The translations under genes and the position numbers were made by a program. Shown piece by piece: positions 1 through 64,000 of a stretch of DNA of 64,000 bases. Origin of the DNA: Candidatus Bathyarchaeia archaeon (GTDB taxonomy: Archaea; Thermoproteota; Bathyarchaeia; Bathyarchaeales; Bathycorpusculaceae); contig JBEKTQ010000006.1 of NCBI GenBank assembly GCA_049515895.1, positions 1-64,000 of the forward strand, read 5' to 3'. The notes under the pieces were generated by a model. It saw only the letters and a program-made list of their open reading frames with translations, was not told the origin of the DNA and did not search any database. The first letter of the stretch is position 1; each line of letters opens with the position of its first letter.

Positions 1-120
1 AGACTTGTTCCTGTCAGGATGATATTGCAGCGCTAGTTTCCTGTAGGCGTCTTTTATCGCGTCTTTGGACGCATTCTTCGGAACACCTAGAATCTCGTAG
101 TAATTCCTTTTTTCAGTCAT
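1..120 (-). CDS. dnaJ: J-domain chaperone (DnaJ family), 5' part; runs off window
   Basis: Manual translation [40 protein letters not shown], with the YYEILGV and HPD motifs; not in ORF track. Confidence 0.85.
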
Positions 121-398
121 TACTTACCTGCATCTTGACTTTAGACTTGAAACAACTACTATATAATAATTGCAAAAGAAGTGCTCCGCGTGCGCTTGTT
201 CAACAGTTTAGCTATTTGGGCTTTGTCGCAAATTTGTTTCTTAGCAAAAAATAACACGCACTTAATACCTCAAATAAGGTCTTCCGATCCCTAGCCGACA
301 TCAACGATTTCTTCATCTCCGAACCCATGAAATGGGCACTTCTCCGCTTTATCGCGACTTAGTGACTGACAGACATTATTCACGTCACGCGTGTAGAG

Positions 399-1817
399 TC
401 AGAGGTTATCTTCTTCCAGGTATGCTGGTGCGGTCACTTCCCATCCGCCTTTTGAATGCAAATATTTCTCCAAGCTCAACATCGATCCTTCTTCGCCATG
501 AGTCAGGAAAACATGTTTCGGCGGGGATTTGAAGTTGTCGAGCCACCGGTGCAAATCGCTCATACCAGCATGGGCAGATAAACCCTCAATATTCTCGATC
601 CTCATCCGCACCGGATAGGACTGGCCGAGAATACGAACTGGAGAAGCGCCATCAAAGATCTGCCGTCCCAGCGTCCCAACGGCTTGGTATCCCACAAAGA
701 GAAGCGTGGATTCTGGACGAGTTATCTCTCTGACAAGATGATGCTTAATTCGCCCTCCGGTAATCATCCCCGAACCAGCCATAATGATTGCTGACCCCTT
801 GATCAGGTTAATCGCCTTAGACCCTTCAACAGATTCAACAAGCTTCAACCCCGGAAAGTCAAAGGGAGATTGACCATCCTTGAAGAGCTCCAGTGTCTCT
901 TTGTCAAAATACTTCTTGCTTTGTTCAAAGACATTCGTGACTTCGACAGCCATGGGGCTATCGAGAAACGTAACAATATAAGGAATCCTTTTTGTACGCG
1001 CCAACGAACCGAAACGGTATAATAGCTCTTGGGCGCGCTCAATGGCAAAGGTTGGGATAATGACGTCCCCACCAGCTTTTACAGCGTTATTTACGACCGT
1101 GCTGAGTTTATCGTCAATATCTTGGGGACTGCCATGGTCGCGATCTCCGTACGTGGATTCCATGACCACGTAATCTGCTCGATCAAAGACGGAGGGGTTG
1201 TTGAGAAGAGGCGTGTCCCACTGACCGATATCGCCAGAGAAGATGACGTTCCGCGATTCATTCTCATCTTGGAATACGATCTCAATCATGGCCGAGCCAA
1301 GGATGTGACCCGCATCGTGGAAACAAACCTTGACTTGGTCGTTCAGCGGCAAAAACTCTTCATAGGGAACAGCCTTTAGGAGGGGAAAACACCTTTCTGC
1401 ATCTTGGATAGTGTACAAAGGGATTTCAGGGTAGGGTCCCTTTCGGCCTTCCTTATCATGACGTTTTTTCTTGAAGGCAGCATCTTCTTCCTGAATTCGA
1501 GCAGAATCCAAAATCACTATCGGGAACAACTCCTTAGACGCAGGGGTCAGCAGGATTTCTCCGGCAAACCCTTCCTTGACAAGTTTAGGGATGAGTCCGG
1601 AGTGGTCTTGGTGAACGTGTGTTAGGAGGATATATTGGATTTGGTTTGGGGGAACAGGGAAGACCTCCCAATTTCTGTACAAGTATTCTCGTTCCTGAAA
1701 CAGTCCGCAATCAATGAGGATCTTCAATCCAGCAATTTCCAGTAAGTAGCTTGATCCTGTCACTTGATGTGTTGCGCCTAAGAATTTTATTTTCATTAAC
1801 CTTCCACTTATTGTCAT
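399..1817 (-). CDS. MBL-fold beta-CASP metallo-hydrolase/ribonuclease
   Basis: THVHQDH, AGHILGS, SGD, MESTYG, SAHA and HGE motifs. Confidence 0.92.
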   Translation of the reverse strand: MTISGRLMKIKFLGATHQVTGSSYLLEIAGLKILIDCGLFQEREYLYRNWEVFPVPPNQIQYILLTHVHQDHSGLIPKLVKEGFAGEILLTPASKELFPIVILDSARIQEEDAAFKKKRHDKEGRKGPYPEIPLYTIQDAERCFPLLKAVPYEEFLPLNDQVKVCFHDAGHILGSAMIEIVFQDENESRNVIFSGDIGQWDTPLLNNPSVFDRADYVVMESTYGDRDHGSPQDIDDKLSTVVNNAVKAGGDVIIPTFAIERAQELLYRFGSLARTKRIPYIVTFLDSPMAVEVTNVFEQSKKYFDKETLELFKDGQSPFDFPGLKLVESVEGSKAINLIKGSAIIMAGSGMITGGRIKHHLVREITRPESTLLFVGYQAVGTLGRQIFDGASPVRILGQSYPVRMRIENIEGLSAHAGMSDLHRWLDNFKSPPKHVFLTHGEEGSMLSLEKYLHSKGGWEVTAPAYLEEDNL

Positions 1818-2041
1818 TTCTCATTTCTAATCTATCAATCTTCTTGTTCTCGCAAAAGTAATGTCTTTGTTTGAGCAAGATGATTACTTAAAGCTCTTGC
1901 CGAGACGTTTTTTTCCAATTTTTTGTTAACTTCTAGCGCGCTTTAATCGCACTAGAACGGTATTGTTGCAGGCGTTGGTCTTTCTCTTTAATGAAAGTCA
2001 CTGTTTCAACATTTGGACCCAATAGTTTTGGAGGAGTTGAC

Positions 2042-2224
2042 GTGGGCTATCGGTTGACCTTAGAACAGTGCGCTTACTTGCTTGATCATTTTTATGCAGG
2101 AATATGTCTTAGAAAGTTATCATGTCTGTTTAGGGCTCTCTTCGGAATTCCGATTTCTCCAGCAACAATACACCGCCGAATAGCGCGCCGCGCTTCCTCC
2201 TCAATAAATATAAAGGGAAATTGA
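2042..2224 (+). CDS. Small HTH-like ORF, possible transposase fragment
   Basis: GGAGG before GTG; LRKLS..FGIPISPATIHRRI resembles a transposase HTH. Confidence 0.3.
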   Translation: MGYRLTLEQCAYLLDHFYAGICLRKLSCLFRALFGIPISPATIHRRIARRASSSINIKGN

Positions 2225-2360
2225 TTTCGAATTAGATGTGACATCAAACTCCATGGCTACTATCGCAGTTCCTAAACACGGCAATAAGCGCACAAAATTA
2301 AAGTACCACTGTACTGAAGTTTATTGAGGATTAATAATAGCCTCTTTATGGTGAAGTAAA

Positions 2361-2735
2361 ATGGAAGGTTTCTCCAACGAAGCATATTATTTGTTTTTCT
2401 CCACACTAGCCAATAGAACGCGCCTTGCCATAATTGATGTTCTAAGAGAAGGCCCCAAAAACATTTCGGGAATTTCAACTGCTCTAGAACAAGAGGAAAC
2501 CATAATCGCTCACAACCTCAAAGTGCTGGAACGTTCTGCACTATTGCGTTCAGAAAGTTACGGAAAAGAAAAGCTTTACTCTTTGAACATGGAAGTTTTT
2601 GCACCGCTTTCTGAGCTTCTAACTTTTCACACCAACACATATTGCCCTAATCTCAAAAGTTGCATACCTCCCGAAAAACTTGAGGCGTACATGAAAAAAG
2701 AAGCTGCAAAAGAGACATTTATAGAACATCAATGA
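2361..2735 (+). CDS. ArsR-family transcriptional regulator
   Basis: FSTLANRTRLAII...IAHNLKVL wHTH; C-terminal H/C residues. Confidence 0.85.
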   Translation: MEGFSNEAYYLFFSTLANRTRLAIIDVLREGPKNISGISTALEQEETIIAHNLKVLERSALLRSESYGKEKLYSLNMEVFAPLSELLTFHTNTYCPNLKSCIPPEKLEAYMKKEAAKETFIEHQ

Positions 2736-3470
2736 TTCGCGCGCGCGAAGTAAGCTAACGGATACAGGAGAATTTGACTGGGGCTTGCAGGTAATAATAA
2801 CTGGTTTGAAGTCGTCCTTAAATCGATGATGTGAATTCAAGAAAGCAAATATTTACGAATCGGAGCAATAGGGACTCAGACCGTTTCGGGGGTAAGCCCG
2901 ATCCGGCTCATCCTCAGCGTCTACTTTTACTGGTAAATTGGCGACAAAATCCCATTCCCGGCGCCTTTTTATCTTGTTTTTCAAGGCATTTTCAAGTTTG
3001 AGAAGTACCGATGGAATCTCAAAGTCGTTTTTGTAATTGGGTTGTTCTAAGGTTTGGGTGGGAATTTTGGTTAAAGTATGAGAAACCTTTTTTAGTGATT
3101 TTAGATAGTCGCTGAATCATCGAAACGCTTAGGGGTAGAGCTAGGTCATTTACTTAAATGTCTTTAAGCTTAGCATGGCGGGTGGGTTATTCTCGTGCCT
3201 GATGAAAAAGTTTTCTCGTTTAACTGCCCCCCCTGAACTTAAAACTGCAAGGCTTCTTTTCAGCGCTTGCCTGAGTGTACCAATAGTGTTTTGGCTCCAA
3301 TCCGATGGACTTATTAAGAGACCGGGCATAAACAATAGCGGGGTTGCTCGGTTGGGGTACAATATTACTCGAGTGTCTGAAAATGGCTTTCCTAGTCAAC
3401 CCTGCAGCGGAAAATGCAGAGCCGCCTTTTGCCAATTCGCGGCAAAATATTGTAAGGACTGACGAGCAGC

Positions 3471-4661
3471 ATGCAAATCCTTGTTTACGTTATTTCCATT
3501 GTCTGGCTTTCACCTATTTTCTACCTTCTAGTTTTGCTGATCGGTAAATGGTCCAAATTGAGGAGAAGAAAAAATCTCATAAGGCAGAAGGGGCCAGTTC
3601 AGAAGAAAATTGAAAAAATCATCTTTCAGATTCCTACTGTGGGAAATTTTCGGTCAGTTAATAAGGCTTTTGAAACTGTTAAAGGCTATGACCTTCCTGC
3701 TCCCGTGGAAACCTGGGTAGTAGTTGAAGAGTGGGATACACATAAGGACCAGTACGTATGCGACAAGGTTGTAGTTGTTCCCAAAGATTTTGAATGCGAA
3801 GACTTGTACAAAGCACGAGCTTTAGAATTCGCTCGCAGGTTAAGGGTTAAGATGGTTGCCGACGGAGAGCTGGGTTCAAATTATATGCTACTTCAAGGAG
3901 ACGACGACGCACTGCCCACCATAGGATTTATACTGGAAGGCTTGACGGTTAACGCGGACATATCGATTGGAACTATTACCCCCAAAGTAGCTGGAGTTTG
4001 GAGCACGATAATAGATTACGAACGGTGCGTCGCTTGCGGAATCTTCTGCAACTTTTTTACCAATCTAGGACAACCTCTCTGGGCTCACGGTGAAGGAACG
4101 GTTATGAGCAGCAAAGTTGACCAAAACGTTTCATATGACATAAGCAGCTTCGTGAAAAATCCTAAGCAGAAGCTGATAAGCAGTGAAGACGCATTTTACT
4201 TTCACAAAGCAGCCGTCTTAGGTTTTAACATTTATAATTCTGAAGAAAGGGTCCTTATACTGCCCCCGTTATCTATGCGTGACGCTGTGAAACAGAGGCG
4301 AAGATGGTTTTGGGGTCAATGGACACTTTTAAGAGATAAAATGCTTCCGTTGCCAAATAGACTGAGGCTAGGTGTTTTAGGCTTTTCGGGTTTGTGGCTC
4401 TATTTCATCGGAATGTTGGGGTTACCGCTGAGCTACCTGGGGATAATTTCCGTAACTGGGATATTCTTTCCGTTAATGCTTGCTTCCCTTGTCATCTGGC
4501 TCGGAATGAGAGCCTACATTATCGGGACGGCCATGGGCTGGAAGCAGGGCCTAATAGGAGCTTTGCTGAGCTATGTGACGGTGACATTAAACACTTTCGT
4601 TCACCTCATAGGGCTGCTGAAAGGTGACCCTCATAACTTCGAAGTAATACGAAAAGAGTGA
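3471..4661 (+). CDS. Membrane GT2 glycosyltransferase (egghead/BRE-3-like)
   Basis: YKARALE, DDD, SED and QRRRW motifs; N- and C-terminal TM helices. Confidence 0.85.
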   Translation: MQILVYVISIVWLSPIFYLLVLLIGKWSKLRRRKNLIRQKGPVQKKIEKIIFQIPTVGNFRSVNKAFETVKGYDLPAPVETWVVVEEWDTHKDQYVCDKVVVVPKDFECEDLYKARALEFARRLRVKMVADGELGSNYMLLQGDDDALPTIGFILEGLTVNADISIGTITPKVAGVWSTIIDYERCVACGIFCNFFTNLGQPLWAHGEGTVMSSKVDQNVSYDISSFVKNPKQKLISSEDAFYFHKAAVLGFNIYNSEERVLILPPLSMRDAVKQRRRWFWGQWTLLRDKMLPLPNRLRLGVLGFSGLWLYFIGMLGLPLSYLGIISVTGIFFPLMLASLVIWLGMRAYIIGTAMGWKQGLIGALLSYVTVTLNTFVHLIGLLKGDPHNFEVIRKE

Positions 4662-4879
4662 TTTCAGGCCCTCGAATTAGTATAGAAGCAGTGAGTATAG
4701 AATTCATATTATTGATTCATAAGGCTTATTTTCTTTGAACCTCAAAGGATTGAACAAGACAGGCGAAACTTGAAAACAAGGCATGTTTCTAACAGTCCCC
4801 ACAATAGAGAGAACTAAATGAAAAACCAAAAGAAGCGTCAAAAAGAGAGGCGCAGGCAAATTTTGGAAAGTGTTTAAGA

Positions 4880-5002
4880 ATGAAAGTCAATGATAGATGT
4901 CCTTCGTGCGGCTCAATTGAGACCGAAACCGTGTACACATATGAATCAGTGTTAAGCGTTTGCAAAATTTGCCGAGTGATGCGTTCAAAAAGCTGGTTTT
5001 AG
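4880..5002 (+). CDS. 40-aa zinc-ribbon microprotein
   Basis: MKVNDRCPSCGS...VCKICRVMRSKSWF with two CxxC; below ORF-track cutoff. Confidence 0.6.
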   Translation: MKVNDRCPSCGSIETETVYTYESVLSVCKICRVMRSKSWF

Positions 5003-5173
5003 AACAAGCTGCCCTTAAATGCTGAATGAATAAAGTGGATTTCTAAGCTTTTTCGACCTTCGCACTGAATAGTGCTTTGCGTTGTCTCGTTGACCTACTG
5101 ATCTGTTTCGTTTTTGGCTCGGAGTGAATCTTGTGAATCTAATTTGCGTCCTTTATAGCACCCCGCTTTCTTG

Positions 5174-6127
5174 TTAACGGAGAATCAAGGTGACTTTTCT
5201 GTTGCTGAGCGCCGTTAATATTTCTAGTATAGTCAACGCAGCAATAGAGTAGATAGGAATCCAATCATAGGGGTACATCTGAAAAGCAATGTTCCCGTTC
5301 ACCTCAGCATGCAGAAACGTGAATCCTATGCCGTAATAAAAAAAGAAAGGTAAGTTTGTGGCTGCTAGAAAAGCGGCTGATCCTGCAATAAACTTCAGCA
5401 GCGATTGTCTGTTATACCAAATTAACAAGGGCAACGCGAGAAGGGCGCCCCGGGGGTCAAATGAGCCAAATGTAAAAAACAGTGCTGACAACCATGGTTT
5501 TTTAGTGTATCCGAAATACAATGCGCCTACTAGTAGGATTGTTTGAAGGACATGGGCGTTTCCCATCATGTACCCGATGAAATAGCTTGGCGCGAAGGAC
5601 TGAATATTCAAGGTTTCCACTCGCATGCCAAACAGGTTAACGCTTGAGCTGGCAAATGAAAGCGAAGGGAGTGGTTGCAACAAGATAATTACCGAGGCTA
5701 TCACGCTTGGAACAAGGTTTTTTTCCTTAACAAGGTTGTAGACGAAGAAAGCTAAGGCTGGAATTAACGCAAATTGCAATAGGTCAAAGGCAGTGAGCGC
5801 GTTCGAGTAGCTTAGTGTGAAGAACGGCGCGAAAAGAATCAGGAATGAAGGCGAATACTTGAAGGTTTGCGGTCTTGGCAGAATCGGAAAATCTTTCGGT
5901 ATGATGCCTCCGTAGTAAATTTGCGTTGGGTTGTGAAATAGCCGCCATTCTCCAATGTAATACGCTGAAAAATCTCTCGCAAAGGTGGCTGATTTGGGTA
6001 GTTGGAGAGCTAAAGGGAAAGCAACCCCAAAAAAGAAAGCGTTCAACGCCAATGCTATAAGGATGGTATTCAAGATTTTTCTTTTTTCTAGTTGCTTCTG
6101 TTCCGCAGTTTTCACCGTCTTAAACAA
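5174..6127 (-). CDS. Polytopic GT-C/GT87-like glycosyltransferase
   Basis: RDFSAYY and FKYSPSFLILF motifs; multiple TM helices. Confidence 0.65.
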   Translation of the reverse strand: MFKTVKTAEQKQLEKRKILNTILIALALNAFFFGVAFPLALQLPKSATFARDFSAYYIGEWRLFHNPTQIYYGGIIPKDFPILPRPQTFKYSPSFLILFAPFFTLSYSNALTAFDLLQFALIPALAFFVYNLVKEKNLVPSVIASVIILLQPLPSLSFASSSVNLFGMRVETLNIQSFAPSYFIGYMMGNAHVLQTILLVGALYFGYTKKPWLSALFFTFGSFDPRGALLALPLLIWYNRQSLLKFIAGSAAFLAATNLPFFFYYGIGFTFLHAEVNGNIAFQMYPYDWIPIYSIAALTILEILTALSNRKVTLILR

Positions 6128-6287
6128 CGAGTAAGTTAAGAAAGCTTCATTGGTTTAATGATTTATTTTTTGCCCTACTACGCCAAATTTTCTAGGAAAA
6201 TGTTTTATTGACCAGCTTATCCATAAGTTTTAGCTTGGTATCGCTAAATTGCCTTTTGAGTGAGAATAAATGTTAAAAAAGAAGAAT

Positions 6288-6923
6288 TTAATAATAGTAA
6301 GTCAACGTTACTGTTGCGCTGATTGCAGTTTTATCCGTGCTTCCCATTCTTATTTCCACAGTTGTTGGCAGCACTGGAAATACAGCGGTTCCTGATTTTC
6401 CTATTGTTATGTTCTGGTTGAAGTTAACTCCGTAAACGGAGTAGATTGCCTGTGCGTAGGTTGCGGTTGAGTTTGAGGTCGCTTGGACTTGTACATATCC
6501 AGGATATGGCAGCGTGTTATCAAATATGTTAGTATTGTTTGCTACAGTTACCGAGGACGAGCTGATTAGAGTTTCAGATGACTGCATAGTCATAATACTC
6601 GAAGCGGAATTTAGTTGATCGGTCAAGTTAGTCAACTCCGTATTCAGCGAGGAAATCTGATTTTCATTTGCTGTTTTATCGCTATTCGCTGAAGAAACCT
6701 GGCTAGTTAGGTTCTGCACCTGTGCCTGCAATGAGCTAATTTCGTTATTCTTTTCCTTTATTTGCGCTTGCAGGTTAGTCGGCTGGTAAACCACAAACAC
6801 ACTAACTAGGCCAGCGGCGAGAATAACACAGACAACTGCTAAAGCGACGAATTTCATATTTCTTTTGCCCGCAGAAGGCGGCGGAGGCGGGGGTAATACG
6901 TCAGAGGTATGGTTTTGACTCAT
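6288..6923 (-). CDS. Membrane-anchored coiled-coil protein
   Basis: Pro-rich N-terminus, one TM helix, heptad region, beta-rich C-terminus; start moved to MSQNH. Confidence 0.7.
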   Translation of the reverse strand: MSQNHTSDVLPPPPPPSAGKRNMKFVALAVVCVILAAGLVSVFVVYQPTNLQAQIKEKNNEISSLQAQVQNLTSQVSSANSDKTANENQISSLNTELTNLTDQLNSASSIMTMQSSETLISSSSVTVANNTNIFDNTLPYPGYVQVQATSNSTATYAQAIYSVYGVNFNQNITIGKSGTAVFPVLPTTVEIRMGSTDKTAISATVTLTYYY

Positions 6924-7052
6924 GGTTATCTTCCTGTTTTTTCTATTTATCTGTACTGAGTGATTAATAATTTTTTCCACATTCAGCCCAAACTGCAATT
7001 GAGGAACTTACTCCGCGGTAAGTAGCAACTGTTCGCTAGTTTCTTCGTCCTC

Positions 7053-7496
7053 CTAGTACTTCACGCTTAGGTATAGTAATACGGATAACGCAACCAACTC
7101 GAATAAACTCGGCAGAAACGCGAAAGGCCCGAGTCCGTAGGCTCTAAATCCGTATATTGACGTCACAAACGGGCTTGAGGTTAAATCTCTAACAAGGAAC
7201 ACAAAAGCGAAAATCACGAGCCCAACAGTAAATGGGGAACGCGTCTTGACGTAAATGTTAACATAAATTAATATTAAAATGGCAAGCAGAGCGATGTTAA
7301 TTGTTGAAATTATCGTGTTGGCTATGTAGAAAAGCTCAAGGTCTCCTGAAACAAAACTTGGCGAGGGAGCTCGCCTTTCGAAGGCATAGTGATGTTGAAT
7401 CAATGTTAGTGCCCCAAAGGTGGCAACAACAGCAACTATCACCAATATCGCGACTATCAAGCCAAGTTTCAATCTATTACTCATTTGGTTTTCCAT
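7053..7496 (-). CDS. 4-TM membrane protein, downstream of ArsR gene
   Basis: Hydrophobic helices; 19 bp from the wHTH gene. Confidence 0.75.
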   Translation of the reverse strand: MENQMSNRLKLGLIVAILVIVAVVATFGALTLIQHHYAFERRAPSPSFVSGDLELFYIANTIISTINIALLAILILIYVNIYVKTRSPFTVGLVIFAFVFLVRDLTSSPFVTSIYGFRAYGLGPFAFLPSLFELVALSVLLYLSVKY

Positions 7497-7515
7497 GTTC
7501 CTTTTTCTCCTTTTT

Positions 7516-7818
7516 CTACTTTTTCCCGATTCTCTTCAAAATCTCCTCAAACATTTCATAGTTGTCTTCCATGACTTGCGATAAAAAGTACGTGGCGCCG
7601 TATCTGTCTCCTATGGAAGTGATTATCTTGTTTTTCTCCAAAACATCGAGATGGTGCCTCATTGTTTTGTAATCCATCTTCAATGCAATGGCAAGCTGAT
7701 TTGCGTTCTGCGGCGTTTCCCTCAATGACCGAATTATTTTCGCTCGGGTGGGACCGCCTCGCGTCCCTGCGATAAGCCATCCTAACAAGTATTTTAACGA
7801 GCGAGCGTTTGCAGACAT
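7516..7818 (-). CDS. ArsR-type winged-helix regulator
   Basis: GTRGGPTRAKII..NANQLA..DYKTMRHHLDVL. Confidence 0.88.
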   Translation of the reverse strand: MSANARSLKYLLGWLIAGTRGGPTRAKIIRSLRETPQNANQLAIALKMDYKTMRHHLDVLEKNKIITSIGDRYGATYFLSQVMEDNYEMFEEILKRIGKK

Positions 7819-7914
7819 TGCGAGGCTCCGTGTTGAAGAGATTCTTTGAAACTTAAATCTGAATCAAGTAATAAACATGATCTTTTAGGGATCCAGCGCT
7901 TTCAAGCGGGGTCA

Positions 7915-7960
7915 AAATTCGGTCTAAATCTGGTGTAATTTAGAAAAACCCCTTAATAAT
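7915..7960 (+). promoter_or_regulatory. 11-bp phased operator-like repeats plus BRE/TATA
   Basis: AAATTCGGTCT-AAATCTGGTGT-AATTTAGAAAA then TTAATAA; paralleled at 8830-8874. Confidence 0.5.
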
Positions 7961-7979
7961 TTACAAGGGAAAGTCCTTT

Positions 7980-8612
7980 TTGACACAGGAGGTGAAAACG
8001 AAAACCATGGATAAAAAAATTAAGGTTCTAGCTTTAATTTCCATCGTTGTTGCGGCCGCCTTTGGTACCGCAATCGTGCTTGCAACCCAGTCATTGGCAA
8101 AAGCTGATGCAACTGGATCAGTCGGGCAAGCGATACAACCTACAGTTTCGTCAATAAACGCCACTATCGATAATGGCGGCTTTATGAATTGGAACATGGG
8201 ATTCGGAGCCCCAAGAGATATGGGCGGCGGATTCTTTGGTTGCGGAGGCTTTGGAGGCATTGGCGGATTCGGCGGATTCGGCGGATTCGGCGGATTCGGA
8301 GAAAACTTCATCAATGGAACTGCACAAGGATTTGGCCCCATTCAAATAAGTTCGGCTTTCACGCAGAACGTGACCAGCATATTGAACAGCAGTACAGATG
8401 TTAAGGCACTGTTTAGCCAAGGTTGGAACGTGACTTCCATTAGACCAATGATAACTACAACAATCGATGGAAACGGCAACGTAGTGACGCAAGCAACTAG
8501 CGCTAACGTGATCTTGCAAGGGACAAACGGCAGCGCACTTGTAGTGGTCAATCTTACAACTGACAAAGTGACAAAGATTGTGACAACTACAATTAACAAT
8601 AACCCGACTTAA
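7980..8612 (+). CDS. Secreted/anchored protein with GGF repeats
   Basis: Signal/TM segment, (GGF)n tract, Thr/Val-rich beta domain. Confidence 0.75.
   Translation: MTQEVKTKTMDKKIKVLALISIVVAAAFGTAIVLATQSLAKADATGSVGQAIQPTVSSINATIDNGGFMNWNMGFGAPRDMGGGFFGCGGFGGIGGFGGFGGFGGFGENFINGTAQGFGPIQISSAFTQNVTSILNSSTDVKALFSQGWNVTSIRPMITTTIDGNGNVVTQATSANVILQGTNGSALVVVNLTTDKVTKIVTTTINNNPT
8262..8297 (+). repeat. Tandem 9-bp repeat (GGCGGATTC)x4
   Basis: Four perfect copies encoding GGF. Confidence 0.95.
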
Positions 8613-8896
8613 AGCGCTCCAACTCGTGGCAAACACATCCTCATTTTTTTACTTTCGGCAATATTGGGCATCATTTTCTTTGTTGGACTAACTAATCCCG
8701 AATTTTCATTTTGTTGCGGATAATTCTTGCGATCGACGGCAAGCTTTAAACAAAGATTTAACTTGCCGAAAACCAAAATCTAAAATCGTTTTATGGATCT
8801 AATATTCGAGTTGTTTCAACCAAAAACGAGAATTGGGTCGGATTTGGGTAATATCTTGAAAAATTGTTTAATAACTCTTAACAAATATTGACGCAA

Positions 8897-8984
8897 GGCA
8901 GTCAGAAAAGAGAATGGAAAACACAAAGGCCATAAGCCCAAATAACTGCCCAAAAAATACCCCTTCGTTCTCGCTCTGACTGCC
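8897..8984 (+). promoter_or_regulatory. Long stem-loop in the 5' leader of the ABC operon
   Basis: GGCAGTCAGA/TCTGACTGCC perfect 10-bp arms plus GAGAATGGA/TTCGTTCTC inner helix. Confidence 0.6.
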
Positions 8985-9002
8985 CAAAATGATAACTGAA
9001 AG

Positions 9003-10460
9003 GTGTATCGATTGGGAATACTAAATAGAGCCGTGAGAAATATTTCTCGACGGAAAACACGTGCGTTATTAGTGATTATTGCTTTAGGGTTTTCTTTAGC
9101 TATTCTGGTTTCGATTCCAGCAGGCGTTTTGGCTAATCAGCAAGCGGCAACCAGAGTAACAAATACCTTAGGGAATGCTATCACGCAAACAGAGCAAGCT
9201 CTCAACCAAACATTAAACCAAATAACTTGCAGTATAGCTTCAGGTTTCGGTGGTTTCGGCTTCACTAGCGGAAGTGGCACAGGCACAACTCGAACAGGGG
9301 GATTCGGTGGTTCAGGAACCGGTGGATATGGTGGTTTTGGCGGTTTCGGCGGCTTTGGTGGTGGTTCAGTGGCAGGTCAGTTTGGGGCTGGCGCATTTGG
9401 CGGCGGACAATCGAACCCGATGAATGAGACCTTGTACAGTAATATTAACACTTCAATCGCTGGAGTAGGGGCTGTGGAACCGATACTGCAAGTTTCTGAA
9501 GGAAAAAACGAGACAGTTTCGTTTTATGGGCGCTCATTTACTCGTATGGTTCCCCAGTACATTATTGAAGGTGTACCATTAACTTCAGGACTCGTGGACA
9601 ACTATCCAATATTGCCGACCAACATAGTTGCTGGACAGAATCTACAGGCAGCCGAAAGCGGAGATGTTCTGCTTAGCGAAAATAACTCAGCATATTTTGG
9701 AGTGGGTGTCGGCGGCACAGTGGACATTCTGGGAACAAAATTCAATGTAGTTGGCATTTACAGTCCAACGGGAGTTGAAGATACAGAAATGTTGTACATG
9801 GATCTCTCTGATGCTCAGGCATTAACTAACAACACAGGGTACATTACTAGCCTTAAAGTCTTCACAGTTACCACAAGTGACGTGAGTTCAGTGTCAAGTG
9901 CGATAAGTGTACTCCATCCAGAACTAACTGTGTTAACAAATCAAAATGAGCTGAGTCAACTAGAAGCGAACCAACCCAATAGCAGTTCAGTAGTAACTGC
10001 TGCCCAAAACTCTCTCCTAGCAACAAACTCAACAGCTATCGAAGAAATCGTTGTAGTGGTCGTAGCAACGAGTCTGATAGTATTATTTGTCATGCTTTAC
10101 ACAGTCAGAGAAAGAACCAAAGAAATCGGGACACTCAAAGCCATAGGCTTCAGCAATTCTGCCGTCATGGGTCAATTCATGCTTGAAGGTGTGCTGTTAA
10201 GTGCGATTGCCGGTGTTGTCGGAATAGCCATAGGTGTGTTTGCGGCGCCTTCACTTACGTCTATTCTGCAAATAACTCCAACAATCAGCAGAGCGGCAGG
10301 ATTTGGAAGCCGTGTTGTTGCAGCAAGTTCTGTAATTGTAAGTCCCGAGCTTATACTGGTAGGTTTAGGTGTTGCCATCCTGCTGGGAACGTTAGGTAGT
10401 CTATATCCAGCTTGGAGGGCAGCAAAAATAAAACCCGCAGAGGCAATGAAATATGAGTAA
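9003..10460 (+). CDS. MacB/FtsX-family ABC permease
   Basis: RNISRRKTR, ERTKEIGTLKAIG and YPAWRAAKIKPAEAM motifs. Confidence 0.93.
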   Translation: MYRLGILNRAVRNISRRKTRALLVIIALGFSLAILVSIPAGVLANQQAATRVTNTLGNAITQTEQALNQTLNQITCSIASGFGGFGFTSGSGTGTTRTGGFGGSGTGGYGGFGGFGGFGGGSVAGQFGAGAFGGGQSNPMNETLYSNINTSIAGVGAVEPILQVSEGKNETVSFYGRSFTRMVPQYIIEGVPLTSGLVDNYPILPTNIVAGQNLQAAESGDVLLSENNSAYFGVGVGGTVDILGTKFNVVGIYSPTGVEDTEMLYMDLSDAQALTNNTGYITSLKVFTVTTSDVSSVSSAISVLHPELTVLTNQNELSQLEANQPNSSSVVTAAQNSLLATNSTAIEEIVVVVVATSLIVLFVMLYTVRERTKEIGTLKAIGFSNSAVMGQFMLEGVLLSAIAGVVGIAIGVFAAPSLTSILQITPTISRAAGFGSRVVAASSVIVSPELILVGLGVAILLGTLGSLYPAWRAAKIKPAEAMKYE

Positions 10461-11256
10461 ACCAGTATTGCAACTAGAAAAACTCAGCAAAACCTACACC
10501 CTCGGAAAACGCGCCGTGCCAGCTTTATCCAACCTGAATCTAACGGTGACTGCTGGAGAGTTTGTTGCAATAATGGGGCCATCAGGTTCAGGCAAAACAA
10601 CGTTGCTTAACATGATTGGCTGCATCGATAAGCCCACAAACGGTCAAATTCTAATAGACGGCGTTGATATTACCGATCTTCCCGAAAACCAGCTCTACAA
10701 AATTAGACGAGACAAGATGGGTTTTGTATTCCAAACCTTTAACCTGCTGCCATACCTGAATGCTAGGGAGAACGTTGAGCTACCGATGGAAGGGCGAATC
10801 AAGTCCAAAAGCGAACGAAGGAAGAGAGCAAGTGAACTCTTAGCGATGGTTGGTCTCTCAGGAAGAGAAGAACATCGACCGCAAAAGCTCAGCGCAGGAG
10901 AGCAACAACGCGTAGCCATAGCCCGAGCCTTAGCAAATGACCCCGCCATAATCTTAGCTGATGAACCAACGGGAAACTTGGACAGCCAAAACAAGCAGGG
11001 AATCATAAAGTTGCTGGCTAACCTCAACATGACTCAAGGGACCACCATAATCATGGTTACGCATGATGGTAAAGCCGCGCACCATACGGAACGAATGCTT
11101 CTTCTCAGAGATGGAAAAATAGTTAAGGAAAAGCAAGGCACGCATGCATTGAAAAAGAACCATGTATGCCCACACTGCGGAAGCCCCATCAAACCAAGCG
11201 ACGACACATGCCCCACATGCCAAAAACCAATTTACTCCAGTGATGAAGCATTCTGA
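10453..11256 (+). CDS. ABC ATP-binding protein (LolD/MacB type) with C-terminal zinc ribbon
   Basis: GPSGSGKT, LSAGEQQR, LADEPTGNLD; CPHC..CPTC tail. Confidence 0.93.
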   Translation: MSKPVLQLEKLSKTYTLGKRAVPALSNLNLTVTAGEFVAIMGPSGSGKTTLLNMIGCIDKPTNGQILIDGVDITDLPENQLYKIRRDKMGFVFQTFNLLPYLNARENVELPMEGRIKSKSERRKRASELLAMVGLSGREEHRPQKLSAGEQQRVAIARALANDPAIILADEPTGNLDSQNKQGIIKLLANLNMTQGTTIIMVTHDGKAAHHTERMLLLRDGKIVKEKQGTHALKKNHVCPHCGSPIKPSDDTCPTCQKPIYSSDEAF

Positions 11257-11315
11257 GCCAAATCATCCTTCTCAAACAAAACCCTTTAATTTTACACAAT
11301 TAACAAGTGTTTTTT

Positions 11316-12587
11316 ATGGAAACCCCTCCGATACCTCAAATTCCTCAGATTCCTCCAGTTATGCCGCCAGAACAGCTACCTCCTGAACAGCCCCGTGAAC
11401 GCCAGCCAGAGCCAAAAAAGAAGCGTGTTTCATCGGTCATCATAGTTGCCCTTTTGCTGGTGTGCTTGATTGCAGGGGGTTTAGTCGGATATGCTATAAG
11501 CTACTCTTCTTTCAACAGCAAACTCACAAGTATTCAAAATCAGCTAGCGGCGCATACTCAGGGTAACACTTTTAACACTTACCCGAACGCTACTTACATC
11601 ATAGGTTACAACGCTTCATTATCCACACTCTACGCCCAGGTTAAGTCATCAGTTGTCCTCATAGAAGACTTGGTGCCGACCCAAGTCTTTTTCTTGCAAG
11701 GTTACTCGCAGCAGCAAGGCTCGGGCTTCATAACTTCGGTAAACAATCAACTCGTTATTGTCACTAACAACCACGTTGTCCTAGGCGCCACCAACATAAC
11801 TGTAACCTTTGCTAACGGGGCAACTTACCCAGGGACAGAGATAGGCTCTGATCCTAAAGCAGACCTTGCAGTCCTCACCATTAACCCGATGCCAAGCGGC
11901 TTGACCCCTCTAACCCTTGTAAGCTCTGACAGTTTGCTGGTAGGCCAGCCGGTCGTTGCAGTCGGTTCACCTTACGGTTTACAAGGCACTTTGACCACAG
12001 GAGTGATCAGCTCATTGGAAAGGACCCTTACGGAAACTGGATCTGACAACAGTGCGGGGCCAACAATCCCAGACACTATCCAAACAAGCACCGCAATTAA
12101 CCCAGGTAATTCAGGCGGACCACTGCTCGACTATGCAGGCGAAGTCGTCGGAATAACCACTGCGGCTGTCAGCAACTCGCAAGGCCTAGGCTTTGCAATT
12201 CCGTCCGCCACGATAATGCGCGAACTCAGCACAATCGTATCAACGGGCGCGTACAATAATCACCCGTCAATTGACGTGACAGGTGTAGACATGAGCTATG
12301 AGATTGCCCAAGCAATGCATGTCGATGTTACTTATGGTTACCTTGTTGAAAGCGTTTCGACGCAGAATGGTCTCAAAGGCGGCACAACTCAAGTGACGAT
12401 TTTGGGTCAAAACGTGGTCGTAGGCGGCGATATAATTATTGGCATAAACGGAACCCCAATAACCAACACTGATTCTCTCCTCTCTTACATAGAACGAAAT
12501 GCGCTACCTGGACAAGCAATCAACTTCACAGTTGTACGGGACAAACAAACTCAAACGGTGGCAGTAACAATTGGAACCCTAACTTAA
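11316..12587 (+). CDS. HtrA/DegP-family serine protease with PDZ
   Basis: TNNHV, DLAV, GNSGGPL catalytic triad; N-terminal TM; C-terminal PDZ. Confidence 0.92.
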   Translation: METPPIPQIPQIPPVMPPEQLPPEQPRERQPEPKKKRVSSVIIVALLLVCLIAGGLVGYAISYSSFNSKLTSIQNQLAAHTQGNTFNTYPNATYIIGYNASLSTLYAQVKSSVVLIEDLVPTQVFFLQGYSQQQGSGFITSVNNQLVIVTNNHVVLGATNITVTFANGATYPGTEIGSDPKADLAVLTINPMPSGLTPLTLVSSDSLLVGQPVVAVGSPYGLQGTLTTGVISSLERTLTETGSDNSAGPTIPDTIQTSTAINPGNSGGPLLDYAGEVVGITTAAVSNSQGLGFAIPSATIMRELSTIVSTGAYNNHPSIDVTGVDMSYEIAQAMHVDVTYGYLVESVSTQNGLKGGTTQVTILGQNVVVGGDIIIGINGTPITNTDSLLSYIERNALPGQAINFTVVRDKQTQTVAVTIGTLT

Positions 12588-12659
12588 GAATCGCCGTTCC
12601 TTTTTAGAAAGTTTTCATTTCCCGCCTCATCATAGCTTCCATTAGACGTCAAGAATTGA

Positions 12660-14498
12660 CTAATGCCTTGCCCTTTTGCTATAGAGTACTAAACCTGCTA
12701 CAAGTACAGCGGCAAATACTATTGCCCAAAGCCACCATTGCATCCACAAAAGCTCGGATTGCTGCTCGACCGTGTTGCTGATCTGCAAGTTTTCAATTTC
12801 GGTTTTTGAGTCGTGTCCAATGTAGATGTCAGTTGGGTTCCGTATTGGTCCTGTCGGGTTATTTGTCCCACAGCCAACCGTTACGGCTTGTTCTTTGCCG
12901 TTGATGTAAAGGTGCATTCCAGTGGTTGTGCTGCGAGTGAAAACCACGTGGACCCAGGTATCATTGGGAAGTACTGCCAAAGTGTCAATCTCGTTTAGCC
13001 CGCTCGGCGTGACAACGTAGCCTCGGAGAGCTCCAATGGCGGGTGAGCTTGAGTTTGTGGGCGCTTGACCGTTAACTGCGAGTCCAAGAAGCCTGGTCGG
13101 CAATGCCGCGGTAGTTCTAACGGCTTCGATGAAAATGTTATTGTACGCAACGCCAGCTTTGATTGCTTGAACATTCACCCACGCGTCAATTGTCACTTCG
13201 TAAGGTGTTAGAAGGCTAGGCGAAGGTTGCACGGTCGCAAAGACGTTTCCAGTGAAGTTCAATGCCCCGCCGAATTTGCCTTGAACCAACGCGGGAGTGT
13301 TATTGTACACAGGCGTTTCCGACCCTAATATGGCGGGGTTGTTGCCTGTTGCGTCAGGCGACACAAGGCTGGGCTCCACTGTGTCGAAGCTCCAGGAGGC
13401 GACCACGCTGTTTGACATTGCAGTCGGAGCGGCGATCGCGGCTGGCGGGTTGCCCAAATTCTGCGTTTCAAATTGCTTAATAAGCGGGTAATTGTCTTCG
13501 TTGCCCGAGTTAATTACGTAGGCTCTGCTTCCGAACCCTGATGAATCTGCCTGCCCAGCGTCAGGGTACTTTGACAGGTAATCGCTCCAAAAGTTTCCGC
13601 CCGACTTAGCCCCGTTGTCCCAGTTCTCGATCAAGGCTGAAGAGTTGTCGAATGCGTTGAACCTGTTGTCGAGGAAGTTGTTGTGATATATCCTATTCTC
13701 CAGAGGCGCGGTCAGCTGCATAGTGACGAAGACTCCGTATTTGTTGTTTTGGATATTGTTGGCTGAGATGATGTTTTTGGATCCCGCAAGAAAGATGCCT
13801 GATTCAGTATTGCCTACAATATTGTTACCAAAAAGCACCGAATAAATCGTGCCTAAGCCAACTCCTCGAAAGTTTCCTTCGACATTGTTCTTTGAAATGA
13901 CGTTTGAGTAACCTGCCATTTCGATTCCTGACGCGGCGCTTCCAATGACGTTGTTGTCGGAAACGTTGTTTTGGGAGCCGCCGTAGAAGCAGATGCCGTT
14001 TTTGAAGTTGGATTTTACGGTGTTTTGGGTTATCGTTATTGAGGTTTGGGTTGAGCAGAAGATGCCTGTGTAGGTGTTTTCAATGATGTTGCCTGTTATT
14101 GTGCAGTTGTTTCCTTCAACCCAGATGCCGTAAGCGTACATAGTGGTTTTTGAGTAGTTGAGGCTTTCAATTGTGAAGCCTGAAACTTTGACGGCGTCTG
14201 CCGCTAAAACCAGTACTGCGGTAGGGCTTGATCCGCCGCTTCCTATTATGACTGTGTTTGTGCTGTTCTGACCTTCAAGCGTTAAGGGTTTGTCGACTTG
14301 AACGTTTTCATTGTAAATCCCGCTTTTGACGAAGACTGTGTCACCGGCGGAGGCTTGGTTGACGGCTGCACCTATTGTCGAGTATTTGTCGGGAACTACT
14401 AAAGTTTGGGAAGCTCTGGTTTCATGAATGTTGATTATCCCTGCCATGGCAATTAGAATAGCGATTAACGCCAAGCTTTTGATGAGTTCTCTCTTCAT
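12660..14498 (-). CDS. Surface protein: NosD/parallel beta-helix plus LamG-like domain, C-terminal TM
   Basis: TIGAAVN..GIYNE, PbH1 repeats, GGNFWSDY, W.HVVFT LamG motif. Confidence 0.85.
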   Translation of the reverse strand: MKRELIKSLALIAILIAMAGIINIHETRASQTLVVPDKYSTIGAAVNQASAGDTVFVKSGIYNENVQVDKPLTLEGQNSTNTVIIGSGGSSPTAVLVLAADAVKVSGFTIESLNYSKTTMYAYGIWVEGNNCTITGNIIENTYTGIFCSTQTSITITQNTVKSNFKNGICFYGGSQNNVSDNNVIGSAASGIEMAGYSNVISKNNVEGNFRGVGLGTIYSVLFGNNIVGNTESGIFLAGSKNIISANNIQNNKYGVFVTMQLTAPLENRIYHNNFLDNRFNAFDNSSALIENWDNGAKSGGNFWSDYLSKYPDAGQADSSGFGSRAYVINSGNEDNYPLIKQFETQNLGNPPAAIAAPTAMSNSVVASWSFDTVEPSLVSPDATGNNPAILGSETPVYNNTPALVQGKFGGALNFTGNVFATVQPSPSLLTPYEVTIDAWVNVQAIKAGVAYNNIFIEAVRTTAALPTRLLGLAVNGQAPTNSSSPAIGALRGYVVTPSGLNEIDTLAVLPNDTWVHVVFTRSTTTGMHLYINGKEQAVTVGCGTNNPTGPIRNPTDIYIGHDSKTEIENLQISNTVEQQSELLWMQWWLWAIVFAAVLVAGLVLYSKRARH

Positions 14499-14665
14499 AT
14501 TCTTGCATCCATTGCTTTTCCAAGAGTAAATGGCACATGGTAAAATATTACTCTCCCTAAAGAACAAACTGTTCTTTGAAAAGAACACCCTTCGCTGTTG
14601 CCTTTAGCTGATTTTCATGCTATTCCCAGCTAGAGCGGGGGTCGCTCTCTATTTTCCAACTTAAT

Positions 14666-15859
14666 TTATCGGCGAAAAAGTCGCCTTATAACGAAAACAA
14701 TGAATTGTCCATGCACAGTTTTAACCAAATTAGCGTAAACCTTCACAGTCATCTCAGCGCCATTTTTCCTCAGGTGAACCATTTCAAGGCTTGCCTCCTT
14801 TTTCTCGATAATATGCCTAAAAAGTCCATCGCACGAAGACGCATCCTTGGGAGGTAACAGCAAACGAATATTCATGTTAAGGAATTCATCGAGACTGTAG
14901 CCGTAAGATTCCGATGCTGCGCCGTTTGCATACACAAAGTCGCCTTTGATGTTGGCAAGAAATATTGCTTCTTTGGCATTGTCTAGAATTGTAGCTCTTA
15001 GTTTCAGCGCGTCCTCTGTTTTCTGTGCTTCCTGAATTTTTCTTGTCAGCTTTTCGTTTGTCTCGGCGCATTCCGCTGTTCGCTGAGCCACCACTTGCTC
15101 AAGCCTGTGTCTATACCCTGTAAGTTCCGCTTCGATTGCCTTTTCTTTTGTAATATCAATCGATAAAATCAAAACCCCTTCAGGCACGGGTTCCATATGG
15201 AGATCAAACCAACCTTTGGAGCCGTCTGGAAACGTGAATTCATTATCCATTTGGTGGTGAACGCGATTTGTCATGCAGTTTCTAAGATTGCTAAACATTT
15301 CTGTTTTGTCAATTTCAGGGTAAACCTGCATCATTGTGTAACCTAACAATTCCTGCTTCTTCTTTTTGCCCTGTCTAGCCGCAGCCTCGTTGACATAAAC
15401 GTAGCGCCAGTCATAATCGATGATTTGACAACCCTCAATCATGACATCAAGTGAAGCTTGAAGTCGATTCTCAACCTCTTTCGAAAGTGCAGCTTCTGTT
15501 ATGTCGGTACCTGAGCTAAGCACTCCTACAGTTTTGCCATATTTGTCACTCACGAGAATATTGTGGAAATCAAACGTTCGCTGTTTACCCTGGCGAGTGA
15601 TTAAAGAGTATTTGCTATGCACGTGGGGAAGGGAGCCTTTTAGTACATCGTGGAAGACGCGTCGAGCATCTTCTCTTTCTTTTTCCAAGACAAACATGTC
15701 AAACCAGTTTTTGCCCTTAACTTCCAATCTTGAATAACCCAAGATTTCAGATGCCTTACCGTTTATGTCGGTTATCAGCTCGTTACTGCCAATTGCAATC
15801 ATAAAGGCATTTGCAAGCTCGAAATACATTTGGGCTAAATTACTTTGTTTCTGCAACAT
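14666..15859 (-). CDS. PAS-domain-only sensor protein (3 PAS plus coiled coil)
   Basis: Three PAS-like repeats (NGKASEILGYS, VYVNEAA, VYANGAA); no kinase motifs. Confidence 0.85.
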   Translation of the reverse strand: MLQKQSNLAQMYFELANAFMIAIGSNELITDINGKASEILGYSRLEVKGKNWFDMFVLEKEREDARRVFHDVLKGSLPHVHSKYSLITRQGKQRTFDFHNILVSDKYGKTVGVLSSGTDITEAALSKEVENRLQASLDVMIEGCQIIDYDWRYVYVNEAAARQGKKKKQELLGYTMMQVYPEIDKTEMFSNLRNCMTNRVHHQMDNEFTFPDGSKGWFDLHMEPVPEGVLILSIDITKEKAIEAELTGYRHRLEQVVAQRTAECAETNEKLTRKIQEAQKTEDALKLRATILDNAKEAIFLANIKGDFVYANGAASESYGYSLDEFLNMNIRLLLPPKDASSCDGLFRHIIEKKEASLEMVHLRKNGAEMTVKVYANLVKTVHGQFIVFVIRRLFRR

Positions 15860-18029
15860 CTATTACCTCAACCAGATCATTGTTTTTTGCTTGCTGTCCG
15901 GCGGCAGGCAAATACATTTGTTCATTATATTCCTTCATCATTCGACAGGCGTTGAAAGCAGGGGTGATTGTTCTAATAGCTTCTTTGACAAATTGTATCC
16001 ATCCATGCGGAATACCCTTGCGGTCACGTTCATAAAACAGCGGAACGATCTCCTTTTCCAAAAGATCATAAAGCGATTCAGCGTCATTTCTGTCTTCTTC
16101 TTCAGGCGAGTCAAACTCCATGTCGCCTATCGCCCAACCGTTCTTGCCGTTATATGCTTCATCCCACCACCCATCGCGAACGCTAAGGTTAAGGACTCCG
16201 TTCATTGAAGCCTTCATACCGCTGGTCCCGCAAGCTTCCTGAAGCCTTCTCGGGTTGTTAAGCCAAATGTCGACGCCGCGAACCAGTTCACGCGCGACGT
16301 TAAGATCGTAGTCTTCAACGAAAGCGATTCTTCCCTGAAATCCCCTGTCCAAAGCCACGCTGTACACTTGCTTTAGTAGCTGTTTTGACTGGTAGTCAGC
16401 AGGGTGAGATTTTCCAGCAAAAATCAGCTGCACAGGTCTCTCCGAATCAGTAATGATGCGTTTGAGCCGTTCCACGTTTGACAGAATTAGGTAGGGCCTC
16501 TTGTATTGGGTAAATCGGCGTACGAAAGCAATGGTCAAAGCGTACGGGTCAAGTAGGGAACCCATGGCGATTACCTGCTGCGTTGTTATTTGTTCTTGCG
16601 TCCACCGTTGCTGGGCCCTATCTTGGATGGCTGTTATCAAACCTCTCTTTAGATCCTGGCGACTCTGCCATAATTCGTCATCGGGTATTTCGTCGAGGCA
16701 TTTCCAGTATTCCTGATTATCTTGTTCTTCAAGCATTTTCGAATCGAGGTATTTTTGACAAAGCATTGCGATTTCTGGTGATTGCCACGTGGGAAGGTGA
16801 ACCCCGTTGGTTATGGATTTTATCGGCACTTCTTCTTCCTTTTTGTCAGGCCAAAGTTCATGCCACATGTGTCTGGTGACTCTGCCATGCAGCTTCGACA
16901 CGGCGTTAGTTTGAGCAGCTAATCGGAACGCGAAAGCTGTAAGGTTGAAGTTTCCTGCGCCGGACATCTCGGATTGACCCAGCTTAAGGAAGATGTCTCT
17001 GTCGATTCCGAGGGGTTCCCAAAGACTCCGCGCGTAACGGTCCATCAATTGGAATGAGAAGACATGATGACCTGCTGCGACCGGAGTGTGAGTGGTAAAA
17101 ACAGTGTGGTTGCGCACGGTTTCTAAGGCCTCTTCTAAAGAGGCGCCGTTGGCTCGCTCTAACCTGAGCCGTTCCAGCATCATGAAAGCAGTATGGTCTT
17201 CGTTAGCGTGCCATACGACGGGTTCAATGCGGAGCTCTCTGAGTGTACGAACTCCCCCAACGCCTAAAACAATTAGTTGGCGTAAACGTTCCTCTTGGTC
17301 AGCTGTGTACAAGCGGGCTGAAAGCATTCTGTCTTCGACCTTGTTTTCCTCCACATTCGTATCCATCAGGTATAGGTTCACTCGCCCGACGTGTACTTCC
17401 CATATCTTAACGTACACCAAACGATCGGCAAGTTGAACTGGAATAAGTGGACCACATCCATAAGGCCAAGCGCAAGGTGAAATTGGTGTATCATCGAAGT
17501 CTAGCTGCATGTACTCTTCTTGTTGTTCCCCATCCGGCGAAATAAACTGACGAAAGTAGCCTTGAGGATACATAAATCCCACTGCAACCATCGGCAAACC
17601 GCGATCAGAGGATTCCTTGCATGTGTCACCTGCCAACACGCCTAAACCGCCAGCGTAAATAGGCAACGAATAATGAATCGCATATTCAGCTGAAAAATAA
17701 GCAATCTGTCCCGGTGTGTCCATCTTTATTTTGCCGCACCATTCGCGGGCCTCCATCATTTCATCATCGAATTCTGACATTACCGTGTCATAAAGCTCAA
17801 GAAAAGACGGGTCCCTGCTTGCCGCCTCCAAATTTTCACTGGTCATGCTGCGTAGCTGTTTTACGGGATTGTGTCCGCTGGTTCTCCAGAGTCCATAGTC
17901 AAGCGACCGGAAAACCTGTCGCCCTTCCTCATGCCAACTCCACCAAAGGTTGTTGGCGAGCTCGAATAACCTGCCGATTCTCAAAGGCAATTTTAACGGA
18001 GGTTTTCCTTCAGGGTAACTTGCGATCAT
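15840..18029 (-). CDS. glgP: Alpha-glucan (glycogen) phosphorylase
   Basis: YAGGLGVLAGD, FTTHTP and EACGTSGMKA PLP motif. Confidence 0.95.
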   Translation of the reverse strand: MIASYPEGKPPLKLPLRIGRLFELANNLWWSWHEEGRQVFRSLDYGLWRTSGHNPVKQLRSMTSENLEAASRDPSFLELYDTVMSEFDDEMMEAREWCGKIKMDTPGQIAYFSAEYAIHYSLPIYAGGLGVLAGDTCKESSDRGLPMVAVGFMYPQGYFRQFISPDGEQQEEYMQLDFDDTPISPCAWPYGCGPLIPVQLADRLVYVKIWEVHVGRVNLYLMDTNVEENKVEDRMLSARLYTADQEERLRQLIVLGVGGVRTLRELRIEPVVWHANEDHTAFMMLERLRLERANGASLEEALETVRNHTVFTTHTPVAAGHHVFSFQLMDRYARSLWEPLGIDRDIFLKLGQSEMSGAGNFNLTAFAFRLAAQTNAVSKLHGRVTRHMWHELWPDKKEEEVPIKSITNGVHLPTWQSPEIAMLCQKYLDSKMLEEQDNQEYWKCLDEIPDDELWQSRQDLKRGLITAIQDRAQQRWTQEQITTQQVIAMGSLLDPYALTIAFVRRFTQYKRPYLILSNVERLKRIITDSERPVQLIFAGKSHPADYQSKQLLKQVYSVALDRGFQGRIAFVEDYDLNVARELVRGVDIWLNNPRRLQEACGTSGMKASMNGVLNLSVRDGWWDEAYNGKNGWAIGDMEFDSPEEEDRNDAESLYDLLEKEIVPLFYERDRKGIPHGWIQFVKEAIRTITPAFNACRMMKEYNEQMYLPAAGQQAKNNDLVEVIDVAETK

Positions 18030-18192
18030 GGGTTAATTATCCTCAGGTCATGATAGTATTCTTCGGATTCACAATTAGAAGGGATTCAGGCTGTCGACCC
18101 TGACTTATTATTTGAAGTGCCAATTTATATAGGTACTGCGAACCGATGTTTAGAGATGCAAAAAGGGAAGAAAAAAAATCCGGGAATAGGGT

Positions 18193-18696
18193 TTAGATTG
18201 GTGCCAGCATCAAAAGGGTGTAGGTATTGTCAGACGTTTGCAGTTTTGCGCCGATTTTCAAAGCAACTTTGCCAGCGAGCCATGAGTTCGAGTACTGACC
18301 TGCAAGTTTAAGTGTTACTGGCTGCCCGTTTGGATCGGTACCCTGCGCCTGCAGTAAAACGTCGTGCCTACCCGTTAATACTCCGCCGTTTCCTGTTGCA
18401 AATGTGTATGAAACACCGTTTGCCACCAACGAACCTCCTGTAACGTCAAAGTATTTGACTGAGCCTGCTGTTGATGTTGGCTGAAGTGTCAGGATCAAGT
18501 CTGCTTGATAGTACTTTATCGTGTCACTGTCAATTTTTTGGTAGATGTTGCCTTTAGCGTTGAGTGTTCTTATGTTTGAAGCCGCATTGTTTGCCACGGT
18601 TTGGGCGCTTGCATACGGCACAGTTATCACCAACACGATTGCTATGGCTGCTAATGCAGCTATTGCGATTTTGTTTTTTCTGGTTAATTTGACCAT
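18193..18696 (-). CDS. Secreted hypothetical protein
   Basis: Signal peptide ending ASA; beta-rich body. Confidence 0.7.
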   Translation of the reverse strand: MVKLTRKNKIAIAALAAIAIVLVITVPYASAQTVANNAASNIRTLNAKGNIYQKIDSDTIKYYQADLILTLQPTSTAGSVKYFDVTGGSLVANGVSYTFATGNGGVLTGRHDVLLQAQGTDPNGQPVTLKLAGQYSNSWLAGKVALKIGAKLQTSDNTYTLLMLAPI

Positions 18697-18789
18697 TTTG
18701 TTTTTCGCCTCCGATTTCTTCAATAATCAACTCTTTGCTTTTGTCTTTAAAAAGGAAGCCGCACTTTTGATGTGCACCAGAAATGTACA

Positions 18790-19158
18790 TTAGACCTTGG
18801 GTTCGTCCAGTTTCTCTGAAAGCATTTCCTCTTCCATGTGCAGAAGCAAGCCGATGCGACGTTCCCACTTGTTGAGGAAGCGATATTGAGCGACCATTGC
18901 GTAAATGCTGTAGGCTAAAAGAATACCCGCGATTATTAGAAGGATGAAATCGACAAATGTGAGCCCGAAGTGACGGGTTCTCAGCAGAAGCCAAATGACA
19001 ACTATGAATAAAATCGCTGAGGATGCAAGTCCTATTAGGGTTCCGTTTCGAAATTTAGTCCATTCCTTATCTAACTCGAAAAGAAAGTCATGTAGAGACT
19101 TAACTGGGTACTGCTTGTCTTCATGGGTTTCTTCGGGCATTTTCGTTTCCTTCTTCAT
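18790..19158 (-). CDS. 2-TM hypothetical protein
   Basis: Two hydrophobic helices. Confidence 0.7.
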   Translation of the reverse strand: MKKETKMPEETHEDKQYPVKSLHDFLFELDKEWTKFRNGTLIGLASSAILFIVVIWLLLRTRHFGLTFVDFILLIIAGILLAYSIYAMVAQYRFLNKWERRIGLLLHMEEEMLSEKLDEPKV

Positions 19159-19235
19159 GACAGTGATTTTTCATTTTTATACCTGATGCACCACAAGTGA
19201 ATGCTCACAAGATTGACGGAAGTGATTTACGCAAA

Positions 19236-19460
19236 TCAAGATAATTTTCTTCCTTCTTCCGTTAAATTGCAATTTCCTTCAGCTGTTTCCTTCACTAAAT
19301 TCTTTTCTTCAAGAAACGACAAATGCTTAAGAAAGTCATCATAAGAAAGGTTGGTGGATTTCCGCCAGATAGCAGTTCTAAGCTGAGGCCTTGAATTAAA
19401 GAAAAGGTACTCTAAGATTTCAAACCGAATCTGCACAGCGCTCTTCCGCATTCTCGCCAT
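19236..19460 (-). CDS. Small winged-helix DNA-binding protein
   Basis: NLSYDDFLKHLSFLEEKNLV..LTEEG. Confidence 0.7.
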   Translation of the reverse strand: MARMRKSAVQIRFEILEYLFFNSRPQLRTAIWRKSTNLSYDDFLKHLSFLEEKNLVKETAEGNCNLTEEGRKLS

Positions 19461-19672
19461 CCTTGAAGTGCACCAATAGACAAGAGCATATTATCCAAGG
19501 ATTATAAAAAATGGTAGCATCCACTTTCTTTCATTGCTTTTCAAAAAGCATTTTGGGGTCTGTCAATTTTCAATCTTCATCTTTCCCGATCAGACTGGGA
19601 CGGCGACATCATCCCCGACTGATAATGCATCGTCCCAGACTTTTAAAGGGTTGTGGTAGAAGGTGAGGAGAA

Positions 19673-20353
19673 ATGAGTAAACAAAAAACAAAACAAGAAC
19701 AAGTAAACCAACAACCCCAAGACATAGGCAAAATCAACATAACAAACATAATGTTATGGATGATGAAAAATGCCTACGAACAATCAACCATAAAAAGAGT
19801 AGCAAAAGAACTAAGACACTTAGAACGAAACAGCAACACATCAAACCCCGAAGAAGTCAAACTTTACATTGCTAAAAAAACATGCTCCAACGCAAGAAAA
19901 GAAAACCTAATTGAATCCTACGCAATAGTCATAAAAGCATTAGGATTAACTTGGAACCAACCCTTTTACGAACGCTATGACAAAAAACGCAAAGCGCCAA
20001 AAGAAGAACTGATAGACTTCATAATCAACCATGCCCGACCAGTAATGAAACTGAAACTTAGTTTGGAAAAAGACTTAGGAACAAGACCGATAGAACTATT
20101 TTAGCTAAGAGTCGGAGACGTAGACCAAGAAACAAGTATAACAAGCATTACTAGAGCAAAACATACTATAGGGCGAGAGGGCAAACTAAAAATTGCAACA
20201 CTACAACAACTAAGAATTTACATAGAAAAAAACCAGTACTACAACACAAGCTCACCGTTGGCAACAATCATCGCCCGAAGCTATATCATGAAAGCATTTG
20301 TGAGACTGAGCCTGAAACCGATCATTCGCCTTTTTGAATCTAGAAACACATAG
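19673..20353 (+). pseudogene. Tyrosine recombinase/integrase remnant
   Basis: LGTRPIELF*LRVGDVD box-I motif broken by TAG at 20102; AKH lysine present; no HxxR/Tyr C-terminus. Confidence 0.75.
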
Positions 20354-20358
20354 CGGCG

Positions 20359-20562
20359 CTATTCATCATCGCATCTTGCCAGGTATAGAGGTTTTTCTGC
20401 TTCTTTCCTTCTCTCTTCCAGAGGCATGTCGTTCAAGGAAACATATTGTGCGATTATGCTTAGCTCTTCCTTTAGCTCGCGCTCTTGTTTTAGATGTTGT
20501 ATTATGGAGTGGCGTTTTCCATCTGATAGAACCTTTCTATGTTTCTCAACTTGACAACTCAT
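20359..20562 (-). CDS. Small hypothetical protein
   Basis: Charged helical 67-aa ORF. Confidence 0.4.
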   Translation of the reverse strand: MSCQVEKHRKVLSDGKRHSIIQHLKQERELKEELSIIAQYVSLNDMPLEERRKEAEKPLYLARCDDE

Positions 20563-20680
20563 TTGGCAGTCACCATTAGTCTAAACATATCGATTGGGTA
20601 TGTTAACAATGTGCATATTTTACTTGAAATAAATATAAACCATATGAATTTGAAATCCATTACTTACATTAATAATCTTA

Positions 20681-20743
20681 GCGTAGCGCGCTTGCTCCGT
20701 TGTCGAATGAACACACAAAAGCCAAGGACACGCAAAAACCAAA
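20681..20743 (+). repeat. Dispersed GC-rich repeat copy
   Basis: GCGCGCTTGCTCCG..TGTCGAATGA..CAAAAGCCA..CGCAAAAACCAAA; matches 61046 and 23028. Confidence 0.7.
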
Positions 20744-20796
20744 TAAAATTAAGAAAAATTAATTTTCAAATCGACCAGAAGAAAAAGACTAATTAA

Positions 20797-22338
20797 TTAT
20801 TCTGTTGTTTTGGTTTCTTCCTTCTTTATTTTATCTTTAGTTTTACGTTTCGGAATTTTTGGAAAAGAAGCATATAACGCGGAAGCTCTTGCGCGAATAA
20901 TTTTTCTTGTTTCAATTGTAACGGGCGATTTTGCAATAAGCTCATCAAGCTTTCCTTTGCTTTCTTCCATAACTTCTGTGAATTCTTCGTTGGATATTTT
21001 ATCCTCAGATTTTAGCTTTTTTAATTCTTCAATATGCGAAGCTATCAACTCAAATTGTTCGTCAATTACAATTTCTGAAGCTGCGTCCGTTTGTGGCATT
21101 CTTTTTCTCACATATCGAAACAGTAAAGGCACTTGAACTACAATCGAGATAAATGCTACGCCCAGCACCATCGTGTTTATAGTTTGAATATCGCCTAGAG
21201 AAATAACTGCAGAAGTTGTTATCGTAGCCGCTAGTGCTATGGACAAGGCACCTCGAACTCCACCAAGCATGGCAACGTTGCGCCAAACAATAGATATTTT
21301 GTCCCCAAATTTATTAAAGAATCCAAGGATTGGGTAAACCGTCACAGCTCTGGCTACTGTTACTGCGGTGAAGGCAGCAACAATGATAAGAATTGATTGC
21401 GAAAGAGTGATTACGTTTGTCTGGAAACCTATGATTAGAAAGGCAACTGAAGTGCCAAGGAAAGCGGCTATAGCCCAAAAGCTAGTAACTGCTTCTCTTG
21501 TAGCAGGTTCCATTGCAGATCGCATTGTATAGTTGCCAAAGTATAACCCTGCTACTGCGACCGCAATTAGTCCTGAGGCACCTATTCCTGTTGCTAAAGC
21601 GTACGACCCGTATACCACCGCAATTGCCAAGATAGTTTCGGCTACTCGGTCCTCTATCAAGCTTGAAAGAATTTCGCCGATGAATGCCACCACTAACCCG
21701 ATTAGAACACCTGCGCCAAGAGTGAAACCGAAACTAAGTACTGTTTGCGTAGCAGAGAACTTCTGAAGACCAAGACCAATAGTTGAAAGAATTATTGTAA
21801 AAAGAACAATGCCAGTGGCATCATTGAAAGCCGCTTCAGTATCGAGTAGTGTAGATAGTTTTGAAGGAACCTTAGCACGTCGAAAAACCTCTAGAACTGT
21901 TACAGTATCAGTGGGTGCAATTAATGCGGCGAAAAGAAAAGAAACATAAGGAGAAAGACCAAAGACCCGCCATAAAATAAGCCCTCCAACAGAAGTCGCT
22001 ATTAAAACGCCTACGGTTGCCAAGACTAATGAAGGTTTAATTACAGCTTGCAAGTCATCAGCGCAAAGATGAATCATAGCTTCGAATATCAGTGGTGGAA
22101 CCACTAATCCTACGAAAAGACCGCCTCCACCTCCACTCAGAAGCTTAGTGTAGATCAACCTCAATTGAGAAGACAAGTCAGAACTTCCCTGTAAAGTAAA
22201 TAAAAACGCAACTAACGTTATTGCAACCCCTGCTAATATCAAAACCAGCGTGTATGGTACCTTAAGTCTATTAGATAGGAGCGCCGCTAAGAAAGCAACA
22301 GTCAGAAACGCTGCCACTACAAGCTCAATGCTAGGCAA
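20797..22338 (-). CDS. CPA1/NhaP-family Na+/H+ antiporter
   Basis: PPLIFEA, APTDTV, EAAFNDATG, GGVRGALS. Confidence 0.92.
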   Translation of the reverse strand: MPSIELVVAAFLTVAFLAALLSNRLKVPYTLVLILAGVAITLVAFLFTLQGSSDLSSQLRLIYTKLLSGGGGGLFVGLVVPPLIFEAMIHLCADDLQAVIKPSLVLATVGVLIATSVGGLILWRVFGLSPYVSFLFAALIAPTDTVTVLEVFRRAKVPSKLSTLLDTEAAFNDATGIVLFTIILSTIGLGLQKFSATQTVLSFGFTLGAGVLIGLVVAFIGEILSSLIEDRVAETILAIAVVYGSYALATGIGASGLIAVAVAGLYFGNYTMRSAMEPATREAVTSFWAIAAFLGTSVAFLIIGFQTNVITLSQSILIIVAAFTAVTVARAVTVYPILGFFNKFGDKISIVWRNVAMLGGVRGALSIALAATITTSAVISLGDIQTINTMVLGVAFISIVVQVPLLFRYVRKRMPQTDAASEIVIDEQFELIASHIEELKKLKSEDKISNEEFTEVMEESKGKLDELIAKSPVTIETRKIIRARASALYASFPKIPKRKTKDKIKKEETKTTE

Positions 22339-22420
22339 CAGAACATCCCCCTAATCGTCGAATTTAGTTTAAGCTTCTAATTCTAAAGGTTCTTAATCAA
22401 TCTGTCTAAAGCAACCATAT

Positions 22421-22510
22421 GTGCGCTCGGCGCTTCGCTTGCGCTCTCGCTCCGCTATTGCGGTTCTGTTCAAATGATTTGCGAAAACCGAAAGCGGTTA
22501 AAAAAGCCAA
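22421..22510 (+). repeat. Dispersed GC-rich repeat copy
   Basis: GCTTCGCTTGCGCTCTCGCTCCGC..CAAATGA..AAAAGCCA. Confidence 0.7.
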
Positions 22511-22563
22511 CTTGTTAAATCTTTAATACTTAAACATACATACCACATTCTGAGGCAACTCGT

Positions 22564-22968
22564 TTGAATCTGTCAATTGTAAATTTGCCAGTTCAAACCG
22601 TAATCTTGGTTTTGATTTTGGTTAGCACGGCATTCAGAATGAAAGGCAACTACAAAGTTCATGCAGGCACAATGACATTTGCAGTAGTTTTCGGAATAAT
22701 TTTTGGAACAGCAGGAGCTACAATGTCTTTTTCTGACAGCAGTTACGTGAAAACCCTAATGAATCCATCCCTGAATCTGACAACGTTTATTTCACATATG
22801 GCTCTGGGAATTGTGACCTTTGCTTCTGGAATAACTCTCGTTGCACTTTTGCTCGCTGATAAAGCAATTCCTGGTCGTAGCAACCTAATGGCAAAGATAA
22901 CACCCATTTTATGGACTATAGTGTATGCTGTGGGCATATTGCTTCTTGTGGTACTCCACGTCATGTGA
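22564..22968 (+). CDS. 4-TM membrane protein (DUF420-like)
   Basis: Four TM helices with two His. Confidence 0.65.
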   Translation: MNLSIVNLPVQTVILVLILVSTAFRMKGNYKVHAGTMTFAVVFGIIFGTAGATMSFSDSSYVKTLMNPSLNLTTFISHMALGIVTFASGITLVALLLADKAIPGRSNLMAKITPILWTIVYAVGILLLVVLHVM

Positions 22969-23027
22969 TGCAAAGCAACACCTTTTGCATAGCAAAAACA
23001 CCCCTCTTTTTTTGAAAAACCAATTAA

Positions 23028-23084
23028 GCTTCACTTGCGCTTACGCGCTCGCTCCGCTCTTGCCAAATGAAAACGCAAAAGCCA
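23028..23084 (+). repeat. Dispersed GC-rich repeat copy
   Basis: GCTTCACTTGCGCTTACGCGCTCGCTCCGCTCTTGCCAAATGAAAACGCAAAAGCCA. Confidence 0.75.
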
Positions 23085-23117
23085 CGCGTCACCAAGAATG
23101 CACACTCAGCTAATGAA

Positions 23118-23255
23118 TTAACGAATTACCAGAACCTCTCTCCAGCGCACGCTCGAGATTTTTTTGGAGAAGCGAGGCGAGGGATGTGGAAGGTTCCTAC
23201 CCTCGGTGCCTTGGAGCTTTTCTCCTTTCTCCTCGTCCTTCTCCAACTGACTCAT
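23118..23255 (-). CDS. Possible 45-aa microprotein
   Basis: MSQLEKDEEKGEKLQG...WREVLVIR. Confidence 0.35.
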   Translation of the reverse strand: MSQLEKDEEKGEKLQGTEGRNLPHPSPRFSKKISSVRWREVLVIR

Positions 23256-23480
23256 GATTAGAGAATGTTATATTAGCTATGTTTCAAACTTGGGAATATT
23301 TCAGAAAATAGAAATCTATTTGGGCTTAACAAACATTTCAAAAGTTTAGTAACTTCTTGTTACTCGTGGTACTTAGCCAGATTTTCATGGATTGCACACC
23401 TTAGAACCTCAGTTCTACATAGAACAGATTGCCAAGTTTTCCTGAAGTCTTATATCTGCATAGCATCGAAATAGGCAAAC

Positions 23481-23903
23481 GTGGAAATAACAGAAAAAGA
23501 AAGATTAATGCTTCTTGAATACAAGAAACACATATGCGATGCAACTATGGAATTGATAGAGCTATCGCATGATTTAGGAAAAAACGAATTGGAGATTAAA
23601 AAGAAAATCTCCTTAGTGCTTTCATCGTTAAGTAAGATTGCTTCCTATTCTGAGATCAAAAACTGTAATTTGGATGGTTTTAGGGAAATCGCAAATGAAA
23701 TCTTCGAAGATTTCATTCACCCGTCACGGGAGTTCGAATTATTAAGAGAAATTGATTCTTCACTCTGGGAAAAAGAGATTAATCTGAAGTTGGAACTTTT
23801 CTGCAACTATGCCAATTTTATAAGATTTGATTTCGCCAACAATAAAGCCATTAAGATAAACTTTCCTAAGAATCTCAATTTAGGTTATATCACTAACAGA
23901 TAA
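23481..23903 (+). CDS. Hypothetical protein
   Basis: 140-aa AT-rich ORF. Confidence 0.6.
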   Translation: MEITEKERLMLLEYKKHICDATMELIELSHDLGKNELEIKKKISLVLSSLSKIASYSEIKNCNLDGFREIANEIFEDFIHPSREFELLREIDSSLWEKEINLKLELFCNYANFIRFDFANNKAIKINFPKNLNLGYITNR

Positions 23904-24079
23904 TTACTTTTTTTGTCCCTTGTCCAAATTTTAGAGTACATTTTGCGCTCGCGCAGAGCTCTCTTTCTCGTTGTGTATTGAGATGCTTAACAGATTTCAT
24001 ATACTAATTAACGCTTACTTGCTATCCAAAAGTATCGCAATAGAAAGACTGCAATTGCGACTCTGGAGGCTAAGGAAGA

Positions 24080-24448
24080 ATGAACGACTCAATAGAAGAC
24101 AGAATTTCTAAGCAAAGAAAGTTTGATGAATATTTAATTGAAGCGATTGATGAAGTATTAACATTGTTGGGAGCCGCAGTTAAAAACACGATATTTTTGA
24201 ACCTTGAAAATAATTTTAACATTCCAAAAAACGAAATCCCTAACCACCTTAACGAGTTCACTCATTATTTACAGCAGACCTTTGATGTAGGCGCAGCTCG
24301 TCTTGAAATTGAATTTATGCGGCATCTTCATTCGAAAATAAATGTCAACTTTCAAGTGAATAAAAACGAATGGATTGTGCCTAATACTGAAGAATTGACC
24401 TTTGAAGATTATGTCTGTAATGCACGTAACAGTTATTGTAACTTGTAG
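24080..24448 (+). CDS. Small archaeal helical domain (NitrOD5/DUF3227-like)
   Basis: AIDEVL.LLG..VK..I...LE..F.I...EIP pattern. Confidence 0.55.
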   Translation: MNDSIEDRISKQRKFDEYLIEAIDEVLTLLGAAVKNTIFLNLENNFNIPKNEIPNHLNEFTHYLQQTFDVGAARLEIEFMRHLHSKINVNFQVNKNEWIVPNTEELTFEDYVCNARNSYCNL

Positions 24449-24524
24449 AAAAGCGCAACAAAACTGATAAACTTAACAAAAACCGATGCGAGTTCTTCAA
24501 CCAGACCTACGATATGACGCTGGA

Positions 24525-24633
24525 GCTTCGTTCTCGCTTGCGCGCGCTCGCTTCGCCTTGCACGTTCCAGATGACAAGTGGCCAACGAGCTTAAGTTTCG
24601 CACCCTCAAGCGTAGGAAACGCAAAAATCGAAA
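24525..24633 (+). repeat. Dispersed GC-rich repeat copy
   Basis: CGCTTGCGCGCGCTCGCTTCGC..CAGATGA..AAACGCAAAAA. Confidence 0.65.
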
Positions 24634-24674
24634 AACTCTAATCTAAAAAACAATCAATATAGAACCGTGAAATC

Positions 24675-25168
24675 ATGTCATTCACCCTCGATATTCCCAC
24701 GATATCTATTGTGATTGCATCAGCCAGCGTAATAATCAGCGCAGCCTATTTCATGCTGGACGTTCGAGGCCATCGCAAGATGAGGCAAACCGAAAGTATT
24801 ATCAGACTTTCTCCATGGTTTAACATGGGCGCGAAAGAAATTCAAGAAGCAATAATTAATGTGTGCTCTGTAGAATATACCGACTACAAAGATTATCTTG
24901 CAAAATACGCTGGTAAACCGAACAAACTTCGCTAAGACTTTTGGGCAATTTTTTTGAAGGTGTTGGTTTGCTCGTTTACATGAAACTATTAGATATGACC
25001 GCGGTCTTTAATTTCTGGGGTGATGTTGCAGAATCTGTTTGGGACGATAATGAAGAATTAATTAACAACATGCGCAAGGAAACTGGTACTCCATTTACGT
25101 TTCAGTATTGGGAGTTTCTTGTTAAAGAGTTTAAGAAAAGAAAAATTGCCATCAGCAAAAACAAATAG
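24675..25168 (+). pseudogene. Frameshifted TM-anchored protein (DUF4760-like)
   Basis: A -1 shift near 24920 gives KYAGKP-EQTSLRLLGNFFEGVG, joining two ORFs. Confidence 0.7.
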
Positions 25169-25203
25169 GTTACAATTTCGCGAGAAAAAAAGAAAAGGGG
25201 GGT

Positions 25204-25749
25204 TTAGCTCATTGGTGGCGGTTGTGACATTTGAGCGGGTTGAGGGGCTGGGGTTGTTGGTATTTGGAAGAAGCCTACTAGTATTAGTATCCAAGCGATG
25301 AAGATCAGAAACAACCCAACTATGACTATTGTTAGAACGGCTCCTATGAGTAAAAGCAGTCCTCCAGTTCTGAATAGTCCGACTCCAGATTTGTTTGCGA
25401 GCGAATCGAATGCTTTTCGGATGTAAATGGCTTCAAGTATGTAGAATATGAAAGCTACTACAAGGAAAGCGATTATTCCAACGAAGAAACCTGCTATTCC
25501 CGCACCGACAGTAAACAAGCTGCCGAAAAACACTGACACTAGGACTAAGCCTGCAGCGACTAATCCGATTACTCCAAAGATCACTGCCCAGAGAGTATTC
25601 TTCCACATGCTTTCGTCATGGTATGCTTCGGACAATTGTTTCATGCCAAATAGTATGAGTATTATGCCGACAATGCCCAGAAAAGGAGCTGGTATTACCA
25701 GCAGGATTGAACCGATGCCTCCCAAGTTTTTTCCTGACTCTAAAGACAA
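25204..25749 (-). CDS. DUF996-family membrane protein
   Basis: MSLESGKNLGGIGSIL; LFRTGGLLLLIGA. Confidence 0.8.
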   Translation of the reverse strand: MSLESGKNLGGIGSILLVIPAPFLGIVGIILILFGMKQLSEAYHDESMWKNTLWAVIFGVIGLVAAGLVLVSVFFGSLFTVGAGIAGFFVGIIAFLVVAFIFYILEAIYIRKAFDSLANKSGVGLFRTGGLLLLIGAVLTIVIVGLFLIFIAWILILVGFFQIPTTPAPQPAQMSQPPPMS

Positions 25750-25967
25750 AACAAAGCCCTCAAGATTCTTTTATTTAAAGTGCATAAAAGCTTTTCTACC
25801 GTTAAAATAGCCCATTTTGCGTTTGCATCATCTGGCACGTTCGAATCCCAGTCTCCTAATTTTGTAAACAGAATGCTGTGAATGCAAAGAAACGCATACG
25901 AAGAATTGGTTGGCGGTCCAACCAACAAGGCAGTTGAAATCTCTCACAATAGTGTTCGTTCAGATTT

Positions 25968-26345
25968 TTATGAAGGTCCAGGCGATGCGGGCGATATTTT
26001 GCTGATATTTTCTCTTATGATGCCGTAAGCTTTCTCTGCATCGGAGTTGGGTAGGTCACCTAAAGTTAATGGTTCTCCACCGAATCTAAGTGAACATTTG
26101 ATGGTTGATCGCAAAACTCCTTTGTCCAAGATTACATTTGCAAAATCCTTGTAGTTGAAGTCTGTATAGTCCTTCTTTAACCCTAGCGCGTGAGGATGTC
26201 GCAGTATTATTCGTTCATTTGTGATAACGACTGAATCTATGTTGATTTTGGGGTGATAAATTTTCTGTTGAATGTACATTTCAACAGTCTCGTTGGGTCC
26301 AAGAATTTTTTTCAGATCCTCAGGAACAGACATAATAGTTACCAA
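25968..26345 (-). CDS. Bacterial-type PH-domain protein
   Basis: ILGPNETV..SVVITNERII; paralog of 26407 gene. Confidence 0.75.
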   Translation of the reverse strand: MVTIMSVPEDLKKILGPNETVEMYIQQKIYHPKINIDSVVITNERIILRHPHALGLKKDYTDFNYKDFANVILDKGVLRSTIKCSLRFGGEPLTLGDLPNSDAEKAYGIIRENISKISPASPGPS

Positions 26346-26406
26346 AGATGATTAAACAAAACCAGTTATTATCTTTTGACCCTGCACTAAAATACTGAGC
26401 TTTTCT

Positions 26407-26892
26407 CTATGTTAAGAGTGCTCCGCAATTGATGCACTTGGAGTCCTCTGGTTTGTTTTTAGCTCCACAGAACTTGCAAAATATTATTCCTGGAATTGCC
26501 TTTGGTGAAGCAGGCGTTTGGAATCTGCTTATGTTTTCTCTAATTATTCCGTATGCTTTCTCTGCGTCAGCGTTAGGCAGGTCGTTCAATGAAAGAGGTT
26601 CTCCTCCTAACTTGAGCGTACATTTGATTGTTGAGCGCAGTATTCCCCTGTCAATGATTACGTTCGCAATGTTCCGGTAATTGAAATCGGTGTAGTCTTT
26701 TTTCAGTCTGAGCGCGTGAGGATGCCGCAATATTATTCTCTCGTTCGTTATAACAACCGAGTCAATGTCCAGTTTGGGATGATAAAACTTCTGCTTAATG
26801 TAAATTTGAACAGTCTCGTTGGGACCAAGTATATTCTTCAAGTCTTCAGGAGCTGCCATAATCATCAACCAAAGTTTAGAAAACTCTACCAA
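26407..26892 (-). CDS. PH-domain protein with C-terminal zinc ribbon
   Basis: Same PH domain plus FCKFCG..KCINCG. Confidence 0.78.
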   Translation of the reverse strand: MVEFSKLWLMIMAAPEDLKNILGPNETVQIYIKQKFYHPKLDIDSVVITNERIILRHPHALRLKKDYTDFNYRNIANVIIDRGILRSTIKCTLKLGGEPLSLNDLPNADAEKAYGIIRENISRFQTPASPKAIPGIIFCKFCGAKNKPEDSKCINCGALLT

Positions 26893-27021
26893 TTATTTAT
26901 CTCTTAACCCAAGTACCCTCAACGCGGATTAGAATGAGCAAGGGTCAAACTGTTTTATGAGCCTCAACTTCGTCTTATTTTCAGTTTTTCGCCTTTTGTG
27001 CTCTTTGCGCCTTCTTAGGTT

Positions 27022-27327
27022 ATGTTCCGGCAAATTTTAGAGAAAAGTCTGGATAGTATTTCCTTCTTAGAACACACAAATCGTTATACTGAATTCGCGC
27101 CATCTACTGAAATCAAAAGAGAAAGAATTGAGGTGATAAAGCTGTTGTCAAGAGATTGCGGCGGGTGCTCACAGAAGAAGGTGTGCGGGCAACGCTACAG
27201 AAAAGTGCAGAATGGCGAAAAAGTCTACTGCCCCGACGGAACAGTACATCTAGTAGATAGCGCGTCCAAATGCCAAACTATTGAATTCCACATCGCAGAT
27301 ACCATAGAGAAGACTCCGAATCAATGA
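27022..27327 (+). CDS. Cys-rich hypothetical protein (true start probably later)
   Basis: CGGC..C..YCPDG; GAGGTG RBS near 27131. Confidence 0.45.
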   Translation: MFRQILEKSLDSISFLEHTNRYTEFAPSTEIKRERIEVIKLLSRDCGGCSQKKVCGQRYRKVQNGEKVYCPDGTVHLVDSASKCQTIEFHIADTIEKTPNQ

Positions 27328-27354
27328 ATGTTGAAGTTAGAATTAATTTATTGT

Positions 27355-27567
27355 TCAATCAGACGGTCCGTTTCCTTTGCTCGAGAGCTTAGTTTTATTC
27401 CTAAAGTATAATGTTGAAAGAACATAAGCTAAAGTGATCAGTAAAGCTAAAACTAACGCGGCAAATGAAGTAGTCCGACTTTTATCATAGAACAGGTAAG
27501 CTACATAAAATATAATAATGTCTATTATGGCGATTCCAACAAGTCTTACTACTAGTTGTAAATCCAT
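27355..27567 (-). CDS. 2-TM small protein
   Basis: Two hydrophobic helices. Confidence 0.6.
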   Translation of the reverse strand: MDLQLVVRLVGIAIIDIIIFYVAYLFYDKSRTTSFAALVLALLITLAYVLSTLYFRNKTKLSSKGNGPSD

Positions 27568-27826
27568 TATTCTCTCTTATTCTATAGTTATTTTCCGTGA
27601 AGATAAAGATAATCAATTAGAAACGACATGGATGATTCAAAAATTAGCTCCCGATCCTCATTAGACCAGCGGATCCTAGGATAACCAAGTAACTCAACCA
27701 AACGGTTCAAAGGATAAAGGATAAAGATACACCGTCAAACACAAGAAGCATAAACTAGTCAAAGCTGACGACAAAAAGACTTGTCTCAGACCTTGGAAAC
27801 AAAAGAAAAAAAGAGAGTTTTTGTTT

Positions 27827-28495
27827 TTAAACGGGTGTCGGTGTCGATGGAGGAGCAACATACGTTACAGGGGTTTGTTCCATTTGCGGTTTCATCTGGG
27901 CAAAGGCAATGACCATCAGCAGCACAGCAACCCACATAATAATGAGGCCTATGCCAATTATCGTCAACGCTGCCCCTATTACCAGCACAAGAGACGCAGT
28001 TGAGAACAAGCCCACGCTAGATTTGGTTGCCAGCATCTTTAGTGATTTCCTAGCAAAGACAGCCCAGACGATAAGGAAAATCCACAGAATCACAAAGGCC
28101 ACAAGCGCCCCCTCTATCAGCGAAAACACACTGCTAGCGGTTATGTTTGATGTGTTAGGTGTCATGCCTGAAATGGATGAAATTGATGACCAGTTGCCAT
28201 TCCATGATGGATAAAGGTCTTTAAGTAAAGTCGTTAGATTGTTTAAAACTGCGACAACAACCACTATGGCTGCTATGACAGCGCCAACTATGCCCGCAAT
28301 AAATCCGTACAAGGAATTGTTGAAGATTCCTTTTTCGTTGTAAATGTTTGCCAACCCATGCAGTGAAATCAGAATGAGTATTATGCCTACTATTGCAAGA
28401 ACGCCGAAAGTAAATGAACCTATATACGGTAGTACTCCTATAAGCAGCAGAATCGAACCGACCAGGCCCAAAGTCTTACTTGATTCAAGAGTCAT
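27827..28495 (-). CDS. DUF996-family membrane protein
   Basis: MTLESSKTLGLVGSIL; paralog of 25204 gene; GAGGT RBS. Confidence 0.8.
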   Translation of the reverse strand: MTLESSKTLGLVGSILLLIGVLPYIGSFTFGVLAIVGIILILISLHGLANIYNEKGIFNNSLYGFIAGIVGAVIAAIVVVVAVLNNLTTLLKDLYPSWNGNWSSISSISGMTPNTSNITASSVFSLIEGALVAFVILWIFLIVWAVFARKSLKMLATKSSVGLFSTASLVLVIGAALTIIGIGLIIMWVAVLLMVIAFAQMKPQMEQTPVTYVAPPSTPTPV

Positions 28496-28623
28496 CGATT
28501 TTACCTCTTGTTTTGTGCGGCTTTTTAAGAATAAAAGCTTTTCCATGCCTCTCGACGACTGAAAAGAAATTTATTTCTAATACATTGAGTAAATGTCTAA
28601 TTGGTGAATTTGCAGTTCGAATT

Positions 28624-29388
28624 TCAGGGGGGAATCCTGCTATTTGCTCGTATTTTCCTGGTTCTAACTGACAACACCACGGCTGCTAACGCGATTAACA
28701 CGAAGATGACCGCTAGCGATATGACCGGAAGTTCGGGGACAGTGGCCGTGGGGGTGGGTGTAGAACTTGCGGTCGCCGTTTTCGAAGTCGAGGCCGAAGA
28801 TGTTGGGGTCGGGGATGGCGATGGTGAGCTTGAGCTTGAGGAGGTGCTGACATTGCCGTTAATTACAGTAGCACTTATGGGTTCGGATGTCTGGCCTGAA
28901 CCTGGCTGCGCGTAACTAGCTAGCTGGGGGCTGGACGACGTGGAGGACTTAAGTGTCAAAGACGATTGCCCTGTACTTGTTACTGTAAAAGTCAGTGTTG
29001 CGACGGTTGCACTCCCACTGAATGGTCCAGCTGGGTTTTCTGAAGTTGCGATAATGTTATATTCACCTGTAGCTTGGTCTGCCGTGTCTTGTACTACGAG
29101 TACTGGGCTGTTCAAAACACCGTTAGCTACCCCTACAAAAGACTGGTTGCTGTCAAGTTTTAGCATCGATGTGCTCCATGTGAGCGCAATGTCGACCGCG
29201 TAAAGGTTCTGCACATTGCTGATTTCGATATGAATCGTCAAGGTTTGACCAACTGTAACTATGTTATTTTGAGGCGAAACACTAACGGTCGTAGTTTGTG
29301 CCTTGACTGTGTGAATGGGTAAAACGACAAATAAAGAAGCGATAAATAACAACACAATTATGCTAGTTTTCAGTTGATTAATCCGCAT
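28624..29388 (-). CDS. Cohesin-domain surface protein with S/T/P linker and PEF-CTERM-like anchor
   Basis: VSVSP..VGQTLTI.I.ISNVQNLY..FSGSATVATLTF; VPEL + TM + basic tail. Confidence 0.75.
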   Translation of the reverse strand: MRINQLKTSIIVLLFIASLFVVLPIHTVKAQTTTVSVSPQNNIVTVGQTLTIHIEISNVQNLYAVDIALTWSTSMLKLDSNQSFVGVANGVLNSPVLVVQDTADQATGEYNIIATSENPAGPFSGSATVATLTFTVTSTGQSSLTLKSSTSSSPQLASYAQPGSGQTSEPISATVINGNVSTSSSSSSPSPSPTPTSSASTSKTATASSTPTPTATVPELPVISLAVIFVLIALAAVVLSVRTRKIRANSRIPP

Positions 29389-30335
29389 TATTTTTCACCT
29401 TTTGCTGGCTCTACGAGGCTTACTATTTTATCCCTTCCCTTCTTATACCTTCGCACTTTGCCCTCACGTTCAAGGGCGGAGAGCAGTTGGCTTGTTTTTG
29501 CTTTGGAAAACCTACATTGTTCCGTGACAGCAGACTGGTAGGTGCCACCGCTATTTGAGCGAAGTAAACGCAAAACTTTTTCTTCCTCACTCTCGGGCAA
29601 AGTCGAAATTGGCAATGCAGTTGCTACCCTAATCTTTTGACGCCGATTTACGAAGAGAAACCAAGTTGCTGTGACTGCCGCAATGACCGCAACCACTGCG
29701 ACAGACGGCAGTATGAACGGGGACAATTGCGCAGTACTGGGCTTGACAACGCTTTGGGCGTCCAGCACGATTTGCGGGGTCGAGGCTACAAAAAACTGTG
29801 TTCCAAGCCAGTCTAAACTCTGAGTACTGGGGTCTTTTTGGTCTGGTGTGGGTACCACCGATTGCAAAGTGTAGTTTGCGGGGTAGCTGATTTGCAGTTC
29901 GCCGTCTCCGTACAGCCGGTCAAAGAAACCAGCGAGGCTGAAAACATCGCCAGCTACAAGTTGCCCATGTTTGTTCACGCTGAAATTCAACCAAGTAAAC
30001 GTGTACCCAGTGCTCTTCGAGTCGCTTGACGAGATAAAAGTGCTCATTTGAAAGCTATTGCTGTCCGCAGTCATCTGTCGATTCGTTTGATCCGCTGCCG
30101 CATTAATGAGCGCAGTGACTTTTCCCTCAAAGCCTCCCCAGCTATCGACGGTGCCATTTAAGCCTGATACTTGAATTATGTTCCATGTGGCTGAGTCATC
30201 GCTGTTAAGTTGGATTTTATACTGAATATACGTTTGAGCCTGTACTCTGCCAGAGAACGCCACAACCAAGATGGCTGTCATGGTTAGGAAGAGGGCTGTT
30301 GAAGTCCGTAGCTTCATTTTAACCTGAGTAGCCAT
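29388..30335 (-). CDS. Membrane-anchored wHTH regulator with extracellular N-domain
   Basis: Signal, beta ectodomain, TM, then YQS..FSKAKTSQLLSALEREGKVRRYKKGR. Confidence 0.8.
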   Translation of the reverse strand: MATQVKMKLRTSTALFLTMTAILVVAFSGRVQAQTYIQYKIQLNSDDSATWNIIQVSGLNGTVDSWGGFEGKVTALINAAADQTNRQMTADSNSFQMSTFISSSDSKSTGYTFTWLNFSVNKHGQLVAGDVFSLAGFFDRLYGDGELQISYPANYTLQSVVPTPDQKDPSTQSLDWLGTQFFVASTPQIVLDAQSVVKPSTAQLSPFILPSVAVVAVIAAVTATWFLFVNRRQKIRVATALPISTLPESEEEKVLRLLRSNSGGTYQSAVTEQCRFSKAKTSQLLSALEREGKVRRYKKGRDKIVSLVEPAKGEK

Positions 30336-30502
30336 TGCTATTATTTGTTATTTAAGAGTTGCAGAAATATACTCTGGTTTCTGAATTCATGTTTTTTCTT
30401 CCCGCGCAAAAAAGGTCTGAGGATTTTGTTGTCTGAAATCATGCTACACCATTTAACCTTGTATATCAACCGATACGCCACATTGAAAAACGGCGCGGTC
30501 TT

Positions 30503-30600
30503 AAAAACGACTAAAGAACCAGAATAAACGTTTGTGAACTAAAATGAACCGTCTATTTGTCGCTAATAGCAAAAACGCCTGAGAAAGGCTTTTATTTCTA
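30503..30600 (+). promoter_or_regulatory. Helically phased RAAC array plus BRE/TATA
   Basis: RAAC ending at 30508, 30519, 30529, 30539, 30549; GAGAAAGGCTTTTATTT at 30581. Confidence 0.5.
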
Positions 30601-30637
30601 AACTAATATGGGCTAAATTGTAAAAAAGGCGAAAAAA

Positions 30638-31480
30638 ATGAAAACCAAATTCGGGATAATATTGATCGCAATCATTGCAGTCAGTTCGTTAAGTCTCATA
30701 GCAGGCGCCTACGCAACCCCATTCATGAGCTACAGCACAGTTCCCACAGTCTCAAGCACCGCACCAACCGCAATTAGCCTCCAGCGAAACTCCGTACGCA
30801 TGTACGGCATCATACAAGAATGGCTTACTACCCCAACAACAACCCCCGTCATGGGTTCCATCGAAGTTCTAAGCCGAACAGCAGTAGGGCCCACAACCAC
30901 AATCCAAGGATACGCAGCGTTGGCCATTTGGACAACCAATACAACTCGACCAATCGCAGCAGTCAGAGCACGTGAAAACTTCACATACAGCTTCTACACT
31001 GCTAGACTAGTAAAAGGCGACTTTTCTGCTTTAGACTATAACGGCAACGCATTCTACCTGAACGGCACATGGAACGTTTGGAGTATCACCGAGAACTTCA
31101 CCATCATTACCGACAGCGCTACTGGACATATACTCTCAATTGACAGTGACCAAAAGGCAGTGTCTCTAGCGATAAACGCCTATGGAAATTTGACAGTGCC
31201 CTCTGGTTGGAGCACCTTCGCGCTTGACATAAAGGGCATTGCCCCGTTAGCTGGGAAAGTCATAGCAGAGGTAACAATTTCAGCGGTGTTTAACCCATTC
31301 ATGTTAGGCACAGACAGCAGCTCAACAACTGTAACACGAACCGATATAGACAACATTGTAAGCGCCTATGGCTCAGTTCCAGGCTGGGGCAATTACAACG
31401 TCAATATGGATTACTGCTTGCACTACAAAATTGACATTTGCGACCTCGCCACTGCAGCAGCAAACCTGAACGCAGCTTAA
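30638..31480 (+). CDS. Secreted protein with degenerate dockerin-like C-terminus
   Basis: Signal peptide; VTRTDIDNIVSAYGSVPG..NVNMD..KIDICDLATAA. Confidence 0.65.
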   Translation: MKTKFGIILIAIIAVSSLSLIAGAYATPFMSYSTVPTVSSTAPTAISLQRNSVRMYGIIQEWLTTPTTTPVMGSIEVLSRTAVGPTTTIQGYAALAIWTTNTTRPIAAVRARENFTYSFYTARLVKGDFSALDYNGNAFYLNGTWNVWSITENFTIITDSATGHILSIDSDQKAVSLAINAYGNLTVPSGWSTFALDIKGIAPLAGKVIAEVTISAVFNPFMLGTDSSSTTVTRTDIDNIVSAYGSVPGWGNYNVNMDYCLHYKIDICDLATAAANLNAA

Positions 31481-31616
31481 ACATCAAAAACTTCCTTTCT
31501 TTTCTTTGTTCAAGATTTTTCTTTGAGTATTTTTTGATTATTAATTAGTCTTTGATTTTTGACCGTTAAATTAAATTATCTTACTTTCCTCTTTAAGTGG
31601 GAACGGCGCTGAAATC

Positions 31617-31799
31617 ATGACTGATGCTGAAAAAAGCCTTGAGAAAACTGGCGCGCAAAAATCAGTAAAGTTACCCTGCGGCTGCGTTTATCAAGACAAC
31701 GGATGGATGCTCACGCGGATAAATGAGTGCGAATACCACCGGCGCAAGAGAACAACTAAGCGTCCGTATCGGCCTAAGGCTGAATGCGTGAGACCCTAA
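31617..31799 (+). CDS. Small Cys/His basic protein
   Basis: PCGC...CEYH. Confidence 0.5.
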   Translation: MTDAEKSLEKTGAQKSVKLPCGCVYQDNGWMLTRINECEYHRRKRTTKRPYRPKAECVRP

Positions 31800-31873
31800 C
31801 CCGAAAGGCTGCTGCCTTGTGTTCTCATGTAAATGGAAGTTTTTTCCCGCAAGAGATTTAACAGTCAAAAAGG

Positions 31874-33013
31874 ATGTTTCAAGACACATTGACAATCAAA
31901 GACTCTGCCCCCAAGCCAAAATCGTCACGTACTAGAGGGATACTGAGGATCGCTCTCGAAGTGATCTTCATGGTGGCGATTTTAGCAGCCCTACTGTGGT
32001 ACGTCGGCGTTGGTTCTCTGTACAACGCTCTCCTTCACATCAAAGTCGAATACCTTCTTCTTGCCTTTCTAATGTATTTTGGAATAAACCTCCTTTTCAC
32101 AGTGCGGCTGAGACGGGTCTTAAGTAAAAACGGCGTAAAAACATCTTTTGGCAAAACTTTACTCGCCCAATATGGTGGCATGCTAACAAGCGACGTCACA
32201 CCGGGACGATCAGGATATATTCTTACACCGGTTTATTTACTTGATCAGAAAGTTCCAACATCAAAAAGTCTTTCAAGTGTGCTGGGGATTCAAACTTTCG
32301 AATTTCTAATTAAAGTAGTCGGTGGAATTGGCGCCGTAATTTACCTTGTGAAGTTTGTGCCAACAAGCGTATGGAATCAACTTTTTCCCACCCAGATTGC
32401 TGGAATTAACGTGGCGTTGCTAATTGCGGCGCTTGGCATCGCTTTAATGATGACTGGGGCAATCGTTCTTGCACTTTTTACATGGTCCAAGAGAGCTATC
32501 TCAATATTTGATCGAATCGCAAACTCCCGATTTCTGAAAAGGTTCACTGGCGGCTTAATGGGAAAGCTTGAAGAATACAAAGGAAGCGCTTCCAGTACGA
32601 GTAAGGCAATCCCGGAAATAGTTATTTTGACCGTAGCATGCTGGATTTTAAAAGGGTTTGAGTGGTACTTTTTAGGCTACGCTTTAGGGATTACGCAGAT
32701 ACCGTGGATAGCCTACTTCCTAGTTCACCCATTGGTAACGGCTCTAGCATTTGTTCCTATAACTCCCGCCGGAATTGGGGTGCAAGAATTTGGAATTATC
32801 GGCATTTTCGGATTGTTGCTTAACGTTCCGGCTCATCCAGAACTGATACCGACAATCGCCGCTTTCGCTCTACTTGCCCGAGGTTTGCTCATATTTGAGG
32901 ACTTAGCAGGTGTACCCCAAATCGTAAGGTCGACAAGCCTTATCTTTTCCCATCGAAAGTCTGATGACCAACTTGAGCCGAAACCTGGCACTTCACCCGT
33001 GAACCCGGTTTAA
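31874..33013 (+). CDS. Lysylphosphatidylglycerol-synthase TM/flippase-like protein
   Basis: TPGRSG, PITPAGIGVQE; multi-TM. Confidence 0.85.
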   Translation: MFQDTLTIKDSAPKPKSSRTRGILRIALEVIFMVAILAALLWYVGVGSLYNALLHIKVEYLLLAFLMYFGINLLFTVRLRRVLSKNGVKTSFGKTLLAQYGGMLTSDVTPGRSGYILTPVYLLDQKVPTSKSLSSVLGIQTFEFLIKVVGGIGAVIYLVKFVPTSVWNQLFPTQIAGINVALLIAALGIALMMTGAIVLALFTWSKRAISIFDRIANSRFLKRFTGGLMGKLEEYKGSASSTSKAIPEIVILTVACWILKGFEWYFLGYALGITQIPWIAYFLVHPLVTALAFVPITPAGIGVQEFGIIGIFGLLLNVPAHPELIPTIAAFALLARGLLIFEDLAGVPQIVRSTSLIFSHRKSDDQLEPKPGTSPVNPV

Positions 33014-33066
33014 GTAAAAAGATTTTACGTTGAATTTTCTTTAGCTTTGTTGCTGCGAGGTTAGAT

Positions 33067-33555
33067 ATGACTGCTGAGTTCTCCTTAAGGCAAATGCTGC
33101 CAACTGATGAGAGCAGGCTTAAGGAAATAGCGGCTTTGTCTTTTTCAAGGTTGATGGGGTTCTTTGCTGTCCACAGTTTGTTTTCGGAAGCGGGTCAAGT
33201 GCTTGTTATGGAGGTGCATGGAACAGTTGTTGGGTTTGCAAAACTGATCGACTTCCAAGTAGTTGGCTCTAAGTTCGGCTGCGTACTTTGGATTGCTGTT
33301 CACCCAGATTTTCGACGAAAAGGCGTCGCGAATGCACTTACCACCGGGGGGATTCGACGTCTCAAACATGATAGTGCTAAAGCAGTGTTTGCTTCTGCGC
33401 AAAGACAAAATACTGTTGTCTTGACTGTTTTGAGCCGAAGCGGTTTCAGAAGAATAGGTTTCTTGGAGCTTCGACAGCTTTTCGGATGGCGGGTCTTCCA
33501 GTTTTACAGGAGCATTTGGCTTGCTCCCGGCGAAGTCGTCTTAATACATTACTGA
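33067..33555 (+). CDS. GNAT N-acetyltransferase
   Basis: IAVHPDFRRKGVA motif A. Confidence 0.85.
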   Translation: MTAEFSLRQMLPTDESRLKEIAALSFSRLMGFFAVHSLFSEAGQVLVMEVHGTVVGFAKLIDFQVVGSKFGCVLWIAVHPDFRRKGVANALTTGGIRRLKHDSAKAVFASAQRQNTVVLTVLSRSGFRRIGFLELRQLFGWRVFQFYRSIWLAPGEVVLIHY

Positions 33556-33556
33556 T

Positions 33557-33619
33557 AAACAACGAGTGCGGCAAGTCGTTAGGATAATTCTAAGGTCCTT
33601 AACTCCCACTCGTTCGTTT
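33557..33619 (+). other. Imperfect stem-loop after the GNAT stop
   Basis: AACGAGTG/CACTCGTT arms, inner AGGA/TCCT. Confidence 0.5.
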
Positions 33620-33869
33620 TGAGGAGACACACAGAGGATACCACTTACCCAACTGCAACTGCATATTATTCTATTTATTTCAAAGAAATTTGCTTGAATT
33701 AAGGCAAGATGAAAATGAAAGAAGGTTAAACTTTGGGGATTAGTCTTTCTCCAGTTTTTACTTCTGGACCCGCTACGATTGGTGTTAACTTGGAATCTAC
33801 ATTTTCCGAGTTTTCACGATTAAATATTTAAACCCAAAGGCTCCTTTAAGTAGGCAAGGAGTTGCGGGT

Positions 33870-35381
33870 ATGGTTGAATCAGTAGACAATCCTCTTATTG
33901 CTTACAATGTTCTAGAGAAAAAGATCCTTAAGGCTGGCCTTTGCACGGCATGCGGAGCCTGCGAAGTTGCCTGTCCTGTGCAGGCATTGCAGGTTGAAGG
34001 CGAAAAGGTTAAACGGTTGTGTGATTGTTCAAAGGAACTTGACCTTTGCCCTATCTGCTACGAGATTTGTCCTCACTCTGACAGACTTCTTCTAAGGAGT
34101 TTGCGTCCGGTTTCAGATGCGCCTTTCAGAAATGAAGCATTAGGGTACTATAGGAAAATGCTTCTTGCACAAGGGGCAGACAAGAAGTTGAGAGAACATA
34201 GCCATGGTGCCGCTGTGGTCACTTCACTCTTGAAGTACGGGATTGAGGAGAAGATTTTTGATAGCGCAATTGTTTCGGAAGGCGAGGCCGAGAATCCGTC
34301 CAAACCAAAGCCTTCAGTCGCGACTGTCCCTGACGATATTCTTTCAGCTACTGGCTCGAAGTTTTTCCCTTCAGCGGTTGCAAGAGCATTTGGAAGTGCC
34401 GTGACCGGATATGGAAAAACAAAGATAGCATTTGTGGGTGTACCCTGTCATATTTTGGCGCTTCGCAAGATGGAAGCGTGGCAACATAAGTTCAGTGCGA
34501 ACCTGAAAATAGCGATTGGGCTCTTTTGTTTCGGATCCTTTTCGTTGACTCCGATTCTGGAATATATAACAAAAACTTACAAAATCAAGCCCACTCAAAT
34601 TAGGTCCATGCACCTTTCGAAAGAGTTTGTCCTAGAAACAGAAAAAGGTGAAATAAGGATACCGATGGAAGAAGTCGAGCAGCATATTCTGCAAAGTTGC
34701 CGGACGTGTACGGATTTCGCTTCTGAGGTGGCTGACATCTCAGTCGGAGGCGCTTATCCATTAACAGATTGGTCAATTGTCATTATCAGAACTAAAGCGG
34801 GCGAAGACTTCTTCTATGGCGCTGTTGAAAAGGGCATAATCAATACGTGGGCCATAGAAGGAGAGCCGAGAGTCTTTGAGCGCGTGGTCAAAGCCGCATT
34901 AACTAAGAGAACCAATGCTCTCAAAGCAGTCAAAAAATTGGAGAAACAATATGGCTTCCTCCCTGTCCGGCTCTTGAGAGATACAGAAACACTTGCCAAA
35001 GTGAAAGTCAAAGACATAATGAAACCCCATGTCAAAACGGTCCCAAGCAATATGACAGTCACTCAACTTCTTGAGTTGATGGCAAAACATCAATACACTG
35101 GATATCCAGTCACAAATGAAAGCGGCGAACTTACTGGCACAGTGACAATTGAAGAAGCGTACACAGTGGACAAGAAAGACAGAGACAAAACCCTTGTAAG
35201 TGCTATAGCCAGACCAAACCTCGACGTTGTTTATCCAGAAGAAACGGCTCTCGACGCATTAAGGAAAATGAGTAAGCAAGAAACTGGAAGAGTTATAGTG
35301 CTTGATCCATCGGACCCAAAGAAACTGATAGGTATAGTCACTAAAGCGGATCTAATGCATGCACTCGTGAGCTGCAGCTAG
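33870..35381 (+). CDS. FrhB/FdhB/FpoF-family F420-binding Fe-S flavoprotein fused to a CBS pair
   Basis: CTACGACEVACP, CPICYEICP, VGVPCH, IGLFC, CRTCTD, ADISVG; two CBS domains. Confidence 0.9.
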   Translation: MVESVDNPLIAYNVLEKKILKAGLCTACGACEVACPVQALQVEGEKVKRLCDCSKELDLCPICYEICPHSDRLLLRSLRPVSDAPFRNEALGYYRKMLLAQGADKKLREHSHGAAVVTSLLKYGIEEKIFDSAIVSEGEAENPSKPKPSVATVPDDILSATGSKFFPSAVARAFGSAVTGYGKTKIAFVGVPCHILALRKMEAWQHKFSANLKIAIGLFCFGSFSLTPILEYITKTYKIKPTQIRSMHLSKEFVLETEKGEIRIPMEEVEQHILQSCRTCTDFASEVADISVGGAYPLTDWSIVIIRTKAGEDFFYGAVEKGIINTWAIEGEPRVFERVVKAALTKRTNALKAVKKLEKQYGFLPVRLLRDTETLAKVKVKDIMKPHVKTVPSNMTVTQLLELMAKHQYTGYPVTNESGELTGTVTIEEAYTVDKKDRDKTLVSAIARPNLDVVYPEETALDALRKMSKQETGRVIVLDPSDPKKLIGIVTKADLMHALVSCS

Positions 35382-35698
35382 TGGTCGGCTAAGAGAATCA
35401 AGGATTCTTGGCAGCGTAAAGTGCGATTGCATTATTGGGAAAAGGCTGTGGCGCAGAAGATTTACGGTGGACCTAACCCTCGACTTAGTGACAAGACTGC
35501 CCTCGAGTGTTCGGTTATCAATCAAGCCGACAGCAATTGCGTGGTAAACGGAGCCTTCCACTAAATTCAACTTTATTTGATTGTTTCGGCGGTTTTGGGT
35601 AGATAAACTTATATGCATTTAGCACGCCGCATGGATATAATAAATGCAAATTTAACGCTATCTTGGGGAGTAGTTGGTGTTAAGGAACAATATCATGA

Positions 35699-36058
35699 AT
35701 GGAGAGATGCCGCATGTTTGAAGAAGCCCTCGAAGAAGCAGTCATCGCATTTGTTTTAATATTCATATCAACATTCGTGATTTACAGTTTAGGCAAAAGA
35801 TCAGCGCCTAAGACCGCTATAAGCGAAAATGAGCAGGCATCTTACGCGTGTGGAGAGAAGGCTTCGTTCTTCGGGTTAAAAATCAACGTATCCTTGTACA
35901 AATATCTGATTTATTTTGTTATCTTTGACGCTTCCGTTTTGTTGATTGCTTTTGCTTCTTTTTCTCTGACGGGCACTAGTCCGCTTTACCTTTTCCTATA
36001 TCTCAGTATAATTCTAGCTGCGCTCTTTATTCTTTTAGAAGGAGGAAGCGGAGATTGA
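35699..36058 (+). CDS. nuoA: NuoA/FpoA-like subunit
   Basis: YACGE, YFVIFD; 3 TM. Confidence 0.85.
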   Translation: MERCRMFEEALEEAVIAFVLIFISTFVIYSLGKRSAPKTAISENEQASYACGEKASFFGLKINVSLYKYLIYFVIFDASVLLIAFASFSLTGTSPLYLFLYLSIILAALFILLEGGSGD

Positions 36059-36600
36059 TTGCTAACGCAGTTACATGGGCACGTGTAAAATCCCCCTGGG
36101 TTTTACACTTCAACTCAGGCGCCTGCAACGGATGCGATATAGAAATAGTCGCACTGCTCACACCAAAATATGATGTTGAACGCTTCGGAATAAAACTTGA
36201 GCCTTCGCCACGCCACGCCGACGTTCTGCTAGTGACAGGCTGTGTCACCCAGCAATGTGCAGAACGGCTAAAACGAATATATGATCAGATGCCGCAGCCC
36301 AAATTCGTGGTAGCCATCGGTGCATGCGCATGCTCAGGCGGAGTCTTTGAAGGAAATTACAACGTGGTCGGCGGCGCAGATAAGGTGATTCCAGTTACAG
36401 CTTACATACCTGGATGCCCCCCGCGTCCAGAAGCACTAATGGACGGAGTGGTTAAGCTTCTAAATGCGCTAAGTCCGCCTAAACCGAAGAAGCAGCCCAA
36501 GCAGCCGAAGCAGCCTAAACAAGAAGAACCTGTTGAAACACCAACTCCGGTTGAGATTAAACCAATAATTGAGGAGTCAAAAGTAGATGCCAAAAAGTAA
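36055..36600 (+). CDS. nuoB: NuoB-like / hydrogenase small subunit
   Basis: GACNGCDIE, SPRHAD, GACA, PGCPP. Confidence 0.9.
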   Translation: MIANAVTWARVKSPWVLHFNSGACNGCDIEIVALLTPKYDVERFGIKLEPSPRHADVLLVTGCVTQQCAERLKRIYDQMPQPKFVVAIGACACSGGVFEGNYNVVGGADKVIPVTAYIPGCPPRPEALMDGVVKLLNALSPPKPKKQPKQPKQPKQEEPVETPTPVEIKPIIEESKVDAKK

Positions 36601-38161
36601 AATAGATATTATTAAAGTAATCGAAAGCAAGCTTGAAAATAAAGTCCAAATTCAACTAGGCCAACTCGGCAAGGCCGTTGTAGTCACAAACAATGGTTTC
36701 CACAGAGACGTTATGAAAGCCATGGTAGATGCTGATGAGTATACTGCCATTTCAGCCATCACAGGTTTAGACCTAGGAGCAAACTTAGGCGTCTTATATC
36801 ATGTTCGCACTTCAAACTCTTTCGTAACCCTACGCGCAGAAGTGCCCAAGGATAACCCTAAAATTCAAACCTTAACCGATATTGCTCCCAGCGCAACCTT
36901 TCATGAACTGGAAGTAACAGACCTTTTGGGTGTGGTTTTCGAAGGTAACCCTCTTCCCGGGCATTTCGTCTTGTCGGAATATTGGCCTCAAGGTGTGTAT
37001 CCGTTAAGAAAAGATGTCAAAGCAAGCGAAGTAAAACTTAACCCGCCACCGGCCGAAGATACGGAAGAACCTGACATGGGAAGAGTCGTAAAAATCATCG
37101 TAGGACCCCAGCATCCAGCGTTGCTTGAGCCAGAAAAATTCGCAGTGACAGTTGATGGAGAAACAGTAACAAAAGTTGAGCCCCGAATCGGCTATGTTCA
37201 CAGAGGCATTGAGAAGGCAGCTGAGTCACGTACTTACCTGCAGGATGTTTACTTGGTTGAGCGCATCTGCGGAATATGCAACGTGATACACGGTTGTAAC
37301 TTTGTCGAAACCGTCGAAAAGATATTAAAAACAGAAGTACCTTCAAGAGCCAAGTACCTTCGAGTAATAGCTTTAGAACTTAACAGGTTGCACAGTCACC
37401 TTTTGACCTTGGGTCACGCAGGTCTAGAAATTGGTTACGAGACTCTTTTCCAATATTTCTGGCGAGACCGTGAACCGATCATGGATCTCATCGAATTAAC
37501 CAGCGGCAACCGAGTTTACTCATCACTTATGACTATAGGCGGCGTAAGACGGGACATCAGAGAAAGCGACATTCCCAAAATCAAAACAACCTTGGTAGAT
37601 TTGAGAAAGAAGCTCCCGTTCTACAGGAAAATCTACGAAGAAGAGCCTTCAATCAGAGCGCGCATGAAAAACGTAGGCGTGCTCAAACGCGAAGACGCTT
37701 TAAAACTCGGCGTTGTCGGTCCAGTTGCCCGTGGATCAGGCGTAGATATTGACGTACGCAAGGATGAGCCTTATGAAGCATATGCTGAGATTCCGTTCAA
37801 AGAGATAGTTTACACCGCCGGCGACACTTGGGCAAGGATGAACGTTCGCATGGACGAAGTTGAAGAAAGCATCAACATAATCGAGTACGCGCTTGACCAC
37901 TTGCCAGCAGGTCCCTTCAGGGTAAAAGCGCCGAGGGCTGTTCCTGCAGGCGAAGCGTGCAACCGTGTTGAAGCACCAAGAGGCGAACTATTCGCTTACG
38001 TTAGAAGCAACGGCACAGCTTTTCCTGAACGTGTCAAAGTTCGCACACCAACCTACGCTAACATTCCCGCATTCCTTAAGACGGCAATAGGTGAAAGCAT
38101 TGCTGACGTTCCTCCAAACTTTGTTAGCTTAGACCCCTGCTTCTCATGTACAGATAGGTGA
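36587..38161 (+). CDS. NuoC-fused group-4 [NiFe]-hydrogenase large subunit (NuoCD-like)
   Basis: GPQHP, HRGIE, RICGIC (L1), DPCFSCTDR (L2). Confidence 0.9.
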   Translation: MPKSKIDIIKVIESKLENKVQIQLGQLGKAVVVTNNGFHRDVMKAMVDADEYTAISAITGLDLGANLGVLYHVRTSNSFVTLRAEVPKDNPKIQTLTDIAPSATFHELEVTDLLGVVFEGNPLPGHFVLSEYWPQGVYPLRKDVKASEVKLNPPPAEDTEEPDMGRVVKIIVGPQHPALLEPEKFAVTVDGETVTKVEPRIGYVHRGIEKAAESRTYLQDVYLVERICGICNVIHGCNFVETVEKILKTEVPSRAKYLRVIALELNRLHSHLLTLGHAGLEIGYETLFQYFWRDREPIMDLIELTSGNRVYSSLMTIGGVRRDIRESDIPKIKTTLVDLRKKLPFYRKIYEEEPSIRARMKNVGVLKREDALKLGVVGPVARGSGVDIDVRKDEPYEAYAEIPFKEIVYTAGDTWARMNVRMDEVEESINIIEYALDHLPAGPFRVKAPRAVPAGEACNRVEAPRGELFAYVRSNGTAFPERVKVRTPTYANIPAFLKTAIGESIADVPPNFVSLDPCFSCTDR

Positions 38162-38165
38162 CCTG

Positions 38166-39152
38166 ATGATTGACTTTTGGCTGATCTTAAGAATACTAAT
38201 CTTTCCAGGCTTTGCGTTCATCTTGCTTCTAACTTTATTCTGCGATTGGATTGAGCGAAAATTAGAAGCTCGCATTCAGAATCGTGTAGGTCCGATGGTT
38301 GCAGGCCCAGCTGGGATTCTTCAACCGTTTGCCGATTTCATTAAGCTGTTGACAAAAGAAGACATCGAACCGAAGAATTCTAAGAGAGTTGTTTTCACGT
38401 TTGCCCCACTCGTAGCCTTTACCATCATGGTTTTCGCCATGTGCTTCCTGCCTGTGGACGGTTCAAGTGTGCTTTCAAGCACAGGATTCAATGGCGACTT
38501 GATTGTTATTTTAGCGTTTGTTACAATCGCAAACTTTCTCTTGTTTCTTTCCGGATGGGCATCATGCAATCCTTATGGCACCATCGGCTCAGCAAGAGTT
38601 CTAACTCAGTTCCTCGGTTACGACATACCGCTTTTTCTAATTGCCCTGACACCCGCCTTTATCGCTGGGAGCTTAGGGATATTCGCAATTGCCGCAAGTC
38701 AATCCATTCCATACATCATATTGGCGCCGTGGGCTTTCGTGCTTTTCATCGTAGCTTTGCAAGCAGAGCTCGAAAAAGACCCCTTCGATGTTCCTCATGC
38801 AGAAAGCGAAGTAGTTGGCGGATTGGAGACTGAGTACACAGGGGGCAAACTGGCTTTTCTTCATTTGACACGCGATGTTCAGATTGTTTTCGGCTCAGCC
38901 TTGGTGGTTGAATTGTTCCTTGGCGGACCATATGGTCCAGTGTTCTTTGGATTGCCAGCGTTCTGGTACTCGTTGTGGTTTGTAATCAAACTGCTAGCGG
39001 TTGTGGTGGTTACCGAGTACGTGACAACTCTTTTTGCAAGGTTGCGCATCGACCAGGTTTTGTCAGCTAACTGGAAGATAGTCCTGCCGGCAGCCGTTTT
39101 GTCGCTAATGCTTACAGTAGTAATGGTTACTTGGGTGTACCCCTTGGTGTGA
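38166..39152 (+). CDS. nuoH: NuoH-like subunit
   Basis: RIQNRVGP, QPFADFIKL, PFD...ESE. Confidence 0.92.
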   Translation: MIDFWLILRILIFPGFAFILLLTLFCDWIERKLEARIQNRVGPMVAGPAGILQPFADFIKLLTKEDIEPKNSKRVVFTFAPLVAFTIMVFAMCFLPVDGSSVLSSTGFNGDLIVILAFVTIANFLLFLSGWASCNPYGTIGSARVLTQFLGYDIPLFLIALTPAFIAGSLGIFAIAASQSIPYIILAPWAFVLFIVALQAELEKDPFDVPHAESEVVGGLETEYTGGKLAFLHLTRDVQIVFGSALVVELFLGGPYGPVFFGLPAFWYSLWFVIKLLAVVVVTEYVTTLFARLRIDQVLSANWKIVLPAAVLSLMLTVVMVTWVYPLV

Positions 39153-39158
39153 TAAAGA

Positions 39159-39542
39159 ATGGTCAAAAAATCACGAATATCTCCGATGTGGAAAAGAACC
39201 GTTTCGCACATATTTACGAAACCTGCAACAACCAAATACCCGTTTGTTAAGCCGCAGCTTGCTGAAGATTTCCGAGGTAGGCAAGTATTCGACATCAATT
39301 TATGCGTTAGTTGCGGTCTGTGCAGCAGGGATTGTCCAGCCAAAGCGATTGAAATGGTTGAAGTCGAGGGTAAGAAACGCCCTCAGTTCCTTCTTGACAG
39401 GTGTATCTTCTGTTACCAATGTGCCGAAAGTTGCCCTAGAAACGCGATAAAAAGCTCAGTTTTCTACGAGTTGGCTACCACTGACAAATCATCATTGACT
39501 ATGAAGCCTCAAGCAACTTGTGAGAAGGATGCTCCTCAATGA
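39159..39542 (+). CDS. nuoI: NuoI-like 2x[4Fe-4S] subunit
   Basis: Two CxxCxxCxxxCP motifs. Confidence 0.92.
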   Translation: MVKKSRISPMWKRTVSHIFTKPATTKYPFVKPQLAEDFRGRQVFDINLCVSCGLCSRDCPAKAIEMVEVEGKKRPQFLLDRCIFCYQCAESCPRNAIKSSVFYELATTDKSSLTMKPQATCEKDAPQ

Positions 39543-40000
39543 TACTTGAAATCCTCTCGGTTGGCTTGCTTGTTTCCGCTTGCTTGGCTCTGTTCCTTGA
39601 CGAAGTCATATACTCTGTTGCTGCTCTATCTGGGACTTTTCTTTTCACAGCATTACTCTACGCTGTAAACGGCGCGGTTTACGCGGCGATTTTCCAGTTC
39701 GCCGTCGGTGTAGGCACATTAGCAATCTTGTTTTTGTCAGGAGAAATGTTAAGCAATAAATCCACAAAGAAAACACCGCCTGCAAAGACTTTCGCCTTGA
39801 TTGGCGCAGGAGTCGTTTTATCATTACCCGCGATCTTTCTGTCAATTTCCAGTTCATCAGGAAACTATTCGCCGGTGTCTTTTGGGGAGGCCCTTTGGAA
39901 TTTTAATGGACTGGACGTTGTCCTACAAGCCTTAGTCATCTTGACTGTCACGCTTGGAATCGCTATCGTTCTATATGAGCAAAGGAACGGTGGGAAATAA
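39539..40000 (+). CDS. nuoJ: NuoJ-like subunit
   Basis: 5 TM; position in operon. Confidence 0.8.
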   Translation: MILEILSVGLLVSACLALFLDEVIYSVAALSGTFLFTALLYAVNGAVYAAIFQFAVGVGTLAILFLSGEMLSNKSTKKTPPAKTFALIGAGVVLSLPAIFLSISSSSGNYSPVSFGEALWNFNGLDVVLQALVILTVTLGIAIVLYEQRNGGK

Positions 40001-40314
40001 TGGACTTTGTCATACTATCAATTGCAATGCTGGCAATCGGAATCTACGGGTTATTAACTAATCGCCAACTCTTGAAAGTCTTCATTTCAATAGAGCTGAT
40101 CGCCACTGCCGCAACACTGAATTTTGTAATGCTTGCCTCTTCTGCAGGTCAAGGTTTAGGACAAGCCCTTCTGATACTAGCGTTTTCAACCGACACCGCA
40201 GTCAGCGCAGTAATTTTGGCGTTGCTAGTCATCGTAACGAAAAAGTATGGGACAAGTAACATCAATGAAATACTAAAAACGCAGGAAAAAACTGAAGTGG
40301 AGGCTGAAACATAA
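40000..40314 (+). CDS. nuoK: NuoK-like subunit
   Basis: 3 TM, SIELI. Confidence 0.85.
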   Translation: MDFVILSIAMLAIGIYGLLTNRQLLKVFISIELIATAATLNFVMLASSAGQGLGQALLILAFSTDTAVSAVILALLVIVTKKYGTSNINEILKTQEKTEVEAET

Positions 40315-42251
40315 TGGCGTTTGGTATTACTATCTCTGCATGGCTAGTTTGGATAGTACCACTTATTGCATGCGTCTTCGTTCCATTGATCGCAAAAAAA
40401 GGCGACAAAATTCGAAACTACTTTGTGATTGCCGTCTCAGTTGTAACAGCAGCCTTGGCGTTATCCCTTGTCCCAAGCGTCTTTTTCGGCAATGGGCAAG
40501 CTACGGAATCAACAATCGCTTGGATTTCAGGCATCAACGCTGGAGTGTACATTGATCCGCTGTCGGTTTTGTTCACGTGCCTTGTTGCCTTCTTCGGGTT
40601 AATTATCGCCATTTACTCTTGGGGTTACATGAAAGGCGAAGAAGGATTGTCACGTTACTACTTCCTGATTCTGCTTTTCATAGGCTCAATGATTGGCCTT
40701 GTGATCACAGACAACTTGCTTCAAATGTTTATTTTCTGGGAAATGGTAGGCTTATGCTCTTATGCTTTAGTTGCTTTCTGGTTTAAACGGCCTCCATCGG
40801 TTAGTGCAGGCAACAAAGTTTTTATTATGACGCGTATCGGCGACGTATCCTTGCTTGCTGCAATAGGCATACTTTACGCGGGTCCTTTAGTTGGCGGGCA
40901 GGCAATTGGCTCATTCAGCTTCCGTGGAATAATCGCTGCTCTTACATCCGCCGCGGGCGCTGGAACTTTGAATACGGGACTCTTGGTTGTTGTGTTCTTT
41001 TTGGTTTTAGGCGGTGCTATCGCAAAATCAGCCCAGCTTCCGTTGTTCACTTGGCTCTACAGCGCAATGGAGGCTCCAACTTCAGTCAGCGCTCTATTGC
41101 ATGCTGCCACAATGGTCAAGGCAGGTGTCTATCTTCTTGCAAGGTTCATACTCATAGCTACAGTAGCTACACCGCTAATTGTTGCGCTTCAACCGCTCTG
41201 GTTCCCAACTGTCGCTTGGATAGGTGTTTTAACGGCGTTAGTTGGCGCCACACTCGCAATCACTACAACCGACATCAAAGGAGTACTAGCATACTCAACT
41301 GTTAGCCAAATCGGTTTCATGATGGCTGGCTTAGGCGCAGCTGTTGCGGGAGCAGCGACAGTCGGCTGGTTTGCAAGCTTATTCCACATGGTAAGCCATG
41401 CTTTCTTCGAAGGCCTTGGATTCCTCCTTGCGGGAGGCATCATCCACGCACTTGGGACAAGAGACATGCGATTAATGGGCGGCTTAAGGAAAGCTATGCC
41501 TGTAACCTTCATTTTGATGCTCATAATGGTCATAACGACAAGCGGTCTGCCACCGTTCGCCGCTTTCTTCAGCAAAGGCTTAATCATCTCAAGCGTAACC
41601 AACATCGGAACCTACGCCAGCCTGATACAGGCAATTCTGCTTTATGCCACCGCTGCGATTACGTTCGCTTACGTGATCCGGATGTTAAGCTTGGTTTTCA
41701 TGGGTAAAGAATCAGAGCATTTAGAAAAGCAGCATCCCCATGAAGCTCCACAAGTCATGCTGATTCCAGGTGCAATCCTCGCAGGGTTATGCGTTATTTG
41801 GGGGTTAGGGATGCCCTTAGTTGTGAACTTTATGCATTTAAACAGCCTTGGAATCTCGCTGCTTGGCTCATTCACTGACATAGAAACACCAATCTTCTTG
41901 GCGCTGCTGGTTCCGACAGGTTTGCTTGTGTACTGGGCTTACTACAAGAACGTCATGGGAATAAGAAGTGTTGGTGGCGGTTCAAATCCAATTGCTACGA
42001 TGCTGAAACACGGTTTCTTCTTTGATGACCTATACTACGCCGTAGCCAAGGGAATCGGAAAGTTTTCTGACGGCCTCAAATATGTCGACGATTCAGCGAG
42101 TCTGGCGTTAGACTCCTTTGCAGGTGGGTTTGTGCGTCTCTCTTTAAAGCTGAAAAAAGTGCCATCTACGACGGTTCAAAATTATATCGCCGCCGGAATA
42201 ATTGGTTTCATACTAATTGTAGTCCTGATAATATTAACGGTAGGGGTGTAA
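40314..42251 (+). CDS. nuoL: NuoL-like antiporter subunit
   Basis: KSAQLPL, AMEAPTSVSALLHAATMVKAG. Confidence 0.92.
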   Translation: MAFGITISAWLVWIVPLIACVFVPLIAKKGDKIRNYFVIAVSVVTAALALSLVPSVFFGNGQATESTIAWISGINAGVYIDPLSVLFTCLVAFFGLIIAIYSWGYMKGEEGLSRYYFLILLFIGSMIGLVITDNLLQMFIFWEMVGLCSYALVAFWFKRPPSVSAGNKVFIMTRIGDVSLLAAIGILYAGPLVGGQAIGSFSFRGIIAALTSAAGAGTLNTGLLVVVFFLVLGGAIAKSAQLPLFTWLYSAMEAPTSVSALLHAATMVKAGVYLLARFILIATVATPLIVALQPLWFPTVAWIGVLTALVGATLAITTTDIKGVLAYSTVSQIGFMMAGLGAAVAGAATVGWFASLFHMVSHAFFEGLGFLLAGGIIHALGTRDMRLMGGLRKAMPVTFILMLIMVITTSGLPPFAAFFSKGLIISSVTNIGTYASLIQAILLYATAAITFAYVIRMLSLVFMGKESEHLEKQHPHEAPQVMLIPGAILAGLCVIWGLGMPLVVNFMHLNSLGISLLGSFTDIETPIFLALLVPTGLLVYWAYYKNVMGIRSVGGGSNPIATMLKHGFFFDDLYYAVAKGIGKFSDGLKYVDDSASLALDSFAGGFVRLSLKLKKVPSTTVQNYIAAGIIGFILIVVLIILTVGV

Positions 42252-42255
42252 TGAA

Positions 42256-43803
42256 ATGACGTTTGCTCTTCTGGCAGTATTTGCAATTCCAACTCTAAGC
42301 ATACCATTTGTATACTTCACTGGAAAGAAATCCCCTAAAGCGGCAGCGATCTTCATCGCTTTAATTGCCCTAGTTAACATAATGTTACTCTTGACAACCG
42401 TTCCAACGATTCTAAACAGTTCAAGTCACCAGTACGTTGAACCCTACACGTGGATTTCTGTAATTTCAACGTCATTCTCACTTTTCGCGGATGGCATAAG
42501 CGTTTCAATAGCCATAGTAAGCCTCATTCTTATTCTCGTCGCGGCTGTGTTCTCAATCTCTTACATGGCTGGAAAAAAGAACTTGCAGGTCTTCTATGCG
42601 TTGCTATGCATGCTTACAGTAGGGTCTGTGGGCGTCTTCCTAACTTCTAACCTTATCCTATTCTACTTCTGCTGGGAACTAATGCTTGTCCCCGCGTACT
42701 TCATAGTGGGCGAATGGGGTTACAAAGACTCATACAAGAAAGCATTCAAATTCTTCATATACACGCATGCAGGCGCCGTCTTCGTGCTCTTAGGCATCGG
42801 AGCAACTTACATAGCGACTGGAACCACGGATATGATAGTGGCTCAACACGCTTTATTGACAGCTAGTCCAGTTCTCATCAAATGGATTCTCATTGCCTTA
42901 ACCATAGGATTCGCCGTCAAAATGGCTGTTATACCGGTCCACATGTGGCTGCCCGATGTTTACTCAGAAGCTCCAGCACCAATGTCAGCGCTATTAGGCG
43001 GTGTTATGATAAGTGCAGGAGCTTACGCAATGCTTAGACTTTCACTTGGAATGGTTTTTCCAGCAGTCGGATTAACATTTGGAACCAATTTTCTGCATGC
43101 GCTAGCCATTGTCGGCGTACTTTCCGCCTTCTTTGGGTCACTCGTATCGTTAGTTTCAACAGACATTAAACGGCTTATTGCCTACTCAAGTATCGCCCAT
43201 ATGGGTTACATAATGTTCGGGCTTTCACTCTTCCCTGCAAACGCCGCCGCTGGAGTAGCTGTACTTCTGGCCTCATCCATCGCGATAACCGGAACTGTCC
43301 TTCACATTATCAGTCATGCACTAAGCAAAGGCCTCCTCTTCCTCACCGCAGGAGGAGTCATGAAGAAAACTGAAGAAAGAGACATCCGCAAAATGGGTGG
43401 ATTAGCATCCAAGATGCCGTTCACAGCGGTGTCATCAATAATAGCAGCGTTAAGCATCGGTGGAGCGCCGCCTTTCGCATGCTTCATCAGTGAATTTCTA
43501 ATATTTGTAGGCGCTTTCCAAATAATAAAGGGAGATTCATTTTACATCATACCCACCGCTCTCATGCTTATAGCGACGGTGCTTTCGCTTGCATACGTAC
43601 TCAGATTCACCTCAAACGTTTTCCTTGGTCAATCCAAGGACGAGACAGACAAAATAATCGAAGAGGACAAAGCGAAAAAGAAAACCTTTGAGGTTTCAAA
43701 CTACATGAAAATATCTTTCGCCATCTTGGTGGTTTTAATTGTCCTTGTAGGGATCTACCCGACATTCTTCCTGAACCTAATCCAGACGGTGAGACTTAAC
43801 TGA
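42256..43803 (+). CDS. nuoM: NuoM-like antiporter subunit
   Basis: WELML, VKMAVIPVHMWLPD, AYSSIAHMG, FISE. Confidence 0.9.
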   Translation: MTFALLAVFAIPTLSIPFVYFTGKKSPKAAAIFIALIALVNIMLLLTTVPTILNSSSHQYVEPYTWISVISTSFSLFADGISVSIAIVSLILILVAAVFSISYMAGKKNLQVFYALLCMLTVGSVGVFLTSNLILFYFCWELMLVPAYFIVGEWGYKDSYKKAFKFFIYTHAGAVFVLLGIGATYIATGTTDMIVAQHALLTASPVLIKWILIALTIGFAVKMAVIPVHMWLPDVYSEAPAPMSALLGGVMISAGAYAMLRLSLGMVFPAVGLTFGTNFLHALAIVGVLSAFFGSLVSLVSTDIKRLIAYSSIAHMGYIMFGLSLFPANAAAGVAVLLASSIAITGTVLHIISHALSKGLLFLTAGGVMKKTEERDIRKMGGLASKMPFTAVSSIIAALSIGGAPPFACFISEFLIFVGAFQIIKGDSFYIIPTALMLIATVLSLAYVLRFTSNVFLGQSKDETDKIIEEDKAKKKTFEVSNYMKISFAILVVLIVLVGIYPTFFLNLIQTVRLN

Positions 43804-43815
43804 AGGTGACTTGCG

Positions 43816-45333
43816 ATGGTTGAAATTATAGATGTCGTATTGCCGATATTCACTTTAGTAATAGCTGCATTGCTGACTATTCCAGTGTTTAGGCTAATAA
43901 GAAAGAGCAATTACCAGACAGCCTTGACCTTAGGCTGGTTCATATCCGTGTTTGCAGTTGCGGGCGCAACAGTGGCTAACTTGGCGCTTAACTATTACAG
44001 TACACCTTCGCCAGGCATTGTTAGTTTAGGCTTAGGTGGCAGTTCCTCAGCGATTTTCTCCAGCGCCTTCTTGGTGGACGCCATATCAATTTTCATGGCA
44101 ATAATCATTGTCGCAATAAGCGCTGTAGTCGTGATTTACACTGTGTTCGCTGTTGACTCTACCGCCCGACCGACGGAACGGTACTTTGCCGTTATGCTAA
44201 TGACGGTTGCGGGCTTGCTGGGCGCTGTCTTGGCAGGCGACCTCTTAACCCTTTTCATTTTCTGGGAAGCCGCAACTGCAGGTGCAGCTTTCTTAATGTT
44301 ATTCAAGAAAAACGTATTTTCCATCAATGCGACACTGAAATATCTAATTGTGGTTATCATTGCGTCGGCTTTCGTGGTCTTTGGGCTTTCCTTAGTTTAT
44401 GTTTTAACTGGAACGCTGAACTACATGGCAGTTGGCCAAGCTTTAACAACTTTAAGCAATAACCACTTGCTGATCATAGCGTTCATCTTTATAGCAGCTG
44501 GCTACGCTATTGAGGCTGCAATTGTGCCTTTTCACTTCTGGCTTCCCGATGCTTACACCGCCGCTCCGGCGTCGTCGGCGGCTTTCCTCTCAGCCCTTGT
44601 TGACCAAGGCAGCTATTACATCCTGATACGAGTACTCTTGTATATTATGGTTCCAAAAGGTCCAAATGCAGTGTTAGACTGGACTGTAATGTTAGCGTTC
44701 ATGGCAGCCTTAGCCATGATTGTCGGCAACTTGTTTGCACTAATACAAACCGATGTAAAACGCTTAATTGCATACATCTGTGTTGCCGACGTAGGCTACA
44801 ACCTGGTAGCCATAACAAGCGTATCTTCACTAGGCATACTTGGCAACCTTTACTTCTTCTTAATCGGCGGCATCACGACAGCCCTCGCTTTCATGACAGT
44901 AGGCATTATAAACAAACATGGATTCAGAAGCATGGATGACTTCTCAGGGCTAGGCAAGAAAATGCCGCTTGTATGTTTAGCCTTGGTGATGGCTGGGCTA
45001 TCATTTGCTGGTGTTCCTCCATTCGGTGGGTTCATAGGTAAATATTTGGTATTCTCCGCCGCAATAGAAGCCAACTTAAGCTGGCTAGCAGTGATAGGTG
45101 TTTTGACAAGTGTCCTTCAAACCGCGTTCTTGTTCAGATTAATCTACGTCATGTACGGAAAGAAAGCCAAAGACGAAACATCCGTAAAAGAATCAAAACG
45201 CATACTCGTCCCAATCTTCATCCTCGCAGGCACACTAATAGTCGTAGGCCTATACCCGCAAATCGTCCTCAGCTTAATCCACCCAGTCGTTAACCAGCTC
45301 AAAACAATAATACCAACACTACCCACAATCTAA
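43816..45333 (+). CDS. nuoN: NuoN-like antiporter subunit
   Basis: PFHFWLPDAY, AGVPPFGGFIGK. Confidence 0.88.
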   Translation: MVEIIDVVLPIFTLVIAALLTIPVFRLIRKSNYQTALTLGWFISVFAVAGATVANLALNYYSTPSPGIVSLGLGGSSSAIFSSAFLVDAISIFMAIIIVAISAVVVIYTVFAVDSTARPTERYFAVMLMTVAGLLGAVLAGDLLTLFIFWEAATAGAAFLMLFKKNVFSINATLKYLIVVIIASAFVVFGLSLVYVLTGTLNYMAVGQALTTLSNNHLLIIAFIFIAAGYAIEAAIVPFHFWLPDAYTAAPASSAAFLSALVDQGSYYILIRVLLYIMVPKGPNAVLDWTVMLAFMAALAMIVGNLFALIQTDVKRLIAYICVADVGYNLVAITSVSSLGILGNLYFFLIGGITTALAFMTVGIINKHGFRSMDDFSGLGKKMPLVCLALVMAGLSFAGVPPFGGFIGKYLVFSAAIEANLSWLAVIGVLTSVLQTAFLFRLIYVMYGKKAKDETSVKESKRILVPIFILAGTLIVVGLYPQIVLSLIHPVVNQLKTIIPTLPTI

Positions 45334-45373
45334 GACAAGCAGTCCCCACAGTTCCAGATGGAATGTTTCTCTA

Positions 45374-46615
45374 TTATTTTCTTATTTGTCCGTTGCCTAA
45401 AACAACGTATTTTGTGGTTGTCAAGTGTTGTACGCTCATGGGTCCCCTTGCGTGAAGTTTCTGGGTGCTGATGCCGATTTCCGCACCTAAACCGAACTGG
45501 TTACCATCGGTGAACCTTGTAGAAGCGTTCCAGTAGACGGCTGCTGAGTCGATTTCGCGTATGAACCGCATGGCTTTATCGAAGTCTGCTGTGAGTATGG
45601 AGTCTGAGTGGTGCGTTCCGTACTTGTTGATGTGCGCTATGGCTTCGTCGAGGTCTTTGACGACTTTTACGCCTATAATGAGGTCTAAGTATTCGGTGTA
45701 CCAGTCCTTCTCAGTTGTCGCTTTCACATCGGGAACGATGATGCGGGTTTCCTCGTCGCCCCTAACTTCCACGCCTTTTTCCCTGAGCGCCGCAATCGCA
45801 ATGGGCAGGTACCTCTTGGCGATTTTGCTGTGGACCAGAAGCTTCTCGGCAGCGTTGCATGTTCCGGGTCTTTGGCATTTTGCGTTTATTACGATGGGTG
45901 TTGCTTTTTCGAGGTCCGCGTCTTCTTCAACATAAACGTGACAGTTGCCCGTTCCCGTTTCAATAACGGGGATACGCGAAGTCTCAACTACCGTTTTTAT
46001 TAATTCTGCGCCGCCTCTGGGAATAAGAACGTCAATGTACTCGCGCATCCGCATCAGCTCCTCAGCCAATTGGCGGTCAGCTGACTTCACCACCTGCACT
46101 GCATCAACAGGCACGCTGGTTCCTAATAGCGCGTCTCTTAGAACCTCGCCTATAGTCACGTTTGAGTTCAGCGCATCTGATCCGCCTCTCAGGATAACGG
46201 CGTTTCCGGACTTAATGCAGATTCCAGCCGCATCGGAAGTCACATCAGGCCGCGACTCGTAAATGATCCCAATAACGCCCAGGGGAACTCGAACCTGGCT
46301 GATTATCAACCCATTGGGTCGTATCCAAGTGTTGATTATTGTGCCGATCGGGTCAGGCAAAGCTGAAACTTCACGAAGACCATTAGCCATGGCTTGAATT
46401 TTACGTTGGTCAAGAGCTAAACGGTCGATCAAAGCGGTTTTGAGCCCTCTATGCACCGCAGCGTCAACATCAGCCAAGTTGGCAGTCAAAATCTTCTCAG
46501 TGTTCGCTTCCAAAGCGTTTGCCATTCTGCAAAGCGCAGTGTTCTTAGCTTCCGATGTAAGCTTAGCCATTTCAACTGAGGCAGCTTTGGCTTTTTTGCA
46601 CAGTTCAATTATCAT
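45374..46615 (-). CDS. proA: Gamma-glutamyl phosphate reductase
   Basis: IYESRP, CNAAE, NASTRFTDG, STQKLHARGP. Confidence 0.97.
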   Translation of the reverse strand: MIIELCKKAKAASVEMAKLTSEAKNTALCRMANALEANTEKILTANLADVDAAVHRGLKTALIDRLALDQRKIQAMANGLREVSALPDPIGTIINTWIRPNGLIISQVRVPLGVIGIIYESRPDVTSDAAGICIKSGNAVILRGGSDALNSNVTIGEVLRDALLGTSVPVDAVQVVKSADRQLAEELMRMREYIDVLIPRGGAELIKTVVETSRIPVIETGTGNCHVYVEEDADLEKATPIVINAKCQRPGTCNAAEKLLVHSKIAKRYLPIAIAALREKGVEVRGDEETRIIVPDVKATTEKDWYTEYLDLIIGVKVVKDLDEAIAHINKYGTHHSDSILTADFDKAMRFIREIDSAAVYWNASTRFTDGNQFGLGAEIGISTQKLHARGPMSVQHLTTTKYVVLGNGQIRK

Positions 46616-47739
46616 TTTTCTTCCCCGATCAAATGGATATTTCTATGCTCCACTGCCTCTTTAGGTTTATCTGCCCCAAGCTTCTTTTGTACTTCAGTTA
46701 CCTGACAGCCTTTAATCAGGTTTAAGTCGCCGCTGGAAAAGTTGGGATTTCCTTTGGCGAATTCAACCTTGCACTCATCCCTGATGCTGACAACGTCGCC
46801 AACGTTAAACTGTCCCACCACACGGGTTATGCCCACAGGCAAAAGGCTTGAGCCCTCAAGAATAGCTTTTTTTGCGCCCGCGTTAACGTAGATTTCCCCT
46901 TTGACAGCGGCGCCGTAAGCTATCCAACGTTTAACAGCTGACATTGGGTTCTGAGGTTTGAAGAAGGTGCCCACGTCTTTTCCCGCAAGAATGTCAACTA
47001 TGACATTTTCTCTTCGGCTGTTAGCTATGACCACGGGTATGCCGCATGAAGTTGCGATTTCAGCAGCTTTGATTTTGCTTTGGATGCCGCCTTTGCCCAG
47101 CTTGCTTTTACCGCTGAGTGAACTTTTGAGTTCAGGCGTTATTGCTTCAACCGTTTTAATTAGCTGTGCACCGGGTTCCCGTGGGTGCGCTGTGAATAAG
47201 CCGTCAACGTCTGAGAGTATAATGGTCATATCGGCGCCGATCGCGTTTGCCAGCAAAACTGAGAGGATGTCGTTGTCGCTGAAATTTTCTTTGTAGCCTT
47301 CCTTCTGACGAAGTTCAGCCACTGAGGTTACGTCGTTCTCGTTGATTATCGGGATAACTCCTGTTTTCAGAAGCATGTTAAGCACATTGCACATGTGCAC
47401 ATACGACGCTCTGTTGGAAAGGTCCTCCGCTGTAAGCAGTATTTGCGCAGCCTTCAAACCATTAGCCTTGAAAAGTTCACGGTACTTCGCCATCAGAACA
47501 CTTTGACCCATCGCAGCTGCAGCCTGCTGAAAAACTACATCGTTGGGTTTAGGTGGAATGCCGAGCTCCGCTATTCCTGCAGCCACTGCCCCTGAAGTAA
47601 CAAGAACCACCTTGTCGCCTTGCTTGGTTACAGCTGCAATTTGGCTGGTTAGTTTCTTCATTTCTTCATCGTCAAGGTTTCCTCCGTCGGCCGTTATGCC
47701 GCTAGTTCCAACCTTAACAACTATCAATCTTGAAGGCAT
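46612..47739 (-). CDS. proB: Glutamate 5-kinase with PUA domain
   Basis: VVKVGTS, SGAVAAG, INEND, DND. Confidence 0.96.
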   Translation of the reverse strand: MPSRLIVVKVGTSGITADGGNLDDEEMKKLTSQIAAVTKQGDKVVLVTSGAVAAGIAELGIPPKPNDVVFQQAAAAMGQSVLMAKYRELFKANGLKAAQILLTAEDLSNRASYVHMCNVLNMLLKTGVIPIINENDVTSVAELRQKEGYKENFSDNDILSVLLANAIGADMTIILSDVDGLFTAHPREPGAQLIKTVEAITPELKSSLSGKSKLGKGGIQSKIKAAEIATSCGIPVVIANSRRENVIVDILAGKDVGTFFKPQNPMSAVKRWIAYGAAVKGEIYVNAGAKKAILEGSSLLPVGITRVVGQFNVGDVVSIRDECKVEFAKGNPNFSSGDLNLIKGCQVTEVQKKLGADKPKEAVEHRNIHLIGEEK

Positions 47740-47911
47740 CAGATAATCCCTTTTAAAGGTTAGAATTGAGATACGCGGCGGTTGCTTAAAAATGCAACCA
47801 AAAAAAACTGAATACTTTTTTGACTGGTTTGTTAAAATTTCTAATTTAATCATACCGTTGCCAAAACGTATTAGAAAAACATATAAGGAAAATGGTCATG
47901 GCTTTTAGAAC

Positions 47912-50146
47912 ATGCTCGTACCCATTCAAGCATTAGTAACATCCAGTGCTAATTCACCATCCCCTCTGGTATTTTGGATTGCTCCATTCGCCGGTGTTAT
48001 CGCCGTGCTCGCTTCACTTTTGCTCATGCGCCATATCGGCAGAATGAGCGCCGGTGGCCCAAAAGCTCAAGAAGTTGGAAATGCAATCCGTGAAGGCGCA
48101 TATGCCTTTTTAAAAAGGCAATACACGACAATCGCTATCATCACGGCAGTAGTATTCGTACTTCTTTGGCTAGCCTTACCAAGTGGACCCTTTAACAAGC
48201 CACCTTATGGTATAGGCACAGCGGCCGCCTTTTTAATCGGAGCAGTTGCTTCGTTGGCTGCTGGCTACATTGCCATGGACAACGCAACCAAAGCAAACGT
48301 CCGCACCGTCGCAGCGGCAAAAGAAGGCGCTGAGAAAGCACTTAAAACAGCTTTTTACGGCGGAGCAACAATGGGTATGGCAGTTGTCGGTTTATCACTT
48401 CTAGGCGTAAGTTTTCTATTCTTGTTATATGGCGGCTACAATGCCATGTTTGGCACGCTGAGTGTTTCCGCCGCTGCAACATTAGGCAGGTCAGCTGCAA
48501 GCGGTATTGTCGGTATGGGTTTTGGTGCCTCATTAATCGCTTTATTCGCCCAGCTTGGAGGCGGAATATACACTAAAGCCGCGGATGTCGGCGCAGACTT
48601 GGTCGGTAAAGTTGAAGCAGGCATACCTGAAGATGACCCACGCAACCCCGCAGTAATCGCCGATAACGTTGGCGACAACGTCGGTGACTCTGCTGGAAGA
48701 GGCGCAGACTTATTTGAATCAGCAACTGGGGAGAACATAGGCGGAATGATTATCGGCGGGTTAATCAGCATCGCGACTGGAAACCTGTTATTTCTGGTTT
48801 TTCCGCTTATTGCTCGAGCTCTAGGAATCTTTGCAACATTAATCGGCATGCCCTTCGTGAAACTCAACGAAGCAGAAGCTAAGCATCCAATGAAAGCTTT
48901 AAGAAAAGGCCTCATGGTAACCACGATAGTCTCGGGCGTTCTATTCCTGTTTGCGACAATTTTCCTCTTAGGCAACGGCGACTTCTCAATGACTTTCTTC
49001 TATCTATACTTCTGCCTGCTCTCAGGCTTAGCTGCAAGCGTGGCAATCGACTACATCACAGACTACTACACAGGAAGTGACCGAGGTCCGGTCGGACGAA
49101 TTGCTAAAGCCAGCCAAACAGGAGCCGCAACAAACATAATCACAGGCTTCGCAGTAGGACTCGAAACAACTGCATTACCCATTGTTTCTCTAGTTATTGC
49201 TCTCGTAACATCCTACTACTTCGGCACACAATTCGCCGTTTCGTGGAACGCTACTCACGCAGCTCATATTACACCCTTTATAGGCGGAATCTATGGAACC
49301 ACACTTGCCACCATGGGTATGCTTGCAGTCATGGGCATGGTTCTAGCCTTAGACGGCTTTGGCCCAATCGCGGATAATGCAGCAGGCATAGCTGAAATGT
49401 CAGGCGAAGGTGGCGCAGAATCAACTATGGAAGCGTTAGACGCAGTTGGAAACACAACAAAAGCCTTAACCAAAGGATTTGCGCTTGGCTCAGCCCTTCT
49501 TGCAGCGCAGTTGCTATTCCAAACATACGCTTCAGAAGTTTCTTCAACAGCAGCTTACGCCGGCAAAACCTTTGTTGTAGACATTTCAAATCCAGCCGTG
49601 CTAATCGCCGGGTTCATCGGGGCGATGCTGCCGTTCTTCTTCTCCTCTCAGGCAATTAGTGCTGTGGGCAAAGCAGCTGCTGAGATGGTGGAAGAAGTCA
49701 GACGGCAATTCAGAGAAATTCCAGGAATCATGGAGGGAACAGGCAAACCTGACTACGGTAAAGCTGTGGACATCAGTACAAAAGCTGCGTTAAAAGGCAT
49801 GGTGCTTCCGGGATTAATCCTTGTGATTGTTCCAATAATCGTAGGTGTCCTTCTGGGGCCTGAAGCTGTAGGGGCATTCGTAATCGGCGCAACCATCTCA
49901 GCTGTTCCTCTAGCGTTGTTCATGAATACTGGCGGTGGAGCATGGGATAATGCAAAGAAATTCATTGAAACCGGCAAATACGGCGGCAAAGGCTCCCCAG
50001 CTCACGCAGCAGCAGTAGTAGGCGACACAGTCGGCGACCCATTAAAAGACACAGCGGGACCAAGCCTTCATGTACTAATAAAACTGCTCAGCACACTTTC
50101 AATCGTGTTCATTCCGCTGTTCATAAACCTGCTACACCTCATATAG
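47912..50146 (+). CDS. hppA: Membrane H+-translocating pyrophosphatase, K+-independent type
   Basis: KAADVGADLVGKVE, DNVGDNVGD, GNTTKA (Lys variant). Confidence 0.95.
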   Translation: MLVPIQALVTSSANSPSPLVFWIAPFAGVIAVLASLLLMRHIGRMSAGGPKAQEVGNAIREGAYAFLKRQYTTIAIITAVVFVLLWLALPSGPFNKPPYGIGTAAAFLIGAVASLAAGYIAMDNATKANVRTVAAAKEGAEKALKTAFYGGATMGMAVVGLSLLGVSFLFLLYGGYNAMFGTLSVSAAATLGRSAASGIVGMGFGASLIALFAQLGGGIYTKAADVGADLVGKVEAGIPEDDPRNPAVIADNVGDNVGDSAGRGADLFESATGENIGGMIIGGLISIATGNLLFLVFPLIARALGIFATLIGMPFVKLNEAEAKHPMKALRKGLMVTTIVSGVLFLFATIFLLGNGDFSMTFFYLYFCLLSGLAASVAIDYITDYYTGSDRGPVGRIAKASQTGAATNIITGFAVGLETTALPIVSLVIALVTSYYFGTQFAVSWNATHAAHITPFIGGIYGTTLATMGMLAVMGMVLALDGFGPIADNAAGIAEMSGEGGAESTMEALDAVGNTTKALTKGFALGSALLAAQLLFQTYASEVSSTAAYAGKTFVVDISNPAVLIAGFIGAMLPFFFSSQAISAVGKAAAEMVEEVRRQFREIPGIMEGTGKPDYGKAVDISTKAALKGMVLPGLILVIVPIIVGVLLGPEAVGAFVIGATISAVPLALFMNTGGGAWDNAKKFIETGKYGGKGSPAHAAAVVGDTVGDPLKDTAGPSLHVLIKLLSTLSIVFIPLFINLLHLI

Positions 50147-50222
50147 GCAAGCAGAAAACTGGGAATATTTTTCCCCAAAAAAAACTTTTTCTTTTTCTGA
50201 ATTCGCACTCGCTAGTTTTTCT

Positions 50223-50594
50223 TCAATGCGGTAGTTTAGCTTGTTCGGGTGCAGACCCTGCAATTTGGAGGCTTTGAGGCAAATCGTCTGTGTAGTTTTG
50301 TTCTTTTATTTTTTCCACCATTTCCATGCCTAAATCAGTCAGGCAAAACAGCTTGTAACGGTTGCGGCCATCCCTCGTAACTTTGACTTCTTCACAGAAA
50401 AGTCCGGCTTCAGTCAGCAACTCGCAGTTCTTTATATCAATCGACGGAAGAGGCGTGCCTAAACTCATATCCAAATAGCAAAGATTCTTGTCTTGGCTAT
50501 CCAACGCCGCTAAAAGATACCTTTTGAAAACCGCTGTTTGACCTCGAATATATTTACACATGAAATCTTCAAACGTTTCAGACATAAAACACAC
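50223..50594 (-). CDS. Hypothetical wHTH-like protein
   Basis: YKLFCLTDLG wing motif. Confidence 0.55.
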   Translation of the reverse strand: MCFMSETFEDFMCKYIRGQTAVFKRYLLAALDSQDKNLCYLDMSLGTPLPSIDIKNCELLTEAGLFCEEVKVTRDGRNRYKLFCLTDLGMEMVEKIKEQNYTDDLPQSLQIAGSAPEQAKLPH

Positions 50595-50746
50595 CTAGAA
50601 ACAGTTGACATTTAAAACTAGAGAAGCGAAAGAATTTAAATTTTGCCCAAACATGTTACCCGTTGTCTCCTAGATTCCCTTCAAAGTGTCATAGTGGTAT
50701 GTTTTTATTCCTTCGTGTCGCAATAGCTAAACGAGAAGTGCGGATT

Positions 50747-51832
50747 GTGAAGATCATTGAGAAAAACCTGCGCCAAGGCTTCGTTAAAGTAGTTCCCGAC
50801 TCGCCAGATGACCTATGGCACCTCTACAACGTCATCTACAAAGGCGACGAAGTTTACGCTTACAGTTCAAGAGCCATAAAAAGTGATACGGAGACAAGCC
50901 GACCGAAAAGCGCCGAACGCGTGTCCGCCTTCATGGGAGTTAAAGTAGAATCCGTCAGCTGGGACAAGTTCCTCGGCAGACTGAGGGTCCACGGGCTAAT
51001 CTGTCACGCACCTGACATCATTCCGACTGGAGCCCACCATACCCTGAGCATTTCTTTGGATAAGCCAGTTACAATTGTCAAGACCGAATGGCCTAGTCAC
51101 CTGCTTGACAGACTCGAGAAAGCAAGTCAAACCGAGAAGCCTATGCTCATAATCTCCATAGACGACGAAGGCTTTGCCATAGCGGAAACTAAACAGTACG
51201 GGTACGAAACCCGAGTTGAACAGCGCATGCGACTGCCTGGAAAGCACGAGGCTGACAAACGGGTTGAAGCAACAAAAGCGTATTTCCGTCTTGCAGTAAC
51301 CAGCCTTGACAAGCTTTGGAGCCCAAATCATAATCCAATCGTCATCATCGGCGCTGGCTACGTCAAAACTGACTTCGTGCGATACCTCAATGAAGAAGCT
51401 GCAGAAATGGCCAAGTCCGTCGCTGACATCAAAAGCGTCAACAACGGCGGTACAGCAGGCATCGACGAAGCCCTCCGCAGCGGCGTCCTGTTAAAGGCTT
51501 CTCATCAACTTCGTGTCGTGGAAGAAACGGAAACCATCGAGGAAGTCATGAAGCGGCTTGGGAAAGGTGAAGGTAACGTAACTTACGGGTTGGATTCAGT
51601 GGACAACGCGGTCAAGTTGGGCGCGGTTGAGAAACTTGTAATAGCAGATACAGCAATTCGCGACGCGGACGAGTTGCAGCGGGTGAAGCTAGAGGGACTC
51701 ATGCGGGAAGCGGAGAGACGTCGTGCAAGTGTCACAGTGATCAGCACGGAACATGAAGCAGGCGCGAAACTCTTATCGCTAGGCGGGATCGCGGCGTTGC
51801 TGCGGTTTCCACTTTACCGAGAAACTGCATAG
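50747..51832 (+). CDS. pelA: Pelota (aDom34) ribosome-rescue factor
   Basis: DDLWHLYNVI, HHT, HEAG..L..LGGIAALLRF. Confidence 0.95.
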   Translation: MKIIEKNLRQGFVKVVPDSPDDLWHLYNVIYKGDEVYAYSSRAIKSDTETSRPKSAERVSAFMGVKVESVSWDKFLGRLRVHGLICHAPDIIPTGAHHTLSISLDKPVTIVKTEWPSHLLDRLEKASQTEKPMLIISIDDEGFAIAETKQYGYETRVEQRMRLPGKHEADKRVEATKAYFRLAVTSLDKLWSPNHNPIVIIGAGYVKTDFVRYLNEEAAEMAKSVADIKSVNNGGTAGIDEALRSGVLLKASHQLRVVEETETIEEVMKRLGKGEGNVTYGLDSVDNAVKLGAVEKLVIADTAIRDADELQRVKLEGLMREAERRRASVTVISTEHEAGAKLLSLGGIAALLRFPLYRETA

Positions 51833-51955
51833 GGACAGGTTTAATCAAGAAACATGAACTAAATTTAGCTTTATTTATAGTCTATATGTTTCATGAAGGT
51901 TTAACCTAAGAGTGTCAAGGTAATACATATTTTTGAAGGTAACGTGAGGGAAAAA

Positions 51956-52096
51956 ATGTTACCGCGAATTCATCGAACCAAGTTTGCTGTGATCTTGATA
52001 TTTTCTATTGCTGTTTTCTTTGGTGCATTGGCTGGGGCATATGCTGGCTGGATTCTAGAAGGACAATTGTACTTGCGCAAAAACGTCAAAATCTGA
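51956..52096 (+). CDS. 46-aa single-TM microprotein
   Basis: GAGGG RBS; MLPRIHRTKFAVILIFSIAVFFGALAGAYAGW... Confidence 0.5.
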   Translation: MLPRIHRTKFAVILIFSIAVFFGALAGAYAGWILEGQLYLRKNVKI

Positions 52097-52396
52097 CAAG
52101 GAACTCTAACAGTGACCTCTTGTTTCTAGCCAACTGGCAAAGCGAAACTGACCAGGATGATTTTTCTTTTGAGGTTAACTAGATTTTTAGTTATAATTGA
52201 AAAAGAGGTTCTAGCTATGGTGCTTTCATGGGTTTTACCTCTTTCCGCAGATGTTCGGTCTGCAATAGGGGTTAACCATTTTTTTTGTGTTTAATCATTA
52301 TTCCTCCTCTTCGAAAGGGGTTTTGCCGTCCAAGGCAGACGAGAAGTTGACAGAACCCAAAAGAAAAATGGATTTAAAATAAGGTAAGTAGGTTAC

Positions 52397-52529
52397 TCAC
52401 TTTTTTGTATGCTTCTCTTCACAGTGCTTCTCATAATCTTTCTCAGTGGCATAAACTTTCTTTATCAGTTGGGCATTGATACTTTCCTTCTTTAGTCTTA
52501 ATTGGTTTGGGATGGCTTTTCTTTGACAA
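52397..52529 (-). pseudogene. Frameshifted C2H2-like zinc-finger microprotein
   Basis: GGGGTGA RBS, TTG start; removing one A gives KYQCPTDKKVYATEKDYEKHCEEKH. Confidence 0.55.
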
Positions 52530-52752
52530 ATAATCACCCCCAAAAAAGAGAGAGATTCAGAGAAGGATTGCCCAAACAGCATTTTATATCTATGCGATTG
52601 TACTAAGCATATAATTTGAGTACCATTGTTTCTGTTTATTTAACGTCACCTACCTAAAAATTAGTTAATTCCTGCCTTTTTGTGAAAAAAAGGCATCTAA
52701 ACATTGCAGATACTGTTAAGTTACCCAGCATAAAAAAAGGTGGGTTAGAATT

Positions 52753-53028
52753 TTATTCAAAGTATTTAGTAAGGACTTTTTGCCCTAGTGTCGTAAGCTT
52801 CCAACCCGTTCCAGTGTATTCGATAGCACCTGACCTTTCCAAATATCCTAACATTTCACCTGTCTTAGCATCTTGGTGTCCTATGATTTTAGCAATTTCC
52901 TTAGCTGTTTTTGGGGACGTCTGAATTGCGCGAGCTATGGAAAGATAAGCTGCTGTCTGAAACCAATCAAGTACGTCTTTTTCACTCATTTGTGTTTTCA
53001 CCTTACAACCTATATGGCTAGGTTTCAA
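52753..53028 (-). CDS. Small winged-helix protein
   Basis: PKTAKEIAK..LERSGAI..GWKLTTLG. Confidence 0.7.
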   Translation of the reverse strand: MKPSHIGCKVKTQMSEKDVLDWFQTAAYLSIARAIQTSPKTAKEIAKIIGHQDAKTGEMLGYLERSGAIEYTGTGWKLTTLGQKVLTKYFE

Positions 53029-53177
53029 TTTAATTCTTGTGAAAGAAGTAGGAATAATAAGTTTTAATGTTGGGTAACTTAACTTAACAGTATCAACATT
53101 GGATAAAAATTATACTGTTAAGTTATTTGACCCAAGGATCCTGGGGATAATTTATCCTTTTTGCGTCTGTATTCGTT

Positions 53178-53417
53178 TTAGGATTTTTCTTCATCTATTT
53201 CGTGGAAAATTATTTCTTTAATAACGCATTCAGGTAGTGTGACTTTAGTTCCTTCAAATACTGTCTGCGTTTTTGTTTTTGTTATTTCTAATTGTGGTTC
53301 AAATGTTATGAATGCCCCCTGAATTTCGTAACTTCGTGCAATGTAGATTTTTTCATCCAGTTTAGAATCTGTAAAAATTGTGTAGCCTAAACTGTACTTT
53401 TTTGGTTTAATTGCCAT
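53178..53417 (-). CDS. Hypothetical protein
   Basis: AT-rich 79-aa ORF. Confidence 0.55.
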   Translation of the reverse strand: MAIKPKKYSLGYTIFTDSKLDEKIYIARSYEIQGAFITFEPQLEITKTKTQTVFEGTKVTLPECVIKEIIFHEIDEEKS

Positions 53418-53511
53418 AAACCTACTTCCAATATTTTAGATTAACAATGAGCTATATAGCGGTTAAGGTGGCTACGACCATTACCGAGCAAATTTATGGG
53501 CTTACCTTTTT

Positions 53512-53784
53512 TTACATAATATTTACTTTGTTTTGTTTGGCGAACTCTTTCATTATATCATGAATTTTACTTATATCCTCAAGGGAAAGACAGTCACTTA
53601 CTACTTGGCTAGTACAGATTCCCTTACAAGCTATATGCAGTTTTAGTTTAAGTTTTGGTAGTTCGCATTCATCAAATATATGTTCTAAACAATAATCGAT
53701 GCATTCACCTTTAGTTTCTTTTAGTTTTCCTTTTATAATCAACATTATCCTTTGAGAAGTTAGGTTAACAACATCTTCTTTCAT
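53512..53784 (-). CDS. Hypothetical Cys-containing protein
   Basis: AT-rich 90-aa ORF, CIDYC/CKGIC. Confidence 0.5.
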   Translation of the reverse strand: MKEDVVNLTSQRIMLIIKGKLKETKGECIDYCLEHIFDECELPKLKLKLHIACKGICTSQVVSDCLSLEDISKIHDIMKEFAKQNKVNIM

Positions 53785-53993
53785 AGACAGCTATTGTAGG
53801 ATAATTGTTTTTAAGAGCTTGGTCAATGCTCTCAGTGTATACATAGTGGAACAAGTGAGCAGACGAAAATTTACAGAAAAAACGACCTGACAAAGATTTT
53901 ACAGAACCACAGCTTGCCATTTATAAAGGCTTTATAAATAGATGATGTTATATACTCCCTGTATCATTTAAATACTCAAGCCCGTGAAAAATC

Positions 53994-54557
53994 ATGAGCA
54001 AACGAAAACCAATTATTAACATACAAAACATCGTTGCTTCTGTATCACTTAACCAGAAAATCGACTTACAGAAAATCGTGGAAAAGTTTCCGCAGACAGA
54101 GTATAACCCAAGCGTTTTCCCAGGCTTAGTTTTCAGACTTAAAAAACCGAAAACCGCCACATTAATTTTCGGCACCGGCAAAATGGTTTGCACAGGCGCT
54201 AAATCCGAAAAAGAATCCCGTAGCGCCGTCGAAAAAGTCGTCAAAGAACTTCGCGGCGAAGGCATCCAAATCACTGAGAAACCAATCGTGAACATCCAAA
54301 ACATCGTTGCCTCTGCAGAGCTAGGCGGCGAAATTGACCTTGAAAGTCTCGTCTACAAGCTTAGCAAAGTCATGTACGAGCCCGAGCAGTTCCCAGGTGC
54401 AGTTTACAGAATGGATGAGCCCAAAGTTGTGTTCCTAATATTCTCAGCTGGCAAACTTGTCTGCGTTGGAGCCAAGAAAGAAGAGCAGGTTTACGAGGCA
54501 GTCGACAAAATTCAGGCGTTACTTGAAGAGAAAGAACTCATCTACTACCCCTCTTAA
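53994..54557 (+). CDS. tbp: TATA-box-binding protein
   Basis: Two repeats NIVAS..YNPSVFPG / YEPEQFPG. Confidence 0.97.
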   Translation: MSKRKPIINIQNIVASVSLNQKIDLQKIVEKFPQTEYNPSVFPGLVFRLKKPKTATLIFGTGKMVCTGAKSEKESRSAVEKVVKELRGEGIQITEKPIVNIQNIVASAELGGEIDLESLVYKLSKVMYEPEQFPGAVYRMDEPKVVFLIFSAGKLVCVGAKKEEQVYEAVDKIQALLEEKELIYYPS

Positions 54558-55282
54558 GCCTGTTTTTTCATTCTGCGTCTAACGGCAGGGTTCAAATCTG
54601 CCAATTTCTTGAGCGCCAACTCGAAGGTTTCATCTGGCATAAGCTCTCTTTTAACAAAGACTCCTGTTCTTCCTGATGTGTCTCGTTTTACAAGGGTGTG
54701 AACCCTGTCCAGCACTGTCTCTGCGGAAACGCCTAGAACTTTGGCGGCGGACTGTTCCCTGCCGATGATGCTGTTCTCCATATGGCCCGCCTCTGTAGGT
54801 TCAATAAGCATCAGCCGTTTATCTACCCCTGGAACACGAGCATCCGCGTTAAGCTGCTTGAGGCTCACCTCGCCGCCAAAACGGTAAAATTCCCTCTCAA
54901 CCGTGCGCATCTCCATCAGCGGGAATGAAACGGTGATTCGCTCACCAACTTCAATATGAGCCTTCATAGCATATCTAGGGGTTGCTTGAACAATTAATCT
55001 GGCGTTAATGGGCACGCCTGCTTTTTCCAGCGCGGTTTCAACAAGGAAACTGTTCTGCACTTCGCCGATGAAGATGTCAACATCGCTTCCCTTCTTGACG
55101 TCGCCCCGGGCTATGCTTCCATGGGTAATCGACTGTAAATGAAATGTTTCCAAGGCTACCATGATCTTAACTGCTTCGCCTCTGAGTTCGTGCAGCAGCG
55201 CCCAACGTGTCGTCGTGTACATTACTTCTTTGTAGTCTGCGGGTTTGGTCGGCTTTACAGCCATGTTTCTCCTGCCTTTCAT
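54554..55282 (-). CDS. Pol-beta-superfamily nucleotidyltransferase
   Basis: HGSIARGDV..SDVDI; GVDKRL. Confidence 0.85.
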   Translation of the reverse strand: MKGRRNMAVKPTKPADYKEVMYTTTRWALLHELRGEAVKIMVALETFHLQSITHGSIARGDVKKGSDVDIFIGEVQNSFLVETALEKAGVPINARLIVQATPRYAMKAHIEVGERITVSFPLMEMRTVEREFYRFGGEVSLKQLNADARVPGVDKRLMLIEPTEAGHMENSIIGREQSAAKVLGVSAETVLDRVHTLVKRDTSGRTGVFVKRELMPDETFELALKKLADLNPAVRRRMKKQA

Positions 55283-55355
55283 AGGTTTAAGACTGCATTG
55301 TTTATTTACCTTAACGGTTAATCAACAGTGATTAGCGATAAGCTGAGGAAAATCA

Positions 55356-56294
55356 TTGACTTCCCCGCTCTGTAGTGCCTGCAAAACCCGTGCAGCCTTC
55401 TTTCACAGGCAGTACTCAGGGGAAACACTGTGCAAAAAATGCTTCACCCAATCCATCGAAAACAAAGTACGTGCAACCATCACACACTACCACATGCTCA
55501 ATTTCAACGACCACCTGGCAGTCGCTGTTTCAGGCGGCAAAGACAGCCTAAGTCTACTGCACATTTTGGCTAAGATGAAGCAGTACCGCTCCAAAACCAC
55601 GCTCACCGCCGTAACTGTTGACGAGGGCATCGCTGGTTACAGAAACGAAGCTTTAGAGATCGCAGCAGAAAACTGTCTGAAACTAGAAATTCCGCATCAC
55701 ATCGTCTCTTTCAAGGATCTTTTCGGGTATACGCTCGACGAAATAGTACAGAAAACCCGCGTCAAAGGGCACATGGAGCTGACGGCATGCGCGTACTGTG
55801 GGGTCCTTCGGCGGAAAGCCATCAATATCGGCGCAAGACAGGTCCACGCGAACAAAGTTGCAACAGCCCACACTCTTGACGACGAAGCCCAAACCGTGCT
55901 CATGAACATTTTCCGCGGCGACATCACACGGCTTGCGAAGGAGAAACCCGTCACAAGCGAAGTGCATCCGCTGTTAGTGCAGAAGATCAAACCTTTCTGC
56001 CAGATTCCAGAGAACGAAAGCGCCCTATACGCTTATGTGAAAAAAATCAGTTTCCAAGATACGCCTTGCCCGTACGCTTCTGAAGCGTTGCGCAACGACA
56101 TGCGTTGGATGCTTAACCGGCTCGAAGCGAAGCATGCTGGAACCAAATTCACAGTGCTCCGAGCTATGGAACGGCTGAGACCGGCGTTGGAAGAAACCGC
56201 ATCCAAGGAAGGATTCATGACTTGTGTTGAGTGTGGTGAGCCGTCAGCAGCGGATTTGTGCAAGACCTGTGAGATGCTGCGGCAGATACGTTGA
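55356..56294 (+). CDS. TtuA/Ncs6-family tRNA 2-thiolation protein
   Basis: SGGKDS PP-loop, CAYC, CPY, terminal zinc fingers. Confidence 0.9.
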   Translation: MTSPLCSACKTRAAFFHRQYSGETLCKKCFTQSIENKVRATITHYHMLNFNDHLAVAVSGGKDSLSLLHILAKMKQYRSKTTLTAVTVDEGIAGYRNEALEIAAENCLKLEIPHHIVSFKDLFGYTLDEIVQKTRVKGHMELTACAYCGVLRRKAINIGARQVHANKVATAHTLDDEAQTVLMNIFRGDITRLAKEKPVTSEVHPLLVQKIKPFCQIPENESALYAYVKKISFQDTPCPYASEALRNDMRWMLNRLEAKHAGTKFTVLRAMERLRPALEETASKEGFMTCVECGEPSAADLCKTCEMLRQIR

Positions 56295-56302
56295 CCCGTT
56301 TT

Positions 56303-56500
56303 CTATTTGAGTCCTTTTTCACTTTTCAGTTTTCGAAGTAAGGTCGAAGCTTCGAAGGGGTTCTTTGCCGAAGCGACTTTCTGTGCCCTTAAAAGTTCTA
56401 CTCGTGTGCCGCAGTACGGGCAGATTTTGGTTTTCTGTGCTTTTGTGGTCAACATTAAACCTTGGCATTGTGGGCATTTCACGATTTGAGTTGGCTTCAT
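56303..56500 (-). CDS. Zinc-ribbon protein (DUF1922-like)
   Basis: CPQC..KTKICPYCG. Confidence 0.75.
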   Translation of the reverse strand: MKPTQIVKCPQCQGLMLTTKAQKTKICPYCGTRVELLRAQKVASAKNPFEASTLLRKLKSEKGLK

Positions 56501-56570
56501 TTGCGTGTCGCTTCCGAAAGCCTTTTCCACGTACGGGTTGATAAGGGTATGCAGGGAAAAGGCGCGAGCT

Positions 56571-56933
56571 ATGAGCAAGGATAAAGAACCGCTGAAATCT
56601 AGAGTACATATGATAGAGTTGGCGGTCAAGTACTTCAAGAAGGAAGGTTACAAAGTTAACAAGGAAAATGCTTGGCTGGACGGATACAGCGGTGCAACCC
56701 GTCATTTCGACCTTATCGTGCAAAAAGGGCGCATTGAGCAGGGTGTCTGGGTCAGGGATTGGAACCGAACCGTGGGCGTAAACTTGATTATTGGGTTGGA
56801 CACTGCTTCAGAAGATGTTGGCTTAGGCAGCCCAATTATGATAGCCGACAAATTCAGCGATCATGCAAAATCCTACAGCAACCGCCGAAAAATCACTTTG
56901 CTCACCAAACAGAAAATGGGCCACTTCATGTAG
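56571..56933 (+). CDS. Mrr/PD-(D/E)xK restriction-endonuclease-fold protein
   Basis: GYSG..H.FDLIV; degenerate (D/E)xK. Confidence 0.6.
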   Translation: MSKDKEPLKSRVHMIELAVKYFKKEGYKVNKENAWLDGYSGATRHFDLIVQKGRIEQGVWVRDWNRTVGVNLIIGLDTASEDVGLGSPIMIADKFSDHAKSYSNRRKITLLTKQKMGHFM

Positions 56934-56996
56934 ACGGCTACATTGACTATGCAACGCTCTAGAGTTGGGGTTTAACACAAAAGCGTGGGCTATGAC

Positions 56997-57581
56997 CTAA
57001 AGTTTGAGGTACTGGTCTGTTAAGCCTTCCCGTTCAAGCATGCCAAGCCAATCCACTACGCCAACAAAGCAGCTCTTTCGTTTCTCCAAAACATCCAAAA
57101 TATCGTTGACTACTTCTCCAACCGGTTTGCCCGTAATATCTAATTCGCATACCCTTCCCGCATGTGCCACGATAGCCTCGCCTAGACAAACATCGATAAT
57201 TTCGGCTTGAAGGTTCTCCCAAAGTTTGCTTCCCGTGTAACCGCATTTCTCCATGAAAAGCTTAAGTTCCTTCGGGTTTCGTCGCAAAACGAAAACCAGA
57301 GCCACATGCTTGGTTGGGGTCACTGCGCTGGCGTAATGTCCGTCGATGATTATGTTGGCGTTGTCAGTTGCATCTATTGTTTTTGCGAGTTTCTCTTGCA
57401 TTTTCTCTTCATCGATTATGAAGGTATTTCTCTCTTTGTCTTCGCCCAGTGTGAGGTTGTTGGCTTTGGCGTAGTCGGTGAGGTTAATGTAAGCGGCGTT
57501 GAGTTTGGCGGCTAGGGCTTTGGCGGTTGTTGTTTTACCTGTGCATGGTGTTCCCGTTATGAGGATGACTCGTTTGTCCAT
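56997..57581 (-). CDS. Adenylate kinase, AK6/Fap7 type
   Basis: GTPCTGKTT, IIDGH, ENLQAE. Confidence 0.9.
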   Translation of the reverse strand: MDKRVILITGTPCTGKTTTAKALAAKLNAAYINLTDYAKANNLTLGEDKERNTFIIDEEKMQEKLAKTIDATDNANIIIDGHYASAVTPTKHVALVFVLRRNPKELKLFMEKCGYTGSKLWENLQAEIIDVCLGEAIVAHAGRVCELDITGKPVGEVVNDILDVLEKRKSCFVGVVDWLGMLEREGLTDQYLKL

Positions 57582-57661
57582 GTTTAGAGTTGTGTCTGAG
57601 GAAAGTTTTATCCGTTCCTCTTACAAACGCTTCCTTGTATGCCACAGGGCGGGCGGTTTAG

Positions 57662-58543
57662 ATAAGCGGGTTAACGTTTTATTTAGTTGACGTGTTCACA
57701 CAGGAAAAGTACGCAGGCAACCAGCTTGCAGTCTTCACTGACACAGGCGATTTGCCGGCTGAGGATATGCAGAAGATCGCGAATGAAATGCATTTTTCCG
57801 AAACAACCTTCATACGCTCAAACGAAAAGAGGGACGGTGGATATGACGTGCGCATCTTTACACCTAACTCGGAGGTGCCTTTCGCTGGACATCCAACTCT
57901 GGGAACGGCATGGGTGATCAATCATTTCATAGCTGGTGGCAAAGATGGCAAGGTTGTGCTTAACTTGAAAGTTGGGCAGATCATCGTCATCTTCAAAAAA
58001 GAGGATGATCAAGAGACGTTGTGGATGAAGCAGGCTTCACCTGTTTTCGGCGAATCTTTCACGGCGGGTCGTCTAGCTAAAGTCCTGCAGCTTAATGAAT
58101 CGGATTTTGACGAACGGATTCCGGTTCAGGAAGTTTCTACGGGTTTGCCATTCATCATTGTCGCCCTCAAAACTTTGGACGCTGCTAAAAGGGCAGCCAT
58201 AAGCATCGGTTCTCTCCGTGAAATGGCGAGTGAAGTTCGCGGCGGAATCTTGATTTTCTCCCCTCAAACCGTTGATAAACGCAATGATTTGCATGTCCGT
58301 GTTTTCGTAGATTTGTTAGGCATCCCGGAGGATCCAGCGACGGGCTCAGGGAACGGCTGCCTTGCAGGTTACTTGTCCCGCTACCACTACTTCGGCACTG
58401 AGGTGGTTAACGTCAGGGTTGAGCAGGGCATTGAGTTGGGGCGTCCCTCGCTGCTTCTGCTTAAAGCCCGCAAAGTAGGCGATGATTTGCAAGTGGAGGT
58501 TGGCGGCCAAGTCTTCCTGGTCGCGAAGGGCCAGCTTGCTTGA
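57662..58543 (+). CDS. PhzF-family isomerase
   Basis: VDVFT..GNQLAV, FSETTF, FAGHPT, EDPATGS; family-like N-terminus extends to ATA at 57662. Confidence 0.9.
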   Translation: MSGLTFYLVDVFTQEKYAGNQLAVFTDTGDLPAEDMQKIANEMHFSETTFIRSNEKRDGGYDVRIFTPNSEVPFAGHPTLGTAWVINHFIAGGKDGKVVLNLKVGQIIVIFKKEDDQETLWMKQASPVFGESFTAGRLAKVLQLNESDFDERIPVQEVSTGLPFIIVALKTLDAAKRAAISIGSLREMASEVRGGILIFSPQTVDKRNDLHVRVFVDLLGIPEDPATGSGNGCLAGYLSRYHYFGTEVVNVRVEQGIELGRPSLLLLKARKVGDDLQVEVGGQVFLVAKGQLA

Positions 58544-58586
58544 ATTTGACTCGAAATTCTTATTGCTTGCCAACGCGCATTGTTGA

Positions 58587-58905
58587 GTGGGCTGGCGAGT
58601 TGGTGTGTGGCTTTCGGACCCAAAAATGCTGGGTCTGAGGAAACTCCGCCCACGTGTAGAATTGCAGCTCCATGATGGGGCAACGCGAGAGCGTTGGCAA
58701 CGGAGCAGAAACGAAACGTCCAATTGGACTTGTCGATGACGCCTTTGTGAGGTCGAGTGCGCCAACTTGGAAGCGGTGAAACGGCCGTCCTGCAAGTGGA
58801 AAGGGCAAACAGTCGCCGATGCGGAATCTACCCAAGGCGCGGGTAGCCCGATTAGCCGAATGCCACAATAACAGAAGGCGGGTTACAACCAGCACACCAG
58901 CCCAC
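58587..58905 (+). ncRNA. rnpB: RNase P RNA
   Basis: GAGGAAACTCCGCCC (CR-I), CAGAAA, TGAAAC, ACAGAAGGCGGGTTA (CR-V); P1 GTGGGCTGG/CCAGCCCAC. Confidence 0.93.
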
Positions 58906-58930
58906 ACAATAACAGAAGGTAATCTACAAC
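58864..58930 (+). repeat. Direct repeat of rnpB 3' conserved region
   Basis: CACAATAACAGAAGG-N5-TACAAC at 58864 and 58905. Confidence 0.85.
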
Positions 58931-59327
58931 AACAAATAGAATCTCCAGCGTTAAGGTATCGGCACGATGAATTAAAGACAAAAGGGGAAGCAACAAAAGA
59001 TAGGTATGAGAAATATTTTCAAGAGTTTTTGCAATTCATAAACAAAAATCCTGATGAACTAATCGTTCAAAGACAATAAGACCTACTAAACAAAGACCTT
59101 AAAATACAGAGAAAACAGAAAGCCAATTTTTAGCGTTCATGGCTAAGAAAAAACAAGAAGGCTATGCAATAGCAACCCTTCAAATAATATTTGCTTCTAT
59201 TCGCTCATTTTTTGAAATACACTATTTCCCTCTAAGAATGCGAATAGGAGATTACCCGAAAGGAGACGGCAATGGCGTAAAACGGGCATCCAAAAGAAGC
59301 CATACAAGCAGGAAGAATTACAGTTAA
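58920..59327 (+). pseudogene. Tyrosine recombinase N-terminal remnant
   Basis: ATKDRY..F..FL.FI...PDELI; GYAIAT....ASIRSFF; internal stop and frameshift; no catalytic domain. Confidence 0.65.
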
Positions 59328-59420
59328 GATTGTTACGTTACTTTTTCCAACTCTGAACCAAAAGAAGCCGCTAATAACATTTTGTTGAATTCTCTTTAGA
59401 CTAAGATTAATCTATATAGC

Positions 59421-59546
59421 CTATCTTGACTTTTGTCTTTCCACTCTGTCAAGTTTCTTCTTCTTGCGGGCATCTTCTCGCTCTTTCTTTTTCCGAGGCT
59501 GAGGTTTTCCCCGATCTCGTTCTCCTGTGTCTCCCTTCTTACTCAT
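59421..59546 (-). CDS. 41-aa highly charged basic microprotein
   Basis: AGGAG RBS; MSKKGDTGERDRGKPQPRKKKEREDARKKKK... Confidence 0.55.
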   Translation of the reverse strand: MSKKGDTGERDRGKPQPRKKKEREDARKKKKLDRVERQKSR

Positions 59547-59704
59547 CTGATAATCTCCTTATGATGAAAAAACGGCTGTAAGCTTCGCAAAGCCGTTCCT
59601 TGCCTTAATAATTAAGTAAATACAGTTTTTTATGAGTTGTGGGGCCAAAAGAATCCACAAAGAGCTCTGAAAAACCAAAAAAGAACGTGCAAAACAAAAG
59701 AAAG

Positions 59705-60664
59705 CTAAAAATAAGTTCTTTGATCTGGCAATTCGAGATTTAGTTGCATTTTCAGCAGCTTGTATCTATTTCTAACAGTAACTTCGGTGACTCCAGCAGC
59801 GTCCGCCATCTCTTTTTGTGTTATCTTTTCATTATTCTGAAGACAAGCTATGTAGAGTGCCGCTGCAGCCAGGCCCGTGGGATCTTTTCCTGCCGAAAAT
59901 CGTTTTCGTCTAGCCTCGGCAAGTATTGTTATCGCTGCGCCCTGTGTTTTGCCTGAAATCCCGTTTTTCTCGGCAATTTTTGAGACGTATGTCAGCGGAT
60001 CAGCAATTGGCATGTGAAAATCGAGCACTTGCAGTAGCAGTCTATAGCAGCGTGCGACATCTTTCTCGTCAACAAGGCTTGCTTCAGCGATTTCGTGAAG
60101 GCTTCTGGATGCTCCGCTCTTGCGACAAGCTGCATAAATTGAAGCCGCGATGATAGAGTTAATTGATCTTCCTCTGATTAGGCCTTTTTCTAACGCTTTG
60201 CGGTAAATAATAGCCGATTTTTCTTTGGTCGATCGTGAGATGGAAACTTTGCTTGATAAACGTTCAAGTTCAGACATGGCTTGTGCAAGGTTTCGGTCGC
60301 TGGATGAGTGTACTCGGCTGCGTATTTGCCATTTCCTGAGACGCCACATCTGCAATCTAGTGGAAAGGGGCAATTTCCTTCCGAATGCATCTCTGTCAAT
60401 TTGGCTGATTGAGGTGGATAATCCTTTATCATGGACATAATAGGAGGTTGGCATACCGACGCGGCTTCTTGATGTTTTTTCTTCTTGTGTAAAAGCGCGC
60501 CATTCGGGGCCTTTATCTAACATCTGCTCGTACAAAACAAGACCGCAGTCACCGCAGATGGTTTCGCCTGTGCCGCAGTCGTGGACAAGTTTTTTGCTTG
60601 TGCATTCAGGGCACTTTTCAGCTAAGTGAATATGCACTTTGGGGACTTCTAGGGTTAGACTCAT
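59705..60664 (-). CDS. tfb: Transcription initiation factor IIB
   Basis: CPEC..CGDCG ribbon, GPEWRAF, two cyclin folds, GVTEVTVRNRY. Confidence 0.96.
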   Translation of the reverse strand: MSLTLEVPKVHIHLAEKCPECTSKKLVHDCGTGETICGDCGLVLYEQMLDKGPEWRAFTQEEKTSRSRVGMPTSYYVHDKGLSTSISQIDRDAFGRKLPLSTRLQMWRLRKWQIRSRVHSSSDRNLAQAMSELERLSSKVSISRSTKEKSAIIYRKALEKGLIRGRSINSIIAASIYAACRKSGASRSLHEIAEASLVDEKDVARCYRLLLQVLDFHMPIADPLTYVSKIAEKNGISGKTQGAAITILAEARRKRFSAGKDPTGLAAAALYIACLQNNEKITQKEMADAAGVTEVTVRNRYKLLKMQLNLELPDQRTYF

Positions 60665-61045
60665 GTTTTAATCTCTGTTTATTTGCCCAGAATCGTCACT
60701 AAATCACTTAATGCTATTAAAGGTTAGAAAAGTGATAATGCGATCCTCGCATTCTAACTACGTGTACGTGCATCTATTATAAAGGACTTTGCTATCAAAT
60801 AACTAGATTTGGCATCCCACTACTAGCATTCCCGCTTATAGTGCGCGCGTTTAATAAATTGGCAATCAATTTTGGTAAGGTTGTTTTCCTTTCTTCACCT
60901 TAACACAATGTGTTATCATATTCAGGGGCTACTGGATTGGCAATGATAGTTACTCCTAATGACACTTCCTGAGCAGAAAAAACTTTGAGAACATCCAATT
61001 CTTCATAAAGATAAGACTCAAATCTGCATACCGTAGAATAGAATC

Positions 61046-61110
61046 TAGCGCGAGCTCCGCTTTGTGCCCAACAGCAACACGCAAAAGCCAAAGGAACCGC
61101 AAAAACCAAA
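61046..61110 (+). repeat. Dispersed GC-rich repeat copy
   Basis: TAGCGCGAGCTCCGC..ACACGCAAAAGCCAAAGGAACCGCAAAAACCAAA, close match to 20681. Confidence 0.75.
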
Positions 61111-61184
61111 CAAAAAAGAAACTGAGACTATATAACGAAGTGTTATTAGTCTTGTACGCACACCTGTAGCTTGAGTGGAGACGT

Positions 61185-61415
61185 ATTAAAAGAGTAGAGG
61201 CAGTTGCTCTTCTAAAAGAGCTAAGCTCGGGGATGTTAATTCAACCCGCTTTTGTGCTTCTTGAACGAAGATTCCCAGATATTTCTCAGTTATACCCAGA
61301 TAATTACCAGTTGAAAATTAAAGGCATTTACGACCTTCAAGAAATTGTGGTATTTCTTAATAACAGGTTCTTAATAGAAGAGAACGAAAACTTCCTAACT
61401 ATTTCAACACTTTAA
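61185..61415 (+). CDS. Small hypothetical protein (possible ATT start)
   Basis: GGAG RBS then ATT-KRVEAVALLKEL, in frame with the 61233 ORF. Confidence 0.5.
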   Translation: MKRVEAVALLKELSSGMLIQPAFVLLERRFPDISQLYPDNYQLKIKGIYDLQEIVVFLNNRFLIEENENFLTISTL

Positions 61416-61728
61416 AACAGCTATTACAATTTTTGCAAGTGTAAACTTCGATGCGAAAGACACAGGTCGCTAATGATTTATCAGGTTTTGCAACATCTTG
61501 GTTGCAGTGTGGACATTTTGCCATACAAAGCCATTTCTTTTGGTTTACAAACACCATTCATCAAGTTTTAAATTTATGTGGTTACGTGAAGATACAACAA
61601 ACTATCAGCACCAGAAAAAACTAGTGTTGTATAGGCACAAAAGAAAGATAGAAGCAAGCGCAATAACAATTGAGGGTCAGAATAAATGGAAAACTCTACA
61701 AAACGCTTGCCTGCCTGTTAAATCCGTC

Positions 61729-62250
61729 TTAAAGCCGCATCATGTGGCTTAAAATATGAATTGTCAGGATGAGATAGAATGCTGTGGTCATGCTAACGTG
61801 TACGAATCTGATGTACTTTTTTAAACTTTGCATTATGTTGAACCTGTAAAAAAGACCTGTCACTACGAGCGTAAGCGTGGCAACAAATAATGCAAATCCC
61901 GTTCCAATGAAGGACACCCTCGTTATCCAATATGTGAAGTGAACAGAAATAAGCGTGAAGGCAACCAAATTTCCTAATATGTGCACTCTTACCCACGCTT
62001 TGATTCTCGTGGGACGACGATGTTTCAAGACAACGTATATAGGCGTAACAACTGCGATCCAGAAGCCTCCTATCAAGACAGCCCAATGGGTAAACAGCAA
62101 GGAACCTACAGAAAAACTGAACAAAGACCTGTAAACAATTATAAGGGCTGATAGACATATCGTGAAAAGAACTATGACCAATGTTCCCCATTGGTCTGGA
62201 TTCTTTAAACGTTCCATATCCTTAACCAGTTTTACCTTTGATGCCCACAT
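61729..62250 (-). CDS. Cytochrome b/ferric-reductase-like membrane protein
   Basis: TM helices with two His pairs (VHILG..SVH; VHVSM..TIH). Confidence 0.6.
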   Translation of the reverse strand: MWASKVKLVKDMERLKNPDQWGTLVIVLFTICLSALIIVYRSLFSFSVGSLLFTHWAVLIGGFWIAVVTPIYVVLKHRRPTRIKAWVRVHILGNLVAFTLISVHFTYWITRVSFIGTGFALFVATLTLVVTGLFYRFNIMQSLKKYIRFVHVSMTTAFYLILTIHILSHMMRL

Positions 62251-62300
62251 GCACCGTATTATGACACCGTTATATCCTACTTATGAAGTTATGTCCAAAA

Positions 62301-62342
62301 TCTGAATTAATGAAGAAAAATTCTGAATTAATGAAGAAAAAT
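62301..62342. repeat. Perfect 21-bp tandem duplication
   Basis: TCTGAATTAATGAAGAAAAAT x2. Confidence 0.95.
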
Positions 62343-62745
62343 CTACTTGAGCAATATTCTAACAAATCAGCGCACGCTAATGGTTAGTTGTTCCAACACT
62401 GACGGTGATATAACAGATTTGTTCGGGGCATCCAAGAATTTTTTAGCTATATACGTCGGGCGCGCTAAACCCAACAAACTAAAGCAGATTCAACAATCCA
62501 ATTTTGAATGACCTTGTTCCAGTTTGGGCTGCTCCAACCGCTGCGGTTTTTCAGTTGATGTGTTGTACAACTCCATTTAAGCCAAATATGTCGATTTTTA
62601 AGAGATATTTTACGTATTGACCTGTTTTTGTGTTCGACAATTAGGTCTCTCAGCCCGTTTTGATATGCTTGCATTATGTACGAGGGTTTATTTGATGGTT
62701 TAGGCACTATTAAGATATATGAAAGCAACAGGAGAAAAGTAGAAC

Positions 62746-63153
62746 ATGATCAACAACTACCAAAAAGAAGTCCAAACAAAACTCACCAAAGGGCTCTTAG
62801 ACATGATTATTCTTCAATATCTCGACCAAGAATCCATGCATGGATACCAACTCATCACCAAAATCCGAAAAAGCTACGGCGTCTACTTCGGACCAAGCAC
62901 CATCTACCCATTACTAGGGCTATTAGAGAAAAAAGGCTACTTAAAGAGCGCCTGGAAAATGGATGCAGAAAGGCCACGAAAAGTGTTCAATCTCACTAAC
63001 GATGGGAAAAATTTCTTGAATTTTACCGAAAACTCACTCAACCTCCTCTGTAAAAATATGGTAGCCGATAGCAAAATCCAAATACAATCAGCCTCGCTAA
63101 TTTCGTCGAGATCAACGCTTCAAAGAGGAATCCCGCCTTTGACAGTCTGCTGA
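62746..63153 (+). CDS. PadR-family regulator
   Basis: KGLLDMIIL, HGYQL, STIYPLL, RPRKVFNLT..G. Confidence 0.9.
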   Translation: MINNYQKEVQTKLTKGLLDMIILQYLDQESMHGYQLITKIRKSYGVYFGPSTIYPLLGLLEKKGYLKSAWKMDAERPRKVFNLTNDGKNFLNFTENSLNLLCKNMVADSKIQIQSASLISSRSTLQRGIPPLTVC

Positions 63154-63815
63154 GAAAATCCCTTTTAGCCAGGTTTAGCGGCCAATCACGATCCTTCCGA
63201 GAATTTGAGTTTTGCCATCCTTCAGACCTGCCAAATGAATATGATAAGGCATTTTGAAAGAGGAGCTTGTCTTATATATTTTGAAACTGTAAAAAAACTG
63301 CCGGGGTTAGATGATCCATGTCAACGACAAAGATTTTGTTAGGCTGTTCGTATTCCTCGTTTTTGCTAAATTTCCGTGTCAAGCACATAAGATCAGTTAG
63401 CCGTTTGAATTGTTGCTTCTATAGGAAGCGCTGCGAGAGCTGTTTCTAATTACTGTTGCTTCTGTTCATCTAACAAGTAATATTTTTTGCGAATTTCACC
63501 GACTAAATAACGGCGCACCCTATAAATGTGCAAATAGAGAAGCCTAAAGAGACAAAAAGACTTTCATACGCAACCATTATAACCAAAACAAGAACTTCTG
63601 CCAAAATATATGCCACAGTTAGCACGCCTCATAAAAAAAGGACAAAACCATCCGCGCGCGCAAAACCAACATCATTAACACTACCGCCTAAGCGTGCGTG
63701 CGCTAAGAAAAACAAAGAGCTTTATTCGTTGATGGTAGCTCCGCTCCCGCTTGCGCCGACCGCCAAACTATTTGAGGAACAACCTGCTCATTGATTATCA
63801 AGAGGGAAGAAAGAA

Positions 63816-64000
63816 ATGTCCAAGGGGTATGGAACAATTGTTGGTAGAGTAGGCATCATTTTACTGCTTACTGGAATAGTTATCATGCTAGTTGGTTACT
63901 TAAGATCTCCAGCGCACACCAACCGCATACCAAGTAACTTGGTAACCTATCTTGGAGTAGGTTTAGCGGTTGTTGGAGCTATTTTGTTCCTCATATTTGT
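63816..64000 (+). CDS. Membrane protein, 5' part; runs off window
   Basis: MSKGYGTIVGRVGIILLL..., two TM helices. Confidence 0.55.
   Translation, partial: MSKGYGTIVGRVGIILLLTGIVIMLVGYLRSPAHTNRIPSNLVTYLGVGLAVVGAILFLIF

Follow-up and report, generated by a model that had tools for sequence, protein, structure and literature searches.

The 3' end of an archaeal RNase P RNA gene as a probable attachment site for a family of small tyrosine-integrase elements

The RNase P RNA gene (rnpB) studied here ends in 23 nt that very probably serve as the attachment site (attB) for a family of small tyrosine-integrase elements, and sequence comparison indicates that one of them, here called E1, integrated at this site and decayed, and that a 15-nt repeat found there was carried in by the element. 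The window, that is, the whole stretch of DNA analysed, comprises 64,000 nt and corresponds to positions 1-64000 of contig C6 in an assembly (G000) of 3.18 Mb in 53 contigs. The case rests on both boundaries of E1, a conserved arm, homologous integrases of two types, and recurrence in relatives (12 of the 117 genera sampled), all of which were observed. The copy of E1 in the window is dead, and the element family is widespread in the archaeal order.

That mobile elements integrate site-specifically into tRNA and tmRNA genes is well established, and Williams reportedly described in 2002 tyrosine-integrase elements residing in the 3' part of such genes. The integration described here is of the kind known from tRNA and tmRNA islands, with the RNase P ribozyme gene as its target. 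To our knowledge, almost no mobile elements have been described for the host order.

rnpB, a nearby repeat, and an integrase remnant

The attachment site and the integrase involve the following features.

58595-58897, plus strand: complete RNase P RNA gene, rnpB (cmscan RF00373, 188.6 bits, E 1.7e-54, model positions 1-288)
58864-58889, plus strand: first copy of the repeat (CACAATAACAGAAGG, five bases, TACAAC), inside rnpB (sequence, cmscan)
58880-58902, plus strand: attL core, the last 23 nt of rnpB, GGGTTACAACCAGCACACCAGCC (short-word BLAST partner at C6:65201-65223)
58905-58930, plus strand: second copy of the repeat, an rnpB-like motif at the start of the integrase-proximal (P') arm (arm alignments, metagenome loci)
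About 58939-59370, plus strand: pseudogene of a tyrosine integrase of the type here called int1, approximately residues 4-150 of about 399 (tblastn)

The rnpB gene belongs to family RF00373, its cmscan score standing against a cut-off of 84 and its match covering the full model. Read by eye, the P1 helix can be extended, with GGCTGG at 58590-58595 pairing with CCAGCC at 58897-58902, and with this extension the gene probably spans 58590-58902. The 15-mer CACAATAACAGAAGG occurs exactly twice, at 58864-58878 and 58905-58919, with a spacing of 41 nt, and in both copies TACAAC follows after five unlike bases (58884-58889 and 58925-58930), as a preliminary description of this DNA had reported. Dinucleotide shuffles gave 0.10 ± 0.33 matches at up to two mismatches, and two matches were reached in 1 of 100 shuffles. 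That description had also placed the first copy over a conserved rnpB motif and the second just outside P1, and both placements were borne out: ACAGAAGG at 58871-58878, inside the first copy, aligns with the invariant ACAGAAGG of the RF00373 model, a segment that we take to be CR-V, and the second copy begins 8 nt past the end of the Rfam model and 3 nt past P1 as extended by eye. The first copy is the B side of the attachment site together with the start of the core.

Contigs from the Logan collection, from three runs belonging to three studies, span the junction with 0 differences (X1, 58862-59472; X2, 58857-59472; X3, 58857-59314), although the assembly may derive from one of these runs. 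Because the contigs of three runs cross 58862-59314 without differences, a local misassembly, which had been raised as a possible flaw, is excluded. Contigs of a fourth run, X4, and several short pieces derive from the rnpB of other species, and the coverage gaps of X4 are uninformative.

The N-terminal recombinase fragment reported downstream of the repeat was recovered by tblastn, with 49% identity (residues 20-80) and 54% identity (residues 66-139) to an intact 399-aa integrase of the relative G008, and 67-70% identity (E 1.7e-42) to an integrase adjoining rnpB in G010. Its reading frame is broken by an in-frame stop codon (59077-59079) and by frameshifts near 59112 and 59300, its homology ends at about residue 150, and the catalytic domain is missing. 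The G008 protein is assigned to Pfam PF00589 (1.4e-15); a Pfam search with the window's integrase fragments returned no integrase match, only a sub-threshold CKAP2_C, and the fragment lacks the PF00589 catalytic domain (R..H-x-x-R..Y). It is a relic of a PF00589 member rather than a functional one. In a large protein collection, 234 relatives of the int1 family were found at E <= 1e-5, one of them named Candidatus Bathyarchaeia archaeon, the name from which the host group is judged.

The intact integrase ORF of G008 starts about 25 nt past the end of rnpB, lies wholly downstream of the core, and cannot extend through it. A C-terminal half matching the remnant, as proposed earlier, was found by tblastn neither near attR nor elsewhere in the genome, which yielded only paralogues at 22-42% identity; the segment C2:123647-123868, considered as the missing half, was rejected as a paralogous integrase with 32-42% identity over residues 175-336. 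The stump in the window is due to decay (stop, frameshifts, 3' deletion) and not to splitting of the SSV type. The reading frame 58819-59079 is indeed open from within rnpB across both repeat copies, but the significance attached to it falls away: its extension back into rnpB is meaningless, as the integrase gene is a pseudogene and its homologues begin downstream of the core.

Boundaries and cargo of E1

A short-word BLAST comparison of the rnpB 3' region with the 19 kb downstream identified GGGTTACGTCCAGCACACCAGCC at C6:65201-65223, a 21/23 match to 58880-58902, which lies 6.3 kb downstream of attL and 1.2 kb past the end of the window. This partner, designated attR, makes the last 23 nt of rnpB the true repeat, in place of the 15-26-nt repeat that had been taken for the att duplication. 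Within the whole assembly the core pattern is confined to attL and attR, and the attL core ends exactly at the 3' strand of the extended P1. About 110 nt preceding attR align with the sequence preceding displaced rnpB ends in four relatives (G003, 79% over 112 nt; G021, 72.5% over 120 nt; G008, 69.5% over 128 nt; G030, 91% over 45 nt), and the 26 nt following attR resemble the sequence directly 3' of rnpB in G012 and G015 (84-86%). The flank after attR starts with TATTTCGCTAAC, the P arm plus core contains ACTAAGGCTAAGGGTGGGTTAC, and the P' arm starts with CACACAATAACAGAAGG. The GC content is 0.35-0.46 between attL and attR versus 0.47-0.52 in the flanks. The match between attL and attR, the conserved arm, the far flank, and the drop in GC therefore identify 58903-65200 as an integrated element.

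In the proposed course of events, an int1-type element of about 6.3 kb would have recombined with the 3' end of rnpB, bringing its own copy of that end, now attL, while the displaced copy would mark the far boundary as attR. The target is regenerated, a complete match to the rnpB model being present after integration, and the ribozyme gene would have stayed whole because E1 supplied its 3' end. E1 would have decayed later, and it would now be fixed cargo (TFB, PadR, small membrane proteins), since its integrase is an N-terminal stump with a stop and frameshifts. Of the earlier proposal that rnpB served as attB, the attachment role of the 3' end thus stands, here and in many relatives, but the anatomy then proposed does not.

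The sequence reads ...TTACAACC... at attL and ...TTACGTCC... at attR, a difference of one dinucleotide, AA/GT, and the GT variant of attR is the rnpB sequence of G021, G009, and G030. Recombination probably took place in the identity block 3' of this difference; the element would have come from a host with the GT variant, with strand exchange 3' of the dinucleotide. Alternatively, the difference could be a mutation that arose after integration.

The part of E1 in the window holds the following features in addition to the integrase remnant.

58903-64000, continuing to C6:65200, no strand: body of the integrated element E1 (boundaries, arm, GC)
59421-59546, minus strand: 41-aa highly basic ORF, cargo or chance ORF, no Pfam match (ORF list)
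59705-60664, minus strand: full-length TFB, a TFIIB-like transcription factor (Pfam TFIIB 2.4e-38, Zn_Ribbon_TF 3.9e-15)
61729-62250, minus strand: 173-aa predicted membrane protein without family, cargo (ORF list, Pfam)
62746-63153, plus strand: PadR-family regulator, cargo (Pfam PF03551 9.9e-17)
63816-64000, ending at C6:64037, plus strand: small membrane protein gene (ORF list)

An ORF downstream of rnpB in G001 is 34% identical to the 173-aa membrane protein. Positions 63743-64081 share 82% DNA identity with G013, where the matching stretch lies directly 3' of an att-like repeat, and given this match of its 63.7-64.1 kb part, E1 may be composite. Two further TFB genes are present in the genome, at C8:5815-6723 (82% identity to the TFB of E1) and on C10 (43%); the TFB of E1 appears to be a basal transcription factor carried as mobile-element cargo, or else a recent duplicate. 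Past attR lie two paralogous surface-protein genes of 873-927 aa (C6:65328-67949 and 70301-73084, minus strand), and a gene 39% identical to them lies within the rnpB-bounded segment of G014, pointing to an older element of the array beyond E1. The genome contains a second, degenerate arm/core junction at C40:417-442 (minus strand), with one motif mismatch and three core changes, near the end of a contig of 8.9 kb and 41% GC that encodes a 1037-aa repeat surface protein; this junction could be a strain variant or one more of the array's old attR sites.

Recurrence in related genomes and relation to known elements

RF00373 was found in 34 of the 41 genomes searched, counting G000. The 21 loci analysed come from 20 genomes of the same genus, G000 included, and from G030, which belongs to another family; up to 20 kb downstream were taken for 20 loci, and the remaining genomes of other families were covered by 1.5-kb flanks. 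G022, whose rnpB is cut at a contig end, and a contig-end copy of G023 were left out, and the low family-search score of rnpB in G020 (L051, G020:C75) is due to a short run of N. The relatives are draft genomes, and because they are related to one another, the counts given for them are not independent.

An integrase or its remnant lies within 1.5 kb downstream of rnpB in 9 of the 21 loci, and most of these genes are broken. The int1 type adjoins rnpB in G000, G008 (intact), G010 (in two pieces), G019, and G021, and a different protein of 283-306 aa, int2, does so in G003 and G030 (intact, in the same orientation) and in G014 and G015 (inverted). Displaced copies of the rnpB 3' end were detected 0.7-11 kb downstream in 10 of the 21 loci, G000 included, and these repeats are restricted to the same 19-32 nt at the extreme 3' end. 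Those of the relatives are as follows.

Perfect: G003, two copies (26/26 and 25/25); G021, 25/25; G023, 22/22; G030, 25/25
Imperfect: G008, two copies (30/32 each); G013, 22/23; G002, 58 nt at 88%; G019, 40 nt at 87.5%
Weaker: G014, with an att-like repeat 4.2 kb downstream

The other 11 loci showed no displaced end, among them G006, G009, and G015, for which at most 1.3 kb of downstream sequence is available. The cargo differs almost entirely between elements, and synteny resumes at a gene for a TFS-like zinc-ribbon protein 4.3-18.3 kb past rnpB in 10 genomes (18.3 kb in G000). The differing cargo and the variable stretch of 4.3-18.3 kb therefore mark the 3' side of rnpB as a hot spot with arrays of old elements. 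A clean empty site was not found among the 21 loci, all of which have variable DNA after rnpB; G012, G014, and G015 were considered as empty sites and rejected, inverted int2 genes adjoining rnpB in G014 and G015 and the att-like repeat being present in G014. The flank after attR has a nucleotide match in G014 alone (71% over 305 nt, at a different offset). In G023 (L041), an ORF that by eye resembles a proteasome alpha subunit in its N-terminal sequence lies 1933-2652 nt past rnpB on the minus strand, between rnpB and the perfect 22-nt displaced end, so that a housekeeping-type gene may be located inside an att-bounded segment.

The distribution of the junction was followed with a motif consisting of the conserved arm and the core, AATTACTWAGNYYAANGNNRGGTTAC, allowing at most one mismatch. 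It was found in 41 of the 401 genomes of the order, including 23 of the 88 other genomes of the genus, and is spread over 12 of 117 genera and three families; a reversed control pattern gave 0 matches in the 401 genomes. A longer junction pattern matched 57 metagenome stretches and 0 viral contigs. Among the 15 of these 57 stretches submitted to cmscan, L063, L068, and L070 carry a full rnpB, 4.7-7.9 kb upstream of the junction, and L098 carries one that is cut at its 5' end. L068 and L070 have the order rnpB-int2...arm/core-int2 and are tandem arrays, because one int2 follows rnpB and another follows the junction. The integrase after the metagenome junction is int2 in 7 loci and int1 in 5.

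In several respects these elements resemble the genomic islands, proviruses, and plasmids of the Islander type that enter the 3' part of tRNA or tmRNA genes by means of tyrosine integrases (PMC4383910): the tyrosine integrase gene adjoins the target RNA gene, the element carries the 3' end of the target, the gene is regenerated and a displaced 3' fragment remains at the far end, tandem arrays build up at a single site, and integrases decay after fixation. The present elements differ in that the target is the RNase P ribozyme gene and in that the int1-type arm bears an additional rnpB-like putative half-site, derived from the sequence immediately 5' of the core. Among Thaumarchaeota, integrated elements (Krupovic et al. 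2019, PMC6563490) were assigned, in the part of that paper available to us, to 39 tRNA, 15 intergenic, and 14 protein-gene targets; they share with those described here their small and cryptic nature, tyrosine integrases, tandem integration at one site, and an element piggy-backing on another, and their att sites are similarly short (median 17 bp versus 19-23 nt here), whereas the host lineage here is a different one, probably Bathyarchaeia. The available main text of PMC6563490 contains neither 'RNase P' nor 'rnpB', and an 'intergenic' case in its supplement could be an unannotated rnpB. Intergenic integration sites may more generally conceal this gene, a point to be considered in annotation.

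SSV-type ('suicidal') archaeal integrases have attP inside the integrase gene, according to the available text of PMC7253208 and PMC8371274. The remnant in the window is likewise an archaeal tyrosine recombinase fragment abutting an att site, but here the core lies outside the integrase ORF, an intact homologue is unpartitioned, and the fragment results from decay. The targets listed in the available part of the review PMC8371274 are tRNA genes, protein-coding genes, and intergenic sites. In ProBord (PMC13626063), non-coding RNAs account for 13.5% of the RNA targets of border-delimited proviruses, their kinds being unnamed in the available main text; unlike those proviruses, E1 contains no virus hallmark gene that we could see. 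None of the papers retrieved by our literature search names rnpB, or the RNase P RNA gene, as a site of integration, although survey supplements may hold cases: rnpB appears only as a gene or marker in the available parts of PMC7921747, PMC7002104, PMC2705793, PMC5462765, and PMC2864759, and those of PMC12424338 and PMC12884075 have no mention of it. In these genomes, rnpB together with its displaced 3' end offers a ready marker for delimiting islands, and the system provides a natural integrase/attB pair whose target is an essential gene found universally and in single copy.

The rnpB-like motif of the integrase-proximal arm and competing explanations

The second repeat copy lies 2 nt past the core and just upstream of the former int1 start, and in aligned int1-type arms a related motif occupies the equivalent place in G019 (degenerate), G021, and G009. 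The host's own 7-mer, which is ACAGAAG, or ACAAAAG where rnpB has ACAAAAGG, occurs within 140 nt after rnpB in 5 of the 21 loci, against a background of 0.015 per 100 nt, at the following offsets.

G000, +41
G009, +41 and +81
G021, +51
G008, +62
G017, +76

Helical phasing of the two motifs is not claimed, since +41, +51, and +62 fit and +76 in G017 does not. G009 has three copies of the motif and yet no int1 in its 643 nt, and G010 and G019 are of the int1 type without the exact 7-mer. In the metagenomes, ACAGAAGG follows the arm/core junction at a single fixed offset in 6 of the 57 loci, four of which are identical over the stretch shown and may represent one population; it is present in 5 of 5 int1 loci and in 0 of 7 int2 loci. 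The motif ends 5-9 nt upstream of the int1 start codon in L072 and L078, and the arm of L078 reads TGCCACAAT-G-AACAGAAGG, by which its likeness to rnpB reaches further 5' than in the window. From the arms of relatives, the metagenome junctions, and the association with int1, it therefore follows that the motif travels with int1-type elements.

As read here, the int1 attP consists of an arm, the 3' terminal ~30 nt of rnpB, a short spacer, the rnpB segment just 5' of those nucleotides, and int1. The second motif may be a putative half-site bound by the integrase or by an accessory protein, or it may be part of the int1 leader or ribosome-binding region; possibly it is a fossil of both rnpB flanks captured by an ancestor with a crossover near AAGG. 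This additional half-site may reveal how an att site comes to include the 3' end of its target. A more comprehensive reading, which we put forward only tentatively, is that rnpB would serve an entire archaeal order (probably Bathyarchaeia) as a major integration hot spot not described before, used by at least two integrase types and filled with arrays of decaying elements, and that the int1 attP would be a circularly permuted rnpB 3' region, with the terminal ~30 nt placed before the segment just 5' of them. Such an order could be the fossil of a flank capture that turned a gene-splitting att site into a gene-restoring one, the segment having since been co-opted as a putative integrase half-site over the int start.

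Three other explanations of the locus have to be weighed against integration of E1 at the rnpB 3' end. It is quite improbable that the second copy arose by local slippage or tandem duplication in this genome only, unrelated to any element. Such an origin would explain why the copy matches the rnpB variant of the host at 15 of 15 positions, the variable CACAAT part among them, and why the motif also follows the host variant in G008 and G017 (ACAAAAG), as local copying would yield; the likeness stops, however, after 26 nt, the rest of the putative 41-nt unit being unrelated, homologous motifs occupy the equivalent place in G019, G021, and G009, and in the metagenome loci the motif follows the element arm and not rnpB, the extended likeness in the arm of L078 likewise arguing against local copying. 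We judge it very improbable that the region gathers integrases and partial rnpB duplicates by general recombination, without any site-specific integration: the lack of a clean empty site among the 21 loci, the almost complete difference in cargo between genomes, and the broken state of most integrases would agree with this, but the repeats are limited to 19-32 nt at the rnpB 3' end and often perfect (22-26 nt; G003, G021, G023, G030), one conserved arm precedes them in several genera and families, and the tandem arrays have an integrase after each junction.

The explanation given in the preliminary description, which equates the 15-26-nt repeat with the att duplication and takes the fragment for the N-terminal half left when an SSV-type integrase was split at att on integration, is hardly credible. 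It had in its favour an exact repeat, improbable by chance, and a frame open through both copies into the integrase fragment. The further copy of the 15-mer that should then serve as attR is nevertheless absent from the 3.18-Mb assembly, where two one-mismatch matches (C21 and C49) are due to chance because they lie inside repetitive surface-protein genes. The genome also lacks a matching C-terminal half, the intact homologue in G008 is whole and downstream of the core and its ORF cannot pass through the core, a proper attR with the conserved arm lies 6.3 kb away, and the same motif appears in the arms of related elements at +41, +51, and +62. Integration at the last 23 nt of rnpB, with an element-borne motif beside the core, thus remains the explanation that we favour.

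Further repeats were noticed in the arms. The int1 arms of G008 (L044) and G017 (L038) contain three repeats, approximately GTGTATTGAAC / TATATTGGATA, in the first 100 nt past rnpB, which are candidate arm-type binding sites, and a similar AATATTGGGATA is found about 50 nt before attR in G000. In L078 and L100, an inverted copy of the motif lies 31-40 nt further on; 60-105 nt past the junction, AACAGAAGG and its reverse complement CCTTCTGTT, 21-30 nt apart, straddle the int1 start in a layout that resembles an operator.
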